Made by a program: the position numbers and the translations under genes. Shown here piece after piece: positions 1 through 64,000 of a DNA stretch of 64,000 bases. Every line of letters starts with the position of its first letter. Position 1 is the stretch's first letter. The DNA is from Pyrinomonadaceae bacterium (GTDB taxonomy: Bacteria; Acidobacteriota; Blastocatellia; Pyrinomonadales; Pyrinomonadaceae). The stretch spans positions 17,845 through 81,844 of the forward strand of contig DASVTS010000050.1 of assembly GCA_036387455.1 (NCBI GenBank), written 5' to 3'. The notes under the pieces are model-generated. The model made no database searches. It was not told the DNA's origin and saw only the letters and a list, made by a program, of their open reading frames with translations.

Positions 1-563
1 GCGTCCGCCAGCGGCGACGCGTCGAGCCGCCGCGACAGCGCCAGCAGGTCACGGACGAAGGCCCTCAACGCGTCCGGCGCCTTCTCCATGATGCCGCCGG
101 CCGACCCGCCGGAAGGTCTGAGGGCGAGGTAGAACAGGTCGCCCTCTTCGACCCCCCCGCCGCCGTAATCCCGCTGCTTGAAGAAGGCGCGGAAGTCGCG
201 CCCCCCTGCGCCGTCGAAGAGGCGCCGGGCTTCCGCCTGCGGCAGGAGTCCCCGCCGCGCCTCGACCACGGTCAGCTGGTAGCGGTTATAAGATAAGGCG
301 CGGGCCTCGCCGCCCTCGCCGACCACGACGAGCTGCGACGTCGGGCTCTCCAGCGGCGTGTAGCCGAGCTGAATCGCGCGCGCGCTTTCGGCCGCGGCCT
401 CCGCCACGGCGGGCTGCATTGCGGGGGCCTCCGCCCGCGCCGCCTCCGCCCTCGTGCCGACGTCCTGCGTCTGCGAGGTGCCCGGGTGGCAGGCCACGGC
501 AATCGCGCAGACGCAGAGCAGGACGAGTTGAAATCTTAGCGGCCGCTCAAGTCGTGCATTCAT
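1..563 (-). CDS. hypothetical lipoprotein (partial; continues beyond the left window edge)
   Basis: Absent from the ORF track because it is open to the edge. My translation of the minus strand from ATG 563-561 gives MNARLERPLRFQLVLLCVCAIAVACHPGTSQ... with a lipobox-like AVAC. The frame stays open to base 1 with G/C-rich third positions. Confidence 0.55.
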   Translation of the reverse strand, partial: MNARLERPLRFQLVLLCVCAIAVACHPGTSQTQDVGTRAEAARAEAPAMQPAVAEAAAESARAIQLGYTPLESPTSQLVVVGEGGEARALSYNRYQLTVVEARRGLLPQAEARRLFDGAGGRDFRAFFKQRDYGGGGVEEGDLFYLALRPSGGSAGGIMEKAPDALRAFVRDLLALSRRLDASPLAD

Positions 564-1065
564 GGGTGCGATGTTCCCGAGACGAGGAGTCGTCGGGTCG
601 TCGTCGGCGACGGAGTTCGGACTTGCGGGTTAGCGCTTGCGGGCCGTGGAGACGTCAGAGCTGAGACTGGCGTAAGGTTCTCGCTGGCCGTGCGGGCGAT
701 ATGCCGGGCCTCGGGGTTACACCTCGGTAACGCCTTGCCGCAGGGCGGTCGCCGATGCCAGTCTCGCGGCCTCGGCGCCGACGTCAAGAATGAGGCCGAC
801 AATCTACACCCGTACTTTCATTAATTCAAGAAAAAAAGAGGCGCCGGTAGCGAGTCAGTTTCAACTCCGACGAAGACTGCTCCGCCGGCAGCCCGCCCGG
901 AAATAATCGTCCGTCCTATCATCCGTCCCACCGTTCTCAAACTATCTATGCCGTTCGGGGGCAGGACGTTTCATCGCACCGCCCGTGTGCGGACGGGGCG
1001 GGGTTTCGTTACCCGGCCCCTTCATTCTGCACTCTTCGAATCACCCTGACGCGTCACGATGACCG

Positions 1066-1111
1066 CCGCCGGCCCGCGCGCGGGAGAGGGGGCGGGCCGG
1101 CGCGGTTTTTT
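1066..1111 (+). terminator. orphan intrinsic-terminator-like hairpin with T6 run inside a gene-free interval
   Basis: GCCGGCCCGC (1068-1077) pairs with GCGGGCCGGC (1092-1101), followed by TTTTTT at 1106-1111. No supported plus-strand gene lies upstream. Confidence 0.4.
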
Positions 1112-1446
1112 GGGGAAAAACGACCGTCCGCCGGGCGGCTCGGGGCGGCACGCGGGTTGTTAATAGTGTCGGCGCGGCTTGCAGGGGCGCGGCACGCGCG
1201 CACCGCGGGCTCTCCGCACGGAGCCCGTAAAGCCGCACCAGATCTCGGGCGCGCCGAGGCGCGTCCGCTTTGAAAGAGGGGCGGTGAAGAGTCGAGGTCT
1301 TAAGGGGCCGCCCCCACGTTTCTCACCCAGCCCGGCGGGGCAGTGCCACTGTGAAGGCCCGCCGTTTTGCCCCCAAGCCCGTCGCCGGAGGCGAGTGCCG
1401 ATTTGCTCCCGGCCCTCGCTCCCGGCGACGGACAGTTTTGAGGAAA

Positions 1447-1522
1447 GGATGAAGGTGAAGGCGGAGGGATGAAGTCCGGACGGCACGCCTTCCGTCCTTC
1501 GTCCTTCCGCCTTCACCCTTCC
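1447..1522. repeat. hairpin built from tandem heptamers (GAAGG-type left arm, CCTTCNN x5 right arm) abutting the Shine-Dalgarno of the 1534 gene
   Basis: The right arm is CTTCCGT CCTTCGT CCTTCCG CCTTCAC CCTTCC (1489-1522). The left arm GGATGAA GGTGAAG GCGGAGG GATGAAG (1447-1474) is its imperfect complement. An inner GGACGG/CCGTCC pair is present. The element ends 1 nt before GAGGAGGG (1523-1530). Confidence 0.7.
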
Positions 1523-1533
1523 GAGGAGGGCGA

Positions 1534-4065
<2,532 letters not shown>

Positions 4066-4074
4066 AAGCCGCGG

Positions 4075-4132
4075 GCCGTAAGCCGGGAACCGTGATGAGA
4101 AGTCCTTCTCGTCAGGGTTCCCGGTTTACGGC
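4075..4132 (+). terminator. degenerate CCGTRAA-class heptamer hairpin 10 nt after the stop of the 1534-4065 gene
   Basis: The left arm GCCGTAAGCCGGGAACCGTGATGAGAAG (4075-4102) pairs with CTTCTCGTCAGGGTTCCCGGTTTACGGC (4105-4132) across a 2-nt loop with a few mismatches, followed by TTTCGTTCTTCTT. It is sequence-related to the elements at 11679 and 31554. Confidence 0.6.
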
Positions 4133-4307
4133 TTTCGTTCTTCTTGACTTTCCCCCGCCCGGTCGTTTTCAATCGTTTCAGGCGCTCCGGTGTCGGAGGT
4201 GACCTCCCGGCCGGGGCGCCGCCGCCCCGTTTTACAGCCTCAAGCTCCGCCCCGCGGGATGAGCAGCCCCCCGACCCCGCGCAAAGGCTCTCAGTCGTAA
4301 TAAGACG

Positions 4308-6400
<2,093 letters not shown>

Positions 6401-6404
<4 letters not shown>

Positions 6405-7813
6405 GCGAGAACCGACAACCCGCGCGCATACTCGTCGCCGAAGACGAGGCGAACCTCCGCCTCGTCCTCCAGAAGGAACTCCAGCGCATGGGCCACGACG
6501 TGCGCGTCGCGCCCGACGGCGAGGCCGCGCTCAAGCTCCTCGAAGAGAGCAACGTGGACGTGCTGCTCTCCGACATCTCGATGCCGCACATGGACGGGAT
6601 GGAGCTTCTGCGCCGCGTCCACCAGCGCCCGAACCCGCCCGAGGTCATCATGCTCACGGGCCACGCCACGGTCGAGTCGGCCATCGAGGCGATGAAGCTC
6701 GGCGCCTACGACTACCTCTCCAAACCCTACCGCATCGCGGAGCTCGACGTGCTCGTCAAGCAGGCGGCCGAGAAGCGCCGGCTGCGCGTGGACAACGCGC
6801 GCCTGCGCACGCTCGTCGAGCGGCGCTCGGCCATGCCCGAGATAGTGTCGGTCTCGGACTCGATGCGCGAGGTGATGCGCCTCGTCGAGCGCGTCGCGCC
6901 GTCGGACGCCTCGGTGCTCATCACGGGCGAGTCGGGGACGGGCAAGGAGCTGGTCGCCAACGCCATCCACCGCCTGAGTCTGCGCAGCGAGGGCTCCTTC
7001 ATCGACCTCAACTGCGCGGCGTTCCAGGAGTCTTTGCTTGAGTCGGAGCTGTTCGGCTACGAGGCGGGCGCGTTCTCGGGCGCGAAGGGGCGGAAGCTGG
7101 GCCTGTGGGAGCTGGCCGACAACGGCACCATCTTCCTCGACGAGGTGACGGAGCTGCCGCCGCCCTTGCAGTCGAAGCTGCTGCGGGCCATCGAGACGAA
7201 CTCCTTCTACCGCGTCGGCGCGGTGCGCAAGGTGCAGGTCAACGTCCGCGTCGTCGCCGCCACCAACCGCGACGTGAACGAGGTCACCGGCGACGGCCGC
7301 TTCCGCGCCGACCTCCTCTACCGCATCAACAGCTTCCAGATTAACCTGCCGCCGCTGCGCGAGCGCCCCGAGGACGTCGAGCCCATCGCGCAACACCTGC
7401 TCAAGCAGCTCGCCGGGCCGAACGTGCCCGAGGTGTCGCCCGAGACGCTCGCCGCGCTCAAGTCCTACTCGTGGCCGGGCAACGTGCGGCAGCTGCGCAA
7501 CACGCTCGAGCGCGCCGTCCTGCTCGCCAACGACGGCCGCATCACGACCGCGGAACTCCCGCCCGAAATCGTCAGCCCCGCCCTCGCCTACCGCCCCGCG
7601 GCCTCCTCCGCGCCCGCGGGCGACTCGGGCGCGCAGGCCGGCGCGCAGGCGCCCGGCGTCCCGCCCCCGCTGCGCGAGGTCGAGCGCCAGCAGATTCTCG
7701 CCGCCCTGGAGCAGACCGGCTGGCACCGCGGCAAGACCGCCGAGATGCTCGGCATCTCGCCCTCCACGCTCTACCGCCGCCTGCGGGATTACAACCTGAC
7801 GAAAAGGCAGTAG
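6401..7813 (+). CDS. sigma-54-dependent response regulator (NtrC family)
   Basis: 470 aa. It has a receiver (DVLLSDISMPHMDG), an AAA+ Walker A (GESGTGKE), a GAFSGA sigma-54 contact loop variant and a C-terminal Fis-type HTH (AEMLGISPSTLYRRL). Confidence 0.9.
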
Positions 7814-7906
7814 ACAGTAGTCGGTAGATAAAAAACCGGGCGGCGCGTTCGTGTCATAAACCGAACGCGCCGCCTGTTTTTCTGCCGACCGCTGACTACC
7901 GTCTAC
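7810..7906. repeat. GTAGNNN-class heptamer hairpin enclosing a canonical terminator, between convergent genes
   Basis: The outer left arm GTAGACA GTAGTCG GTAGATA (7810-7830) pairs with the outer right arm CTGACTACCGTCTAC (7892-7906) over 15 bp with 2 mismatches. It overlaps the TAG stop at 7811-7813 and ends 8 nt before the minus-strand stop at 7914. Confidence 0.65.
7838..7881 (+). terminator. rho-independent terminator nested inside the 7810-7906 hairpin
   Basis: GGGCGGCGCGTTCG (7838-7851) pairs with CGAACGCGCCGCC (7862-7874), followed by TGTTTTTCT. Confidence 0.75.
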
Positions 7907-7913
7907 TTCCCTG

Positions 7914-9224
7914 TCACCCGCCGCCGCCGGTGGCGGTCTTCTGCGGGTTCTTAGGCTGGCCGAGGGCGCGGCGGGCGGTGTCGGCCTTGTCGCGGGCGCC
8001 GGTGCGCTCGTAGAGCGCGACGAGGCGTTCGAGGACGGCGCTCGCGCCGGGCTGGAGCCGGAGCGCGGCCTCGTAGTGTTTGACCGCCTCCTTGTCGCGC
8101 CTCTGGTCTTCGAGGATGCCCGCGAGCTTGAGGTGCGCGTCGTAGTCGCCCGAGCCGCGCGCGAAGTTCTTGTAGGCGTCGCCGTAGCGGCCGAGGCGCG
8201 CGTTGACGACCCCGAGGTTGTTGAAGATGACCGGCTCGTTCGGCGCGAGCTTGGCCGCCTGCCTGAGCCGCCTGAGCGCGCCCGCGTAGTCGTCCGCGAG
8301 GTAGAGCGAGTAGCCGAGGTTCGTCAGCGCCACATGGTCTTTCGGCGAGGCCGAGAGCGCGCGCTCGTAAGCCTCGGCCGCCTGCCGGTGCCAGCCGAGC
8401 CGGTCGTAGGCGAGGCCGAGCAGGTTGTTCGCCTCGGCGAGCTGTTCCGGCAGCCCCGTGGTCGCCGCGGTCTGTAGCTCCGCGACGGCCTCCTGCACGT
8501 AACCGTGCTGGAGCAGCGCTCGGCCCTGCGAGACGGGGTCGGAGGGGACGCCGACTATCTTCGGAATCCACATCTCCGGCTGAAGCCCGCGCGCCACCTC
8601 CGCCTCGGACGGGCGCACGATGCGCGCCCCTTCCGTCGCCCGCGTGACGGCGGGCCGGGCGTCGCCCGCGGGCTCGCGCGGCGCCTGCGCCGACTCGCGC
8701 GCGGGCGCGGGCGTCGTGATGGGCTCGACCTTGGCGGCCTCGACCGGCGCGGCCTGAGCCGTCGCCGCGGGCTGCACCGGCGACGCGGGCGCCTCGTCGC
8801 CCTTGCCCGGCTGCGGCGCGTCCGGCGCGGGGCCCTGTGCGGCCCCCACGTCCTTCGCGCTTTCGGCCGCGGGTGCGTCTGCCGGCTGGGCGGGGGCGGG
8901 CTTCTTCGCCGTCTCCGTCTTCGACTTGCCGCCGCCGAACAGCCTCGCCAGCGCGCGGAAGGGCGCGGTCAGGGCGCGCGCGAAGGCGTTGCCCTTCCGC
9001 TTCGGCCGGGCCGAGTCGTCGGCCGCGTCGCCCGGGTCCGCCGCCGCGCCCGCGACTTCGGGAGCGGCGGCTTTGTCCGTCCCTTCGCCCGCGCGCGCGG
9101 GCGCGCCGGCGTCGCTCGCGGCGGGCGCGGCGGGGAGGCGGCTGCCGAGCGCGGCGTGCGGCGCGAGAACCGAGAGGGCGAGCACGAGCGAGAAGAGTAG
9201 AGAAGACGTCTTGCGTTTGGACAC
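7914..9224 (-). CDS. secreted TPR-repeat protein with an Ala/Pro-rich low-complexity N-terminal half
   Basis: The C-terminal half has several TPR-like repeats (LGLAYDRLGWHRQAAEAYERAL, etc.). I prefer the GTG at 9224 (VSKRKTSSLLFSLVLALSVLAPHAALG signal peptide), which is preceded by AGGAGG, over the track start at 9332. Confidence 0.75.
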   Translation of the reverse strand: MSKRKTSSLLFSLVLALSVLAPHAALGSRLPAAPAASDAGAPARAGEGTDKAAAPEVAGAAADPGDAADDSARPKRKGNAFARALTAPFRALARLFGGGKSKTETAKKPAPAQPADAPAAESAKDVGAAQGPAPDAPQPGKGDEAPASPVQPAATAQAAPVEAAKVEPITTPAPARESAQAPREPAGDARPAVTRATEGARIVRPSEAEVARGLQPEMWIPKIVGVPSDPVSQGRALLQHGYVQEAVAELQTAATTGLPEQLAEANNLLGLAYDRLGWHRQAAEAYERALSASPKDHVALTNLGYSLYLADDYAGALRRLRQAAKLAPNEPVIFNNLGVVNARLGRYGDAYKNFARGSGDYDAHLKLAGILEDQRRDKEAVKHYEAALRLQPGASAVLERLVALYERTGARDKADTARRALGQPKNPQKTATGGGG

Positions 9225-9308
9225 GGCCGGAACCTCCTGCGGCCCCGGGCCGCGCTGCACAGACTTTCGTTGGGAAAGGCTTCGAGGCGGAACCCGGAGG
9301 GCGCCCCG

Positions 9309-9336
9309 ATTATAAGCCACGAAAAACCCCATGTAA
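9309..9336 (-). promoter_or_regulatory. candidate sigma-70-type promoter for the TPR gene
   Basis: On the minus strand this reads TTACAT (9336-9331), 16 nt, TATAAT (9314-9309). Confidence 0.35.
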
Positions 9337-9361
9337 AAACGCCCGCGCCCCGCGCCCGTTC

Positions 9362-9403
9362 ATAAAAAAGAAGGCGGGGCGGAGATTTCTCCCCGCCCCG
9401 CCC
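9362..9403 (-). terminator. intrinsic terminator downstream of the beta-helix gene
   Basis: An imperfect GC-rich hairpin GGCGGGGCGGAGA / TCTCCCCGCCCCGCC (9373-9403) is followed on the minus strand by CTTCTTTTTTAT (A-run 9364-9369 on plus). Confidence 0.6.
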
Positions 9404-9428
9404 CTGCGGCCCGCCGGTTCCGGGTCGG

Positions 9429-10877
9429 CTATTTGCCGCTGCTCATGTAAGAGACGCAGTCGCCCTGGTTCTTGAAGGTGGTGCCGTTGGCGCGGGTGAG
9501 CGTCTGCCACCCGCCGTCCTTGCACTGCTCCTTGCTGGTGACCAAAGTGCAGCCCGAGGCGCCGACCGGCGTGCCGGCGGGCGTGCCGGGGCAGGCGTCC
9601 GCGCCGTCGAGGACGCCGTCGTTGTCGTCGTCAGGGTCGCAGACGTCGCCCTGCGCGTCGCCGTCGGCGTTCGCCTGGTCGGTGTTGGGCGTGGTCGGGC
9701 AGTTGTCCGCGCTGTCGGTCACGCCGTCGTTGTCCGCGTCCGGCCCGACGCACGGGCCGTTCGGCGCGGTCTGCCAGGGCGAGTAGATGACGTTCGGGCT
9801 GACCCGCGTGCCCGCGCCGGGGCCGACGGGGCCGGGGCCGGTGGCGCTGCCCCACCAGTTGCAGGCGCCGTCAACCGAACCCCCCGCGAGCGCCGGGTGA
9901 ACCTTGATGCCGTACTCGGCGGCCGTCAGGTTGAAGTCGTTGTCGTGGACTTCGGCCGTGGCGTATGAGGGGTTGCTCTCGAAGAAGACCGCGATGGCGT
10001 CGTCGTTCGGCGTCAGGTCTGTGACGTTGCTGAAGGAGTTGTTCTCGACGGCCGCGCCGGGCGTGTCGCCCTCCAGGCCGACGGCGTGTGCCCAGCCGCC
10101 GCCGGTCAGGGTGCTGAAAGTGTTGTCCCGAACCACAAGGCCGGAGACGTTCAGCGTGTTTGCGACCGAGACGCCGTAGGCGCCCCTCGTGTCGCTGACG
10201 ACGCTCGTGATGGAGTTGCCTTCGATGAGCGTGTTCTGGCTGGGGTTTGTCCCGCCGTTGACGCCGACGAGGACGCCCTTCGCAGACCTGTTGCTGTGAA
10301 CGTTGTTGATTCTGTTGCCGGTGACGGAGACGTTGTCGGGGCCGTCGCCGCCCGACTCGTTGCTCAGGTAGATGGCCTGGGCGGTGCCGTTGGCGGTCGT
10401 GTCGGGGGACGTGACCGTGTCTATGATGTTGTTGGTTATCGTGGCCGCGTCCGCGCCGGGGCGGACGACGACGGCGAAGGCCGCGAACGCCGGGACGGAG
10501 CGAGTCACGGAGAATCCGTCAACCGTCACGTTCGTGGGGAAGACGGTGATCTGGCCGTTGACGGTGGACTCGGTCGGGCTCCCGAAGGCGCGACCGGAGA
10601 CGGGGGTGCCCGCCTGCGCGCCGTTCAGGGTCAGGCCGGTCAGCGCCGCCGGGATGTTGACGCTTTCGTTGTAGGTGCCCGCGCAGACCTGGATCGTGTC
10701 GCCGGGGGTGGCGGCGTTGACCGCGGACTGGATGGTCGAGTAGGTCGCCGCCGGGCACTGGACGTTGTCGTTGTCCACGACGAGCGTGGAGGCGGCCTTG
10801 GAAGGCCCCGCGCCGAGCGTCCCGAGACACACGAACGCGAAGAGGGCTAAGAGAGAGATAGTAAGCTTGGTCTTCAT
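9429..10877 (-). CDS. secreted right-handed parallel beta-helix protein with C-terminal thrombospondin type-3-like Asp repeats and a small Cys-rich terminal module
   Basis: 482 aa with signal peptide [23 protein letters not shown]. It has repeated NN/GN-containing beta-helix-like turns and the calcium-binding-type repeats [15 protein letters not shown]...[31 protein letters not shown]. The terminal module is [18 protein letters not shown]...[10 protein letters not shown]. Confidence 0.75.
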
Positions 10878-11260
10878 CTACTTTACCTTTCGGGGAATCA
10901 AGTTAAGGGGCAAAAGAGACGCCCCCGGCGTGTTGGAATGCGGTGCCGGTTGTAGCGTCCGGGTCGAGAGTTTCCCCGGCCCGTGGGCGGGGAAGCGGGA
11001 GCGCGAGGGGTGCGTGCGAGGGCGAGGCGCCGGTGTCCGGCGCTTCCTTAGTGCGACGGTGCTTCTGCGGAGACGGGGAGGGCGGCCAAAACCTGAGAGT
11101 CGGGCCCGTCAAATGATGCGCAGCTTGTGTGACTCTGCGGGGGCGTGCGCGACGACTTTAGCGTCCGCCCGCGGAAGAACTAACCTGGATGGCTGGGTGC
11201 ATGCTATTGGATGCGGCGCCGGCTGTCAACCGCCCGGGGTTCGCCGGCGTGGTCTTAGAC

Positions 11261-11674
11261 TCAGTCGGGGCTCTCCTCGAAGGCGCGGCGGAGGTCCGCG
11301 GGGACGGGGACGGCGCGGCGGTCGTCGAGGCTCATCGAAACCTGCACGTGCGTCGCCGCGGCGCACAGCGTCTGGTCTGAGGCGCGGCGCAGCCGGTACT
11401 CGAAGGTGACGGACGAGCGCCCGACGGACGAGACCCGGACTTCAACCTCCGCCTCGTCGCCGTAGACGAAGGGCGCGAAGAACTCCGCGCGCACGTTCAC
11501 CACGGGGAAGCCGAGGCGCCGCTCCACCACCAGCCGCGCGTAAGGCACGCCGCACCGCGCCGCGAAGAACTCCTCCATCGCCACGTGGCAGTAGTGGAAC
11601 AGCACCGGGTAGTAGACGAGCCCCGCCGGGTCGCAGTCGCCGAACCGCACGGGGATGAGGGAGGAGAAGGGCAT
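11261..11674 (-). CDS. acyl-CoA thioesterase, hotdog fold (4HBT/YbgC-like)
   Basis: 137 aa. The N-terminal motif VRFGDCDPAGLVYYPVLFHY is typical of 4-hydroxybenzoyl-CoA-thioesterase-type hotdog proteins. Confidence 0.75.
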   Translation of the reverse strand: MPFSSLIPVRFGDCDPAGLVYYPVLFHYCHVAMEEFFAARCGVPYARLVVERRLGFPVVNVRAEFFAPFVYGDEAEVEVRVSSVGRSSVTFEYRLRRASDQTLCAAATHVQVSMSLDDRRAVPVPADLRRAFEESPD

Positions 11675-11678
11675 GAAG

Positions 11679-11765
11679 GCCGTGAACCGTGAACCGTGAA
11701 CCGTAAACCGTGACGAGAGAAAGACGATTCTTTCTTGTCACGGTTTACGGTTCACGGTTCACGGC
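11679..11765. repeat. CCGTRAA-class heptamer hairpin between the aryl-CoA ligase stop and the thioesterase start
   Basis: The left arm is CCGTGAA x3, CCGTAAA, CCGTGAC (11680-11714). The right arm is GTCACGG TTTACGG TTCACGG TTCACGG (11737-11764). The stem is about 35 bp and the arms differ by one heptamer. The ligase TGA stop (11752-11754) lies inside the right arm. Confidence 0.8.
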
Positions 11766-13305
11766 TTTTCAATTTCTTCCTGTCAATCTTCCCGCGGTCG
11801 TTCTTGGGGAGCGAGGTGACGAACTCGACCCAGCGGGGGTACTTGTAGAGGGCGAGGTGGGACTTGACGAAGTCCTTAATCGCCTGCGCCAGCTCGTCGC
11901 CGGCGTCGTGGCCGTCGCGGAGGACGAGGAAGGCTTTGGGCTTGACGAGGCCGTCGCCGGCGTCGTGGCCGACGACCGCGGCTTCGAGCACGGCCTCGTG
12001 CGCGAGCAGGCAGTTCTCTATCTCGGCCGGCGCGACGAAGACGCCCGAGACCTTGAGCATGTCGTCCGTCCGTCCGTGGTACCAGAAGTAGCCCTCCCCG
12101 TCGAAGTGGAACTGGTCGCCCGTCGTGCACCAGTCGCCCGCGAAGGTCTGCTTCGACTTCTCGTGCGCCTGCCAGTAGCAGAGCGCCGCCGAGTCGCCGC
12201 GGACGCGCAGCGTGCCCATCTCGCCGGCGGGCAGCGCGCGCCCCTCGGCGTCCACCACCTCGGCCTCGTACCCTCGGACGACGCGGCCGAGGCTGCCGGG
12301 CCTGACGTCGCCGGGGCGGTTCGTGATGTAGATGTGGAACATCTCGGCCGAGCCGATGCCGTCGTAAATCTCGACGCCGAAGGTCTCGACCCAGCGGCGG
12401 TACAGCTCCTCGGGCAGCGCCTCGCCCGCCGAGAGGCACATGCGCAGCGAGGACAAATCTCGCCCGGCCGCGCCGTCCATGTTGAGCATGCCGTTTATCA
12501 TCGTGGGCACGCTCGTCAGGATGGTCGGGCGGTGGCGCTCGATGACCTCGAACAGCTTCTCGGGCGTCGAGCGCTCGGGGAAGAGCGCGGTGGCGCCGCC
12601 CGCGGCGAAGGGGAAGAGGAGGTTCGTCCCCGTGGCGTAGCCGAAGAAGAGCTTGGGGACGGAGACGGTCAGGTCGTCCTCCGAGACGCCGAGCACGCCT
12701 TTGGCGTAGCACTCGGTGTTGTAGGGCAGGTCGTGCTGCAAGTGCACGGCGCCCTTCGGGTGACCCGTCGAGCCGGAGGTGAAGAGCCAGATGGCGACGT
12801 CGTCGCGGTGCAGGTCGGCGGGCGTGAGTTCGTCCGCCTGGGCGGCGACGGCCTCGGCGAAGGAGTGGAAGCGCCCGCGCTCCCCGCCGACGACGAAGAC
12901 GCCGCGCAGGTGCTTCGCGTTGCGGGCCGCCTGCGCGAAGTTCTCGAGCAAAGACTCGTGGATGACGGCGACGCGGGCGCGCGTGTATTCGAGGTAGTAG
13001 CGGTAGTCGTCGGCCGGCAGCAGCGGGTTGACCATCGTGATGACGCCGCCCGCGCGGTTCGCCCCGAACCACGACCAGACGAACTCCGGGCAGTCGGGCA
13101 GCGCGAGCAGCACGCGGTCTTCCACGCCGAGCCCCGCCTCGCGCAGCGCCCCGCCCGCGCGGTTCGACAGCCGCGCCGCCTCGCCGTAGGTGTAGGTCTC
13201 GTCGCCGTAGTAGAGGCAGGTCTTACCCTCGCGCCCCTCCTCCACGTTGTGGTAGAGGAAGTAGTCGCTCATGCGGAACCGCTCGGGGAACTCGACGTCA
13301 GGCAT
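11752..13305 (-). CDS. aryl-CoA ligase of the benzoate-CoA ligase family (candidate anthranilate/2-aminobenzoate-CoA ligase)
   Basis: 517 aa. It has the AMP-binding P-loop LFTSGSTGHPKGAVH, KLFFGYATG, and TGDQFHFDGEGYFWYHGRTDDMLKVSG. Substrate specificity is not readable from the sequence; the anthranilate suggestion comes only from the kynA/kynU neighbours. Confidence 0.8.
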   Translation of the reverse strand: MPDVEFPERFRMSDYFLYHNVEEGREGKTCLYYGDETYTYGEAARLSNRAGGALREAGLGVEDRVLLALPDCPEFVWSWFGANRAGGVITMVNPLLPADDYRYYLEYTRARVAVIHESLLENFAQAARNAKHLRGVFVVGGERGRFHSFAEAVAAQADELTPADLHRDDVAIWLFTSGSTGHPKGAVHLQHDLPYNTECYAKGVLGVSEDDLTVSVPKLFFGYATGTNLLFPFAAGGATALFPERSTPEKLFEVIERHRPTILTSVPTMINGMLNMDGAAGRDLSSLRMCLSAGEALPEELYRRWVETFGVEIYDGIGSAEMFHIYITNRPGDVRPGSLGRVVRGYEAEVVDAEGRALPAGEMGTLRVRGDSAALCYWQAHEKSKQTFAGDWCTTGDQFHFDGEGYFWYHGRTDDMLKVSGVFVAPAEIENCLLAHEAVLEAAVVGHDAGDGLVKPKAFLVLRDGHDAGDELAQAIKDFVKSHLALYKYPRWVEFVTSLPKNDRGKIDRKKLKSREP

Positions 13306-13323
13306 AGGCGGAAACGTTGGGCC

Positions 13324-14166
13324 TCATCCGCGGCCGGCGAAGGGGCAGCCGGAGGAGCCGTGCTGCGAGTCGAGGTGCGTGCGCGCCTCCCAGAGTTCGG
13401 GGAAGAACCTCTTGTCGAGCGTGGTCTTCAGGTAGCCGACGCCCTCGCTGCCGCCGGTGCCGGGCTTGGTGCCGAGCATGCGCTCGACCATCTTGACGTG
13501 GTGGTAGCGCCAGAGCGAGAAGAACTCGTCGTGCGCGATGAGCGCGTCGGAGAGTTGGTACTCCTCGTAGCGCGACTCGAAGTGCGTGACGATTTCGAGC
13601 GCGGCGCGCACACGGAGCTGGTAGCGGCGGCGGCGCTCCTCCCCGTCGAGCGCGGCGTCGTCGGGCGGCGCGTCCAGGCCGCGCCGCGCGAGCAGCGCGA
13701 AAAACTCTTCGCCGAGCGTGGGCGCGTCCATGCGCGCGCGCAGCCGCCCCGAGGCGAACTCGTCGCCGCGGAAGGCGCGCAGAATCTCCCCGTCCTTGAG
13801 CCCCGAGGCGAACTCTATCTCGCGGAACTGCATGGACTGGAAGCCGCTCGCGGGGTTGAGCTGGTCGCGGAAGCCGAGGAAGTTAATCGGCGTCATCGTC
13901 TCAAGGATGTGTATCTGCGTGACGAGCAGCTTCTCGATTTCGGCGACGCGGGCGAGGGCGCGCGCCGCCACGGGCGCGCGGTCCTCGCGCATCGCGCAGG
14001 AGGCGGCGTCTATCTCGTGGAGCACCTGCTTGAACCACAGCTCGTAGGCCTGGTGGATGGTGATGAAGAGCAGCTCGTCGTGGTGCGCGGGGTCGGACAG
14101 GCACCCCTGCAACCCGATTAGCTCGGGCACGCGCAGGTACTTGTTGTAGGATAAAGGCTCGGTCAC
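13324..14166 (-). CDS. kynA: tryptophan 2,3-dioxygenase
   Basis: 280 aa. YNKYLRVPELIGLQ...HDELLFITIHQAYELWFKQVLHEID is characteristic of bacterial TDO. Confidence 0.85.
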   Translation of the reverse strand: MTEPLSYNKYLRVPELIGLQGCLSDPAHHDELLFITIHQAYELWFKQVLHEIDAASCAMREDRAPVAARALARVAEIEKLLVTQIHILETMTPINFLGFRDQLNPASGFQSMQFREIEFASGLKDGEILRAFRGDEFASGRLRARMDAPTLGEEFFALLARRGLDAPPDDAALDGEERRRRYQLRVRAALEIVTHFESRYEEYQLSDALIAHDEFFSLWRYHHVKMVERMLGTKPGTGGSEGVGYLKTTLDKRFFPELWEARTHLDSQHGSSGCPFAGRG

Positions 14167-14324
14167 GGCTGCCTAGTTTCGCGCGGCCGGTCGCGCACTG
14201 CAAGGCGGGAGGCGGGGTCGCGTCGCGGCGGCCCGGAGAAAGTCGGCCTTTCCGCCCTCACTTTGTCGCCACATGTGAGAGAGTAGGGGGCGCGGAAATC
14301 CATTCGGCCGGAGACGAGAGGGCT

Positions 14325-15503
<1,179 letters not shown>

Positions 15504-15523
15504 ATTTCGAGGGGGAGACGAAG

Positions 15524-16564
15524 ATGATGTTTGACCTGAACGAGCACCCGCACCGGCGCTTCAACCCGCTCACGCGCGAGTGGGTCCTGGTCTCGCCGCA
15601 CCGGACGAAGCGGCCGTGGCAGGGGCAGACCGAGGAGGTGGCGCGCGAGGAGCAGCCGCGCTACGACCCGGCCTGCTACCTCTGCCCCGGCAACGCGCGC
15701 GCCGGCGGCCACACGAACCCGCCCTACGCGGGCACCTTCGTCTTCGACAACGACTTCGCGGCGCTCCTGCCCGACGCGCCCGCGGGCGGCTCGGGCGAAG
15801 CGGGCCTGCTCGTCGCGGAGGGCGAGCGCGGCGTCTGCCGCGTGGTCTGCTTCTCGCCGCGCCACGACCTGACGCTGTCGCGGATGGAGACGCAGGACGT
15901 CCGCGCCGTCGTGGACGTGTGGGCCGCGCAGTACGCGGAGCTGGGCGCGCTCGACTACGTCGGCCACGTGCAGATTTTCGAGAACCGCGGCGCGATGATG
16001 GGCGCGAGCAACCCGCACCCGCACGGCCAGATTTGGGCGACCCAGACCGTGCCGAACGAGCCGGTCAAGGAGCTTACGGCGCAGGGCGAGTATTTTAAAG
16101 CGAAGGGCGCGAGCCTGCTCGGCGACTACCTCGCTCTGGAGCTTGAGCGCGCGGAGCGGGTCGTCTACCAGAACCGCCACTTCGTCGCGGTCGTGCCGTT
16201 CTGGGCGGTGTGGCCGTTCGAGACGCTGGTCGTCAGCCGCCGTCACGTCCAGAGCCTCGAACAGTTGGAGCCGGACGAGCGGGACGGGCTGGCCGACCTG
16301 CTGCGGCAGTTGACGACGCGCTACGACAACCTGTTCCGCGTCCCGTTCCCCTACTCGATGGGCTTCCACCAGCGGCCGACCGACGGACAGCGGCACGAAG
16401 GCTCCCACCTGCACGCGCACTTCTACCCGCCGCTCCTGCGCTCGGCCACGGTGCGCAAGTTCATGGTCGGCTTCGAGCTGCTCGGGATGCCGCAACGCGA
16501 CCTGACGCCGGAACAGGCCGCGCAGAGGTTGCGCGACCTGCCCGAACGTCACTATCTGGACTGA
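15524..16564 (+). CDS. galT: galactose-1-phosphate uridylyltransferase
   Basis: 346 aa with CYLCPGN zinc-site residues and the HPHGQI active-site His-Pro-His motif. Confidence 0.9.
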
Positions 16565-16566
16565 AG

Positions 16567-16594
16567 CCTAATCCCTACCGGCTACTGACTACTG
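16567..16594. repeat. solo arm of four tandem heptamers (NCTACNG), related to the 7810 element, filling the 33-nt gap between convergent stops
   Basis: The sequence is CCTAATC CCTACCG GCTACTG ACTACTG. Its reverse complement CAGTAGTCAGTAGCCGGTAGG resembles the left arm CAGTAGACAGTAGTCGGTAGA at 7808-7828. I found no complementary arm nearby. Confidence 0.55.
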
Positions 16595-16597
16595 CTT

Positions 16598-17794
16598 TCA
16601 AAACGCCGCGCCGGCCGCCTCGTGTGCGGCGTAGGCGCGCGTGTCGAGGATGCGGCGCATCTCGCGGACGACTAATTCCAGTTCCTCGTCCTTCGTGTAG
16701 AAGTGGGGCGAGATGCGGACGCCCGCGCCGGGGCGGTAGTCCACGATGAACTCGCGGCGAATCAGCTCGCGCGTGACGGCGGGCGCGTGGTCGGCGGCGA
16801 CGGTGATGGTGCCGCCGCGCCGCTCGGGGTCGCGGGGGCTCGTCACGCGCAGGCCCGCCTCCTCGCAAAGCTCGATGAGCCTCTGCGTCTGCCGGACGCT
16901 CTTCTCACGGATTCTTTCGACGCCGATCTCGTTGATGATTTTGTAGCCCGACTCGGCGGCGTAGAGCGCGGGGACGGCGGGCGAGCCGTGGAGGAAGCGC
17001 GCGGCGCCCTCGGCGTAAGCTATCGGCCCGTCCTCGAACGAGAAGGGCGCGGCGTGCGCCATCCAGCCCGTGACCTTCGGCTCCAGTTGCGCCCTGAGCC
17101 GCGGCGCGACGTAGAGGTAGCCCGCGCCGGGGCCGCCGCAGAGCCACTTGACCGAGCCGCCCGTGCAGAAGTCCACGTCCAAATCTTTCACCGAGAAGGG
17201 CACGGTGCCGGCCGACTGGTAGGTGTCGAGCACGACGAGCGCGCCGACCTCGTGCGCGCGCCGGGTGATGGCGCGCGCGTCCTGCAAAGACGCGCTCTTG
17301 AAGAGGACGTGCGAGACGGGGACGAGCAGCGTCTCCTCGTCGATGGCCGCGAGCGTCGCTTCGAGCGGCGCGGTGACGCCGTCCTCCGACCTGACCTTGT
17401 GAATGCGGAAGCGCCCGTCGCGCGCGTGCGCCTCGTAGACGTACATCACCGAGGGGAACTCGAGCTCGGAGTAAACTATCTTGTTGCGGCGCGTCTCGGG
17501 GCTCGTGTCGAAGCAGGAGAGGATGAGCGACTGGCAGACCGAGACGTTCTGGTGCATGGCGACCGTGCCGGGGTCGGCGCCGATGATGCGCGCCACCTCG
17601 TCGCCGACCGTGAGCGGCATCTCCCACCACCCCTCGGCCCACGCCCGCACGCCGCGCGTGGCCCACGTCTCGGCGTACGCCTGCAAGCGCTCGTGCGCCC
17701 GCCGCGGCATCGCCCCCAGGCTGTGCGAGATGAGGTACGTCGTCCCCTCCAGAATCGGGAACTCCCGCCGCCACTCAAGAAGCTCGTCCGTCAA
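16598..17794 (-). CDS. kynU: kynureninase-like PLP-dependent hydrolase (aminotransferase class V fold)
   Basis: 398 aa. By eye it aligns to bacterial kynureninase landmarks: YLISHSLGAMP, GGSVKWLCGGPGAGY, TGWMAH and RISPHFYT. Confidence 0.7.
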   Translation of the reverse strand: MTDELLEWRREFPILEGTTYLISHSLGAMPRRAHERLQAYAETWATRGVRAWAEGWWEMPLTVGDEVARIIGADPGTVAMHQNVSVCQSLILSCFDTSPETRRNKIVYSELEFPSVMYVYEAHARDGRFRIHKVRSEDGVTAPLEATLAAIDEETLLVPVSHVLFKSASLQDARAITRRAHEVGALVVLDTYQSAGTVPFSVKDLDVDFCTGGSVKWLCGGPGAGYLYVAPRLRAQLEPKVTGWMAHAAPFSFEDGPIAYAEGAARFLHGSPAVPALYAAESGYKIINEIGVERIREKSVRQTQRLIELCEEAGLRVTSPRDPERRGGTITVAADHAPAVTRELIRREFIVDYRPGAGVRISPHFYTKDEELELVVREMRRILDTRAYAAHEAAGAAF

Positions 17795-17869
17795 AAGCTT
17801 CGCCCTCCGTCCTTCTTCTCAACGATTCGCTGTGACCTCTAAGGGTCGCCCGCAGCCTTGATTGAAACT

Positions 17870-18073
17870 TCACGGGCGCTTCCTCATCTTGTCCTTCAAC
17901 TCGGGGTGGCGAGCGAGGAATGCCCCACGCCTCACTTTATAGACGCCGGGCTTGAGCATGTCGTCGTCCGTCCACCCCCGCTTTAAGCCCGCCTCATACT
18001 CCTCCTGGGTGACCACCCATTCGAACTCTTCGAGGGCAGGCTCCTCGGTTTGCTCATCTTCCTCGTTCTTCAT
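17870..18073 (-). CDS. small acidic protein in the antitoxin position downstream of brnT (atypical, no recognisable RHH)
   Basis: 67 aa beginning MKNEEDEQTEEPALEEFEW... Its ATG overlaps the last 20 nt of brnT. Its GC content is visibly lower than the surrounding genes. Confidence 0.55.
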   Translation of the reverse strand: MKNEEDEQTEEPALEEFEWVVTQEEYEAGLKRGWTDDDMLKPGVYKVRRGAFLARHPELKDKMRKRP

Positions 18074-18332
18074 ATTGTTTCCGTTCGGCTGGCGTCGGCA
18101 GGCGCGCCGAGATGATGCGAATCAAGTCGCCCCGTCCTTCGGTAAAGACGATGAACAGCATGCGTCTGGACGAATACCCAACGGCGAAGAACCGCGTCTC
18201 ATCATGAGAATGGCCCACGTCCGCGTCCGTCACAAGGTTCGGGTCGTTGAAGACCTCGGCGGCCTCTTCGAAGCTCACCCAGTGCTTGCGCAGGTTGGCG
18301 GCCGCCTTCGCTTCGTCCCACTCGAATCTCAC
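18054..18332 (-). CDS. brnT: BrnT-family (DUF497) ribonuclease toxin
   Basis: The C-terminal 92 aa of the 275-aa track ORF, from the GTG at 18332, read VRFEWDEAKAAANLRKHWVSFEEAAEVFNDPN...RIISARLPTPAERKQY, which is the typical BrnT pattern. The upstream Arg/Pro-rich extension was rejected. Confidence 0.8.
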   Translation of the reverse strand: MRFEWDEAKAAANLRKHWVSFEEAAEVFNDPNLVTDADVGHSHDETRFFAVGYSSRRMLFIVFTEGRGDLIRIISARLPTPAERKQYEERGR

Positions 18333-18442
18333 TCGGCTGAGTGCAGCCTTTCTTAAGCTGTTCGGGAGTGACGTTGGCGGACGCCGTCTAGAGTATAGCC
18401 TCGGGGAATTTGAATGGCTACTTTCGCGGGCAGGAGGGGCGG

Positions 18443-18886
18443 TTACTCGTCGCGGAGGATGCGGCCGATTTCGCGGTCGGCGTCGATGGGGGATTTGCGG
18501 AAGGAGGGCGAGGGCGCTTTGAGGTTGTAGGCGGCGATGCGGCGGTTGAGGTCGGCGACCTGGCGGCGGAAGTCTTCGGTGACGCGGCGCCAGTCGGCCT
18601 CGGCGCGCGGGGCCGCGCGGCGCGACTTGAGGCTCTCGCGGTAGGCGTTGCGCGAGCGCAGGAGGTCTGCGCGCGCGCCGTCGAGCGCGGCCCCCAGTTC
18701 CTCGCCCTCCCGAATCCACGGCAGCGCGAGCAGGTTGTTCTTGAAGATGCGGAGGGTGGAGCGCGCCACCTGGCCGGCGAGCAGGTCGCGCCCGGCCCGC
18801 GTCGCGCCGGGCGCCGCGCGCAGGGCGCCGGGGCCGCGCCGCAGCCCGCCCCTGAACACCCAGCCGAAAATCTCTTCCCACTTCAT
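18443..18886 (-). CDS. DUF1992 (DnaJC28-like) domain protein
   Basis: 147 aa from the internal ATG at 18886 (MKWEEIFGW...). The motifs NNLLALPWIREGEEL and RRIAAYNLKAPS are typical of DUF1992. The upstream part of the track ORF was rejected. Confidence 0.65.
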   Translation of the reverse strand: MKWEEIFGWVFRGGLRRGPGALRAAPGATRAGRDLLAGQVARSTLRIFKNNLLALPWIREGEELGAALDGARADLLRSRNAYRESLKSRRAAPRAEADWRRVTEDFRRQVADLNRRIAAYNLKAPSPSFRKSPIDADREIGRILRDE

Positions 18887-19053
18887 CCGACGCTTCTCCC
18901 GGCGCGCGGCGCGCCCTGCCAGCCCCTTACGTCGGCGCGGGGGGGAGGGTTTCTGCTTTTCTGCCCGCCCGCCTCCCGGCCGATAGGCGCGCGGGCGCGG
19001 ACGCGGTAAACTCTCCGGGAAGCGACACAGAAGCCGTGCGGGGCCGGGAATCA

Positions 19054-19314
19054 ATGCTGTCGGTTGACTTCGACGACTACGAGCACGCGGCGGGCGAGTG
19101 CCTGCGCGGGCCTTACGCGCACTTCACGCACCCGCGCTGGTGCGGCCACCCGCGCTGTTTGTTCGACGCGTGCGGCGGCGACCTCGCGGCGGTCGAGGAG
19201 GCGCTGGGCGGCCACGGCTACGACGCGCAGCAGGTGGCGAGGATGTTGGAGAGCTTCTACGTCCCGCTCGCCGAGGAGCGCGCGGAGGAGCGCCTGCGGC
19301 GCGGTGAGCCCTGA
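19054..19314 (+). CDS. hypothetical small Cys/His-containing protein
   Basis: 86 aa from the ATG at 19054 (the track ORF starts at a GTG at 19036). It contains HPRWCGHPRCLFDACGG and has GC3-rich codons. No family was recognised. Confidence 0.4.
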   Translation: MLSVDFDDYEHAAGECLRGPYAHFTHPRWCGHPRCLFDACGGDLAAVEEALGGHGYDAQQVARMLESFYVPLAEERAEERLRRGEP

Positions 19315-19364
19315 TGCCCGCGGCCCGCTCGCCCGACACCGAAGGAGAGGAGTGAGGACTGTAG

Positions 19365-19799
19365 ATGGAGATAGGGACTGAGGCGGACACGCTGTTTCAC
19401 CTGGCGTTCCCCGTGCACGACCTCGCGGCGGCGCGCGACTTCTACGGCGGCGTGCTGGGCTGCCCCGAGGGGCGCAGCTCCGATACGTGGATTGACTTCG
19501 ACCTCTTCGGCCACCAGATAGTGGCGCACCTCCAGCCGGGCGCCGCGGGCGTCGCGGGCACGAACCCCGTGGACTCCCACGACGTCCCCGTGCCGCACTT
19601 CGGCGTCATCCTCTCGCCCGGGCAGTTCGAGGAGCTGGCCGCGCGCGTGAGGGGCGCGGGCGTCCCGTTCGTCATCGAGCCCTACGTCCGCTTCCGCGGC
19701 GAGCCGGGCGAGCAGCACACGATGTTTTTCTTCGACCCGAGCGGCAACGCGCTGGAGTTCAAGGCGTTCGCCGACCGCTCGCGCGTCTTCGCCAAGTGA
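19365..19799 (+). CDS. VOC (glyoxalase/bleomycin resistance/dioxygenase) family protein
   Basis: 144 aa. [23 protein letters not shown] is a typical VOC first beta-alpha-beta-beta-beta module. Confidence 0.7.
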
Positions 19800-19806
19800 G
19801 GCACGG

Positions 19807-20163
19807 ATGATTACAGTCGCCAACCGCATCTACGTCAACCCCGAGTACGGCGAAGCCTTCGAGGCCCGCTTCCGCGACCGCGCGGGGCTGGTGGACAGGA
19901 TGCCGGGCTTCGTCTCGAACCTCGTCCTCAGGCCCGTCAACGAGGGCGACCCCTACGTGGTCTTCACCGTCTGGCGGAGCCGGCAGGACTTCCTCAACTG
20001 GGTGCGCTCCGACGAGTTCGTGCGCGGGCACGCGCAGTCGGGCACGCTCCCGCGCGAGGCGTTCGCCGGCCCGAACGCGCTGGAGATGCACGAGGTCGTA
20101 CAGGACTCGGCGCGGCCCGAGCTTGAGCCGGAGCCGCGCGGCGGCCCCTTCAAGATGCACTGA
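19807..20163 (+). CDS. antibiotic biosynthesis monooxygenase (ABM) domain protein
   Basis: 118 aa. ITVANRIYVNPEYGEAFEARF...YVVFTVWRSRQDFLNWVRSDEF shows the ferredoxin-like ABM pattern. Confidence 0.65.
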   Translation: MITVANRIYVNPEYGEAFEARFRDRAGLVDRMPGFVSNLVLRPVNEGDPYVVFTVWRSRQDFLNWVRSDEFVRGHAQSGTLPREAFAGPNALEMHEVVQDSARPELEPEPRGGPFKMH

Positions 20164-20219
20164 GGCGCGGGGACGCGCGCGGCGGTTTGAAACTTCAAAG
20201 AGGGAATCAGGGGTAGACG

Positions 20220-21215
20220 ATGGCGATACTTGTGACGGGCGGCGCCGGGTACATCGGCAGCGTGATGGTCGACCAGTTGGCGGAGGCGGGCGAGGAGGTC
20301 GTCGTGCTCGACGACGTCTCGCGCGGGCACCGGGGGGCGCTCGCCGGGGGCGCCCGCTTCTACGAGGGGCGCGTCGGCGACCGCGAGCTGGTCGAGCGCG
20401 TCTGCCGCGAGCACGCGGTCGAGGCGTGCATCCACTTCGCCGCGCTCGCCTACGTCGGCGAGTCGGTGACCGACCCGCGGCTCTACTTCGAGAACAACGT
20501 CTCGCAGGGGTTGGGCCTGCTCGGCGGGCTGCTCGCCGCGGGCGTCAAGCGCTTCGTCTTCTCCTCGACCTGCGCCACCTACGGCGAGCCGGTTCGCGTC
20601 CCCATCGACGAGGGCCACCCGCAGTGGCCCGTCAACCCCTACGGCTGGTCGAAGTTCTTCATGGAGCGCATCCTCGAATCCTACGACCGCGCCTACGGCC
20701 TGCGCTTCGTCGCGCTGCGCTACTTCAACGCCGCGGGCGCGACCGAGCGGAGGGGCGAGAACCACGAGCCGGAGACGCACCTCATCCCGAACGTGCTGGC
20801 GGCGGCGGCCGGGCGCCTGCCCTTCGTCTCGGTCTTCGGCGGCGACTACCCGACGCCCGACGGCACCTGCGTGCGCGACTACATCCACGTCACCGACCTC
20901 TGCTCGGCGCACACGCTCGCGCTCGAGTACCTGCGCGGCGGCGGAAAGTCCGAGTTCATCAACCTCGGCACCGGGCACGGCTACTCGGTGATGGAGGTCA
21001 TCGAGGCGGCGCGGCGCGTGACGGGCAGGCCCATCGAGGTGAGGATGGAGGCGTCGCGCGCGGGCGACCCGGCGCGGCTCGTCGCCGACGCCGCGAAGGC
21101 GCGCGAGGTTCTGGGCTGGCAAACGCGCCACACCGAGCTTGAGGAGATAGTCCGCACCGCCTGGGCGTGGCACGAAGCGCACCCCGAGGGCTACGCCGCA
21201 CCAAAACCCGCCTGA
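20220..21215 (+). CDS. galE: UDP-glucose 4-epimerase
   Basis: 331 aa with the Rossmann motif [10 protein letters not shown] and catalytic YGWSK (YxxxK). The overall GalE layout is present. Confidence 0.9.
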
Positions 21216-21269
21216 GCCGGTAACGCCCTGCTCAAGTCCTCTTCATCAAACGTAATTCTTAAGCAAATA

Positions 21270-21479
21270 ATCGTGATTGCAAGCCTTTCCATCGTGATTG
21301 CAAAGCTTGCAATCACGATGGAAAAGCCTGAAATCGCGGTGGAGAAGCTTAAAATCGTAGTTGCAAGGCTTGAAATCGTGATTGTAAAGCTCGAAATCAC
21401 GATTTCGAGCTTTACAATCACGATTTTGAAGCTTTCCGCCGCGATGGAAAAGCCCGGAATCACGATTTTCGTGGCGTCC
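21270..21479. repeat. array of ten exactly phased 21-bp units (consensus about ATCRYGATTGnAAAGCTTnAA) with nested long palindromes; low GC
   Basis: Units start at 21270, 21291, 21312, 21333, 21354, 21375, 21396, 21417, 21438 and 21459. By my count 96 of 210 bases are G/C. A 13-bp stem with a 3-nt loop lies at 21291-21319, and a 54-nt near-perfect palindrome lies at 21373-21426. The ends carry a 10-bp inverted repeat, AATCGTGATT (21269-21278) and AATCACGATT (21458-21467). Confidence 0.9.
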
Positions 21480-21484
21480 ACCCG

Positions 21485-22393
21485 CTACCGCGGGTCTTGA
21501 CCTGTCTCGCGCTTCGCGTTCGCGCCGAGCCCGCAGCTGTGCGAGCCGAAGGAGCGGCCGAGCGCGCGGACTTCGGCCTCGACCTGCGGGAGCGTCTTGC
21601 GCGTCTGGCGGCCCATGAGGTAGTCGGCGAGCGAACTCATGAAGAACTGCCGGAGGGCGGCGGCGGCGGCGAGCGTGCGCGGGACGTAGACCTTGCGCTT
21701 GCGCCGCTCGACGGCGCGGACGAACGCCTCGGCGCAGTCGCGCAAAGGCGTCACGCGGCCGAAGGGGCCGGGCAGCTTCCCCAGCATCTCCCTGAAGCCG
21801 GCGAGGTCGCTCTGCGCGTCGCGCACGAGGTCGGTGTCCACCCACGAGGGGTGAGCGACGCCGACGGCGACGCCCTTGTGCGCCAGCTCAAGCCTGAGCA
21901 CGTTTCCGAACTGCTCGACGCCGCTCTTGGCCGCGGCGTAGGTCGAGATGCCGGGGAAGGGCGCGATGGCCGCCGCCGAGGAGACGAGCAGGTAGTAGCC
22001 CCGCCGCTCGACGACGTGCGGCAGCGTCGCGCTGACCGTGCGGACGACGCCCGTCAGGTTGACCTCGATGGTGCGGACGAGCGCCTCGACGGGGCCGACC
22101 GCGACGGTGCCGTTGCTGGCGACGCCCGCGTTGGCGACGACCACGTCAATCCCGCCGAGCGCCTCGACCGTCCCGGCCGCCGCGCGTTCGAGCGCCGCCT
22201 GGTCGGTCACGTCGCACTCGAACCAGACGTGCCCGCCGCCCAGCTCGGCCGCCAGCGCGGCCAGAAGCTCCGGCTCAAGCCCGACGAGCGAGAGGCGCGC
22301 GCCGCGCGCCGCGAGCAGGCGCGCAGTCTCCGCGCCGATGCCGCGCGCGGGGCCGGTGATGAGCACGACCTTGCCGGAGATTTGATAGTTCAA
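21485..22393 (-). CDS. short-chain dehydrogenase/reductase (SDR)
   Basis: 302 aa with the cofactor motif ITGPARGIG and catalytic STYAAAKSG (YxxxK). The TTG start overlaps the stop of the upstream esterase (TTGA). Confidence 0.85.
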   Translation of the reverse strand: MNYQISGKVVLITGPARGIGAETARLLAARGARLSLVGLEPELLAALAAELGGGHVWFECDVTDQAALERAAAGTVEALGGIDVVVANAGVASNGTVAVGPVEALVRTIEVNLTGVVRTVSATLPHVVERRGYYLLVSSAAAIAPFPGISTYAAAKSGVEQFGNVLRLELAHKGVAVGVAHPSWVDTDLVRDAQSDLAGFREMLGKLPGPFGRVTPLRDCAEAFVRAVERRKRKVYVPRTLAAAAALRQFFMSSLADYLMGRQTRKTLPQVEAEVRALGRSFGSHSCGLGANAKRETGQDPR

Positions 22394-23505
22394 GGGGCGG
22401 CCTCCTCATGCATGACTTCCCGGCGCGCGCGGGCGCGCGCGGGGGCGGGGCGTTCGAGCAGTTCGCGCCAGTCGCGCGCGACCTCGGCGAGGCGGCGGCC
22501 CGCGGCCGGGCAGACGCCGGTCATGTTGATGAACCCGTGCGCGAGCGAAGGGAAGGGACGCCACACGACGAGGTTGTCCGCATCTTCCAGCGCACGCGCG
22601 TAGGCGTCGCCCTCGTCGCGCAGGTAGTCGAAGCCGGCCGTGACGACGAGCGCGGGCGCGAGCCCCGAGAGGTCGGGCGCGCGCAGGGGCGAGACGAGCG
22701 GGTCTTCGCGGCGCACGCCCGTCCCCCCGGTGTAGTGGTCGAAGAAGGCGTCGCAGTCCGTGCGCGCGAGGAAGTAGCCGCGGCCGAAGAGCTTCTTCGA
22801 CGGCCACTCCTCGCTGGTGACGTCGGTCGCGGGGTAGATGAGCAGTTGGGCGGCGGGCGGGCGGTCGCGCGCCGCGAGCTGCGCCACGACGGCCGCGAGG
22901 TTGCCGCCCGCGCTGTCGCCCCCGACCGAGACGCGCGCGGGGGAGGTGACGCCGAGCGCCCCGGCGTTCGCCTGCGCCCAGCGCAGCGCGGCCAGCGCGT
23001 CGTCCAGCCCCCCGCGGAAGGGGTGCTCGGGCGCGAGGCGGTATTCGACGCTGAGGACGTGCGTCCGCGCGTGCAGGCAGAGCAGGCGGCACGGCTCGTC
23101 GTGCGTCTCAAGGTCGCCGATGACGAAGCCGCCGCCGTGCAGGTAGACGAGCAAGTCCCTCGAACGGGCCGGCGGCGCGTAGTGCCGCACGCGCAGGGGG
23201 CCGCCCTCGACCTCGATTTCGAAGGTGTTGACGGGGCCGACGCGCGTCTTCTTCCCCTGGTAGAGGAGCACCTCGCGGCGGAAGCGCGCGCGCGCCGTGA
23301 CCGGGTCGGGCTCGCAGAGTCCGAGGCGCTTGCGCTTGCGGTTGACGGCGAGGATGAGTTGCAGGCACGTGTCGAGCGTCTGCCCGTCAACCACGATTGG
23401 CGGCCGGCGCAGGAGCCCGCGCTGCACGCCCTCCGGCAGGCTGCCGAGCGACCGCCCGGCGAACCCCTGAAGACGCTCTTTGAGTGTGAAGTCCAGGTCG
23501 GGCAT
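22390..23505 (-). CDS. alpha/beta hydrolase, hormone-sensitive-lipase-type esterase (family IV)
   Basis: 371 aa with the oxyanion motif HGGGFVIGD and the nucleophile elbow GDSAGGN. Confidence 0.85.
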   Translation of the reverse strand: MPDLDFTLKERLQGFAGRSLGSLPEGVQRGLLRRPPIVVDGQTLDTCLQLILAVNRKRKRLGLCEPDPVTARARFRREVLLYQGKKTRVGPVNTFEIEVEGGPLRVRHYAPPARSRDLLVYLHGGGFVIGDLETHDEPCRLLCLHARTHVLSVEYRLAPEHPFRGGLDDALAALRWAQANAGALGVTSPARVSVGGDSAGGNLAAVVAQLAARDRPPAAQLLIYPATDVTSEEWPSKKLFGRGYFLARTDCDAFFDHYTGGTGVRREDPLVSPLRAPDLSGLAPALVVTAGFDYLRDEGDAYARALEDADNLVVWRPFPSLAHGFINMTGVCPAAGRRLAEVARDWRELLERPAPARARARREVMHEEAAP

Positions 23506-23520
23506 CGAACCCCCGTTCGG

Positions 23521-25035
23521 TCAACTTTGACGCGGGCGCGGCCCGCCCGTCAGGTACTCGGCCGGGTCGAGGCGCGCGAGGCGGCGGCGGAAGCGCCAGG
23601 TGAAGTCGGGCCAGATGGCCGAGTTGCGCCCCGTGCGGTCGAGGTACCAGCTCGCGCAGCCGCCCGAGGTCCACACCGTCCCCTCCATCCGCCGCTCGAC
23701 CTCGCCGACGAACGCGGCCTGCGCATCGGGGCGCGGCTCAAGCGTCGCCAGCCCCCGCCGCTCCATGAACTCCAGCGCCTTCAGGAAGTGCTCTATCTGC
23801 GCCTCTATCATGTAGACGACCGAGGTGTGGCCGAGCCCCGTGTTCGGCCCGAGCAGGATGAAGAGGTTGGGGAAGCCGCTGACGGTCGTGCCGAGGTGCG
23901 CGCGCGGGCTCCCCCGCCACGCCTCTTCGAGCGTGACGCCGCCGCGGCCGCGGACGTGGGCGGCCATCGGCTGGTCGGTGACGCGGAAGCCCGTGCCGAA
24001 GATGACGGCGTCCACGGGCCGCTCGACGCCTTCCGAGTCAACTATCGAGCGCGCGCGGAAGTCGGCGACGCCGGCCGTCACCAGCTCGACGTTGGGGCGC
24101 GTGAGCGCGGGCAGGTAGTCGTTCGAGACGAGGATGCGCTTGCAGCCGATGTCGTAGGCGGGCGTCACCTTCGCGCGCAGCAAGGGGTCGGCGACGGCGC
24201 GCTCCATGTGGCGCAGCGCGACGCGCCGGATGAGCCTTGAGAGGCGCAGGTGCCGGAAGCCGAAGACGAACAGCTCGCGGAAGGCGTAGATGGCCGCGCG
24301 CTCGGCGCGCTGGAGCAGGGGGAAGCGCCGGAACATGCGGCGCTCGCGCGGGGTGAACGCGCGCTCCGTGCGCGGCATGACCCACGGCGGCGTGCGCTGG
24401 AAGACGTGCAGGCGCTCGACGAGCGGCTGTATCTCGGGGACGAACTGGACGGCGGAGGCGCCCGTCCCGATGACGGCGACGCGCCTCCCCGTCAGGTCGT
24501 AAGAATGCTCCCAGCGGGCCGAGTGGAATGACACGCCCTCGAACTTCTCGAAGCCGGGCAGGTCGGGCACGCGCGGCTCGCTCAGCGCGCCCGAGGCCAT
24601 GACGAGCACCGAGGCGGTGTATGTGCCCTGAGAAGTCTCGACGCGCCAGACCTGCGCGCCCTCGTCCCAGGCGGCCTCGCGCACCTCGTGGCCGAAGCGG
24701 ACGTGGGGCAGCACGCCGAAGTCGCGGGCGCAGCGGCGGAGGTAGTCCCAGATTTCGGGCTGCGGCGAGTAGCTGCGCGTCCAGTCGGGGTTGGGCGCGA
24801 AGGAGAAGGAGTAGAGGTGCGACTGCACGTCGCAGGCGCAGCCCGGGTAGCTGTTGTCGCGCCACGTCCCGCCGACGTCGCCGGCGCGCTCGAAGACGAG
24901 GAAGTCCTCCTCGCCGCGCTGCCTGAGCCGGATGGCCGCGCCGAGGCCGCCGAAGCCGCTGCCGATGATGGCGACGCGCGCGTGGCGCTTACCCGTGCCG
25001 GAATCCAAGCCTGTCCTCTCCCCGTCGAGCCGCAT
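23521..25035 (-). CDS. type I Baeyer-Villiger / flavin-containing monooxygenase
   Basis: I prefer the ATG at 25035 (MRLDGERTG...). The FAD motif is IIGSGFGGLG, the BVMO fingerprint is FEGVSFHSARW (FxGxxxHxxxW), and the second dinucleotide motif is VIGTGASA. Confidence 0.85.
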   Translation of the reverse strand: MRLDGERTGLDSGTGKRHARVAIIGSGFGGLGAAIRLRQRGEEDFLVFERAGDVGGTWRDNSYPGCACDVQSHLYSFSFAPNPDWTRSYSPQPEIWDYLRRCARDFGVLPHVRFGHEVREAAWDEGAQVWRVETSQGTYTASVLVMASGALSEPRVPDLPGFEKFEGVSFHSARWEHSYDLTGRRVAVIGTGASAVQFVPEIQPLVERLHVFQRTPPWVMPRTERAFTPRERRMFRRFPLLQRAERAAIYAFRELFVFGFRHLRLSRLIRRVALRHMERAVADPLLRAKVTPAYDIGCKRILVSNDYLPALTRPNVELVTAGVADFRARSIVDSEGVERPVDAVIFGTGFRVTDQPMAAHVRGRGGVTLEEAWRGSPRAHLGTTVSGFPNLFILLGPNTGLGHTSVVYMIEAQIEHFLKALEFMERRGLATLEPRPDAQAAFVGEVERRMEGTVWTSGGCASWYLDRTGRNSAIWPDFTWRFRRRLARLDPAEYLTGGPRPRQS

Positions 25036-25120
25036 CCTTAAAAATCTACACCGACGCGAAGTAATTCCGTTAACAAAAATCTGTAGAGATGTCACGCGCC
25101 GAGAGGCGGGAGGGGCGTGC

Positions 25121-25612
25121 ATGTCGAAAGTCAAAGGGGGCGGCGGGGCGCACAGTGCGCCGTGGGACTGCGTGTTGTCGAAGGACGAGAAGGGCGAGTG
25201 CCGCGCGGGCCCCCGCCCCGCGTCCGACCGGGAGTACTTCGAGATACTCTGCCTGTGCCTGATTCAGGCCGGGCTCAACTGGGCCTCCATCAGGAAGCAC
25301 TGGCCGCGATACCGCGAGGGCTTCCACGGCTTCCGGCTCGAACGGCTTTCGCGCGCGGACGCCGACGAACTGCTCGCGCGCCCCGGCGTCATCAAGAACC
25401 GCCGGAAGGTCGAGGCCGTCCTCCACAACGCCCGCGAGTTCGAGGCGATAGCGGCCGAGCACGGCTCGTTCGGCGCCTTCCTCTCCGCGCTCGAGCCGCT
25501 GCCGGAGGCCGAGCGGGTCAAGGCCCTCACCAGGCGCTTCAAACAGGTCGGCCCCGAGACGGCCGACTACTTCCTCCACTCAATCGGCTTCGAGGCGGAA
25601 GCCCGACCGTGA
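25121..25612 (+). CDS. tag: DNA-3-methyladenine glycosylase I
   Basis: 163 aa from the ATG at 25121, preceded by GGGAGGGG. YFEILCLCLIQAGLNWASIRKHW and GPETADYFLHSIGF are typical of Tag. The upstream part of the 252-aa track ORF was rejected. Confidence 0.75.
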   Translation: MSKVKGGGGAHSAPWDCVLSKDEKGECRAGPRPASDREYFEILCLCLIQAGLNWASIRKHWPRYREGFHGFRLERLSRADADELLARPGVIKNRRKVEAVLHNAREFEAIAAEHGSFGAFLSALEPLPEAERVKALTRRFKQVGPETADYFLHSIGFEAEARP

Positions 25613-25685
25613 GGAAGGGCGTATCTCTTTCGTCAGGGCACACGGCGGAAGACCGACGCCCTCCCTCACGGTCGGGCTTCCGCCT
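25593..25685. repeat. 30-bp inverted repeat (1 mismatch) bridging the 3' ends of convergent tag and hydrolase genes
   Basis: The left arm AGGCGGAAGCCCGACCGTGAGGAAGGGCGT (25593-25622) includes the last codons and the stop of tag. The right arm ACGCCCTCCCTCACGGTCGGGCTTCCGCCT (25656-25685) ends 1 nt before the TAA of the minus-strand gene. Confidence 0.8.
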
Positions 25686-26672
25686 TTACTTCAGCCCGGG
25701 GATGCGCGCGAGCGCTTTGAGGTCGGGGGGGCGGAGCGAGAGCCTTTGCGCGAGCCATGCGACGCGCTCGCGGCGCGCGGCGGCGTCGAGTTCGTGGCCG
25801 GCGTCGTAGAAGGCGACGCGCTTGGGCTCGGCGAAGCGCTCGAAGTCGCGGCGCGCCATCTTCTCCGAGATGGGCTTGTCGCGGCGCCCGTACTGGAGGA
25901 AGACGGCCGCGGGCGCGCTGTGGCCGGCGAAGTTGGCCGGCTCGTCCCATGCGTAGTCGCGGAAGTATTTGCGCAGCGCCTCGTCGCCGAAACTACGCCG
26001 CATCTCGACCATCTGCTGGTTCTCGGGGTCGAAGACGTAATCCTCCGTGCCGTAGCCGCCGGCCATGAGGACGAACGAGCCGATGCGCTTCTCGACGCCG
26101 GCGAGGATGGCGCCGACGTGCGCGTCGAAGCTGTGGCCGACGTAGGCGACGCGCTGCGGGTCCACGTCGCGCCGGCCCAGAAGGAGGTCGAGGCCGCGCC
26201 GGAAGTCCACGACCTGCTGGCGCGCGACCTCGGCCGACTGCTCGTGCTGGCGCATCTCGTCCTTCTCAAGGACGAAGCCGGGGCGGACGTAAGGCGCGTC
26301 TATCAGGAGCGAGACGGCGCCGGCCCGCGCGAGCACGAGCGCCTCTTCGAGAAACTCGCGGCGGTTCCTGAGCGGCGAGCCCGGCATCATCCAGTGGCCG
26401 TAGAGGACGGCGGCGAAAGGCCCGCGCCCGCCGGGCACGACGAGGTACGCCGGGACGCGCCCGCCGCGCGGGCTGGCGTAGGTGAGGTCGACGACGGTCG
26501 CGCCGCCCCTCCGCTCACGCCCCACCTCGCGCACGTCGAGCGCGGCCTTCGCGTCGTAGTCGAACTGCCGCACGAGTTCTTCGAAGCGCGGCCGGGCGTC
26601 CGCCTGCCCGAACACGACCGCCGAACACGTCAGCACGAAAGTCAGCAGCAGCAGGGCCCTCGTCACGTTCAA
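25686..26672 (-). CDS. secreted alpha/beta hydrolase (dienelactone-hydrolase/acetyl-esterase-like)
   Basis: 328 aa with signal peptide MNVTRALLLLTFVLTCSAVVFG and a nucleophile-elbow-like VGHSFDAH. The family assignment is approximate. Confidence 0.6.
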   Translation of the reverse strand: MNVTRALLLLTFVLTCSAVVFGQADARPRFEELVRQFDYDAKAALDVREVGRERRGGATVVDLTYASPRGGRVPAYLVVPGGRGPFAAVLYGHWMMPGSPLRNRREFLEEALVLARAGAVSLLIDAPYVRPGFVLEKDEMRQHEQSAEVARQQVVDFRRGLDLLLGRRDVDPQRVAYVGHSFDAHVGAILAGVEKRIGSFVLMAGGYGTEDYVFDPENQQMVEMRRSFGDEALRKYFRDYAWDEPANFAGHSAPAAVFLQYGRRDKPISEKMARRDFERFAEPKRVAFYDAGHELDAAARRERVAWLAQRLSLRPPDLKALARIPGLK

Positions 26673-26681
26673 AACCCCCGT

Positions 26682-28580
26682 CTAGTTGAGCCGGTGCGCG
26701 ACCATGCGCTCGCCCTTCGAGACGTAGAGCAGGCCGGCGGCCTCGTCGCTGATGAATCGCTCGTCCGGGTCGCCGAGGCGCACCTCGCGCGCGGCGCGGC
26801 CCGAGTCGATGTTGACGCCGACGAGCCCGCGCCCGCCGCCGCTCAGCGAGGAGTAGAAGTACATCCAGCGGCCGCGCAGCGCCGCGAGCCTCTGCGTCCG
26901 CATCAGGAAGCGCGACAGCCGCGCGAGCTGGGTCGCCGGGTCGAGCCGGTCGAGCAGGCGCTCCGACACGCTTTCGGACGAGGGGGCGGCCGAGCCGACC
27001 GCCACGCGCGGCCTCGTCACGGCGATGTTCGTCTGCGCCGCGCGCCGCACGCGCGAGAGCGCGCCGAAGGTGGACAGGCGCTCGGCCGCGTAGGAGCGCG
27101 CGTAGGAGCGCGCGCGGTCGGAGGCGAGGCTCGTCAGGTCGGCGAGTGTGACGTGCGCGGCGAGGCCCGACGAGCGCAGGCCGTTGAGCGCGCCGACGAG
27201 CCGCGCGCCGCGGAAGACGGTCGAGGCCGCGCCGCCGTAGCGGAAGTAGAGCGAGGCGGCGCGCGCCGCCACCGCCCCGACGGTGCGCAGCAGCCCCCGC
27301 CCCGGCGGCTCGTGCCGCTCGCGCCAGAGCGGCGTCGCCGAAGCGCCCTCGAAGCCCGCCAGCGCGTTCTTGCCGCCGACCACCAGCTCGCCCCTCTCGT
27401 TTAAGAGCACGAAGGCCGCGGCCTCGACGTCGTGCGAGACCTTCAGGCGCAGCTTGCCCGTCAGCGAGTCGAGCAGGATGAGGTCGTCGCGGTCGGCGAT
27501 GGCCGCCGTCCCCGCGTTCGGCAGCGCCAGGTTCGTCAGCCCCTTGTCGGCGCCCTTGTAGCGCCAGATGGTCTTGCCGTTCGAGATGTCGAGGGCCGTC
27601 ACGCCGTAGGGGCCGCGCGCCACCGTCTCGCCGTCTTCGAGCCGCGTGAACTGCCCGCCCGTCCGCACGTAGAGCACGCCGCCCGCGAGCACCATCTCCG
27701 GCGTCAGCCCCAAGTCCTTCGACTCCCACGCCACCTCGCCGTCGGCCCGCGAGACGGCGCGCACGCGCCCGCGCCCCGAGATGTAGACGAAGCGCTCGTC
27801 CGCCAGCGGGTCGCCCTCGGTGAGCGCGAGCCCGTCCTCGTTGACGCGGAACTTCTCGCGCCGCCGCTCCCTGCCCGTGCGCGCGTCGAGCGAGGTCAGC
27901 CCCTCGTAGAAGAGGTAGAGCCGGCCGTCGAGGAAGGCGGGCGGGCGGTAGTTGTCGAGCGTGTAGGGGACGTCCCTGTCTTTATCGTCGCCCCACGCGA
28001 CGGGCATCATCTCGACCTCGCTCTCCAGCTCGCGCTTCCAGAGCTGGTCGCCCGAGGCGATTTCGAAGACGTGCAGCTCGGGCTTGCGCCTGAAGCCGGC
28101 GCGCGGCTTCGACTTCGCGTCGCGCACGAAGACGGCCGCGAGCAGCCCGGCGGCCGGGTCGAAGGCGGTCTGCATCACCGCCCCGCGCACCTTGTCGCTG
28201 CGCCAGAGCGCGTCGCCCGTCAGGATGTCTAAGGTCTCCAGCCGCGTCTTGCCGCCGCTCTCCAGCGTGACGAGCAGGAGGTCCGTGCCCGGCACCGACG
28301 CAACGTCCGTCTCGTCGAGCCGCGCGTCCTTGCGCCGCCAGAGCACGTCGCCGCTCTCGGCTTCGAGCCCGTAGAGCGACTTCTCCGTGCCGACGACGAG
28401 CACGCCCACGTCCGTCGTCTGGTAGAAGCGCACCGCCGAGTCGAGCTTCGCCGACCACGGCTCGGCCGCCCGCGCGGCCGAAGCGCAGAGCAGGAGGACG
28501 ACGAGCGCCGCGCCGGGCACGGCCCGGCCGAGCGCGGACGTGTTGGGGAGTGGCTTCGGAAGACTTGTCAGAAATCGCAT
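26682..28580 (-). CDS. secreted PQQ-like (BamB-like) beta-propeller repeat protein
   Basis: 632 aa with a signal peptide and recurrent G-D/E-x-L/V-W blade motifs (SGDVLWRR, TGDALWRS, SGDQLWKR, DGEVAWES, NGKTIWRY, TPLWRE). Confidence 0.7.
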   Translation of the reverse strand: MRFLTSLPKPLPNTSALGRAVPGAALVVLLLCASAARAAEPWSAKLDSAVRFYQTTDVGVLVVGTEKSLYGLEAESGDVLWRRKDARLDETDVASVPGTDLLLVTLESGGKTRLETLDILTGDALWRSDKVRGAVMQTAFDPAAGLLAAVFVRDAKSKPRAGFRRKPELHVFEIASGDQLWKRELESEVEMMPVAWGDDKDRDVPYTLDNYRPPAFLDGRLYLFYEGLTSLDARTGRERRREKFRVNEDGLALTEGDPLADERFVYISGRGRVRAVSRADGEVAWESKDLGLTPEMVLAGGVLYVRTGGQFTRLEDGETVARGPYGVTALDISNGKTIWRYKGADKGLTNLALPNAGTAAIADRDDLILLDSLTGKLRLKVSHDVEAAAFVLLNERGELVVGGKNALAGFEGASATPLWRERHEPPGRGLLRTVGAVAARAASLYFRYGGAASTVFRGARLVGALNGLRSSGLAAHVTLADLTSLASDRARSYARSYAAERLSTFGALSRVRRAAQTNIAVTRPRVAVGSAAPSSESVSERLLDRLDPATQLARLSRFLMRTQRLAALRGRWMYFYSSLSGGGRGLVGVNIDSGRAAREVRLGDPDERFISDEAAGLLYVSKGERMVAHRLN

Positions 28581-28610
28581 GTTTAGTGCTTTCGGTAAAA
28601 CCTCGAACCC

Positions 28611-29249
28611 TCAGTCTACCAGCGAGAGGAATTCGGTCAGAATCCTCTCGGTGATGCCCCAGATCATCCCGTGCTCGGAGGGGTAGGCGGGCCACTCGCG
28701 CTCGACGCCCGCGAAGGCCATGCGGAAGACGGCCGAGCGCCCGCCGCGCTTCAGCTCGTCCACCGGCACCCAGAAGGCGGCCGCGACCTCGCCGCTCAGC
28801 TCAAGGGTCTTCGTCGCGGCGCCCGCGTGGAACTCCGGCGGCGCGACGGCGACGAAAGGCGTCACGGAGATGCGCGGGACGAGCGGGCTGCGCGGCGTGA
28901 CGGTGCCGAGCCGCGCCAGCACCTCGCCGCCCGCGCGCAAGTCGAGCCCCACCTCCTCCAAGGTCTCGCGCACGGCCGTCGCCTCAAGGCTCTCGTCCTC
29001 GGCTTCTTCGCGCCCGCCCGGCAGCGCGAGGTGACCCGACCAGTGGTCGCGCTCCGCCTCCGAACGTTTGATGACGAGCATCTCGGCGCCCTCCCGCCCT
29101 TCGCGCAGCACGAGCGCGACCGCCGCCCGCCTCGGCGGGTTGGAAGGAGCCTCGCCCTCTCCGACCGTCTCAAAATCCTCTACGGGCGCGAGCCCGCCCT
29201 CGACAAGGCGCGCCTTCAACTTCGACACGAAACTTGTGAACTCACTCAT
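28611..29249 (-). CDS. NUDIX hydrolase
   Basis: 212 aa from the ATG at 29249 (MSEFTSF...). The Nudix box is GGREEAEDESLEATAVRETLEEVGL. The ATG overlaps the TGA of the upstream gene (ATGA at 29246-29249). Confidence 0.8.
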   Translation of the reverse strand: MSEFTSFVSKLKARLVEGGLAPVEDFETVGEGEAPSNPPRRAAVALVLREGREGAEMLVIKRSEAERDHWSGHLALPGGREEAEDESLEATAVRETLEEVGLDLRAGGEVLARLGTVTPRSPLVPRISVTPFVAVAPPEFHAGAATKTLELSGEVAAAFWVPVDELKRGGRSAVFRMAFAGVEREWPAYPSEHGMIWGITERILTEFLSLVD

Positions 29250-30352
29250 CTGCGGGCTAAACGACCTGAGACCGATTTTCCGCGGGGTGCCAGCCCGAGC
29301 TTCGACGGTGAGTCGAGGCGCGCGACGCGGCCGTTCTCGCCCACCGCCCAGGCCGCATCGCCTTGCGGCGAGACGCTCAAGGCGTGGAAGCCTTCGGCGC
29401 CGAGCGGCTCCCATGTGCGCCCCCCGTTCGTGGAGTAGTCAGACCCCGACGGCCCGACGGCGACGAGCTTCCGCCCCTGCGTCCCCGGCACGTACGCAAC
29501 GCAAGACCTGTAGCCGTTCGGGCGCCCGTGCGCTTCGGCCGGCGCCCACCAACTCTTGCCGGCGTCGTAGCTCAAAGCGGCGTTGCCCGCGGCCTCACGC
29601 TCCTTCGTGTAGTCGCCGCCCACGGCTACCCCCGCGCTGCCGTGGAAAGCCAGGGAGAAGACGCCCGCCGACTTGCCGCTCGCCAGCGGGACGGCGTCGG
29701 CCCGCCAGGTGCGGCCGGAGTCGCCCGAGCGGAAGACGCGCGCGCCTGCGGGGCCGCCCGTGCCGAACCACGCGTACGTCCCTCCCTTTATCACAGTTAC
29801 GCAGGTTCCGCTCGCCGCGAAACCGCCCTCGCCCGCGAGCGCCGGCGCCATCCCCGAAGGCTCAATCTCCTTCCAGTTACGCCCGCCGTCCTCCGTCCTG
29901 ACGACGAGGAAGCGGCCATCCACGGGGTCGCTGACGGCGAGGCCGCGGCGCGCGTCCCAGAAGGCCATGCAGTCGTAGAAGGCGGCGGCGCGCCGGTTCT
30001 GGAACTGTAAAGTCCAGCTCCGGCCGCCGTCCGTCGTCTTGTAAATCCTTGAGCGCTCGCCCTCTCCGATGGCGAGCAGGTAGGCCGTTTCGGCGTCGAA
30101 GGCGTCCACGTCGCGGAAGTCCAGCTCGGCCGCGCCCGGCACCTGTCCCGTGCGCCATGTGCGCCCGCCGTCGGTCGTGCGCGCGTAGGTGCCGCCGGCA
30201 CCGCTGGCCCACGCAACTTTTGCATTTACGGCACTTACGCCGCGTAGACGAAAATTCGTCCCGCTCGTCTGCGGGACCCACTGGGCGCGTGCCTCCGCGA
30301 GACAGTTGACGAGAAGCAGCGTGACGAGAATCGGCTTGAGCAGCTTGGGCAT
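29246..30352 (-). CDS. secreted BNR/Asp-box repeat beta-propeller (Ycf48/sialidase-like fold)
   Basis: 368 aa with a signal peptide and six SxDxGxTW-type boxes: TTDGGRTW, TTDGGRSW, TEDGGRNW, SGDSGRTW, SYDAGKSW and STNGGRTW. Confidence 0.8.
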   Translation of the reverse strand: MPKLLKPILVTLLLVNCLAEARAQWVPQTSGTNFRLRGVSAVNAKVAWASGAGGTYARTTDGGRTWRTGQVPGAAELDFRDVDAFDAETAYLLAIGEGERSRIYKTTDGGRSWTLQFQNRRAAAFYDCMAFWDARRGLAVSDPVDGRFLVVRTEDGGRNWKEIEPSGMAPALAGEGGFAASGTCVTVIKGGTYAWFGTGGPAGARVFRSGDSGRTWRADAVPLASGKSAGVFSLAFHGSAGVAVGGDYTKEREAAGNAALSYDAGKSWWAPAEAHGRPNGYRSCVAYVPGTQGRKLVAVGPSGSDYSTNGGRTWEPLGAEGFHALSVSPQGDAAWAVGENGRVARLDSPSKLGLAPRGKSVSGRLARR

Positions 30353-30632
30353 AGGACTTTCGGGCCTTTTCGGACGTCTACGGGTTTTTGGATGCCCGGG
30401 GCGCCGCCGCGCGCTGCTACCTTACAACAGAAAAGGGGAGAAACGAACGCGGGGCGCGGGGGCCGCGTCGGGCAACCGGGAGGGCGGGGGAAACATCTAT
30501 ATTTGCAACAATTTACCCCCGCACGGCGAGTATAGAAGAGAGCGCACTGAAACAAATCAGGCTTCGGCTCGTACAGTTTTCCGACCTCGATTTCGGCGCC
30601 CGGAGCGCCTTTTTGTTAGACCCGTTAAATTG

Positions 30633-31553
30633 ATGAATAATCTCGTTCCCCGAATTCTCCTCGCCTCCCTCTTCGTCTGCGCCGCGGCCACTTTCGCCGG
30701 CGCGCAGGTCAAGTCGAAGTCCGCGAAGTCCGCCGCCAAGCCGGCCGAGACGGCGCACGCCGAGCCGCCGAGCGACTTGCAGAAGTTCCGCCAGGACTTC
30801 ATCAAGGCGGCCGAGGAGTACCGCGCCAGCCTCGTCGAGCTTTCCGCCTCGCACGAGTCGAACCTGAAGCGTCTGACCGAGAAGCAGGAGCAGTTGAAGG
30901 GGCTCTACGCCGACGGCCTCATCTCGCGCAACGAGTACGAGACGAGCGGGTCGGAAATCGCCGACGCGCGCGCCAAAGTCGAGGAGATGCGCGCCGAGAT
31001 TGCGAGGGCCGACGAGACGCTCGCCGCCGCCCGCAGGCCCGTCGAGACGTTCACGGCCGCGCCGACCGGCGTCGCGCGCTCGCAGGTGGCGTGGACCACG
31101 GGCAACATCACCATCGACAACCTGATTCGCCTCAACGGCAACCGCTACGGCGTTGACCCTTACCTCGTCTACTGCGTGATACGGCAGGAGTCGGGCTTCC
31201 GCGTGGGCGCGACGAGCGCCGTGGGGGCGATGGGGCTGATGCAGTTGATGCCGGGGACGGCCGCGCGCTACGGCGTGACGAACGCCTACGACCCCGCGCA
31301 GTCCATCCGGGGCGGCACGCGCTACCTGGCCGACCTGCTGCGCCTCTTCGGCGGCCGCGTTGACCTCGCGCTGGCGGGCTACAACGCGGGCGAGGGCGCG
31401 GTCATGAAGTACGGCCGCCGCGTCCCGCCTTACGCCGAGACGCAGAACTACGTCCGCACCATCGGCTCGCGCTACGCGCAGAGCGGCGGCACGGGCGCCG
31501 TCACGCTCACCGGCAAGACCTCCGAGCGCGAGGCGAAGGGCAACCGCAAGTAA
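30633..31553 (+). CDS. secreted lytic transglycosylase (SLT domain) with N-terminal coiled-coil
   Basis: 306 aa from the ATG at 30633 (MNNLVPRILLASLFVCAAATFAGA). The SLT motifs are VIRQESGF, GAMGLMQLMPGTA and AGYNAGEGAV. The Arg-rich upstream part of the track ORF was rejected. Confidence 0.85.
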   Translation: MNNLVPRILLASLFVCAAATFAGAQVKSKSAKSAAKPAETAHAEPPSDLQKFRQDFIKAAEEYRASLVELSASHESNLKRLTEKQEQLKGLYADGLISRNEYETSGSEIADARAKVEEMRAEIARADETLAAARRPVETFTAAPTGVARSQVAWTTGNITIDNLIRLNGNRYGVDPYLVYCVIRQESGFRVGATSAVGAMGLMQLMPGTAARYGVTNAYDPAQSIRGGTRYLADLLRLFGGRVDLALAGYNAGEGAVMKYGRRVPPYAETQNYVRTIGSRYAQSGGTGAVTLTGKTSEREAKGNRK

Positions 31554-31675
31554 GAAAAGCCGTAAACCGTAAACCGTGAACCGTGACGAGAAGAAGCACC
31601 TGCTTTCTCCCGTCACGGTTCACGGTTTACGGCTTTTCCTTGTCACGGTTTACGGTTTACGGTTCACGGTTTTTA
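31554..31675 (+). terminator. CCGTRAA-class heptamer hairpin with one left arm, two alternative right arms and a T5 run, starting 1 nt after the SLT gene stop
   Basis: The left arm is GAAAAGCCGTAAACCGTAAACCGTGAACCGTGACGAGAAGAAGCA (31554-31598). Right arm 1 is TGCTTTCTCCCGTCACGGTTCACGGTTTACGGCTTTTC (31601-31638). Right arm 2 is GTCACGGTTTACGGTTTACGGTTCACGG (31642-31669), followed by TTTTT. Confidence 0.75.
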
Positions 31676-31744
31676 GGCGTTGGCGTATGATAGAGACCTT
31701 CGTTCACAGTCTGAATCTCAGAGTCAGAGAGGGATGAATCTGCG

Positions 31745-33454
31745 ATGAGAGTGACGCTTCATTTTTGCGCGCTGGCGACGGCGCTGTGCGTGCTGGCGCC
31801 GACGTTGGCCGCGGCCCGGCAGGGGGGAGGCGGGGCGCAGTCGGGCGAGCTGGCCGAGCTGAACGCGAAGATTCGCCGGTTCGCGCCGACGGTCATCACG
31901 GCCGACACCTCGCGCCTCTCGGCGGGCGACCGCCGGGCGCTCCAAAAAATCGTCGAGGCCGCGCGGCTGCTCGACCCGCTCTTCCTGAGTCAGGTCTGGA
32001 GCGGCAACGTCGCGCTCGAAAAGCGGCTCGAAGCCGATCGCACCCCGCTCGGCCGCGCGCGCCTGCACTACTTCCGGCTCAACGACGGCCCCTGGTCGCA
32101 ACTCGACGAGAACGTCGCCTTCCTGCCCGGCGTCCCGCGCGAGAAGCCCGAGACGGCCGCGCACTACCCAGACGACATGACCAAGCAGGAGTTCGAGGCG
32201 TGGGTGGCGACGCTCCCCGAGCCGGAGAAGAAGAAGGCGACCGGCTTCTTCTGGGCCGTCAGGCGCGACGCGGCGGGCAAGCTCAAGCTCGTGCCCTACA
32301 GCCAGGAGTACCGGCCGTTCCTCGTCCCGGCCGCGACGCTGCTGCAACAGGCCGCGGGGCTGACGACGAACCCGACGCTCAAGGACTTCCTCCTGAAGCG
32401 CGCCAAAGCCTTCCTCAGCGACGACTACTACGAGTCGGACGTGGCCTGGATGGATTTGGACGCGCCGATTGACGTGACCATCGGGCCTTACGAGACCTAT
32501 TCGGACGGACTTTTCGGCTACAAGGCGGCGTTCGAGGCTTACGTCACGCTGCGCGACGAGGCCGAGTCGCAGAAGCTGGCGCGCTTCGGCGGCCTGTTGC
32601 AGGACCTTGAGAACAACCTGCCGGTTGACCCGCGCTACCGCAACCCGAAGCTCGGCGCGGCGGCGCCCATCCGCGTCGTCAACGTCGTCTACTCGTCGGG
32701 CGAGGGCAACTCGGGCGTGCAGACGGCGGCCTTCAACCTGCCGAACGACGAGCACGTCATCAAGGAGAAGGGCTCGAAGCGCGTGATGCTCAAGAACGTG
32801 CAGGAGGCGAAGTTCCGGAAGACGCTCGTGCCCATCTCGCGCGTCGTGCTCTCGGCGGCGCAGCAGCGCGACGTCTCCTTCGACGCCTTCTTCACGCACG
32901 TCCTCGCGCACGAGCTGATGCACGGGCTCGGGCCGCACACCATCACGGTCGGCGGGCGCGAGACGAGCGTGCGCAAGGAGCTGAAGGACGCCTACTCGGC
33001 CGTCGAGGAGGCGAAGGCGGACGTGACGGGCCTCTGGGCCTTGCAGCACCTCATCGACAAGGGCGCGCTCGACCGCGGGCTTGAGCGGACGCTCTACACG
33101 ACGTTCCTCGCCAGCGCCTTCCGCTCGGTGCGCTTCGGCATCAAGGAGGCGCACGGCAAGGGCATCGCGCTCCAGTTCAACTACCTGACCGACGAGGGCG
33201 CCATCAAGTTCGACGCCGCGACGGGGACGTTCTCGGTCGTGCCCGAGCGCGTCAAGGAGGCGGTGCGCAAGCTCACACACGACCTGCTCACGCTCGAAGC
33301 CGAGGGCTCTTACGACGGCGCGCAGGCGATGCTGGCGAAGTACGGCGTCGTCCGGCCCGAGATGCAGGGCGCGCTCGAACGCCTGAAGGACGTGCCCGTG
33401 GACATCGAGCCGAGCTACCCGCTCGCGGCCGCGCCGCGCCGCGCGGGCCGCTGA
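31745..33454 (+). CDS. secreted zinc metallopeptidase, dipeptidyl-peptidase III (M49)-like
   Basis: 569 aa with a signal peptide. The zinc motifs VLAHELMHGLGPH (HExxH) and VEEAKADVTG (EExxAD) match the two-motif arrangement of M49-like enzymes. Confidence 0.6.
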   Translation: MRVTLHFCALATALCVLAPTLAAARQGGGGAQSGELAELNAKIRRFAPTVITADTSRLSAGDRRALQKIVEAARLLDPLFLSQVWSGNVALEKRLEADRTPLGRARLHYFRLNDGPWSQLDENVAFLPGVPREKPETAAHYPDDMTKQEFEAWVATLPEPEKKKATGFFWAVRRDAAGKLKLVPYSQEYRPFLVPAATLLQQAAGLTTNPTLKDFLLKRAKAFLSDDYYESDVAWMDLDAPIDVTIGPYETYSDGLFGYKAAFEAYVTLRDEAESQKLARFGGLLQDLENNLPVDPRYRNPKLGAAAPIRVVNVVYSSGEGNSGVQTAAFNLPNDEHVIKEKGSKRVMLKNVQEAKFRKTLVPISRVVLSAAQQRDVSFDAFFTHVLAHELMHGLGPHTITVGGRETSVRKELKDAYSAVEEAKADVTGLWALQHLIDKGALDRGLERTLYTTFLASAFRSVRFGIKEAHGKGIALQFNYLTDEGAIKFDAATGTFSVVPERVKEAVRKLTHDLLTLEAEGSYDGAQAMLAKYGVVRPEMQGALERLKDVPVDIEPSYPLAAAPRRAGR

Positions 33455-33627
33455 AGGGGCGCGTCAGAGTACGCGCGCGCACGGACTCCGGCGCGCGCCT
33501 TCCCGTATAATCGCCCGAATCGAAACATGGACTGATTTGGTCGGGCGACTCGGGCGGGGAATCCTTCCGGCCGGGCGCGTTTCCGCCCCGGACGAAGGCC
33601 GGGGCGCTTCGGGCTTCGGGAGGGAAC

Positions 33628-34218
33628 ATGAGAAGGAGAAGGTTAGGCTTTCTGGCGTGTGTGCTCTGCCTCGTCGCGGCGTCCGCGGAGGTGGCGGAGG
33701 CTCAGGCGTTGTGGCAGTACGTGCAGGGGCAGGCCGTCGGCATCGGCGGGCGGCGCGCCGGCCTGAACCGGCCGTTCTCGTTGCAGATTAACAACCTTAC
33801 GTCGCCGGACGACGTGGCGCAGCTCAACCAGGCTTTGCGCGGCGGCGGGCAGGACGAGCTGCTGCGCACGCTCTCGCGGCTCAACGCCGGGCGGGTCACG
33901 GTCGGCAACAACGTCGGCGTGAGGGCGAACGCCATCATCGCGTCGCCGACGGCCGAGGGCGGGACGAAGCTGACCGTGCTCTACGAGCGCGACGTCGCCA
34001 TCTTCGAGCGGCGCTACGGGACGCGCTCGGCCGACTACCGCTTCGGCTACGCGGAAATCTTCCTCGACGCCCGCGGGCGCGGGCAGGGGACTTTCATCCC
34101 GGCGGCGAAGGTCAAGCTGGAGGGCGACAACAACTGGGTCGTGGAAGATTTCGGCGAGTTCCCGGCGCGTCTGATGGGCGTGCGCGCGCGCGGCAACCCG
34201 GTCGGCGGCGCCCGCTGA
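33628..34218 (+). CDS. hypothetical secreted protein
   Basis: 196 aa with signal peptide MRRRRLGFLACVLCLVAASAEVAEA and a GGGAGGG RBS upstream. No family was recognised. Confidence 0.55.
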   Translation: MRRRRLGFLACVLCLVAASAEVAEAQALWQYVQGQAVGIGGRRAGLNRPFSLQINNLTSPDDVAQLNQALRGGGQDELLRTLSRLNAGRVTVGNNVGVRANAIIASPTAEGGTKLTVLYERDVAIFERRYGTRSADYRFGYAEIFLDARGRGQGTFIPAAKVKLEGDNNWVVEDFGEFPARLMGVRARGNPVGGAR

Positions 34219-34257
34219 AGGCGAGTTCGGGGAGCCCGCGGGCTCCGCTTACGTGAA

Positions 34258-34290
34258 GAAGGGCGTGTCTCCCGGCGAGACACGCCCTTC
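34258..34290. terminator. bidirectional terminator-like hairpin between convergent genes
   Basis: GAAGGGCGTGTCTC (34258-34271) pairs perfectly with GAGACACGCCCTTC (34277-34290) across a 5-nt loop. A separate 16-nt perfect palindrome GGAGCCCGCGGGCTCC lies at 34231-34246. Confidence 0.6.
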
Positions 34291-34319
34291 CTCCGTTGTA
34301 ACGTGGCGCCGGGCGGCGC

Positions 34320-34946
34320 TTAGAAAATCTTCCTCCAGGTGCGCTTGAACCAGTTGCCGGTCTTCTTGGCGCCCTTGGCGGCGGCGTCGCCGACGTCCTC
34401 GGCCTTGTCGCCGACCTCGTTGACGCCCTTCTTCGCACCGCGCGCGGCGACCTTCGCGCCCTTGGCCGTCTGGTCGCCGACGTCCTCGGCCTTGTCGGCC
34501 GTCACGGCGCCGACCTTCTTGCCGGTTTTGACGGTCTTGTCGCCCACGTCTTCGGCCTTGTCGCCGACCTCGCTGCCCACGGCCTTACCGGTGTCCACCG
34601 CCTTATCGCCGACGTCTTCGGCCTTGTCGCCGACCTCGTTCACGCCCTTCTTCGTCGCGTGACCGGCCGCCTTCGCCCCGTCCACCGTGGCGTCCTTCAC
34701 GTCGCCGGCCACGTCGCCGGCCTTGTCGCCGACGTCCTCGGCCTTGTCCGCGGCCTCGGAGCCGACCTTCTTGGTGCCCTTCGCCGTCTTCTTCGCGCCC
34801 TTGACGGTCGCGTCCTTGACGTCCTCGGCCTTGTCGCCGACCTGCTGCCCGGCCGACTTCGTCTGTTCCGTTACGCTCTTGTCCTGTGCCGCCGCGCCGG
34901 CCACGAGCGCCAGCGAGAACAGGAACGATGCCAAAAGTTTACGCAT
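34320..34946 (-). CDS. secreted repetitive protein with about seven GDKAEDVGD-type repeats (LEA/stress-protein-like composition)
   Basis: 208 aa with signal peptide MRKLLASFLFSLALVAGAAAQ. The motif (V)GDKAEDV(G/K)D recurs, interleaved with Lys/Gly/Ala segments. GGGAGG lies 9 nt upstream of the ATG. Confidence 0.7.
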   Translation of the reverse strand: MRKLLASFLFSLALVAGAAAQDKSVTEQTKSAGQQVGDKAEDVKDATVKGAKKTAKGTKKVGSEAADKAEDVGDKAGDVAGDVKDATVDGAKAAGHATKKGVNEVGDKAEDVGDKAVDTGKAVGSEVGDKAEDVGDKTVKTGKKVGAVTADKAEDVGDQTAKGAKVAARGAKKGVNEVGDKAEDVGDAAAKGAKKTGNWFKRTWRKIF

Positions 34947-35067
34947 TGCCGCATGCCTCCCGTGTAGTGAACCTCTGTAGTGAAATCAGTCGTTTTCCAA
35001 CTCGTGCCGTTAGTGGTCGCAAGCAACATGCCACGGCGCCGGAAGGCGGCCCCGGCGGGACTTCCAG

Positions 35068-35093
35068 CTGACAGGGCCGGCTGACAGGGCCGG
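35068..35093. repeat. perfect tandem duplication of a 13-nt unit upstream of the EamA gene
   Basis: CTGACAGGGCCGG occurs at 35068-35080 and again at 35081-35093. Confidence 0.8.
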
Positions 35094-35119
35094 GCGGGGC
35101 TGCTATCTTTCTGTGCGGA

Positions 35120-36040
35120 ATGAAAAGCCCCGAAAGGTCGGCGCGCGCGGAGGGCGAGGGCGGGCGCGCGTACCTCTTTATGCTCCTCAGCTCGCTGGCC
35201 TTCGCCTCGATGGGCGCCCTCAGCCACCTCGCGGGCGAGCGCTGCGACTGGCACCTCGTCGCCGTCGCGCGCGGCTCGCTCGCGTTCCTCTTCACGCTCG
35301 CGCTCTCGCTCTCGGCGGGCGTCCGGCTCGTCCTCTTCCGCCCGGCGCTGCTCTGGGTGCGGAGCGTGGCGGGGAGCCTCGGCGTCCTCTTCGCCTTCTA
35401 CGCGCTGACGCATCTGCCGGTCTCGACGGCGCTGACGCTCTCGAACACCGTCCCCGTCTGGGTGACGCTGCTGGCGTGGCCGGTGCTCGGGCAGAGGCCG
35501 CGCGCGGCCGTCTGGGGCGCGGTGGCGACGGGGCTGGCCGGGATAGTTTTGATTCAGAGGCCGGAGGCGGGCGGCGACCGCCTGGCGGCCGGGCTCGCGC
35601 TGGCGAACGCGCTCTCGACTTCCGTTTCGATGATCGGCCTGAACCGTCTGGGCGGCGTGGACGCGCGGGCGGTCGTCACGCACTTCTCGGGCGTGGCGAC
35701 GGTCTTCACAATCGGCTTCATGCTGCTCTCGGGCGGGCGCGTTGACTACGCGCCGCTGGGCGACGCGCGGACGCTCGCGCTGCTCGTCGGCGTCGGGCTC
35801 TCGGCGACCGTCGGCCAGCTGGCGATGACGCGCGCCTTCGCGCTCGGAAACCCCTCGCGCGTCTCGGTCGTCGGGCTGATGCAGATTGTCTTCGCGCTCG
35901 GCTTCGACCTCCTCTTCTGGCAACGACACTTCAGCCCGCCCGTCGTCCTCGGCATCGCCCTCGTCGTCGCCCCCTCCGCCTGGCTCCTGCTCCGCTCCCC
36001 GCTGAGAAGGCAGACCGCGGCCGTCCACACGACGGGCTGA
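35120..36040 (+). CDS. EamA/DMT-family transporter
   Basis: 306 aa with about 10 hydrophobic helices and two EamA-like halves. Confidence 0.75.
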   Translation: MKSPERSARAEGEGGRAYLFMLLSSLAFASMGALSHLAGERCDWHLVAVARGSLAFLFTLALSLSAGVRLVLFRPALLWVRSVAGSLGVLFAFYALTHLPVSTALTLSNTVPVWVTLLAWPVLGQRPRAAVWGAVATGLAGIVLIQRPEAGGDRLAAGLALANALSTSVSMIGLNRLGGVDARAVVTHFSGVATVFTIGFMLLSGGRVDYAPLGDARTLALLVGVGLSATVGQLAMTRAFALGNPSRVSVVGLMQIVFALGFDLLFWQRHFSPPVVLGIALVVAPSAWLLLRSPLRRQTAAVHTTG

Positions 36041-36053
36041 GTTAAGAGGAATC

Positions 36054-36139
36054 AGCCACGGAGACACAGAGGCACAGAGAATTAGAAAGGGAATGTCTTA
36101 AACCCTTCCTAACTTCTGTGCCTCTGTGTCTCCGTGGCT
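36054..36139. repeat. long hairpin (25-bp perfect core) between convergent EamA and leuS stops
   Basis: AGCCACGGAGACACAGAGGCACAGA (36054-36078) pairs perfectly with TCTGTGCCTCTGTGTCTCCGTGGCT (36115-36139). The stem extends imperfectly (GAATTAGAAAGGG / CCCTTCCTAACT). The arm contains ACACAGAG and GCACAGAG in tandem. Confidence 0.8.
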
Positions 36140-36151
36140 AATCTTCCCGCG

Positions 36152-38809
36152 CTAACGCACCACGACGTTGACGAGGCGGCCGGGGACGACGACCGTCTTG
36201 ACTATCTGCTTGCCCTCCGTCCAGCCGCGGACGCGCTCGTCGGCCAACGCCGCGGCTCGCGTCTCCTCTTCGGAGGCGGAGGCGGGGACGTTGACGCGGC
36301 CGCGCAGCTTGCCGTTGACCTGGACGGCTATCTCCACCTCGTCCTTGCGCGCCAGCGCCTCGTCGAACGTGGGCCAGCGTGCGCCGCTGCGCAGGAGGCC
36401 GCCCTCGTGGCCCAGCGCCTCCCACAGCTCCTCGGACAGGTGCGGCGTCAGGGGCGCCAGCATCAGCACCATCGCCTCCAGCGACTCGCGCACGGCGAAC
36501 AGCTCCGACGCGTGGGCCGAAGCGGGCTGCGCCCTGAAGTCGCCCAGCACGTTCGCCAGCTCCATCATCGCCGCCACCGCCGTGTTGTAGCGCAGGCCCT
36601 CGAAGTCGTTCGTCACGCGCTCAATCGTCCGGTGCGTCTCGTGCCGCAGGCCGCGCGCCGCGGGCGTGGGCTCGACGGCCGCGTCCGGCGTGGCGTCGCG
36701 CAGGGCGTCGCGCCAGCGGTAGACGAACGAGTAGACGCGGCGCAGGAAGCGCAGGGAGCCCTCGATGCCGGCCTCCTGCCAGCGCAGGTCGTTCTCGACC
36801 GGCGCGGCGAAGAGGACGAACAGCCGCGCGGCGTCCGCGCCGTAGGCCCCAATCATCTCGTTCGGGTCCACGCCGTTGTTCTTCGACTTGCCCATCTTCT
36901 CGAACGGCCCGACCGCGACGGGCTGGCCGTCGGCGGCGCTCGCCGCCTCGCGGACGCGCCCCTTCTCGTCGCGCACCACGTCCACGTCCGAGGGGTTGAA
37001 GTAGACCTTCGAGCCCGGCTCCTCGCCCTCGCGGTAGAAGGTCTCGGCGACGACCATGCCCTGCGTCATCAGGCGCCTGACCGGCTCGTTGAACTCGACC
37101 AGCCCCACGTCGCGCATGAACTTCGTCCAGAAGCGCGTGTAGAGCAGGTGCATCACCGCGTGCTCGACGCCGCCGATGTACTGGTCGACGGGCGTCCAGT
37201 AGGCGGCCTGCTCGCGGCCGAAGGGCGCCGCCGCGTTCTGCGGGTCGCAGTAGCGGAAGAAGTACCACGACGAGTCGACGAACGTGTCCATCGTGTCCGT
37301 CTCGCGCCGCGCGGGCCCGTGGCACTTCGGGCAGGCCGTGTTGACGAACTCGGGGACGCCGGCCAGCGGCGACTGCCCCGCGCCGGTGAACTCCGCGCGC
37401 TCGGGCAGCAGCACGGGCAGGTCGGACTCGGGCACGGGCACCACCCCGCACGCGTCGCAGTAGACGATGGGGATGGGCGCGCCCCAGAATCGCTGGCGCG
37501 AGACGCCCCAGTCGCGCAGGCGGTAGGTCGTGGCGCGCTCGCCGAAGCCGCGCGCCTCGGCGAACTCGGCCATCTCGCGCAGGGCGTCCTCGGAGAGCCG
37601 CCCGCTCCAGTCGCCCGAGCTGACCAGGATGCCGTACTCGGTGAACGCCTCGCTCATCGCCACCGACTGGTCCTCGACTTCGGGGTCGCGCTCGGCCGGC
37701 GGCTGCTCGTGCGAGATGCGCTCGATGACGCGGCGGATGGGCAGGGAGTACTTCTGCGCGAACTCGAAGTCGCGCTCGTCGTGCGCCGGCACGCTCATCA
37801 CGGCGCCCGTGCCGTACTCGGCCAGCACGTAGTTGGCCGCCCAGACGGGGATCAGCTCGCCGCTGAAGGGGTTGACCGCCAGCAGCCCGGTGTTCATCCC
37901 CTCCTTCTCCTCCTGCGCGCCGGGGTCGCGCGCCGCGGCCCGCTCGGCGCGGACGCGCGCGGCGAAGCGGCGCACGTCCTCGCGCATCGGCGAGTGCTCG
38001 ACCAGCGGGTGGTCGGGCGCGACGACGACGGCGTTCGCGCCGTAGATGGTGTCGACGCGCGTGGTGAAGACGCGGACGCGCTCGTCCGTGTCCTTGACCT
38101 GGAAGTCAACGTAGGCGCCGGAGCTTTTCCCTATCCAGTTGCGCTGCATCGTCAGGACGCGCTCGGGCCAGCCCGCCTCTATCTCGCCCATGTCCGCCAG
38201 CAGTTGCTCGGCGTAGTCGGTGATGCGCAGGAACCACTGCTCGATGTCGCGCTTCTCGACCGCCGCGCCGCAGCGCCAGCAGACGCCGCCCGACGACTGC
38301 TCGTTCGAGAGCACGGTGCCCTCGGCCGGGCACCAGTTGACGGGCGAGACCTTCTTGTAGGCCAAGCCCCGCTCCAGCATCTTCAGGAAGAACCACTGGT
38401 CCCACCTGTAATACTCGGGCCGGTGCGCGGCCACCTCGCGCCGCCAGTCGAAGCTGAAGCCGATGCGCTTGAACTGCCCGCGCATGTGCTCGATGTTCTG
38501 CTCCGTCCAGTCGCGGGGCATCACGCCGCGCTTGATGGCTGCCTGCTCGGCCGGCTGGCCGAAGCTGTCCCAGCCCATCGGGTGCAGGACGTTGAAGCCT
38601 TGCAGGCGGCGGAACCAGGCCAGCGCGTCGCCGATGGCGTAGTTGCGCACGTGCCCCATGTGCAGGAAGCCGGAGGGGTAGGGCAGCATCTCCAGGCAGT
38701 AGAAACGCTTCTCGCGCGCGGGGTCGGCGTCGGCCTCGAACGCGCCCGACTCCTCCCAGAACTTCTGCCACTTCTCCTCGATCTTCTCGGGGAAATACTT
38801 TTCGTCCAT
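36152..38809 (-). CDS. leuS: leucine--tRNA ligase
   Basis: 885 aa with the HIGH-type motif HMGHVRNY and the KMSKS-type motif KMGKSKNN. It has class Ia LeuS length and layout. Confidence 0.95.
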   Translation of the reverse strand: MDEKYFPEKIEEKWQKFWEESGAFEADADPAREKRFYCLEMLPYPSGFLHMGHVRNYAIGDALAWFRRLQGFNVLHPMGWDSFGQPAEQAAIKRGVMPRDWTEQNIEHMRGQFKRIGFSFDWRREVAAHRPEYYRWDQWFFLKMLERGLAYKKVSPVNWCPAEGTVLSNEQSSGGVCWRCGAAVEKRDIEQWFLRITDYAEQLLADMGEIEAGWPERVLTMQRNWIGKSSGAYVDFQVKDTDERVRVFTTRVDTIYGANAVVVAPDHPLVEHSPMREDVRRFAARVRAERAAARDPGAQEEKEGMNTGLLAVNPFSGELIPVWAANYVLAEYGTGAVMSVPAHDERDFEFAQKYSLPIRRVIERISHEQPPAERDPEVEDQSVAMSEAFTEYGILVSSGDWSGRLSEDALREMAEFAEARGFGERATTYRLRDWGVSRQRFWGAPIPIVYCDACGVVPVPESDLPVLLPERAEFTGAGQSPLAGVPEFVNTACPKCHGPARRETDTMDTFVDSSWYFFRYCDPQNAAAPFGREQAAYWTPVDQYIGGVEHAVMHLLYTRFWTKFMRDVGLVEFNEPVRRLMTQGMVVAETFYREGEEPGSKVYFNPSDVDVVRDEKGRVREAASAADGQPVAVGPFEKMGKSKNNGVDPNEMIGAYGADAARLFVLFAAPVENDLRWQEAGIEGSLRFLRRVYSFVYRWRDALRDATPDAAVEPTPAARGLRHETHRTIERVTNDFEGLRYNTAVAAMMELANVLGDFRAQPASAHASELFAVRESLEAMVLMLAPLTPHLSEELWEALGHEGGLLRSGARWPTFDEALARKDEVEIAVQVNGKLRGRVNVPASASEEETRAAALADERVRGWTEGKQIVKTVVVPGRLVNVVVR

Positions 38810-39098
38810 GATGGTCTCGTGCCTTTCCTTTACCCTTACGGTAAACGACCGCCCGCGGCTTTCTCAAGCATGCCGGGGCTTAACTCAGTTTTAGTGGGTT
38901 GTCGTCAGGGGGTCGCCGCACCGCCCGCCGCGCGCGCACCGAGGGCGCGGCGCCGGCCGTGCGGCTAAGTAAGGAGGAGCTTGACTGGGTGGCCGAAACG
39001 TTTCATCAGAAACTCTGTCCCGCCTCGAAAGGTGCGCCCATGTTAGCCCAGCCGGCGCGCCGTTGTCGAATAAAAAGTCGCCCGCACGCCCCCGCCCC

Positions 39099-39356
39099 TC
39101 ACTTGACCGTGTAGGTGGTCTTCTCTTTGCCGAGGAAGTCTTTGGCGGTCTTTTTGGTGACGAGGCCGGCGTGTTCCAGCTCGAAGTAGGCGCGTTGGAC
39201 TTCGCCCTTGTCGGTGAAGAGTTTGGCGGCGAGCGTGGCGGGCGAGGGGAGCGCGTCGCCGGGGGCGAGCGTGCGCTCGCGGATGAGCGCTTCGAGCTGG
39301 CGGCGGATTTGCAGGTAGTGCGGGCCTTCGCTTCGGTCTTTCAGGCTGATGTCCAT
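39099..39356 (-). CDS. small GntR-family winged-helix regulator (HTH domain only)
   Basis: 85 aa. YLQIRRQLEALIRERTLAPGDALPSPATLAAKLFTDKGEVQRAYFELEHAGLV matches the GntR N-terminal domain. The ATG overlaps the nfo stop (ATGA at 39354-39358 region). Confidence 0.65.
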   Translation of the reverse strand: MDISLKDRSEGPHYLQIRRQLEALIRERTLAPGDALPSPATLAAKLFTDKGEVQRAYFELEHAGLVTKKTAKDFLGKEKTTYTVK

Positions 39357-40240
39357 CAGGCGGCCTCCTCTGTGGCGGGGGGGGTGACGAAAGAGCGCAG
39401 GGCTTCGAGGTTGCAGGCGTCGTCGCAGGTCTCGTCCGACGGCGTCTCAAGGAGGAACGCGGCGTGGGCGAGGCGCGGGTGCGAGGCGACGCGGCCGAGC
39501 GCCGCCGCCCCGATGTGGCCGAGGCCGATGTGCCAGTGGCGGTCGACGCGCGAGTTGTAGGCCGCCTTGGAGTCGTTGAAGTGGACGGCGAGGACGTTCT
39601 CAAGCCTGACGTTCGCGTCGAGCGCGTCGAGCGCGGCCGAGAGGCCGTCTTCGTCGCGGATGTCGTAGCCGGCGGTGAAGGCGTGCGCCGTGTCGAGGCA
39701 GACGCCGAGGTTGAGTCCCGGGCACCGCCCGCTTATCTCGCGCAGGTGCTCGAAGCGGTGGCCGATGCACTCGCCCTGCCCGGCCGTGTTCTCCAGCAGG
39801 ATGCGGAAGCCGTCGAGCGCGAGCCCGCCGCACGCCGCCTTGAGGCTTTCGGCGCAGGTGCGGATGGCGTCCGCCTCGCAGGCGCCGCGCGCGCTGCCCG
39901 GGTGGACGACGAGGAAGTCGGCGCCGAGGGCGAGGCCCCGCTCGACCTCCTCGCGGAAGGAGGCGACCGACTTTTCGCGCACGGCGGCGTCGGCGGCGGC
40001 GAGGTTGATGAGGTAGTTGGCGTGGACGGCGACGGGGCCGACGCCCGTCTCGGCGCGCACGCGCTTGAACTGCTCGACCTCCGCGTCGCCGAGCGGCTTG
40101 GCCTGCCACCCGCGCGGGTTGCGCGAGAATATCTGCACCGCGTCGGCGCCGAGAGACTGCGCCTTGAGCAGGGCGTTGTGCAGCCCGCCCGCTATCCCTG
40201 TGTGCAGCCCGATGCGCGGCCGGGCCGCGCCGTCTTTCAC
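39356..40240 (-). CDS. nfo: deoxyribonuclease IV (endonuclease IV)
   Basis: 294 aa from the GTG at 40240 (VKDGAARPRIGLHTG...). It has AP-endonuclease-2 TIM-barrel landmarks: HANYLINLA, VVHPGS, LENTAGQG and HFNDSK. The upstream 238 aa of the track ORF lie in the dipeptidase gene region and were rejected. Confidence 0.85.
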   Translation of the reverse strand: MKDGAARPRIGLHTGIAGGLHNALLKAQSLGADAVQIFSRNPRGWQAKPLGDAEVEQFKRVRAETGVGPVAVHANYLINLAAADAAVREKSVASFREEVERGLALGADFLVVHPGSARGACEADAIRTCAESLKAACGGLALDGFRILLENTAGQGECIGHRFEHLREISGRCPGLNLGVCLDTAHAFTAGYDIRDEDGLSAALDALDANVRLENVLAVHFNDSKAAYNSRVDRHWHIGLGHIGAAALGRVASHPRLAHAAFLLETPSDETCDDACNLEALRSFVTPPATEEAA

Positions 40241-40248
40241 GAGGATGC

Positions 40249-41406
40249 TCAACGCGCGGCCCTCCTCTCGACCTCTTCCATCACGCGGAGGACGTTGCCG
40301 CCTAAGATTTTCGTCACGTCGTCGGCGGTGTAGCCGCGGCGCAGCAGCTCGGCCGTCAGGTTCGGCAGGTCGGCGACGGAGGAGAGGCCGGCGGGCGTGG
40401 CCGTGATGCCGTCGAAGTCGGAGCCGAGGCCGACGTGCTCGACGCCCGTGAGCCGGACGACGCGGTCGATGTGGTCGGCGACGCGCGAGAGGGGGACGGG
40501 CGCGAGGCGGCGGGCGAACTCGCGCTCGCGCACGCGGTCGCGCGCGATGCGCCCCGAAGAGCCCGGCCCCGCGGCCCCGCGCCCGGCCTCCTCGACGAGC
40601 GGCAGAATCTCCGCCTCGACCGCCTCCTTCCGCGCCCTCCAGCCGGGTTCGAGGAAGCCCGGGTAGAAGACGGCGCAGACGACCCCGCCCGTCCGCGCGA
40701 GCGCGACGATCATCTCGTCCGTCAGGTTGCGCGGCGCGTCGGCGATGGCGCGGCAGTTCGAGTGCGTGGCGATGACGGGGGCGCCGGAGGTCTCGACGAT
40801 GTCCCAGAAGGTCCTGTCCGAGACGTGCGAGACGTCCACCATCATGCCGAGGCGGTTCATCTCGCGGACGACGGCGCGGCCGAACTCGCTCAGGCCCCGC
40901 GACTCGCCCTCGGCGTCGCCGGAGGAGCCGGCCCACGGCAGGCTGTGCGTCCACGTCGGCGTCATGTAGCGGACGCCGCGGCGGAAGTAGTGCTCGACCC
41001 GCTCCAGCTTCTCGTCAATCGCGTAGCCGCCTTCGAGCCCGAGGAGCGCGGCGAGCTTGCCCTCGGCGGCGGCGCGGCGGACGTCCTCGGCCGTGGTGGC
41101 GAGCGTCCAGACTTCGGGGTGATTCTCGGCGAGCGCTCGGACGGCGGCGACCTGCGCGTCGGCGCGCGCGACGGCGCGCTCGCCGCCCAGCCCGTAGAAC
41201 TCGGGCTCGACCCAGACGGAGAAGAACTGCGCGTCGAGCCCGCCCTCGCGCATCCGCACGGCGTCGAGGTGCGTCGTGGCGACGCGCCCGGTGATGTCCG
41301 CGCCCTCGTCCACGACGAACTGCACGGTGTCGGCGTGCATGTCCACGGCGACGGCGCGGCGGTGAATCGAGAGCGCGTCGCGGCTCGGAGTTTCGTCTGC
41401 GCCCAA
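40249..41406 (-). CDS. membrane dipeptidase (peptidase family M19)
   Basis: 385 aa with a TTG start. The metal-site landmarks are VDMHADT, DVSHVSD and ATHSNCRA. Confidence 0.8.
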   Translation of the reverse strand: MGADETPSRDALSIHRRAVAVDMHADTVQFVVDEGADITGRVATTHLDAVRMREGGLDAQFFSVWVEPEFYGLGGERAVARADAQVAAVRALAENHPEVWTLATTAEDVRRAAAEGKLAALLGLEGGYAIDEKLERVEHYFRRGVRYMTPTWTHSLPWAGSSGDAEGESRGLSEFGRAVVREMNRLGMMVDVSHVSDRTFWDIVETSGAPVIATHSNCRAIADAPRNLTDEMIVALARTGGVVCAVFYPGFLEPGWRARKEAVEAEILPLVEEAGRGAAGPGSSGRIARDRVREREFARRLAPVPLSRVADHIDRVVRLTGVEHVGLGSDFDGITATPAGLSSVADLPNLTAELLRRGYTADDVTKILGGNVLRVMEEVERRAAR

Positions 41407-41469
41407 GTTGACCCCTTGACTCGTAGAAGCTCGGCGTACCTTTCGCGCCAGTATAGCGCGCGGGGCGGT

Positions 41470-42420
41470 TCAACGCGGAGGGGGCGCGGGCGTGCGGGCG
41501 TCGAGGCTCACCTTGACGTAGGGCGCGAGCAGCGCGTCCCAAGCCTTGTCGGCGCGCGCGTACTCGTCGGCGCAGCGCTCGGCGCGCCCCTCTGGCAGCA
41601 TGCCTTCTTTGACGAGCGAGGCGAACTTCTCGCCGTTCTGGCCGTAGAGCAGGCAGATGATGTTGTAGAAGCGCTGGCGGTCGAACGAGTGCTCGTCGGC
41701 GAAGGCCAGCTCGTCCAACTCCTCCTGCGTCTCGCCGGCGAAGGAGCGCGCGGCGTCGAGGACGGTCTGGTCGCCCTCCTCGGTGCCGTCGGCGAGCACG
41801 AGCACGGAGAGCTGGTCTACGGCGTCCTCCTCGCGCCCGGTGATGGGCAGGTCGTAGGCGTCCACGAGCGCGTGCCCCACCTCGTGGAAGAAGACGAAGG
41901 TGGTCGCGTTGCCGACCACGTCGTCCAGCTCCTCGTCGGTCTTGAAGTCGCCCTTGAAGGCTTCGTAGAGGTCTTCGACCAGCTCGTAGCAGACCGTGAC
42001 CTGCTTCTTCTCGGGGTCGTAGAAGGCGTTCGGCTCGTCGCACCGGTCGAAGCCGATGAAGATGTCGTGCGGCAGCGAGAAAGCCTTGTTCAGCTCGGCG
42101 GCCGCCTCTTCGAGCGACTTCTCCTCGTCCTCCACCTCGGCGCGCGTCTCGGCGTCCTCGCCCGGCGCCTGCGCGTGGCGCGCGACGCGGAAGTCGCCCT
42201 TGTCGGGCGCCTTCGTCACGTCCGGCGCGGGGGCGGCGGCGGGCGCGGCGGCGGTCGGCGCGGCGTTGGCGCCCGCGGCGGAGTTGGCGCCGCCGCCCGC
42301 GTCGAAGGGGCGGGCGCAGCCGCAGAGCGGCAGCGCGAGGGCGACGAGCAGCAGTAGTTTGAGGGGCGCGCTCCGCCGCGCGTCGGGTCGGGCGCGGTCG
42401 TGTGCGGGCGAAGTTTGCAA
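41470..42420 (-). CDS. lipoprotein, putative metallopeptidase (DUF4344-like, HExxH)
   Basis: 316 aa with lipobox LALPLCGC and the zinc motif FFHEVGHALVD. Confidence 0.6.
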   Translation of the reverse strand: MQTSPAHDRARPDARRSAPLKLLLLVALALPLCGCARPFDAGGGANSAAGANAAPTAAAPAAAPAPDVTKAPDKGDFRVARHAQAPGEDAETRAEVEDEEKSLEEAAAELNKAFSLPHDIFIGFDRCDEPNAFYDPEKKQVTVCYELVEDLYEAFKGDFKTDEELDDVVGNATTFVFFHEVGHALVDAYDLPITGREEDAVDQLSVLVLADGTEEGDQTVLDAARSFAGETQEELDELAFADEHSFDRQRFYNIICLLYGQNGEKFASLVKEGMLPEGRAERCADEYARADKAWDALLAPYVKVSLDARTPAPPPR

Positions 42421-42726
42421 GGCGTCTCACCTCTGCGGAAAACGGTCGGGGAAGCGCGCGCCGGCCCGCCCCGAAGGGCCGCGGCGACGGGTCATTCTGC
42501 ACGAGTTTCGCAACCTTGCCAAGCGCGTTCGGTTTAATGTATCGTGCCATTCTTGAATAGCCAGTTGCACAACTTGAGTGACCCTTTACGCGAGATTACC
42601 CCGCGCCCGGATTTTCGGCGGACTTTGCCCCGCCCCTCGCCGACGCCGCCCGAGACAGACGAATCACGTCCCCGACCGGAGCGCCGCGGTGTGCGAGGCG
42701 GGACAGCTTAAGGAGCGAGAGAAGAG

Positions 42727-43836
42727 ATGTTCAACGACGACGCGAGGAAGAGAGACGTAAAGACGCCGACCATCGTGGGCGAGGTCTGGCGCGACGGCGA
42801 GTTCATCAAGTGGGACGACGCGCACGTGCACGTCATGTCGCACGTCCTCCACTACGGGTCGAGCGTCTTCGAGGGCATACGCTGCTACAAGACGCGGCGC
42901 GGGCCGGCCGTCTTCCGCCTGCGCGAGCACATGCAGCGGCTCCTGAACTCGGCGAAGATTTACCGCATGTCGCACCCCTGGACGCTCGGCGAGCTGTGCG
43001 ACGCCGTGACGGGGCTCGTCGCGCGCAGCGGGCTCCAGCAGTGCTACGTCCGGCCCATCATGTTCCGCTCGCTCGACGAGGCGCGCCCCGCCTTCGGCGT
43101 CAACCCGTTCCCGAACCCGATGTCGTGCTACATCGGCGCGTGGGACTGGGGCAAGTACCTCGGCGATGAGGCCATCGAGCAGGGCGTGGACGTCTGCGTC
43201 TCCTCGTGGAACCGCCTGACGCCGAACTCGATGCCCGCGATGGCGAAGGCCGGCGCCAACTACATGAACTCGCAGCTCATCAAGATGGAGGCGCTGACGA
43301 ACGGCTACGCCGAGGGCATCGCGCTCGACGACCGCGGGTACGTCTCCGAAGGCTCGGGCGAGAACATCTTCCTCGTCCACGCCGGGAAGGTGATTACGCC
43401 GCCGCTCTCGTCCGCCATCCTCCCCGGCATCACGCGCGACAGCGTCATCGAGATTTGCCGCGCGCTGGAGATTCCCATCGTCGAGTCGGGCCTGCAGCGC
43501 GCCTCGCTCTACGTCGCCGACGAGCTGTTCTTCAGCGGCACCGCCGCCGAGGTCACGCCCATCCGCAGCGTCGACCGCATCCCCGTCGGCGAGGGGCGCC
43601 GCGGCCCCGTCACCGAGCGCATCCAGAAACTCTTCTTCGAAATCACCTCCGGCGAGCGCGAGGCGCCCGGCGACTGGCTCACCTTCGTCGGCGAGCAGAA
43701 GGCGGCCGGCGCGCCCGACGGCAACGGCCACAACGCCGCGCAGGCCCCCGAGGCGCGCAAGGCCGCGACCAACTCCGCGAACAGCTCCGCCGTCGGCGAC
43801 GCGCGCGCCGGCATCCACGTCACGCTGACCGAGTAG
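42727..43836 (+). CDS. ilvE: branched-chain amino acid aminotransferase (fold type IV) with an Ala/Gly/Asn-rich C-terminal extension
   Basis: 369 aa. HVLHYGSSVFEGIRCY, EGSGENIF and GITRDSVIEI are typical of class IV aminotransferases. About 60 extra C-terminal residues are low complexity. Confidence 0.85.
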   Translation: MFNDDARKRDVKTPTIVGEVWRDGEFIKWDDAHVHVMSHVLHYGSSVFEGIRCYKTRRGPAVFRLREHMQRLLNSAKIYRMSHPWTLGELCDAVTGLVARSGLQQCYVRPIMFRSLDEARPAFGVNPFPNPMSCYIGAWDWGKYLGDEAIEQGVDVCVSSWNRLTPNSMPAMAKAGANYMNSQLIKMEALTNGYAEGIALDDRGYVSEGSGENIFLVHAGKVITPPLSSAILPGITRDSVIEICRALEIPIVESGLQRASLYVADELFFSGTAAEVTPIRSVDRIPVGEGRRGPVTERIQKLFFEITSGEREAPGDWLTFVGEQKAAGAPDGNGHNAAQAPEARKAATNSANSSAVGDARAGIHVTLTE

Positions 43837-43951
43837 GCCGGGTCGCACAAACCTCCTTTTTCCGGGGCGCACGCTCGCGAGGGCGCTGCGCCCCTCGCCT
43901 TTCCCGAATTTTCGCGCCTTTCCCCGCCAAAAACGCGCCGAAACTTGTGTG

Positions 43952-43981
43952 TTGACGCTCGTTCGGGCGGCGGCATAGAAT
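43952..43981 (+). promoter_or_regulatory. candidate sigma-70-type promoter upstream of pilT
   Basis: TTGACG (43952-43957), 18 nt, TAGAAT (43976-43981). This would give a leader of about 170 nt. Confidence 0.4.
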
Positions 43982-44152
43982 GTTTGTACGCGTCGGCGCC
44001 CCGGCGACGCCCGAGACGCCGCCCCGCCGCAATCCACCCGGCGCAACAACCCGAGATTCAGCCAACGAAATGAGCGAAGCGCGCCGGCCGTCTGCCCGCC
44101 GGCCGCTTCGGCACCGAGCCCCGCCTCGCCGCGAACGCCACAGAGACCAGAC

Positions 44153-45301
44153 ATGCCTGTCAAAATCGACGAACTCCTGCGCGCCGCCACGCACCTCGGC
44201 GCCTCCGACCTCCACTGCAAGGCCGGCTCGCAGCCCTTCATGCGCATCGGGGGCGAGCTGCGCCCCGTCGCCAACACGCCGCGCCTCACGCAGGAGGACA
44301 CGCTCGACATGGCCTTCTCCATGATGAGCAACCGGCAGAAGCAGAAGTTCAAGGAGGTCTCGGAGGCCGACATCGCCTACGGCGTCTCCGGGCTCGGGCG
44401 CTTCCGCGCCAACATCTTCCAGCAGCGCGGCACCGTGGGCATGGTGCTCAGGGTCATCCCCGACAAGGTGCGCACCATCGCCGAGCTGGGCCTGCCGCCC
44501 GTCATCGAGCGCGTCGCCGAGGAGCAGCGCGGCCTCATCCTCGTCACCGGCACCACGGGCTCGGGCAAGTCCACCACGCTCGCCGCGATGATCGACCACA
44601 TCAACACCAACCGCGGCGGCCACCTCATCACCATCGAAGACCCGATAGAGTTCCTCCACCGCGACAAGCGCTCCTTCGTCACGCAGCGCGAGGTGGACGT
44701 GGACACGCGCTCGTTCGCCGAGGCGCTGCGCGGCGCGCTCCGCCAGGACCCGGACGTCATCCTCGTCGGCGAGATGCGCGACCACGAGACCATCGAGACG
44801 GCGCTGACCGCGGCCGAGACCGGCCACCTCGTCCTCTCGACGCTCCACACGCTCGACGCGACCGAGACCATCCGGCGCATCGTCTCGTCCTTCCCGCCGT
44901 ACCAGCAGAAGTCGGTCCGCATCCAGCTCGCCGGCATCCTGCGCGCGGTCGTCTCGATGCGACTCGTGCGCGCCGCCGACGGCGAGGGGCGCGTCCCGGC
45001 CGCCGAGGTGATGATCTCGACCGGCCTCATCCGCGACTACATCATCAACGAGGAGAAGACCTCGCTCATCCGCGACGCCATCGCCTCCGGCACCAGCCAG
45101 TACGGGATGCAGACCTTCGACCAGTCGCTCTTCACGCTCTACCGCTCGGGGCACATCGCCTTCGAGGAGGCGCTGCGCGGCGCGTCGAACCCGGACGAGT
45201 TCCGGCTCCGCGCCTCCGGCATCCGCTCGGCCTCCGACCAGGCGAAGGAGGACATGGAGCGCGTCACCACCGTCACCAACGGCGCGCACCGCGACAGATG
45301 A
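44153..45301 (+). CDS. pilT: type IV pilus twitching-motility ATPase PilT
   Basis: 382 aa with Walker A GTTGSGKSTT, LRQDPDVILVGEMRD and the His box TGHLVLSTLHT. Confidence 0.9.
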   Translation: MPVKIDELLRAATHLGASDLHCKAGSQPFMRIGGELRPVANTPRLTQEDTLDMAFSMMSNRQKQKFKEVSEADIAYGVSGLGRFRANIFQQRGTVGMVLRVIPDKVRTIAELGLPPVIERVAEEQRGLILVTGTTGSGKSTTLAAMIDHINTNRGGHLITIEDPIEFLHRDKRSFVTQREVDVDTRSFAEALRGALRQDPDVILVGEMRDHETIETALTAAETGHLVLSTLHTLDATETIRRIVSSFPPYQQKSVRIQLAGILRAVVSMRLVRAADGEGRVPAAEVMISTGLIRDYIINEEKTSLIRDAIASGTSQYGMQTFDQSLFTLYRSGHIAFEEALRGASNPDEFRLRASGIRSASDQAKEDMERVTTVTNGAHRDR

Positions 45302-45306
45302 AAGAC

Positions 45307-45373
45307 AGGGGCTAGGGGCTAGTTAAGAGTTAATCTCCTAACTAGCCCCTGGCCCCTAGCCCCTAGCCCCTAG
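45307..45373 (+). terminator. CCCCTAG-class heptamer hairpin 6 nt after the pilT stop
   Basis: The left arm is AGGGGCTAGGGGCTAGTTAAGAG (45307-45329). The right arm is CTCCTAACTAGCCCCTGGCCCCTAGCCCCTAGCCCCTAG (ending 45373), with four tandem CT(A/G)GCCC units against two in the left arm. It is followed by TTTGCTTTTGCC. Confidence 0.7.
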
Positions 45374-45380
45374 TTTGCTT

Positions 45381-45409
45381 TTGCCTTAGCCCTGCCTAGT
45401 TGTTAGAAT
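45381..45409 (+). promoter_or_regulatory. candidate sigma-70-type promoter upstream of the Ser/Thr kinase gene
   Basis: TTGCCT (45381-45386), 17 nt, TAGAAT (45404-45409). A second TAGAAT lies at 45432-45437. Confidence 0.4.
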
Positions 45410-45511
45410 TTTTCGCGCGACGACACCGGCGGTAGAATTGCCTTCGCTTTGTCCCGTCTCCTCTGAAAAAGGCTTGAGGTCTTACGAGCGTGTGTCGCGC
45501 GAGCCGCCTGA

Positions 45512-48118
45512 ATGAAAGAGTGTCCGGCCTGTCATCGCTGCTTCGCAGACCAGCTCAACCACTGTCCGAGCGACGGTGACCGCCTGAATTTTCTCATCAG
45601 CCTCGACACCACGCTCGACGAGCGCTACCTGCTGGAGCGCAAGCTCGGGCAGGGCGGCATGGGGCTCGTCTTCAAGGCGCACCACAAGTTCATCAAGACG
45701 CAGCACGCCATCAAGGTCATCCTCCCCGACCTCGTCGGCAACGACCCCTCGCTCGTCGCGCGCTTCCGCCAGGAGGCGATGGCCGCGGCCGCCATCCGCC
45801 ACCCCAACACCGTCAGCGTCACCGACTACGGCATCCTCGGCGGGACGACCCCCTACCTCGTGATGGAGTTCGTCGAGGGGCGCTCGCTCCACGACCTCCT
45901 CTCCGAGGAGAAGCGCCTGACGCCCGAGGCGGCCGTCGAAATCATGCTCGCCGTCTGCGCGGGCGTCGCCGCCGCGCACCGGCAAGGGATAGTCCACCGC
46001 GACCTCAAGCCCCTGAACATCATGCTCCGCCCCGGGGTGCCGCCGGGCGAGAGTTTGAAGGTGCTCGACTTCGGGCTCGCTAAAATCAAATCGGGCGAGC
46101 TGCTCGGCTCCTTCGTCGCGGCGCAGACGCAGGGGATGATGGGCTCGCCCTTCTACATGGCGCCCGAGCAGTGGGGCGACGATGACATCGACGTCCGCGC
46201 CGACATCTACAGCCTGGGCGTCATCCTCTACCAGATGATCGCGGGCGACGTGCCCTTCAAGGGCAAGTCCGTCCCCTCGATTATGAGCATGCACCTCAAC
46301 GCGGCGCCCGTCCCGCTCGCGGAGCGCGGGGTGGAGGTGCCGCCGCCCTTGGAGCGCGCCGTCCGGCACGCGCTCGAAAAAGACCCCGAGAAGCGCCCGC
46401 ACTCGGTCGAGGAGTTCGCGGCGGAGCTGCGCGAGGCCATGCCGCAACTGAACGGCAACGCGGCCCTGCGCGAGCCCGGCGCGACGACCGTGCAGATCGG
46501 CCCCGCCGACACGACCGGCCTCAAGGGCGGCGGGGGGCACACGACGGGCGCGCAGGCCGGGAGCCAGGAGAACCTGAACACCGTCGCCGGCTCGCCCGGC
46601 GTGCTCGACACGGGCGCGCTCGAAGAGGCGCCCGCGCGGCCCGGCGCGTCCACCGTCGCGGAGTTCCCCGCGGCGCACGGCGCCGACACGGCCAGCCACG
46701 GCCGCGCGCAGCAGACCGTCGGCGGTTTCGGCGCGGGCGGCGGCGCGTCCACACAGCACGGCTCCCAGGAGGCGCTGACCGAGCCGCTGCCCGCCTCGCC
46801 CGAAGCGCTCCGCGCCCTCGAAGAGAGTCGAAACGCGGAGGCTTTGCGCCGCCGCGAAGAGGAGGAGCGGCTCGCGCGGCAGGCCGAAGAGCGCGCGCGG
46901 CTCGAAGCGCAGGAGCGGGAGCGGGCGGAGGCCGAGCAGCGCCGCCGTCAGGAGGCGGAAGCGCAGCAGCGCCGCGAGGCCGAAGAGCAGCAGAGGCGTC
47001 TTGCCGAAGAGCGGCAGAGGCTTGAGGCGGAAGAGCGCGAGCGGCGCGAGCTTGAGGAGCGCAGGCGGCGCGAGGCGGAAGAGAATCGGCGGCGCGAGGC
47101 CGAGGAGCGGGCGGCGCGGGACGAGCGCGCGGCGGCACCCGCGGCCGGCGCCGCCGCCGCCCCGGCGCGTTCGCGCGGGCCGCTCGTCGCGGTCGGGGCG
47201 GTCGTCCTGCTGGCGCTGCTCGCCGTCGCCGGCGTCGGCGGCTACCTTCTGCTCCGCCGCCCCGGCTCGCAGAACACGAACGGCGCGGCCAACGCGAACG
47301 CGGCGGCGGACGTCAACGCCAACGCTAACGCCGCGGTCGGCGGCGCGAACGAGAACGGCGGCGGCACTTCGGCGCGCGCGGACCTGCTCTGGATTCCCGG
47401 CGGCAGCTTCCAGATGGGGCGGTCGGACGTGCCCCCGATCACGGACGAGCTGAAGTCGCGCCGCGCGGCGTACCTGCTCTGGATGTACAGCCAGTGGCCC
47501 GCGCACGAGGTCAGCGTCGGCCCGTTCGCCATCGACCGGACGGAGGTCACCAACGCCGAGTACGCCGACTTCGTCAAGGAGACGGGGCACGCGCCCCCGC
47601 CCGGCGTCTGGGAGGGCGAAGGGCCGGGCGAAGGTCTCGCGCGGCTGCCCGTCTCGAACGTCACCTACGAGGACGCGCGCGCGTTCGCGGCGTGGCGCTC
47701 GAAGCGCGACGGCGTGACCTACCGCCTGCCGACCGAGGAGGAGTGGGAGTACGCGGCGCGCGGCGGCGACTCGGCGCGCGCCTACCCGTGGGGGCCGGAG
47801 TGGTCGCCCGGCTACGCCAACCTCGGCGGCGCGGGCGCGGCGCCCGTCGGCTCGTTTCCGCTGGGGCGGACGCCGCAGGGGCTCGACGACATGATCGGCA
47901 ACGTCTGGGAGTGGACGTCCTCCGAGGCTTCGATGTACAAAGGTAACGACCGGACGGCGCTCGCCGCGGAAGACCGCGGCAAGGTGGTCGCGCGCGGCGG
48001 CTCCTTCAAGAGCCGGCCCGACGGCGACGAGCCCGTCACCGTCACCGCGCGCCGCTGGCTCCCGCGCGGCTTCCGCGACCCCGTCCTCGGCTTCCGCCTC
48101 GTGCGCGCCGAACAGTGA
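45512..48118 (+). CDS. Ser/Thr protein kinase fused to a Glu/Arg-rich coiled coil, a TM segment and a C-terminal FGE-sulfatase (SUMF1-like) domain
   Basis: 868 aa. It starts with a Cys4 ribbon (MKECPACHRCF...HCPSDG). The Hanks kinase motifs are HRDLKPLN, DFGLAK and PFYMAPE. An ER-rich stretch (about residues 430-530) precedes the TM segment LVAVGAVVLLALLAVAGVGGYLLL. The FGE-type C-terminus has DRTEVTNAEYADF, YRLPTEEEWEYAARGG and RGGSF. Confidence 0.85.
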   Translation: MKECPACHRCFADQLNHCPSDGDRLNFLISLDTTLDERYLLERKLGQGGMGLVFKAHHKFIKTQHAIKVILPDLVGNDPSLVARFRQEAMAAAAIRHPNTVSVTDYGILGGTTPYLVMEFVEGRSLHDLLSEEKRLTPEAAVEIMLAVCAGVAAAHRQGIVHRDLKPLNIMLRPGVPPGESLKVLDFGLAKIKSGELLGSFVAAQTQGMMGSPFYMAPEQWGDDDIDVRADIYSLGVILYQMIAGDVPFKGKSVPSIMSMHLNAAPVPLAERGVEVPPPLERAVRHALEKDPEKRPHSVEEFAAELREAMPQLNGNAALREPGATTVQIGPADTTGLKGGGGHTTGAQAGSQENLNTVAGSPGVLDTGALEEAPARPGASTVAEFPAAHGADTASHGRAQQTVGGFGAGGGASTQHGSQEALTEPLPASPEALRALEESRNAEALRRREEEERLARQAEERARLEAQERERAEAEQRRRQEAEAQQRREAEEQQRRLAEERQRLEAEERERRELEERRRREAEENRRREAEERAARDERAAAPAAGAAAAPARSRGPLVAVGAVVLLALLAVAGVGGYLLLRRPGSQNTNGAANANAAADVNANANAAVGGANENGGGTSARADLLWIPGGSFQMGRSDVPPITDELKSRRAAYLLWMYSQWPAHEVSVGPFAIDRTEVTNAEYADFVKETGHAPPPGVWEGEGPGEGLARLPVSNVTYEDARAFAAWRSKRDGVTYRLPTEEEWEYAARGGDSARAYPWGPEWSPGYANLGGAGAAPVGSFPLGRTPQGLDDMIGNVWEWTSSEASMYKGNDRTALAAEDRGKVVARGGSFKSRPDGDEPVTVTARRWLPRGFRDPVLGFRLVRAEQ

Positions 48119-48159
48119 GGGCGGCCCCGTTTCTAAACTTTAAGGCACTCATCAGGATT

Positions 48160-48846
48160 ATGAAGAAGTCAGTCGGCAAGAACGGAAGTATCTGGACGCG
48201 CGCGCGGGTCGCCCTGGCGTGCGCGGCCTTCGTCGCCACGGCGCTCGTCGCCTCCAACTGCAAGTCGAACGACACGGCGAACCTCCCGTCCGACACGGGC
48301 GCGAAGTCGAACCAGGGCGTCAAGCCGCAGGTCACCATCACCTCGAACCAGGGCGGGCAGCCGCAGCAGCCCCGGCCGCCGCAGCCGGCGCAGCTCGACA
48401 CGGTGCCCGCCGCCGCCTGGAACGCCGAACTCAAGGCCGTGGACGGCTCCTCCTTCCGCCTCTCCGACTACAAGGACAAGGTCGTGGTGCTCGACCTCTG
48501 GGCCACCTGGTGCGGCCCGTGCCGGATGGAAATCCCGCACCTCGTCGAGCTGTCGGAGGAGTACAAGGGCAAGGGCGTGGAGGTCGTCGGGCTGACGACC
48601 GAGGACCCGGAGGAGGACGCCGAGAAGGTGCGCGACTTCGCAAAGGAGTTCAAGATCAACTACAAGCTCGGCTGGTCGCCGCGCGACGTCTCGCTGGCGC
48701 TGATGAACGGCAACACGAGCATCCCGCAGACCTTCGTCATCGCCCCCGGCGGCCGCATCGTCACCAAGTTCCGCGGCTTCAGCACCCAAATCCCCGACAT
48801 GATCCGCACCGCCATCGGCAGGGCCAGCGAGAAGACGGGAGACTGA
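48160..48846 (+). CDS. TlpA-like thiol:disulfide oxidoreductase lipoprotein (thioredoxin fold)
   Basis: 228 aa from the ATG at 48160 (MKKSVGKNG...ALVASNC lipobox-like). The active site is WATWCGPC. Confidence 0.8.
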   Translation: MKKSVGKNGSIWTRARVALACAAFVATALVASNCKSNDTANLPSDTGAKSNQGVKPQVTITSNQGGQPQQPRPPQPAQLDTVPAAAWNAELKAVDGSSFRLSDYKDKVVVLDLWATWCGPCRMEIPHLVELSEEYKGKGVEVVGLTTEDPEEDAEKVRDFAKEFKINYKLGWSPRDVSLALMNGNTSIPQTFVIAPGGRIVTKFRGFSTQIPDMIRTAIGRASEKTGD

Positions 48847-48850
48847 AGAA

Positions 48851-48964
48851 GGCAAAAGTAAAAAGGCAAAAGGCAAAAGTGAGGAGGGAACTTATTTCAA
48901 AGTTCCGCGCGCCGCAGGCGCGTCCACACTTTTGCCTTTTGCCTTTTGCCTTTTTGCCTTTTCC
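48851..48964. repeat. GGCAAAA-class heptamer hairpin with a structured loop, between convergent stops
   Basis: The left arm is GGCAAAA GTAAAAA GGCAAAA GGCAAAA GTG (48851-48881). The right arm is CAC TTTTGCC TTTTGCC TTTTGCC TTTTTGCC TTTTCC (48926-48964). The loop holds two small hairpins, GGAACTT/AAGTTCC (48887-48906) and CGCGCC/GGCGCG (48908-48922). Confidence 0.8.
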
Positions 48965-48965
48965 C

Positions 48966-49187
48966 TTACTCCTCCCCCCGCTGCTCTTCGAGCTCGCGCT
49001 CGCCCTCTTCGCGCAGTTGGCGGCCCTCGCGCTCCAGCTCGGTGTTCTGCGTGCCCTGCGCCACGGACTCGCGCGCGGCGCCTTCGAGGCGCTTCATCTC
49101 GGCCTCGACGCGCCCCTCGACCTCGTCCATCGGCGGTATCTCGCCCGTCTCTTCCTGCGTCACGAATTTGCCCTTCGAGTCTTCCAT
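48966..49187 (-). CDS. hypothetical small acidic protein
   Basis: 73 aa, MEDSKGKFVTQEETGEIPPMDEVEG...EEQRGEE. Codons are GC3-rich and consistent with the host. No family was recognised. Confidence 0.5.
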   Translation of the reverse strand: MEDSKGKFVTQEETGEIPPMDEVEGRVEAEMKRLEGAARESVAQGTQNTELEREGRQLREEGERELEEQRGEE

Positions 49188-49391
49188 CGCGGTTCACCTC
49201 TTCAGATTCCGAAAGATTGCTAAGGGGGTTTTGAGGCTGCATCCTCTCATCCCGCGCGCCCCGCGGTCAAATCGTTTGCCCGCCCCGAGCCGCTTGTCTT
49301 ATACTCGCGCGCGAACCGAGCCGCCGTGCCCCTTTGCCTCACCGGCCTCAGGCGCCGCCGCCTCGGAACATGACCCGGAGGTTCCCCCGAA

Positions 49392-49841
49392 ATGTCCGAC
49401 GACATCCGCCGCCTGATTAAGAACGGCCAAGAGACCATCGTCCGCACCTGGACGGAGAAGGTGGCCGCCGACCGCCGCGTCGCCTCGGACGAGAGGCTCT
49501 CCTACCTCCAGCTCGTCGACCACATCCCGCAGATCGTCGAGGAGCTGCACGACGCGCTCGGCGGCGGCCGGAGCGAAGAGCCGTCGGCGCTCTGCGAGGG
49601 CCGCGAGCACGGACGCCAGCGCTGGCGCCAGGGCTACGAGCTGAAGGAGGTCGTCCGCGAATTGACGCTCCTGCGCGTCACGCTCGTCGAGTTCATCGAG
49701 CTGTACCGCGGCGCGCTCCCCGCCCGCACCCCCGACGAGCTGACCCGCTCCTTCCACCGCATCAACGTCTTCATGGACGACGAAATCTACCGCACCGTCG
49801 AAGCCTACCTCGACGCCTCCCGCAACCCGCAGGCGAACTGA
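49392..49841 (+). CDS. hypothetical regulator-like protein (RsbRD N-terminal-like helical domain)
   Basis: 149 aa. IVRTWTEKV...LVDHIPQIVEELHDAL...HGRQRWRQGYELKEVVRELTLLR resembles the N-terminal sensor domains of RsbR/histidine-kinase-like proteins. The assignment is tentative. Confidence 0.5.
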   Translation: MSDDIRRLIKNGQETIVRTWTEKVAADRRVASDERLSYLQLVDHIPQIVEELHDALGGGRSEEPSALCEGREHGRQRWRQGYELKEVVRELTLLRVTLVEFIELYRGALPARTPDELTRSFHRINVFMDDEIYRTVEAYLDASRNPQAN

Positions 49842-49843
49842 CC

Positions 49844-49881
49844 GGAGGACGAAGGCGGAAGGATGAAGGGTGAAGTGAAGG
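49844..49881. repeat. solo GAAGGNN heptamer run related to the 1447-1522 element, spanning the copA start codon
   Basis: The run is GGAGGAC GAAGGCG GAAGGAT GAAGGGT GAAGTGA AGG. It shares GAAGGCGGAAGGA(C/T)GAAGG with the reverse complement of the right arm at 1489-1522. Only a short possible partner (CCCCTTCATCC, 49893-49903) lies downstream. Confidence 0.6.
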
Positions 49882-52178
49882 CCGAACCGCGTCCCCTTCA
49901 TCCCGCCGAGGCGGGCGGGGGCCTGCGCGTGGAGCTGCCTTTGACGGGCATGACGTGCGCCGCGTGCGCGCGCCGCATCGAGCGCAGGCTCCAGAAGGCG
50001 GAGGGCGTGAGCGCCGCGAGCGTCAACTTCGCCACCGAGCGCGCCAGCGTCGAGTACGACCCGGCGCGGACGGGCCTGCGCCGCCTCGTCCGCGTCGTCG
50101 AGGACGTCGGCTACGGCGTGAGCGAGCTGCCGGCCTCGGACTCGGGCGACGGCGTCGGCGGCGCGGAACCGGCGCGAAGCGCCGAGCGCCGCGACCTGCG
50201 GCGACGCTTCACGCTGGCCGCGCTCCTCAGCCTCCCGCTGCTCGCCCTCTCGATGTCGCACGGCGCCGTCGAAGCCTTCGAGGCCGCCCGGGTCAACTGG
50301 CTCCAGCTCGCGCTCGCCGCGCCGGTCGTCCTCTACTGCGGGGCGCCCTTCTTCCGCAACGCCTGGGCCGCGCTCCGCCACGGCGCGGCCGACATGAACA
50401 CGCTCATCGCCACGGGGACGGGCGCGGCCTTCGGCTACTCGGCCGTGGCGACCGCCGCCCCGCGCCTCGTCGCCGCCGCCGGCGGGGGGCACGCCCACGG
50501 CGGCGCGGCCCCCGTCTACTTCGAGGCCGCGGCGGTCATCGTCGCGCTCATCCTGCTCGGGCGTCTGCTCGAAGCGCGCGCCCGCGGGCGCACGGGCGAG
50601 GCCGTGCGGAGGCTCGCCGGGCTTCAGCCGCGCACCGCGCGCGTCGTCCGCGACGACGGCTCGCACGAGGACGTGCCGGCCGAGCATCTCGCGCCGGGCG
50701 ACCTCGTCCTCGTCCGCCCCGGCGAGAGGGTGCCGACCGACGGCGTCGTGACCGAGGGGCGCCCGGCGCTGGACGAGTCCATGCTGACGGGCGAGAGCAT
50801 GCCCGTCGAGAAGGCGCCGGGCGACGAGGTCTTCGGCGCCACCGTCAACCGCGCGGGCGTCTTCCGGTTCCGGGCCACGCGCGTCGGGCGCGACACGGTG
50901 CTCCGGCAGATAGTCCGCATGGTCGAGGAGGCGCAGGGGCGGCGTGCCCCCGTCGCCCGCCTCGCCGACGTCGTCAGCGGCTACTTCACGCCCGCCATCA
51001 TCCTTATCGCCGCGCTCACTTTCGTCGTCTGGTTCGCCGTCTCGCCGCCGGGCGCGCGTCTTTCGACGGCGCTCGTCCGCGCCGTCTCGGTGCTCATCGT
51101 GGCGTGCCCGTGCGCGCTGGGGCTGGCGACGCCGACGGCCGTCATGGTCGGCACGGGCCGCGGCGCCGAGGCCGGCGTCCTCTTCCGCGGCGGCGAGGCG
51201 CTGGAGGCCGCGCAGAAGGTGCGCACCGTCGTGCTCGACAAGACGGGGACGGTCACCGCGGGCGAGCCGGGCGTGGACGACTTCCACGCCGCCGAGGGCT
51301 TCGACGCGGACGAGACGCTGAGGCTCGCCGCCTCGGTCGAGCGCGCGAGCGAGCACCCCCTGGGCGACGCGCTGGTGCGGCACGCGTCGGCGCTCGCGCT
51401 CACGCTCAAGGAGGTCGAGGGCTTCGAGTCGTTCGCGGGGCGGGGCGTCGAAGGTTTGGTGGGTGGCAGGCGCGTCACGGTCGGCGGCGCGAAGCTCCTG
51501 CGCGAGCGCGGCGTAGAGCCCGGGCGCCTCGAAGGACGCGCCGCGGCGCTGGCGGCCGAAGGGAAGACGCCCGTCTACGTCGCTCTGGACGGCCGCGCGG
51601 CCGGCCTCTTCGCCGTCGCCGACCGCGTCAGGCCCGAGTCCGAAGAAACGATAGCCGCGCTCAAGGCTCTCGGCATCGAAGTGCTGATGCTGACGGGCGA
51701 CGACCGGCGCACGGCCGAGACGGTGGCGCGCGCGGTCGGAATCGAGCGCGTGCTGGCCGAGGTGCTGCCCGAGGGCAAGGCCGAGGCGGTGAGGGGCCTT
51801 CAGGCGGAAGGGAAGACGGTGGCGATGGTGGGCGACGGCGTCAACGACGCGCCCGCGCTCGCGCAGGCGGACGTCGGCATCGCGCTGGGGACGGGCTCGG
51901 GCGTGGCGGTCGAGGCGGCCGACGTGACGCTCGTCGGGGGGAGCCTGCGGGGCGTGCCCGCGGCGCTCGCGCTCTCGCGGCGGACGATGCGCGTCATCCG
52001 GCAGAACCTCTTCTGGGCGTTCGCCTACAACGTGGTCGGCGTCCCGCTGGCGGCGGGCGCCTTCTACCCGCTCACGGGCTGGACGCTCACGCCCGTCTTC
52101 GCCAGCGCGGCGATGGCGCTCTCGTCCGTCTCGGTCGTCGCCAACAGCCTGCGCCTGCGCCGCGCGCGGCTCTCGTGA
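49863..52178 (+). CDS. copA: copper-translocating P1B-type ATPase
   Basis: 771 aa with an HMA domain ([12 protein letters not shown]), the TM CPC motif [12 protein letters not shown], the phosphorylation site DKTGTVT and the hinge [10 protein letters not shown]. Confidence 0.95.
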
Positions 52179-52294
52179 GCGGGCGCGCCGCTTCGGCCTC
52201 GCGGCCCTACTCGTATAAACTCTCCCCCGTGCAAATGAATGTCGGAAGGCCGGGCGCGCGCGTGCGCCCGGAGGTCTAATCGGGGAGGGGAGTC

Positions 52295-53029
52295 TTGATG
52301 AGAACAATGAAGCTCACGGTCGCGTCCGTGCTCGTCGCGTCGGCGGTGTTGTGCGCGGCGCCTTTGGCGGCGGCGCAGGGGAAGAAGGCGGCGCCCGCGC
52401 GGAAGCGTGCGGCCGACGCCGCGCGCCACTCGAACGAGGCGTCGGAAGTCCTGCGCAAGATAATGTCGGTGCCCGAGCGCGCCATCCCGCGCGACCTTCT
52501 GGAGAGTGCGGAGGCGGTCGCCGTCTGCCCCGGCGTGCTCAAGGCCGCCTTCATCGTCGGCGGGCGCAAGGGCGACTGCGTCATCAGCCGCCGCACCGTC
52601 AAGCGCCAGTGGAGCGCGCCCGTCTTCTACAACCTGGCGGGCGGGAGCGTCGGCGTGCAGATCGGCGGCTCGAAGACCGACTACGTGCTGCTGTTCATGA
52701 ACGAGGACGCGCTCAAAGGTCTGATGGGCGACAAGTTCGAGATAGGCGGCGAGGCCGAGGCGACGGCCGGCCCCGTCGGGCGCGCGGCGGGCGCCAGCAC
52801 AAACGCGCGCCTGCAAGCCGGCATCCTCTCCTACTCGCGCAGCAAGGGCGCCTTCCTCGGCGTCTCGCTCAAGGGGGTCGCCATCACGCCGGACAACGAC
52901 CTCAACGAGGCTTTCTACGGCCGCAAGGCCGCGGAGATGGTCAGCGGGCAGGCCGACTCCACCGTCCCCGCCCAGGTGCGCGCGCTCCCCCTCACGCTCG
53001 CACGCTACTCCGTGCGGCTTCCCAACTGA
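52295..53029 (+). CDS. secreted SYLF (Ysc84/DUF500) lipid-binding-domain protein, paralog 1
   Basis: 244 aa with a signal peptide. The landmarks are AEAVAVCPGVLKAAFIVGGRKGDCVISRR...WSAPVFY and ILSYSRSKGAFLGVSLKG. Confidence 0.75.
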   Translation: MMRTMKLTVASVLVASAVLCAAPLAAAQGKKAAPARKRAADAARHSNEASEVLRKIMSVPERAIPRDLLESAEAVAVCPGVLKAAFIVGGRKGDCVISRRTVKRQWSAPVFYNLAGGSVGVQIGGSKTDYVLLFMNEDALKGLMGDKFEIGGEAEATAGPVGRAAGASTNARLQAGILSYSRSKGAFLGVSLKGVAITPDNDLNEAFYGRKAAEMVSGQADSTVPAQVRALPLTLARYSVRLPN

Positions 53030-53058
53030 AGATAGAAACCATGAACGAGGAGATTTGA

Positions 53059-53823
53059 ATGAAGCTTTCGACCCGAATCACCCTGTCGGCGGTCGCGTGC
53101 GCGTTTGCGGCGGCCGCCGTGGTTCTCCCCGCGGACACGCGGGCGCGGCAGGAGGAGCGGCAGCGCAAGGCCACGCGCCCGCCGGCCAACGCGAGCCCCG
53201 GCCAGCAGAAGGACGCCTCGAAGAAGGCCGACTCGGCCTCGCGCGTCTTCGAGCAGGTGATGGGCGCGCCCGACCGCTCGATTCCGAGGGAGCTGCTCGA
53301 CAGGGCGGAGGCCGTGGCCGTCTTCCCCGGCATGCTCAAGGCCGGCTTCGTCGTCGGCGGGCGCGGCGGCAGCGGCGTCATCAGCCGCCGCGTCACCGGC
53401 GGCTGGAGCGCCCCCGCCTTCTTCAAGATGGGCGGCGCCAGCGTCGGCCTCCAGATAGGCGCGGCCCGGACGGACCTCATCCTCCTCTTCATGAACGAGG
53501 ACGCGCTCCGGGGCCTGCTCGAAGACAAGCTCGAAGTGGGCGGCGAGGCGAGCGCCGCCGCGGGCCCCGTCGGCCGCACGGCCAGCGCCAGCACCAACCT
53601 CACGCTCGACGCCGGCATCCTCTCCTACTCGCGCAGCAAGGGGCTCTTCGCCGGCCTTGAGCTGAAGGGCGCGGTCATCAACCCCGACAACAACCTGAAC
53701 GAAGCGCTCTACGGCCTCAAGGCCCGCGAAGTCCTGACGGGGGCGAACAAGGTCTCGATGGCCGACGTCCTCCCCGGCGTCATCGTCTTCCCGAACACGC
53801 TCGCGCGCTACTCCGTCAAGTGA
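53059..53823 (+). CDS. secreted SYLF (Ysc84/DUF500) lipid-binding-domain protein, paralog 2
   Basis: 254 aa and collinear with the preceding gene, with AEAVAVFPGMLKAGFVVGGRGGSGVISRR...WSAPAFF and ILSYSRSKGLFAGLELKG. Confidence 0.75.
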   Translation: MKLSTRITLSAVACAFAAAAVVLPADTRARQEERQRKATRPPANASPGQQKDASKKADSASRVFEQVMGAPDRSIPRELLDRAEAVAVFPGMLKAGFVVGGRGGSGVISRRVTGGWSAPAFFKMGGASVGLQIGAARTDLILLFMNEDALRGLLEDKLEVGGEASAAAGPVGRTASASTNLTLDAGILSYSRSKGLFAGLELKGAVINPDNNLNEALYGLKAREVLTGANKVSMADVLPGVIVFPNTLARYSVK

Positions 53824-53849
53824 GCGGCCCGCGCGGCGGTTGACGAAAC

Positions 53850-53884
53850 GGCCGCCCGCGAGCCTCTGCAACTCGCGGGCGGCC
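53850..53884. terminator. GC-rich hairpin between convergent genes
   Basis: GGCCGCCCGCGAG (53850-53862) pairs perfectly with CTCGCGGGCGGCC (53872-53884) across a 9-nt loop. There is no clear T-run. Confidence 0.45.
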
Positions 53885-54086
53885 GCCGACGTCCGTGCGC
53901 GTGCGACGCCCGCAAGCGCCGCCCGTGATTTCCACGGGCCGGACGTGCACCGGATGTGGGTCGGCCGGCGCGCGTGTGAGAGCGCGCGCCGGCCACGCGG
54001 CATCGTCCGCCGTGCCCTTTCGACAGACGTGCCGTGTAGGGGCGGTGCGGCTGCCCGACGCGCACGCCCCTTTCCTTATTCTTTCC

Positions 54087-54548
54087 TCATTCTTTCGCGT
54101 CCTGCCGCGCCAGCAGGCGCGCGGCCGTGCAGGCGAGGCTGTAGACGCCGCCGGGCTTTCTCAGGTAGGCGTCCACGCCCGCGCGGCGCGCCTCACGCTC
54201 CACCTCTAACGCGGTGAACATGATGATGGGCGTCCGCGCCACGCGCGGGAGACGGCGCGCGTGGCGCGCCAGTTCGACCCCGTCGAGCCCCTTCAGCGCG
54301 AAGTCGAGGATGAGCAGGTCGAAGCGTGCGCCGCCCTCCAGTCTCCCGAGCGCCTCGTCGCCGCGCGCGCAGACCTCCACGCGCCAGCCGGCCGCCTCCA
54401 GCGTCTCCCTCACCGCGTCGGCCACGGCCGTGGCCTCCTCGGCGTAGAGAATCGAGAAACCGCGCCCCGCCGCGGCGGCTCCGCCTTCGGGCGCTCGCGC
54501 CCCGGCGCGGCCGGCGGACGGATTTCGGGCATGAACGGAGAGATTCAT
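54087..54548 (-). CDS. stand-alone response regulator receiver protein
   Basis: 153 aa from the ATG at 54548 (MNLSVHARN...). The receiver landmarks are ILYAEE, FDLLILDFALKGLDG, IIMFTA and AYLRKP. Confidence 0.75.
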   Translation of the reverse strand: MNLSVHARNPSAGRAGARAPEGGAAAAGRGFSILYAEEATAVADAVRETLEAAGWRVEVCARGDEALGRLEGGARFDLLILDFALKGLDGVELARHARRLPRVARTPIIMFTALEVEREARRAGVDAYLRKPGGVYSLACTAARLLARQDAKE

Positions 54549-54935
54549 GTGAGGCTCGCCTTTCCAGGCCCCGATGGCGGGTTCGGGGGCCGACGGCAGA
54601 GCACGTAAAACTGCTCGGGTGTCTCGGTGCGTATGGGCGACCGTCAGGGCGGTCAGAGAGACTTCAACTCCGGAACACACGTTACGGAGTAAGGTCTACG
54701 TTCGTGCGCTACGTGGACGAGGTTAGCTTCCGGCCGGGAGCAAATCAATAAAATAATCCCGCAGGCGCCGCACGCCCCGCGCCTATCTAATAGGGTTACG
54801 GGGTGCTGCAACATTTTCGGCGTCGGGACGGCCTTCGCGGCCCCCTTTAAGGCCCTCCGGAGGGGGTGAAACGGTCGCGCCGCACGACCCTTGCGGGCGC
54901 CCTCTGTCGCGTCGAAGGGCGCGCGGCGATTATCC

Positions 54936-54964
54936 TTGACGCTTCGGCGGCCGCGCCATACAAT
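54936..54964 (+). promoter_or_regulatory. candidate sigma-70-type promoter of lexA
   Basis: TTGACG (54936-54941), 17 nt, TACAAT (54959-54964), lying 85 nt upstream of the lexA ATG. Confidence 0.5.
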
Positions 54965-54987
54965 CGGCCGAGCCCGGCCGAAGCGAG

Positions 54988-54996
54988 TAACAGTTA
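54988..54996. promoter_or_regulatory. small palindrome downstream of the lexA -10 box (possible operator)
   Basis: TAAC-A-GTTA is a perfect 9-bp palindrome 24 nt after the -10 hexamer. It does not match any LexA box consensus I know. Confidence 0.2.
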
Positions 54997-55048
54997 AGCC
55001 CCCGCCTTTGACCCCGGACGCTCACCAAGCTAAGGAGTCTGTAAATCC

Positions 55049-55672
55049 ATGCAACCCCGCACGCAGCGCCAGAGGGAAATCCTCGAATACATCACGCGCT
55101 TCATCGAGCGCCACGGGTACGAGCCCTCTTACGCGCAGATCGCGCGCCACTTCGGCGTCTCGTCGAAGGCGACCATCGCCAAGCACATCGAGGCGCTGGA
55201 GCGGCGCGGGCTCATCTCGCGCCACCGCACCGACGGCGCCTTCGGCCTCACGGTGCAGCACGAGGAGGTGGACGTCGACTCGACCTGCGAGGTGCCTCTG
55301 CTCGGGCGCATCGCGGCCGGCGCGCCCATCGACGTGAGCGACGACCGCGAGACCATCACCGTGCCGCGCTTCCTCCTGGGGCGCGTCCGCCCGACGCGCG
55401 TCTACGCGCTGAGGGTGACGGGCGACTCGATGATTGACGAGCACATCTGCGACGGCGACATCGCGCTGATAGAGAACCGCACGGAGGCGCGCGACGGCGA
55501 GATCGTCGTCGCGCTCGTCGAGGGCGCGAAGGCGACGCTCAAGCGGCTCTACCGCTTCGGCACGGAGGTCGAGCTGCGGCCCGCCAACGCGCAGCACGCG
55601 CCCATCCGCATGCACGCCTCGAAGGTCGCCGTCCAGGGCATCTTCCGCGGGCTGCTGCGCCCGGCGATGTGA
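55049..55672 (+). CDS. lexA: LexA repressor
   Basis: 207 aa with an N-terminal wHTH (ILEYITRFIERHGYEPSYAQIARHFGVSSKATIAKHIEALERRGLI), the cleavage-region/S24 peptidase Ser (VTGDSMID) and Lys (ATLKRL). AAGGAG lies 11 nt upstream of the ATG. Confidence 0.9.
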   Translation: MQPRTQRQREILEYITRFIERHGYEPSYAQIARHFGVSSKATIAKHIEALERRGLISRHRTDGAFGLTVQHEEVDVDSTCEVPLLGRIAAGAPIDVSDDRETITVPRFLLGRVRPTRVYALRVTGDSMIDEHICDGDIALIENRTEARDGEIVVALVEGAKATLKRLYRFGTEVELRPANAQHAPIRMHASKVAVQGIFRGLLRPAM

Positions 55673-55709
55673 GACGCGCGGCCGTCCGAAGGCTTAGCGA
55701 ACCGGTAAA

Positions 55710-55750
55710 GGAAGAGGGGGACGACAGCCGCGCTGTCGTCCCCCTCTTCC
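55710..55750. terminator. bidirectional terminator-like hairpin between lexA and mscL
   Basis: GGAAGAGGGGGACGACAGC (55710-55728) pairs perfectly with GCTGTCGTCCCCCTCTTCC (55732-55750) over 19 bp with a 3-nt loop. Confidence 0.65.
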
Positions 55751-55779
55751 TTCGTATCACCGCCTTCTTCGCCCGCCCT

Positions 55780-56247
55780 TCAGGCCGGCTGTAGCTCGCT
55801 CGTGCACTCGGGGCAGCGCGTGGCCTTGACGGGGATGGCCGAGACGCAGAAGGGGCAGTTCTTCGTCGTCGGCTCCTCGGTCTGCGGGGGCTCGTCGCTC
55901 CAGAGGCGGTTGGCGCGCTTGACGATGAGGAAGATGACGAAGGCGACGATGAGGAAGCTGATGAGGTCGTTGATGAACTGGCCGTAGGCGATGACGGGGA
56001 CGCCGGCGGCCTTCGCCTCGGCGAGCGAGACGGGGTAGCCCTTCGACTTGTCGAGCACCCAGAAGTGGCTGGCGAAGTCTATGCGCCCGGTGAAGAGGCC
56101 GACGACCGGCATGAGCATGCCCTCGACGAGCGAGGTGACGATGCGGGTGAAGGCCGCGCCGATGACGATGCCGACCGCGAGGTCGATGACGTTGCCGCGC
56201 GCGATGAAGTCGCGGAACTCTTTGACGAAGCCTGAGCTTTTTGCCAT
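55780..56247 (-). CDS. mscL: large-conductance mechanosensitive channel with C-terminal zinc-ribbon extension
   Basis: 155 aa. FKEFRDFIARGNVIDLAVGIVIGAAF is the MscL TM1 signature. The extra tail is KNCPFCVSAIPVKATRCPECTSEL (CxxC...CxxC). Confidence 0.9.
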   Translation of the reverse strand: MAKSSGFVKEFRDFIARGNVIDLAVGIVIGAAFTRIVTSLVEGMLMPVVGLFTGRIDFASHFWVLDKSKGYPVSLAEAKAAGVPVIAYGQFINDLISFLIVAFVIFLIVKRANRLWSDEPPQTEEPTTKNCPFCVSAIPVKATRCPECTSELQPA

Positions 56248-56336
56248 TGGGTTGCCTCCGTGGCTGCGGGTCGTGTGGAGCGTCGGGTCTTCTTATGTCA
56301 AAACGTCGGGGGCGTCAAGTCCGAAAATTCCGGGTC

Positions 56337-57395
56337 TCACGGGAAGCGCCGCGCGATGGCGTCGAGCTGCCCGAGGACGCGCGCCTTCTTCGCGGCGGGG
56401 ACGAGCGCGAGCTGCGCGCGGAGCCCGGCCACGCTCCGGCGGAAGCCGGGGCGGTCTTCGCGCGGGACCGCGTAGACGGGGCTCGCCCCGCGCAGGTCTT
56501 CGACGATGTGGCCGAGGGACTCCGAGAGGTTCGAGAGCGCGGCGTCGGCGTGCGCGCCGCGCGGGTAGAGCTTGAGGTAGCGGCCGTTGGTCTCCGACTC
56601 CTTGTAGACGTAGCAGGGCAGGTAGCCCTCGCACTCGCCGGGCAGGGTCGTCTGGGCAGCCTCCCACGCGGCGCGCTCCGCGACGGGGAGGCCGCGGTAC
56701 TTCCGCTCCAGGCCCCAGAGGAGTTCGGAGCGGACGAACCACTGCCCGGCCGGCTCGCTGTAGACAATCTCCCGCTCGTGCTCGGAGACCCAGGACTTGT
56801 AGGGCGGCTTCTCCAAGTCCTCCATGGGCATGTTGGCGAGCGTGCGCGCGAGCGCGACGAGGCGCGTCAGCTCCAGCTCGGCGCGCGCGTCGCGCCGCGT
56901 GACCTCCTTCGTCGCGCGGTCGAGGAAGCGGACGAGCTCCGTCAGCTCGGGGAAGGTGGCGGCGGCGTTGGCGACACGTTCGGCCGCGAGGCGCTGATAG
57001 GTCTCCTCGCGGCGCGCGGGGTCGAAGGGGGCGACGAGGCCGCCGAAGACCCAGCCGCGGGCGCCGCCCGGCGCGGAGACGCGGTGCCAGAAGGCTTCCG
57101 CCGGGCCGACGCGCGACTTCTCGGCCGAACGCTCCAGCTCCTCGACGACGAGGCCGAGCTGGAGCCGGCCGACCTCGGCCGAGGCCGCTTCGGGTCGCTC
57201 GCGCAGGCGCGCGCCCGCGGCCGTCGTGATGAGCGCCCGCCCGGTCGCCTGCGCGGCGCGGGCGCGGGCCGGGGCGTAGGCGTGAGCGGCGAGGAGCGAG
57301 AGGAGGGCGGCCGCGACAAAGCGCACCGCGAGTCGCCACCCCGCGGCGCGCGTGCCGGAGTTTCTGCCTGAAGACAAGTCGTTCGTCCTTCCCAC
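56337..57395 (-). CDS. hypothetical secreted protein (possible SH3b-like N-terminal module)
   Basis: 352 aa with a signal-like segment FVAAALLSLLAAHAYA. An SH3b-like stretch reads GARLRERPEAASAEVGRLQLGLVVEE...WHRVSAPGGARGWVFGGLV. The start codon is uncertain (GTG at 57395). Confidence 0.55.
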   Translation of the reverse strand: MGRTNDLSSGRNSGTRAAGWRLAVRFVAAALLSLLAAHAYAPARARAAQATGRALITTAAGARLRERPEAASAEVGRLQLGLVVEELERSAEKSRVGPAEAFWHRVSAPGGARGWVFGGLVAPFDPARREETYQRLAAERVANAAATFPELTELVRFLDRATKEVTRRDARAELELTRLVALARTLANMPMEDLEKPPYKSWVSEHEREIVYSEPAGQWFVRSELLWGLERKYRGLPVAERAAWEAAQTTLPGECEGYLPCYVYKESETNGRYLKLYPRGAHADAALSNLSESLGHIVEDLRGASPVYAVPREDRPGFRRSVAGLRAQLALVPAAKKARVLGQLDAIARRFP

Positions 57396-57505
57396 CTGGC
57401 GTGACGTATGTAAAGCCCCCGCGCCCGAACGGCGCGAAAAGAGCGAGACACTTTTAGCGTATACTCACGGCCGCCCGCAAACCCTGACCGAAAGGCACTC
57501 GCGCG

Positions 57506-57979
57506 ATGATGAAGATTCGTGCCGTTGCGATAACCGGCGTGACGAAGCGGTGCTGCCGCTGCAAGAGTTTTAAAGACACGAGCGAATTCCACCGCACCGT
57601 GGCGAGGAAAGACGGGCTGCAGGCATACTGCCGCGACTGCAAAAAAATAATTGACAAAGAACACAACGACCGGAACCCGCGCCGTAACTACGAGAACCGG
57701 CGGGCATACGCTTTAAGAAATTTGAGATGGCTGCACGAGTACCTCAAGACGAAGTGTTGTGAGTGGGAGGGCTGCACCGTGAGCGACCCCGACATGCTCG
57801 TGCTCGATCATCTGAATCCGCACGAGAAGCGCGGGCACGTCAGCACGATGGTACACGGCTCTTTCAGTCTTAAGACTGTTCAGGCGGAGGTCGCCAAGTG
57901 CCGTGTGCTGTGCGCCAACCATCACCAGAAGCACACGATTCGGCAGTTCGGTTACAAGAAGTGGCTCCTTGAAGATTGA
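57506..57979 (+). CDS. stand-alone HNH endonuclease (phage-like), in a low-GC islet
   Basis: 157 aa with an N-terminal Cys-rich module (CCRCKSFKDTSEFH...AYCRDCKK). The HNH core is CEWEGC...LVLDHLNPHEKRG...CRVLCANHHQKHT. G+C is visibly lower than in the neighbours. Confidence 0.75.
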   Translation: MMKIRAVAITGVTKRCCRCKSFKDTSEFHRTVARKDGLQAYCRDCKKIIDKEHNDRNPRRNYENRRAYALRNLRWLHEYLKTKCCEWEGCTVSDPDMLVLDHLNPHEKRGHVSTMVHGSFSLKTVQAEVAKCRVLCANHHQKHTIRQFGYKKWLLED

Positions 57980-58035
57980 GGCAAAAATAAAATTGCCGTA
58001 TAACTGGGTCACAGCTATACGGCAACTATAAGTTC

Positions 58036-58111
58036 TGGAGCCACCTTGCGGACTTGAACCGCAGACCTGTCGATTACGAATCGACTGCTCTACCAACTGA
58101 GCTAAGGTGGC
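58036..58111 (-). tRNA. tRNA-Thr (anticodon CGU), CCA encoded
   Basis: The minus strand reads GCCACCT-TA-GCTC-AGTTGGTA-GAGC-A-GTCGA-TTCGTAA-TCGAC-AGGTC-TGCGG-TTCAAGT-CCGCA-AGGTGGC-T-CCA. It is 76 nt with a perfect cloverleaf and anticodon CGT. Confidence 0.95.
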
Positions 58112-58126
58112 TCAATTGATGCGGAG

Positions 58127-58156
58127 ACTATACGGAGACGCCGCGCGTGATGTCAA
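58127..58156 (-). promoter_or_regulatory. near-consensus sigma-70-type promoter for tRNA-Thr
   Basis: On the minus strand this reads TTGACA (58156-58151), 18 nt, TATAGT (58132-58127). The -10 box ends 15 nt before the mature tRNA 5' end. Confidence 0.6.
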
Positions 58157-58191
58157 GTGCGGCCCCGGTTTAAAGACGACGAGGAGCAGCG

Positions 58192-58791
58192 ATGCCAAAG
58201 GATCGAGCTGAAGTCCAGGACCAGTACAAGATCGGCGGCGGTTCGTTGAACGAGTACGAGTACGAGCAGAGCAAGGGCGAGTACGAGGAGCAGGCGCACC
58301 AGACGCCGGAGGAGGCGCCGGTCGAGGGCCTGCGCGGGGCGGCCGAGCCGGGCCTGCCGCAGAACGTGGCCGAGCGCATCCGCCAAGTCGAGGAGCGCGC
58401 GCACGAAATAGTCGAGCGCCGGAGGGCGAAGCAGGGGGGCGGGAAGACCGCCGTGAAGCCCGCCGCCGCGGCGAAGGCGTCCGCGAAGGCGTCGGCGAAG
58501 AAGGCGGCGAAGGGCGCGGCCGGCGGGGCTTCGAAGTCCCGGGCCACGAAGAAGGGCGCGGGCAGGTCGGGCGCGGCGAAGTCCGGCGGCGCCAAGTCCG
58601 GCGGCGCCAGGTCCGGCGCGAAGAAAGGCGGGGCGAATAAAGGCGCGGCCAAAGCCTCTTCGAAAAAGGGCGGCGCCGGAGGCTCTTCTAAGAAAGGTGG
58701 CGCGGCGAAGAAGGCGGGCGGCGCGAAGGGCTCTGGTAAGAAGGCCGGCGCGAAGAAGGGTGCGGCGAAGAAGGCCGGTCCGCGCAGGTAG
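58192..58791 (+). CDS. protein with an acidic N-terminal half and a histone-H1-like Lys/Ala/Gly-rich C-terminal tail
   Basis: 199 aa. The N-terminus is PKDRAEVQDQYKIGGGSLNEYEYEQSKGEYEEQ... The C-terminal 110 aa are AKK/GAKK/SGGAK repeats (KPAAAAKASAKASAKKAAKGAAGG...KKAGAKKGAAKKAGPRR). Confidence 0.65.
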   Translation: MPKDRAEVQDQYKIGGGSLNEYEYEQSKGEYEEQAHQTPEEAPVEGLRGAAEPGLPQNVAERIRQVEERAHEIVERRRAKQGGGKTAVKPAAAAKASAKASAKKAAKGAAGGASKSRATKKGAGRSGAAKSGGAKSGGARSGAKKGGANKGAAKASSKKGGAGGSSKKGGAAKKAGGAKGSGKKAGAKKGAAKKAGPRR

Positions 58792-58888
58792 GCGCGGGCT
58801 CCCGGCTTGAAGCGAGGCCGTGACGCCCGGGAAGCTCAGGGGCGGCGGCCGCGGGTTTTTCGTAGAAGACGAAGGAGCAAGAGGGAAG

Positions 58889-59077
58889 ATGGCAGAGACG
58901 GACGAGAAGGCGGGGGCCGGCGGCGGCGTGGCGCGCGAGTCGGGTGCCGCGGGCGAGGAGGGGGCCGAGCTGCGCGCCGAGGAGGAGTCGGCGAAGGCGA
59001 TGGAGGCGGAGGTGCCGCATTCGGCCGGCTACGAAGACCCGGGGCAGGAGCCTCCCGAAGATTCCGGGCGGGGGTGA
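58889..59077 (+). CDS. hypothetical very acidic 62-aa protein
   Basis: The internal ATG at 58889 is preceded by GAAGGAGCAAGAGGGAAG. The sequence is MAETDEKAGAGGGVARESGAAGEEGAELRAEEESAKAMEAEVPHSAGYEDPGQEPPEDSGRG. A strong terminator follows. Confidence 0.4.
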   Translation: MAETDEKAGAGGGVARESGAAGEEGAELRAEEESAKAMEAEVPHSAGYEDPGQEPPEDSGRG

Positions 59078-59130
59078 GGCCGCCGACCGTGGGCGGCTTC
59101 CCCCTGAAACAATCCGCGGCCGACGGCCGT

Positions 59131-59187
59131 AAAAAGTCCGGAAGGATGACAAGAATGTTGCCCGGCGTCATCCTTCCGGACTTTTTT
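59131..59187. terminator. strong bidirectional rho-independent terminator
   Basis: AAAAAGTCCGGAAGGATGAC (59131-59150) pairs perfectly with GTCATCCTTCCGGACTTTTT (59167-59186) over 20 bp with a 16-nt loop. The T-run is 59182-59187 and the A-run on the other side is 59131-59135. Confidence 0.8.
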
Positions 59188-59244
59188 GCTCCCCGAAGGC
59201 CGTCCCCGATTAACAGTCCCACCGCTCTCCCGCGTCTTACGAAG

Positions 59245-60924
59245 ATGATGACGAAAAGCATGCCCCCGCGCGTCGCACAGGCACACGGCGCGTCGCCGCC
59301 GAAGGGCTCGCCCGCGAAAGTGCTCGCCCTCCTGCTCCTGCTCGTCTGCTTCCTCGCACCCGGGCGCGCGCAGGCGCAGAAGCTCCCTTCGCCGGACAAG
59401 GTGGTCGGCGATTACGTGAAGGCCGTCGGCGGCAGGAAGCGACTGGCGGCGCTGCGCGACGCGACCTACGAGTGGGCCGTGCGGCGCGGCGACGCCGACG
59501 CCGGCACCGCGCGCACGCAGTTGAAGACGACGGGCGCCCTGCGCACCGACTTCCTGCTGGCCGAGGGCGGTTGGGAAGCGGCGGCCAACGCGCGCGCCGC
59601 CTGGACGCGCACGCGCGAAGGGCACCTGCGCACGCTCACGGACCGCGAGGCGCTACAGGCGAGGCTCCAGGCGCAGCTTGAGGCGGCGTGGTTCGCGGAC
59701 TACAAGAAGCAGAAAATTTTGGCGCGCACCGTCGCGCGCGAGGAGGTGGGCGGCGAGCCGGCCTACGTGGTCGAGTTCGCTACGCGGGCGGGCGCGCGCC
59801 TGCGCTACTGGTTCGGCGCGACGAGCCGGCTGCTCTTGCAGTCGGAGGACGAGGCGCGCGGGCTGCGCGTGCGCTTCGCGGACTGGCGCGCGCGCGCGGG
59901 CAGCCCGCTCCTGCTCGAACCGCACCGGCTGGAGTTCGCGCGCGAGGGCGAGCCGACGCTCGCGCTCACGCTCGGCTCGGCGGGCTACAACGCGGGGCTG
60001 GCCGAGTCGCTCTTCGAGCCGCCCGCCGACGCCTCGCTCGACCTGCCGGCGCTCCTGCGCGACCTGGCGAAGAATCAGGACGAGACCGACCGGCGCATCA
60101 ACGACTACACCTTCACGCAGAAGATTACGGAGCGCGAGCTGGACGACAAGGGGCGCCTGAAGAAGGAGCGGGTCGCGGTCTACGAGGTCTACCCGATGGC
60201 CGACTACGGCCTGGTGCAGAAGCTCGTCAGCGAGGACGGCGCGCCGCTCGCGCCCGAGCGCGCGTCGAAGGAGGAGAAGCGCGTCGGCGAGGAGTTGGAG
60301 AAGGCCGAGCGCGAGGGGCCGAAGCTCAGGGCGAAGCGCGAACAGCAGCGCGCCGAGCGTAAGGCCAAGCGCAAGGCGAAGGCAGAGAAGGCCGGCGGCG
60401 GGGACGAGGATGAGGAGGAAGACGACGTCGGCATCGCCACGTTCCTGCGCGCGTGCGAGCTGGTCAGCCCGCGCCGCGAGCGCTTCCGCGAGCGCGACGT
60501 CATCGTCTTCGACTTCCGCCCGCGCCCCGGCTTCAAGCCGGCCGACCGCGCCGAGGCCATCGTCTCGAAGCTGAGCGGCGTCATCTGGGTGGACCCGGCC
60601 GAGCGGCAGGTGATGCGGCTCGAAGGGCGGCTCGTGGACAGCTTCAAGGTCGGCGGCGGGCTGCTCGCCTCGGTCAAGCAGGGCTCGGCCTTCGTCTTCG
60701 AGCAGACGCGGCTCGAAGACGGCGTCTGGCTCCCGCGCTTCTCGCAGATCAACATCTCGGCGCGCGTCATGCTCTTCGCCGGCGTGAGCGTCAACGAGAC
60801 GCACGAGTTCTCCGACTACAAAAGGTTCAGCACCAGGACCGGCGAGGACAAGCTCGACGCGCCGAAGAAGGAAGGCGAAAACCCCCCGCAGCAGAAGGAG
60901 GGGGAGAAGCCCCCTCTACCTTGA
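59245..60924 (+). CDS. hypothetical secreted two-module protein (LolA-like N-module plus module shared with the next gene)
   Basis: About 559 aa from the ATG at 59245 (59260 is also possible). The signal segment is AKVLALLLLLVCFLAPGRAQA. The N-module starts VVGDYVKAVGGRKRLAALRD, as in lipoprotein-sorting/LolA-like proteins. A charged KR/E helix lies in the middle, and the C-terminus is ...LDAPKKEGENPPQQKEGEKPPLP. The Arg/Gly-rich upstream part of the track ORF crosses the terminator and was rejected. Confidence 0.6.
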   Translation: MMTKSMPPRVAQAHGASPPKGSPAKVLALLLLLVCFLAPGRAQAQKLPSPDKVVGDYVKAVGGRKRLAALRDATYEWAVRRGDADAGTARTQLKTTGALRTDFLLAEGGWEAAANARAAWTRTREGHLRTLTDREALQARLQAQLEAAWFADYKKQKILARTVAREEVGGEPAYVVEFATRAGARLRYWFGATSRLLLQSEDEARGLRVRFADWRARAGSPLLLEPHRLEFAREGEPTLALTLGSAGYNAGLAESLFEPPADASLDLPALLRDLAKNQDETDRRINDYTFTQKITERELDDKGRLKKERVAVYEVYPMADYGLVQKLVSEDGAPLAPERASKEEKRVGEELEKAEREGPKLRAKREQQRAERKAKRKAKAEKAGGGDEDEEEDDVGIATFLRACELVSPRRERFRERDVIVFDFRPRPGFKPADRAEAIVSKLSGVIWVDPAERQVMRLEGRLVDSFKVGGGLLASVKQGSAFVFEQTRLEDGVWLPRFSQINISARVMLFAGVSVNETHEFSDYKRFSTRTGEDKLDAPKKEGENPPQQKEGEKPPLP

Positions 60925-60947
60925 AGGCCGCAAGGAGTCGCCCGCGG

Positions 60948-61940
60948 ATGAAGTCAGAGTCCCGCACGCACGCGCGGCGCACGCGCGCGGCCGTCACGCT
61001 GCTGGCGGCCGCGCTCCTGCTCGTCACGAACGCGCAGCCTCGCGCGTCCGGCGCGCGCGGGCAGACGCCGGAGGGCGGGGAGGTCGCGGCGCTCCTCCTC
61101 GCCGTCGCGCGCAAGGAGAAGGCGATGCTCGCGGCCCGGCTCGAATACACCTGGACGGTGACCATCACCGAGCGCGAACTCGACCGGCGCGGCGCGGTGA
61201 AGAAACAGACCGTGGAGGTCGCGGAGGTCTACCCCGTGCGCGGCCAGTTCGCGCGCAAGCTCGTCTCGCGCGACGGCGTGCCGGTCTCCGAGAAGCAGGC
61301 CCGCGAGCAGTTGAAGAAGGTGGCCGAGCGGCTTGAGAAGGCCGCGCGCGAGGAGCAGCAGCGGGCGGAGGCCAAAGCCCCGCCGCCGCCGACGCCCGAG
61401 ACGCAGAACCCCACAGGGATGCCCGGCTTCGGCTTCTCGACCGGGCAGAGGCACGGCAACGGCTTCGGCTCAAGCGAAATCTCTATGGCCGTCTCGCGCT
61501 TCTTCCGCTACGCCGAGTTCACCGCGCCGCGCCGCGAGCGCGTGCGCGGCCGCGACGCCGTCGTCTTAGACTTCCGGCCGCGGGCGGACTTCCGCCCCGC
61601 CGACGAAATCCAGAGGCCCTACGCGCACCTCGCCGGCCGCCTCTGGATAGACGACGCCGACAAGGCCGTCCTCCGCCTCGAAGCCTGGCCCACCGACGCG
61701 CCGGGCGCGGCCGCGCCGCCCGAGCCCTCCATCGTCTTCGAGCACGAGCGCCTGCCCGACGGCGTCTGGCTCGAACGCCTCGTCCGCATCAAGACCTACG
61801 GCCGCAAAGACATCTTCAACGGCATCGAACTCGACCTCACCAAAGAGGCCGCCGACTTCAAACGCTTCACCGCCGGCGCCGGCGACGACCGGCTCGACGC
61901 CCCCAAAAAGAAAGAGCCCGAGACCCCGCCGCTGCCCTAA
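60948..61940 (+). CDS. hypothetical secreted protein, paralog of the C-terminal module of the preceding gene
   Basis: 330 aa from the ATG at 60948 (MKSESRTHARRTRAAVTLLAAALLLV). It is collinear with the upstream gene: Y(T)WT/FTQKITERELD..., VVLDFRPRADFRPAD against VIVFDFRPRPGFKPAD, LPDGVWL against LEDGVWL, and FKRFTAGAGDDRLDAPKKKEPETPPLP. Confidence 0.6.
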   Translation: MKSESRTHARRTRAAVTLLAAALLLVTNAQPRASGARGQTPEGGEVAALLLAVARKEKAMLAARLEYTWTVTITERELDRRGAVKKQTVEVAEVYPVRGQFARKLVSRDGVPVSEKQAREQLKKVAERLEKAAREEQQRAEAKAPPPPTPETQNPTGMPGFGFSTGQRHGNGFGSSEISMAVSRFFRYAEFTAPRRERVRGRDAVVLDFRPRADFRPADEIQRPYAHLAGRLWIDDADKAVLRLEAWPTDAPGAAAPPEPSIVFEHERLPDGVWLERLVRIKTYGRKDIFNGIELDLTKEAADFKRFTAGAGDDRLDAPKKKEPETPPLP

Positions 61941-61991
61941 GCGGTGGGCGACTCTTGCGCGCGTCATCGTCAAGCCTTATCGTATGGTGCC

Positions 61992-62210
61992 ATGAGTACG
62001 CAGCTCGAAGAGATTCTTCAGTTGAGCGTGGCCGAGCGCATCCAGCTCGCCGAAGACATCTGGGACAGCATCGCCTCCGACCCGGCCGCGCTCCCGCTCA
62101 CCGACGCGGAGAGGCAGGAGCTCGACCGCCGGCTTGAGTCTCACGCGCGGAACCCCGACGAGGGTCTTCCGTGGGAGGCCCTGAAGGAGAAGGTGCGCAA
62201 GTCGGCATGA
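61992..62210 (+). CDS. addiction-module antitoxin (TIGR02574-like putative addiction module component)
   Basis: 72 aa from the ATG at 61992: MSTQLEEILQLSVAERIQLAEDIWDSIA...LTDAERQELDRRLE. The stop overlaps the toxin start (ATGA at 62207-62210). Confidence 0.7.
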   Translation: MSTQLEEILQLSVAERIQLAEDIWDSIASDPAALPLTDAERQELDRRLESHARNPDEGLPWEALKEKVRKSA

Positions 62211-62503
62211 CGTACAGGGTCGTCGTTCGCCCCGAGGCCGCCCGCGAGATTCAAGAGGCGTTCGACTGGTACGAGGGGCGCAGCGAGGGCCTGGGGCTGG
62301 AATTCCTCCGCGCGGCTGACGCCTGTCTGGCGGGAGTGCGGCGTAACCCCGACGCCTTCCAGTCGGTGCACGCTCAGGTGCGCCGCGCCCTTCTCCGCAA
62401 ATTCCCTTACGCGCCGTTCTACCTCCTCGACGACGACGCGGTCGTCGTCCTCGCCCGCTTCCATGTCAGGCGCAGCCCCGCCGACTGGCAAAGGCGTGCC
62501 TGA
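62207..62503 (+). CDS. type II toxin, RelE/ParE family
   Basis: 98 aa from the ATG at 62207: MTYRVVVRPEAAREIQEAFDWYEGRSEGLGLEF...RRALLRKFPYAPFYLLDDDAVVVLARFHVRRSP, which is the typical ParE-like pattern. Confidence 0.75.
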   Translation: MTYRVVVRPEAAREIQEAFDWYEGRSEGLGLEFLRAADACLAGVRRNPDAFQSVHAQVRRALLRKFPYAPFYLLDDDAVVVLARFHVRRSPADWQRRA

Positions 62504-62583
62504 GAGGCGGAGTCTACTGCCGCTGAAATGTCTTGCGCCTGTGCGCGCTCGCGGCGGGCGGGCTCAGCCGTTACAATCGGGGC

Positions 62584-63936
62584 ATGAAGGATGTTGTCGT
62601 CATCGGGGGCGGGTTCGCGGGCGTGGAGGCCGCGTGGCAGGCCGCGGAGGAGGGCGCGCGGGTGCGGCTCTACGAGATGCGGCCCGTCAGGCAGACGCCC
62701 GCGCACCGCACCGACAGGCTGGCCGAGATAGTCTGCTCGAACTCGCTGAAGTCGGACGAGCCGGGGACGGCGCCCTACCTCCTGAAGGAGGAGCTGCGCC
62801 GCGCCGGCTCGCTCGTCCTCGACGTGGCGATGCAGACGCGCGTGCCCGCGGGCGCGGCGCTCGCCGTCGACCGCCAGCGCTTCGCCGAGTTGATAACCGA
62901 GCGGGTAGAGGCGCACCCGAACATCACGCTCGTGCGCGAGGAGCGGGCGGCGGTTGACGAAGGGGCCGTGACCGTCATAGCCGCCGGGCCGCTCTGCTCC
63001 GACGCGCTGGCCGAGGAGATAGCGCGGCTGACCGCGGGGACGGGGCTCTACTTCTACGACGCCATCGCCCCCATCGTCGCGGCCGATTCCGTCAACACCG
63101 AGGTCGCCTTCCGCGCGGCGCGCTACGGGAAGGGCGGCGACGACTACCTCAACTGCCCGATGAACGAGGAGGAGTACGCGCGCTTCTACGAGGCGCTCGT
63201 CGGCGCGCAGAGCGTGCCCCTGCAACGCTTCGAGGAGACGCGCTGGTTCGAGGCGTGCCTGCCGATTGAAGAACTCGCGCGGCGCGGGGTGGACACGCTG
63301 CGCTACGGGCCGATGAAGCCGGTGGGCCTGCGCGACCCGCGGACGGGGCGCGAGCCTTACGCGGCCGTCCAGCTCCGGCAGGAGAATTTGATGGCCGACG
63401 CCTACAACCTCGTCGGCTTCCAGAATCATCTACGTTACGGCGAACAGGCGCGCGTGCTCCGCCTCATACCGGGGCTGGAGCGCGCCGAGTTTTTGCAGTA
63501 CGGCCAGATTCACCGCAACACGTACATCAACGCCCCGCGCGTGCTCGCGCCGACGTTGCAGATGCGCGAGCGCCCCGGGGTCTTTTTCGCGGGCCAGATT
63601 AGCGGCGTCGAGGGCTACGTCGAGTCGGTTGCGACGGGCTGGCTCGCCGGCCGCAACGCGGCGCGCGTGGCGCGCGGAGAGGCGCCGCTCGAAGCGCCGC
63701 AGAAGGCCGCGACGGGCGCGCTGGCGCGCTACGTCTCGGGCGCCGACGACAGGAACTACCAGCCGGTGAACATAACTTTCGCCCTGCTCGTACCGCTCGT
63801 CGAAGAGGAGCGGCGCAGGTTTAAGAGGAAGCGCGACCGCCACGCGCGGCAGGTCGAGTTAGCACTCGCAGAATGGGACGCCTGGCTTCAAGAGATTCGG
63901 CGCGGGGCGCAGGCGCCGCGGGCGGCGACGCCCTGA
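62584..63936 (+). CDS. trmFO: methylenetetrahydrofolate--tRNA-(uracil54-C5)-methyltransferase
   Basis: 450 aa from the ATG at 62584 (MKDVVVIGGGFAGVEAAWQAA...). It carries TrmFO/Gid landmarks: IVCSNSLKS, VIAAGPL, GFQNHLRYGEQ and FFAGQISGVEGY. Confidence 0.85.
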   Translation: MKDVVVIGGGFAGVEAAWQAAEEGARVRLYEMRPVRQTPAHRTDRLAEIVCSNSLKSDEPGTAPYLLKEELRRAGSLVLDVAMQTRVPAGAALAVDRQRFAELITERVEAHPNITLVREERAAVDEGAVTVIAAGPLCSDALAEEIARLTAGTGLYFYDAIAPIVAADSVNTEVAFRAARYGKGGDDYLNCPMNEEEYARFYEALVGAQSVPLQRFEETRWFEACLPIEELARRGVDTLRYGPMKPVGLRDPRTGREPYAAVQLRQENLMADAYNLVGFQNHLRYGEQARVLRLIPGLERAEFLQYGQIHRNTYINAPRVLAPTLQMRERPGVFFAGQISGVEGYVESVATGWLAGRNAARVARGEAPLEAPQKAATGALARYVSGADDRNYQPVNITFALLVPLVEEERRRFKRKRDRHARQVELALAEWDAWLQEIRRGAQAPRAATP

Positions 63937-64000
63937 CGGCGCGCGCCCTCGCGTCCGGCACGCCCGCCGCGGCACCCCGCGTGGGACGCGCGCTGGCGGC

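What the first reader, a model, noticed from the sequence alone, without database searches (positions are those of the whole stretch)
21270..21479. Ten exactly phased 21-bp repeats with nested palindromes forming a low-GC island between galE and an SDR gene
The convergent intergenic region is almost entirely a 210-bp array whose units start every 21 nt without a single phase slip. Each unit pairs an ATCRYGAT core (itself a dyad: ATCGTGAT/ATCACGAT) with an AAGCTT-like core, giving a consensus of about ATCRYGATTGnAAAGCTTnAA. The array is 46 percent G+C by my count in a genome of roughly 70 percent. It contains a 13-bp stem hairpin (21291-21319) and a 54-nt near-perfect palindrome (21373-21426, a 26-bp stem). 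CGATGGAAAAGCC is repeated directly at 21316-21328 and 21442-21454. A 10-bp terminal inverted repeat (AATCGTGATT / AATCACGATT) bounds the whole array. A 21-bp period equals two helical turns, so all cores face the same side of the DNA, as in iteron or centromere-like (parC-type) protein-binding arrays. Alternatives are a MITE-like insertion, a structured RNA, or a cruciform-forming terminator. Both strands are open across it and would encode heptad-repeat peptides (IVIAKLA ITMEKPE IAVEKLK ...), which the 21-nt period produces automatically.
Basis: seen in the sequence. Interest (0 to 1): 0.75.

Follow-up and report, generated by a model that had tools for sequence, protein, structure and literature searches.

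The report
Phased 21-bp palindromic repeat array
A real, AT-rich block of eleven exactly phased 21-bp palindrome-bearing repeats has replaced a pirin gene between two convergent genes in an uncultured soil Acidobacterium; similar arrays occur in at least four other Acidobacteriota genomes, match no described repeat family, and have no known function.

Summary
Window 21249-21479 holds eleven in-phase 21-bp units: ten clear ones and one degenerate. Each has an ATCRYGAT core and an AAGCTT-like centre. G+C is 46% in a 70% genome, and the array sits between galE (+) and an SDR gene (-).

It is a derived feature. Two sister lineages and an outgroup carry a 287-aa pirin gene at this position.

It did not arise by recent slippage of one unit. 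Units differ at about 0.27 sites from their consensus, while the lineage split is only dS 0.25.

Four other Acidobacteriota MAGs carry the same kind of array, with core ATCGCGAT, an AAGCYT centre and low G+C. They sit at unrelated loci and share no neighbouring gene. Across 63 units there are 391 substitutions and no phase slip.

- It is not coding.
- It matches no Rfam family.
- It has no plasmid or phage match.
- It has no adjacent Rep or Par gene.

My best reading is a low-copy, REP/BIME-like mosaic palindromic element that forms long hairpins at gene 3' ends. Its conserved 12-bp palindrome is probably a protein recognition site. Function is inferred, not shown. Iteron or parC membership is not supported.

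The parts
21249..21269 (.). Degenerate eleventh unit (AACGTAATTCTTAAGCAAATA), in phase with the array. This is its left edge.
   Evidence: Row listing. It matches the family consensus at A1, C3, G4, A7, T8, T9 and AAGC at positions 13-16. Positions 5 and 6 differ by transitions.
21270..21479 (.). Ten phased 21-bp units. Each has an ATCRYGAT core (positions 1-8) and an AAGCTT-like centre (about positions 12-18). G+C is 45.7%.
21272..21338 (.). First large hairpin or cruciform. Arms are 21272-21303 / 21307-21338 at 88%. The inner perfect 13-bp arms are 21291-21303 / 21307-21319, with loop AGC.
   Evidence: I6, I7. Present in the minimum-free-energy folds of both strands.
21333..21445 (.). Second large hairpin or cruciform. 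Arms are 21333-21383 / 21395-21445 at 78%. The inner perfect 26-bp arms are 21373-21398 / 21401-21426. The deviant cores of units 4 and 9 (ATCGCGGT and GCCGCGAT) face each other and match at 7 of 8 positions.
   Evidence: I2, I4; folds; sequence read.
21228..21251 (-). Possible remnant of the 3' end of the lost pirin gene (GCTCAAGTCCTCTTCATCAAACG, against GCTCAGTCCTCCCAGACG in L002). The similarity is weak and includes indels.
   Evidence: Alignment; L002 sequence.
21480..21495 (.). Small G+C-rich hairpin ACCCGC-TACC-GCGGGT at the right edge. It overlaps the SDR stop codon (21485-21487).
   Evidence: Sequence; paired in the folds.
20220..21215 (+). galE (UDP-glucose 4-epimerase). Its stop codon is 33 bp before the array.
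   Evidence: Pfam; source name.
21485..22393 (-). SDR oxidoreductase. Its stop codon is 5 bp from the array. Its last ~11 codons (21485-21518) differ from the sister lineage.
   Evidence: Pfam; homology break at 21519.
21191..21481 (-). 96-aa ORF called as a gene by JGI and NCBI. Judged non-coding.
   Evidence: G+C at third codon positions is at most 0.60, against 0.96 in galE. No Pfam match. No homologues. Related arrays in L085 and L101 have no ORF of 80 aa or more.

Best explanation
**What it is.** The array is one copy of a low-copy family of AT-rich, mosaic palindromic tandem repeats found in Acidobacteriota. Each 21-bp module holds a 12-bp palindrome, (G)W-ATCGCGAT-W(C), and an AAGCTT-like centre half a period away. 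Modules occur in both orientations, so stretches of the array are long inverted repeats.

**How it got here.** The array entered this lineage already diversified, by transposition-like movement or by recombination with foreign DNA. It took the place of a pirin gene between galE and the SDR gene.

**How it probably works (inferred).**
- It is transcribed from both convergent genes.
- It folds into very stable long hairpins at their 3' ends.
- There it would act as a barrier to read-through and to 3' exonucleases, as REP/BIME clusters do.
- The conserved palindrome at a strict two-turn spacing is probably the recognition site of a trans-acting protein encoded elsewhere. That protein could be a recombinase that spreads the element or a nucleoid protein.

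**Shown here:** the anatomy, the family, the derived state, the non-coding status and the fold potential.

**Inferred only:** transcription, barrier function and protein recognition.
For: **Family**
- L074, L085, L091 and L101, all labelled Acidobacteriota (two as Pyrinomonadaceae or gp4), carry 12-17 phased units.
- They share the core, W at position 9 and AAGCYT at about positions 12-18. Only the core was imposed by the search.
- Array G+C is 38-48% in loci of 54-65% G+C.
- A profile of 3-unit windows scores only these five arrays strongly in 1.39 Mb of held DNA.

**Derived state**
- L002 and L004 (galE 94% amino-acid identity) and L143 (88%) have pirin convergent on galE.
- dS is 0.25 between window and L002, and 0.46 and 0.39 to L143.

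**Arrived pre-diverged**
- Units are on average 59% identical to each other and differ at 0.27 sites from their own consensus. That is more than in-situ decay could produce within the time since the split.

**Palindrome and phase**
- Flank pairs at positions ±1 and ±2 are complementary in 76% and 73% of cores, against 57% and 59% in shuffles. A..T and T..A versions both occur.
- There is no phase slip in 63 units despite 391 substitutions.

**Hairpin potential**
- Minimum free energy is -131.7 kcal/mol (+) and -136.1 kcal/mol (-), with z-scores of -11.7 and -13.2. The related arrays behave the same way.

**Position at gene 3' ends**
- In L074 and L085 the array lies between a stop codon and an intrinsic-terminator-like site.
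- In L091 it lies between two genes on the same strand.
- In this window at least six other long hairpins with repeat-built arms occur. Most lie 1-14 bp after stop codons, and one fills a convergent gap in the same way.

**Not coding, not a known RNA**
-.
Against: - No transcript or 3'-end data exist for this organism.
- The terminator scan finds nothing in the array.
- In L074 and L085 a separate terminator follows the array, so the array is not needed for termination there.
- There is no covariation across the AAGCTT centre, so hairpins centred there are not visibly selected.
- The REP-defining GTAG or CGTC tag is absent. Copy number looks low: one locus in 64 kb, and none in 52 related galE loci.
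- In L101 the array lies between divergent ORFs, which is not a 3' end.
- The event here is a replacement, not a clean insertion. No target-site duplication or defined element ends were found.
- No candidate binding protein or transposase was identified.
Confidence: 0.4

Rival explanations
1. It is a phased operator array. A symmetric (dimeric) DNA-binding protein encoded elsewhere binds each GW-ATCGCGAT-WC palindrome. The sites are spaced at exactly two helical turns, so the dimers line up on one face and form a nucleoprotein filament. Such a filament could act as an insulator, a silencer, a supercoiling or condensin-type site, or a centromere-like site. On this view the hairpin potential is a side effect.
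For: - The specific core sequence is conserved across genomes of 54-70% G+C, while the spacers vary.
- Phase is strictly kept: no slip in 63 units with 391 substitutions. Hairpin formation alone would not require this.
- Covariation is confined to the flanks of the core and is absent across the AAGCTT centre.
- The core and AAGCTT centres are 10 or 11 bp apart, which places both on the same helical face (read).
- The array is the most AT-rich spot in the window, as sites bound by nucleoid proteins often are.
Against: - No DNA-binding gene is linked to any of the five loci.
- The site is not positionally conserved. Close relatives have a pirin gene there instead.
- The window's own array has no perfect ATCGCGAT.
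- Isolated sites are absent from the rest of the 64 kb, so there is no sign of a regulon.
- The search pattern imposed the core. Whether ATCGCGAT is special among 21-bp arrays in general could not be tested.
Confidence: 0.3
2. It is a functionless leftover. Foreign or selfish repeat DNA filled the gap when the pirin gene was deleted, and it persists only because it is harmless between two convergent genes.
For: - It is a lineage-specific gain coupled to a gene loss.
- Units are degenerate, and deviations in the core are mostly transitions at the CpGs.
- There is no linked gene, no consistent orientation to neighbouring genes across loci, and no known family.
Against: - Phase is kept without indels across five arrays.
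- Low G+C is maintained in hosts of 54-70% G+C.
- The core palindrome is conserved between genera.
- The array is identical in two strains, but that test has little power.
Confidence: 0.17
3. It is the iteron or partition-centromere array of an integrated plasmid or phage remnant.
For: The unit length (21 bp), the tandem phasing and the dyad cores resemble iterons and sopC/parC-type centromeres (resemblance from general knowledge; anatomy).
Against: - No rep, par or other mobile-element genes lie within the syntenic block.
- Only about 270 bp differ from the relatives.
- blastn finds nothing in 72,556 plasmids or 50,697 phages.
- A family-pattern scan of viral contigs gave only 3 chance hits and no arrays.
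- There is no GC-skew switch at the site.
Confidence: 0.05
4. It encodes a small heptad-repeat protein: the 96-aa ORF on the minus strand, or the 75-aa ORF on the plus strand.
For: - Both ORFs are open.
- JGI and NCBI call the 96-aa ORF as a gene.
- It starts 3 nt after the SDR stop codon, in the slot where pirin sits in relatives.
Against: - G+C at third codon positions is at most 0.60, against 0.96 in galE.
- There is no Pfam match. Two database searches found no homologue.
- The arrays in L085 and L101 have no ORF of 80 aa or more.
- Translations of the arrays cross-match on both strands without any strand consistency.
- L074 has a 1-nt phase slip inside its array.
Confidence: 0.03

Closest known systems
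REP / BIME clusters (repetitive extragenic palindromes and bacterial interspersed mosaic elements of Enterobacteria and Pseudomonas; GTAG/CGTC-tagged REP superfamilies, PMC3733652)
   Same: - Short palindromic modules clustered in tandem and in both orientations.
- Extragenic position, often at 3' ends or between convergent genes.
- They form long hairpins when adjacent units pair.
- Sub-families carry complementary changes in the stem.
- Presence varies between close lineages.
   Different: - No unpaired GTAG or CGTC tag.
- The period is a strict 21 bp.
- The palindrome is only 12 bp and AT-rich, in a 70% G+C genome.
- Apparent copy number is low: one locus in 64 kb, and none in about 270 kb of related loci.
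- The same core is conserved across genera, whereas REP sequences are usually specific to a species or genus.
- No RAYT gene was seen.
Plasmid iterons and partition centromeres (for example F sopC with 12 x 43-bp repeats each holding an inverted repeat, or R1 parC with 10 x 11-bp repeats; from general knowledge)
   Same: Tandem, phased repeats with dyad cores, at a spacing equal to an integral number of helical turns, suited to cooperative protein binding on one face.
   Different: - The context is chromosomal and syntenic with relatives.
- There is no adjacent rep or par gene.
- There is no plasmid or phage similarity.
- Units are much more degenerate.
- Members sit at unrelated metabolic loci.
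Short tandemly repeated heptamer sequences of cyanobacteria, Beggiatoaceae and Xanthomonas (STRR; TAACTGA repeats, PMC4679880; heptameric G4 repeats, PMC4692102)
   Same: Intergenic tandem repeats whose unit length is 7 or a multiple of 7. This window also holds many hairpins whose arms are heptamer repeats.
   Different: The 21-bp unit is not three heptamers. It has a dyad core and alternating orientation. Those families consist of direct repeats of one heptamer.

Membership tests
REP/BIME | Imperfect palindromic modules, clustered in alternating orientation, extragenic | tested here: met
   Core orientation along the array runs F F R s F F R R s R (F forward, R reverse, s symmetric or deviant), read. 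Inverted repeats. The array lies in the convergent intergenic gap.
REP/BIME | Unpaired GTAG (or CGTC) tag at one end of each module (PMC3733652) | tested here: not met
   Read: GTAG occurs only once, inside the deviant core of unit 5. CGTC occurs only once, in the last unit. Neither recurs per unit.
REP/BIME | High copy number dispersed over the genome | tested here: inconclusive
   One locus in 64 kb. No further array in 1.39 Mb of held loci.
REP/BIME | Cognate RAYT (Y1/HUH transposase) gene in the genome | not testable with these tools
   Only the window and short loci are held. None of the ORFs scanned against Pfam (window flanks and related loci) matched a transposase family.
Iteron / partition centromere (parC, sopC type) | Tandem phased repeats with dyad symmetry | tested here: met
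Iteron / partition centromere (parC, sopC type) | Adjacent gene for the cognate Rep, ParB, ParR or RHH protein | tested here: not met
   The neighbours are glyoxalase, ABM, galE, SDR, esterase and FMO. No protein is shared among the five loci.
Iteron / partition centromere (parC, sopC type) | Located on a plasmid, phage or integrated element | tested here: not met
   The block is syntenic with relatives apart from about 270 bp. No plasmid or phage match. No arrays in viral contigs.
MITE | Distinct terminal inverted repeats plus a target-site duplication, with empty sites in relatives differing only by the insertion | tested here: not met
   The 'TIR' 10-mer recurs internally. The relatives' site holds an 864-bp pirin gene, so this is a replacement. 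No duplication was seen at the boundaries.
CRISPR array | Repeats of 24-48 bp separated by unique spacers of similar length | tested here: not met
   The period is 21 bp, with 8-12 bp conserved and 9-13 bp semi-conserved.
Intrinsic terminator | G+C-rich stem followed by a T run | tested here: not met
   The scan found 0 terminator-like sites in 20800-21900.
Any Rfam family | Score at or above the family's gathering threshold | tested here: not met
   Only sub-threshold miRNA-precursor hairpin models matched, at 36 bits or less against thresholds of 50-117. In the whole window only one tRNA passes.
Protein-coding gene (heptad-repeat protein) | Host-like codon usage, homologues, and an ORF conserved in related arrays | tested here: not met

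The most novel reading that the evidence does not exclude
The arrays are movable, phylum-wide landing pads for an unidentified symmetric DNA-binding protein of Acidobacteriota. Dimers bind GW-ATCGCGAT-WC every two helical turns and build a one-faced nucleoprotein filament. This would be a chromosomal, insulator- or centromere-like device that can be gained at new intergenic sites, here at the cost of a pirin gene. If 21-bp arrays with the same core in other phyla turn out to be the same kind of thing (Thermoanaerobaculia L049/L083, Anaerolineae H89_878), the class would be much broader.
Probability: 0.2. Interest if true: 0.75.

Novelty: new variant of a known kind. Interest (0 to 1): 0.5.

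Why it matters
Acidobacteriota are among the most abundant soil bacteria, and almost nothing is known about their non-coding DNA.

A repeat family that holds an exact two-helical-turn register through about 30% sequence divergence points to a constraint acting on the DNA itself. That constraint is most likely an unknown protein that reads a 12-bp palindrome. The family also keeps its low G+C in hosts of up to 70% G+C and appears at new loci.

The array gives a ready-made bait for finding that protein. It also gives a clean natural experiment on what such an element does to two convergent transcripts, because one lineage has the array and its sister has pirin.

If it is only a REP-like hairpin element, it still extends that class to a new phylum, with an unusual architecture and no GTAG/CGTC tag.

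Tried and rejected
- **Rfam.** E-value mode on 20500-22500 gave only weak hairpin (miRNA) models. Gathering mode on the whole window gave only one tRNA.
- **Coding.** Pfam found nothing for either ORF. The exact sequences are not in the protein collection. Two homology searches, with the 96-aa ORF and the L074 ORF, were empty.
- **Plasmids and phages.** blastn in distant mode found nothing.
- **Three-core pattern scan of the genome collection**.
  - About 108 of the 138 pattern hits (genome and viral scans together) lie inside long ORFs, or are unrelated repeats such as His/Asp-rich coding repeats and Nostoc arrays.
  - The raw hit count therefore says nothing about a universal ATCGCGAT element.
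- **More specific patterns.** They were too insensitive on the known arrays to justify a scan.
- **Viral contigs.** A family pattern gave 3 chance hits.
- **galE relatives in metagenomes.** 52 loci, none with an array.
- **Shared neighbouring protein among the five loci.** None.
- **Origin or terminus signal.** No GC-skew switch.
- **Strand asymmetry of RNA folds against transcription direction.** Two of three loci fitted, which is not informative.
- **Covariation across the AAGCTT centre.** None.
- **Literature.** Searches for ATCGCGAT, 21-bp repeats and acidobacterial REPs found no description of this element.

Full report
**1.

Written in rows of 21 nt from 21270, the sequence gives ten units with no phase slip. 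Nine of them start with ATC.
- Seven cores are ATCGTGAT or its reverse complement ATCACGAT. The other three are ATCGCGGT, ATCGTAGT and GCCGCGAT.
- The preceding row, 21249-21269 (AACGTAATTCTTAAGCAAATA), is an eleventh, degenerate unit in the same phase. The array is therefore 231 bp long.
- G+C is 0.457 against 0.700 for the window. It is the most AT-rich spot in the 64 kb.

TRF reports period 21 with score 87.

The motif is far above chance and is confined to this locus.
- ATCRYGATNNNNAAGCTT with up to 2 mismatches: 9 matches against 0.37 expected.
- WATCRYGATW: 5 matches against 0.10 expected.

The named palindromes are real and larger than described.
- The 13-bp arms extend to 32-nt arms at 88% complementarity.
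- The perfect 26-bp arms extend to 51-nt arms at 78%.

Either strand folds about 12 standard deviations better than shuffles: -131.7 and -136.1 kcal/mol, with z-scores of -11.7 and -13.2.

galE (20220-21215, +) and an SDR gene (21485-22393, -) converge on the array.

The '10-bp terminal inverted repeat' is only the core plus one base on each side. It also occurs three times internally.

**2. Source and reality**

The flanking proteins are deposited as a 'Pyrinomonadaceae bacterium' MAG. The same array is present, base for base, in a second MAG whose flanks are 99.73% identical (L003). It is not an assembly artefact.

**3. The array is a recent gain that replaced a gene**

- A sister lineage (L002 and L004; galE 94% amino-acid identity) has the same gene order: ABM, galE, then SDR, esterase and FMO. 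It carries a 287-aa pirin gene where the array lies here.
- Nucleotide homology stops at window 21199 and resumes at 21519. A short, indel-ridden stretch at 21228-21251 may be the remnant of the pirin 3' end.
- A more distant relative (L143; galE 88%) also has pirin converging on galE.
- dS is 0.25 between the window and L002. It is 0.46 and 0.39 from each of them to L143. Pirin is therefore ancestral, and the array was gained after the split.
- None of 52 galE loci recovered from metagenomes has an array.

**4. It did not grow in place from one unit**

- Units are on average only 59% identical to each other. They differ from their own consensus at 0.27 of sites.
- At most about half of dS 0.25 has elapsed on this branch. 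In-situ decay of a perfect array cannot account for that much divergence.
- The array therefore arrived already diversified. This points to a donor copy and to some form of movement or transfer.
- The mechanism was not established. I found no target duplication and no defined ends, and the event is a replacement rather than a simple insertion.

**5. It belongs to a family**

- Most hits are unrelated. By a stop-free-span criterion, 108 of the 138 pattern hits (genome and viral scans together) lie inside long ORFs, for example His/Asp-rich coding repeats.
- Four loci are clearly the same kind of element. All are labelled Acidobacteriota: L074 (Pyrinomonadaceae), L085, L091 and L101 (gp4).

What the four share with the window:
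- 12-17 phased 21-bp units with core ATCGCGAT. Variants are mostly transitions at the two CpGs.
- A or T at position 9.
- AAGCYT at about positions 12-18.
- G+C of 38-48% in loci of 54-65% G+C.

The AAGCYT element and the low G+C were not imposed by the search. The best colinear three-unit identity between arrays is 0.63-0.87. A profile built from the arrays scores only these five loci strongly in 1.39 Mb of held DNA.

Flanking genes are unrelated across loci:
- urate oxidase and DUF6986;
- PfkB and a LarA-like protein;
- carbamoyltransferase;
- a TIR-NB-ARC-TPR protein.

The only cross-locus protein similarities are translations of the arrays themselves, on both strands.

**6. What is conserved and what is not**

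- Pooling 63 units, T8 is invariant, and A1, C5 and A7 are nearly so.
- The two bases on each side of the core co-vary to keep a 12-bp palindrome, GA-ATCGCGAT-TC or GT-ATCGCGAT-AC. Complementarity is 76% and 73%, against 57% and 59% in within-array shuffles.
- Pairs across the AAGCTT centre show no excess over shuffles.
- The 63 units carry 391 substitutions relative to their array consensus and no phase slip. The only slip seen is at the decaying end of L074.
- From general knowledge, indels run at roughly a tenth of substitutions in unconstrained bacterial DNA. Tens of slips would then be expected, so the 21-bp register appears constrained.
- Because 21 is odd, the AAGCTT hexamer sits 10 bp from one neighbouring core and 11 bp from the other. 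Both arrangements occur within each array, which is why the arrays have no global polarity.

**7. Not coding, not a known RNA, not plasmid-derived**

- The best frame has 0.60 G+C at third codon positions, against 0.96 in galE.
- There is no Pfam match and no homologue in two large protein searches.
- The arrays in L085 and L101 have no ORF of 80 aa or more.
- Rfam gives only sub-threshold generic hairpin hits.
- Nothing matches in plasmid or phage collections or in viral contigs.
- No rep or par gene is nearby.
- There is no GC-skew switch at the site.

**8. Position and probable mode of action**

- In L074 and L085 the array lies between a stop codon and an intrinsic-terminator-like site on the same strand.
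- In L091 it lies between two genes on the same strand.
- In L101 it lies between divergent ORFs.
- Here it fills a convergent gap, 33 bp after the galE stop codon and 5 bp after the SDR stop codon.

The window holds at least six other long, near-perfect hairpins whose arms are tandem 7-8-nt repeats (z-scores -5 to -13). Most start 1-14 bp after a stop codon, and one fills a convergent gap in the same way. Canonical terminators are no more frequent in this genome than in shuffles.

The simplest reading is that the array occupies the same niche: a very stable double-sided stem-loop at gene 3' ends, as REP/BIME clusters do. This is an inference. No transcript data exist, and the terminator scan finds nothing in the array.

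The sequence-specific, phase-locked palindrome is better explained by recognition at the DNA level by a trans-acting protein. I give that rival 0.3, and I fold part of it into the main explanation as the likely agent of spread or binding.

**9. Comparison with known systems**

- REP/BIME is closest in behaviour (defining features taken from PMC3733652). Membership fails on the GTAG/CGTC tag. It looks doubtful on copy number, and it could not be tested for a RAYT gene.
- Iterons and parC/sopC-type centromeres are similar in architecture. Membership fails on linkage to a cognate gene and on a plasmid or phage setting.
- MITE, CRISPR, intrinsic terminator, Rfam and coding-gene membership all fail.
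- Literature searches found no description of this element.

**10. Verdict**

This is a real and unusual feature, and a new variant of the interspersed palindromic repeat kind. It has a defined family in Acidobacteriota and a clear gain-with-gene-loss history. Its function is unproven.
- Interest: 0.5.
- Most novel reading not excluded: a movable phased binding array for an unknown protein. Probability 0.2, interest 0.75 if true.

Noticed in passing
window 1454-1517, 11683-11768, 31555-31675, 36054-36139, 45307-45357, 48847-48962: Six long, near-perfect hairpins whose arms are tandem 7-8-nt repeats: CCGTGAA/TTCACGG at two separate loci, AAGGCAA/TTGCCTT, AGGGGCT/AGCCCCT, CACAGAG(A)/TCTGTG, and GAAGGnn. 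Free energies are -46 to -69 kcal/mol, with z-scores of -5 to -13. Most begin 1-14 bp after a stop codon, and one fills a convergent gap. They look like a genome-wide class of 3'-end hairpins built from heptamer repeats. Heptamer repeats are known from cyanobacteria, Beggiatoaceae and Xanthomonas (PMC4679880, PMC4692102), but I know of no report from Acidobacteriota.
   Followed up: partly
L002 5134-5997; L004 2271-2609; L143 4499-4585: Close relatives carry a pirin gene (Pirin and Pirin_C domains) downstream of the SDR gene, with only 7 bp between the convergent galE and pirin stop codons. The window lineage has lost it, and its SDR protein has a different C-terminal tail of about 11 residues.
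   Followed up: yes
L049 2979-3238 and L083 2815-3200 (one Thermoanaerobaculia MAG): Two arrays of 13 and 19 units of 21 bp. Each unit has a 14-bp perfect palindrome TAGATCGCGATCTA (so GTAG directly precedes the core) and a 7-bp variable spacer. The two arrays are in opposite orientation, with G+C of 0.47-0.49 in loci of 0.62-0.64. The core and period match the window's family, but the spacer differs. This may be a sister family.
   Followed up: partly
L010, L033, L037, L064, L102 (one Anaerolineae MAG, H89_878): Five loci in one genome carry 21-bp repeats ATCGYGAT + GCTTCACGGGCGC, or the reverse orientation of the spacer. This is another genome-specific 21-bp family with the same core. Whether it is coding was not resolved.
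   Followed up: no
L005, L015, L023, L043, L084, L096, L097, L103, L110, L116, L119 (Nostoc genomes): Two recurrent Nostoc 21-bp tandem repeats, ATCGYGATGTTGATGATGAAT and ATCRTGATTTTGTYAATGAAA, with 6-11 nearly identical units. Several lie outside long ORFs. They are probably unrelated to the acidobacterial family, but they are strikingly frequent among the hits.
   Followed up: no
L061 7088-7230, L072 557-700, L051 1434-1560, L104 3638-3790: Terriglobia, Acidobacteriota and Proteobacteria MAGs share a 21-22-bp repeat, ATCGTGATCACCGATTCCGGC, which slips between periods 21 and 22.
   Followed up: no
window 18054-18881 (-): An ORF with a C-terminal BrnT ribonuclease toxin domain (E=1.8e-24). JGI calls a 92-aa BrnT gene with a 67-aa ORF just downstream of it on the same strand. 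This is probably a BrnT/BrnA toxin-antitoxin pair, 2.4 kb from the array.
   Followed up: no
window 58036-58111 (-) and 58127-58156 (-): tRNA-Thr (CGT), preceded by the best sigma-70-like promoter match in the window (TTGACA-18-TATAGT, 11 of 12) and followed by a terminator-like hairpin at 58027-57991.
   Followed up: no
window 58443-58778 and 46883-47108: Coding-region tandem repeats seen by TRF. The first has 12-48-bp periods rich in GCG/AAG (Ala/Lys-type repeats) inside the ORF at 58192-58791. The second has 24/120-bp periods inside the ORF at 45512-48118.
   Followed up: no
L085 4496-7321: The gene just upstream of the L085 array encodes a TIR, NB-ARC and TPR protein, an architecture like the STAND-type antiviral NTPases. 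In L101 a PLD/NgoFVII-like nuclease lies 0.85 kb from the array. With only two such cases among five loci, this may well be coincidence.
   Followed up: no
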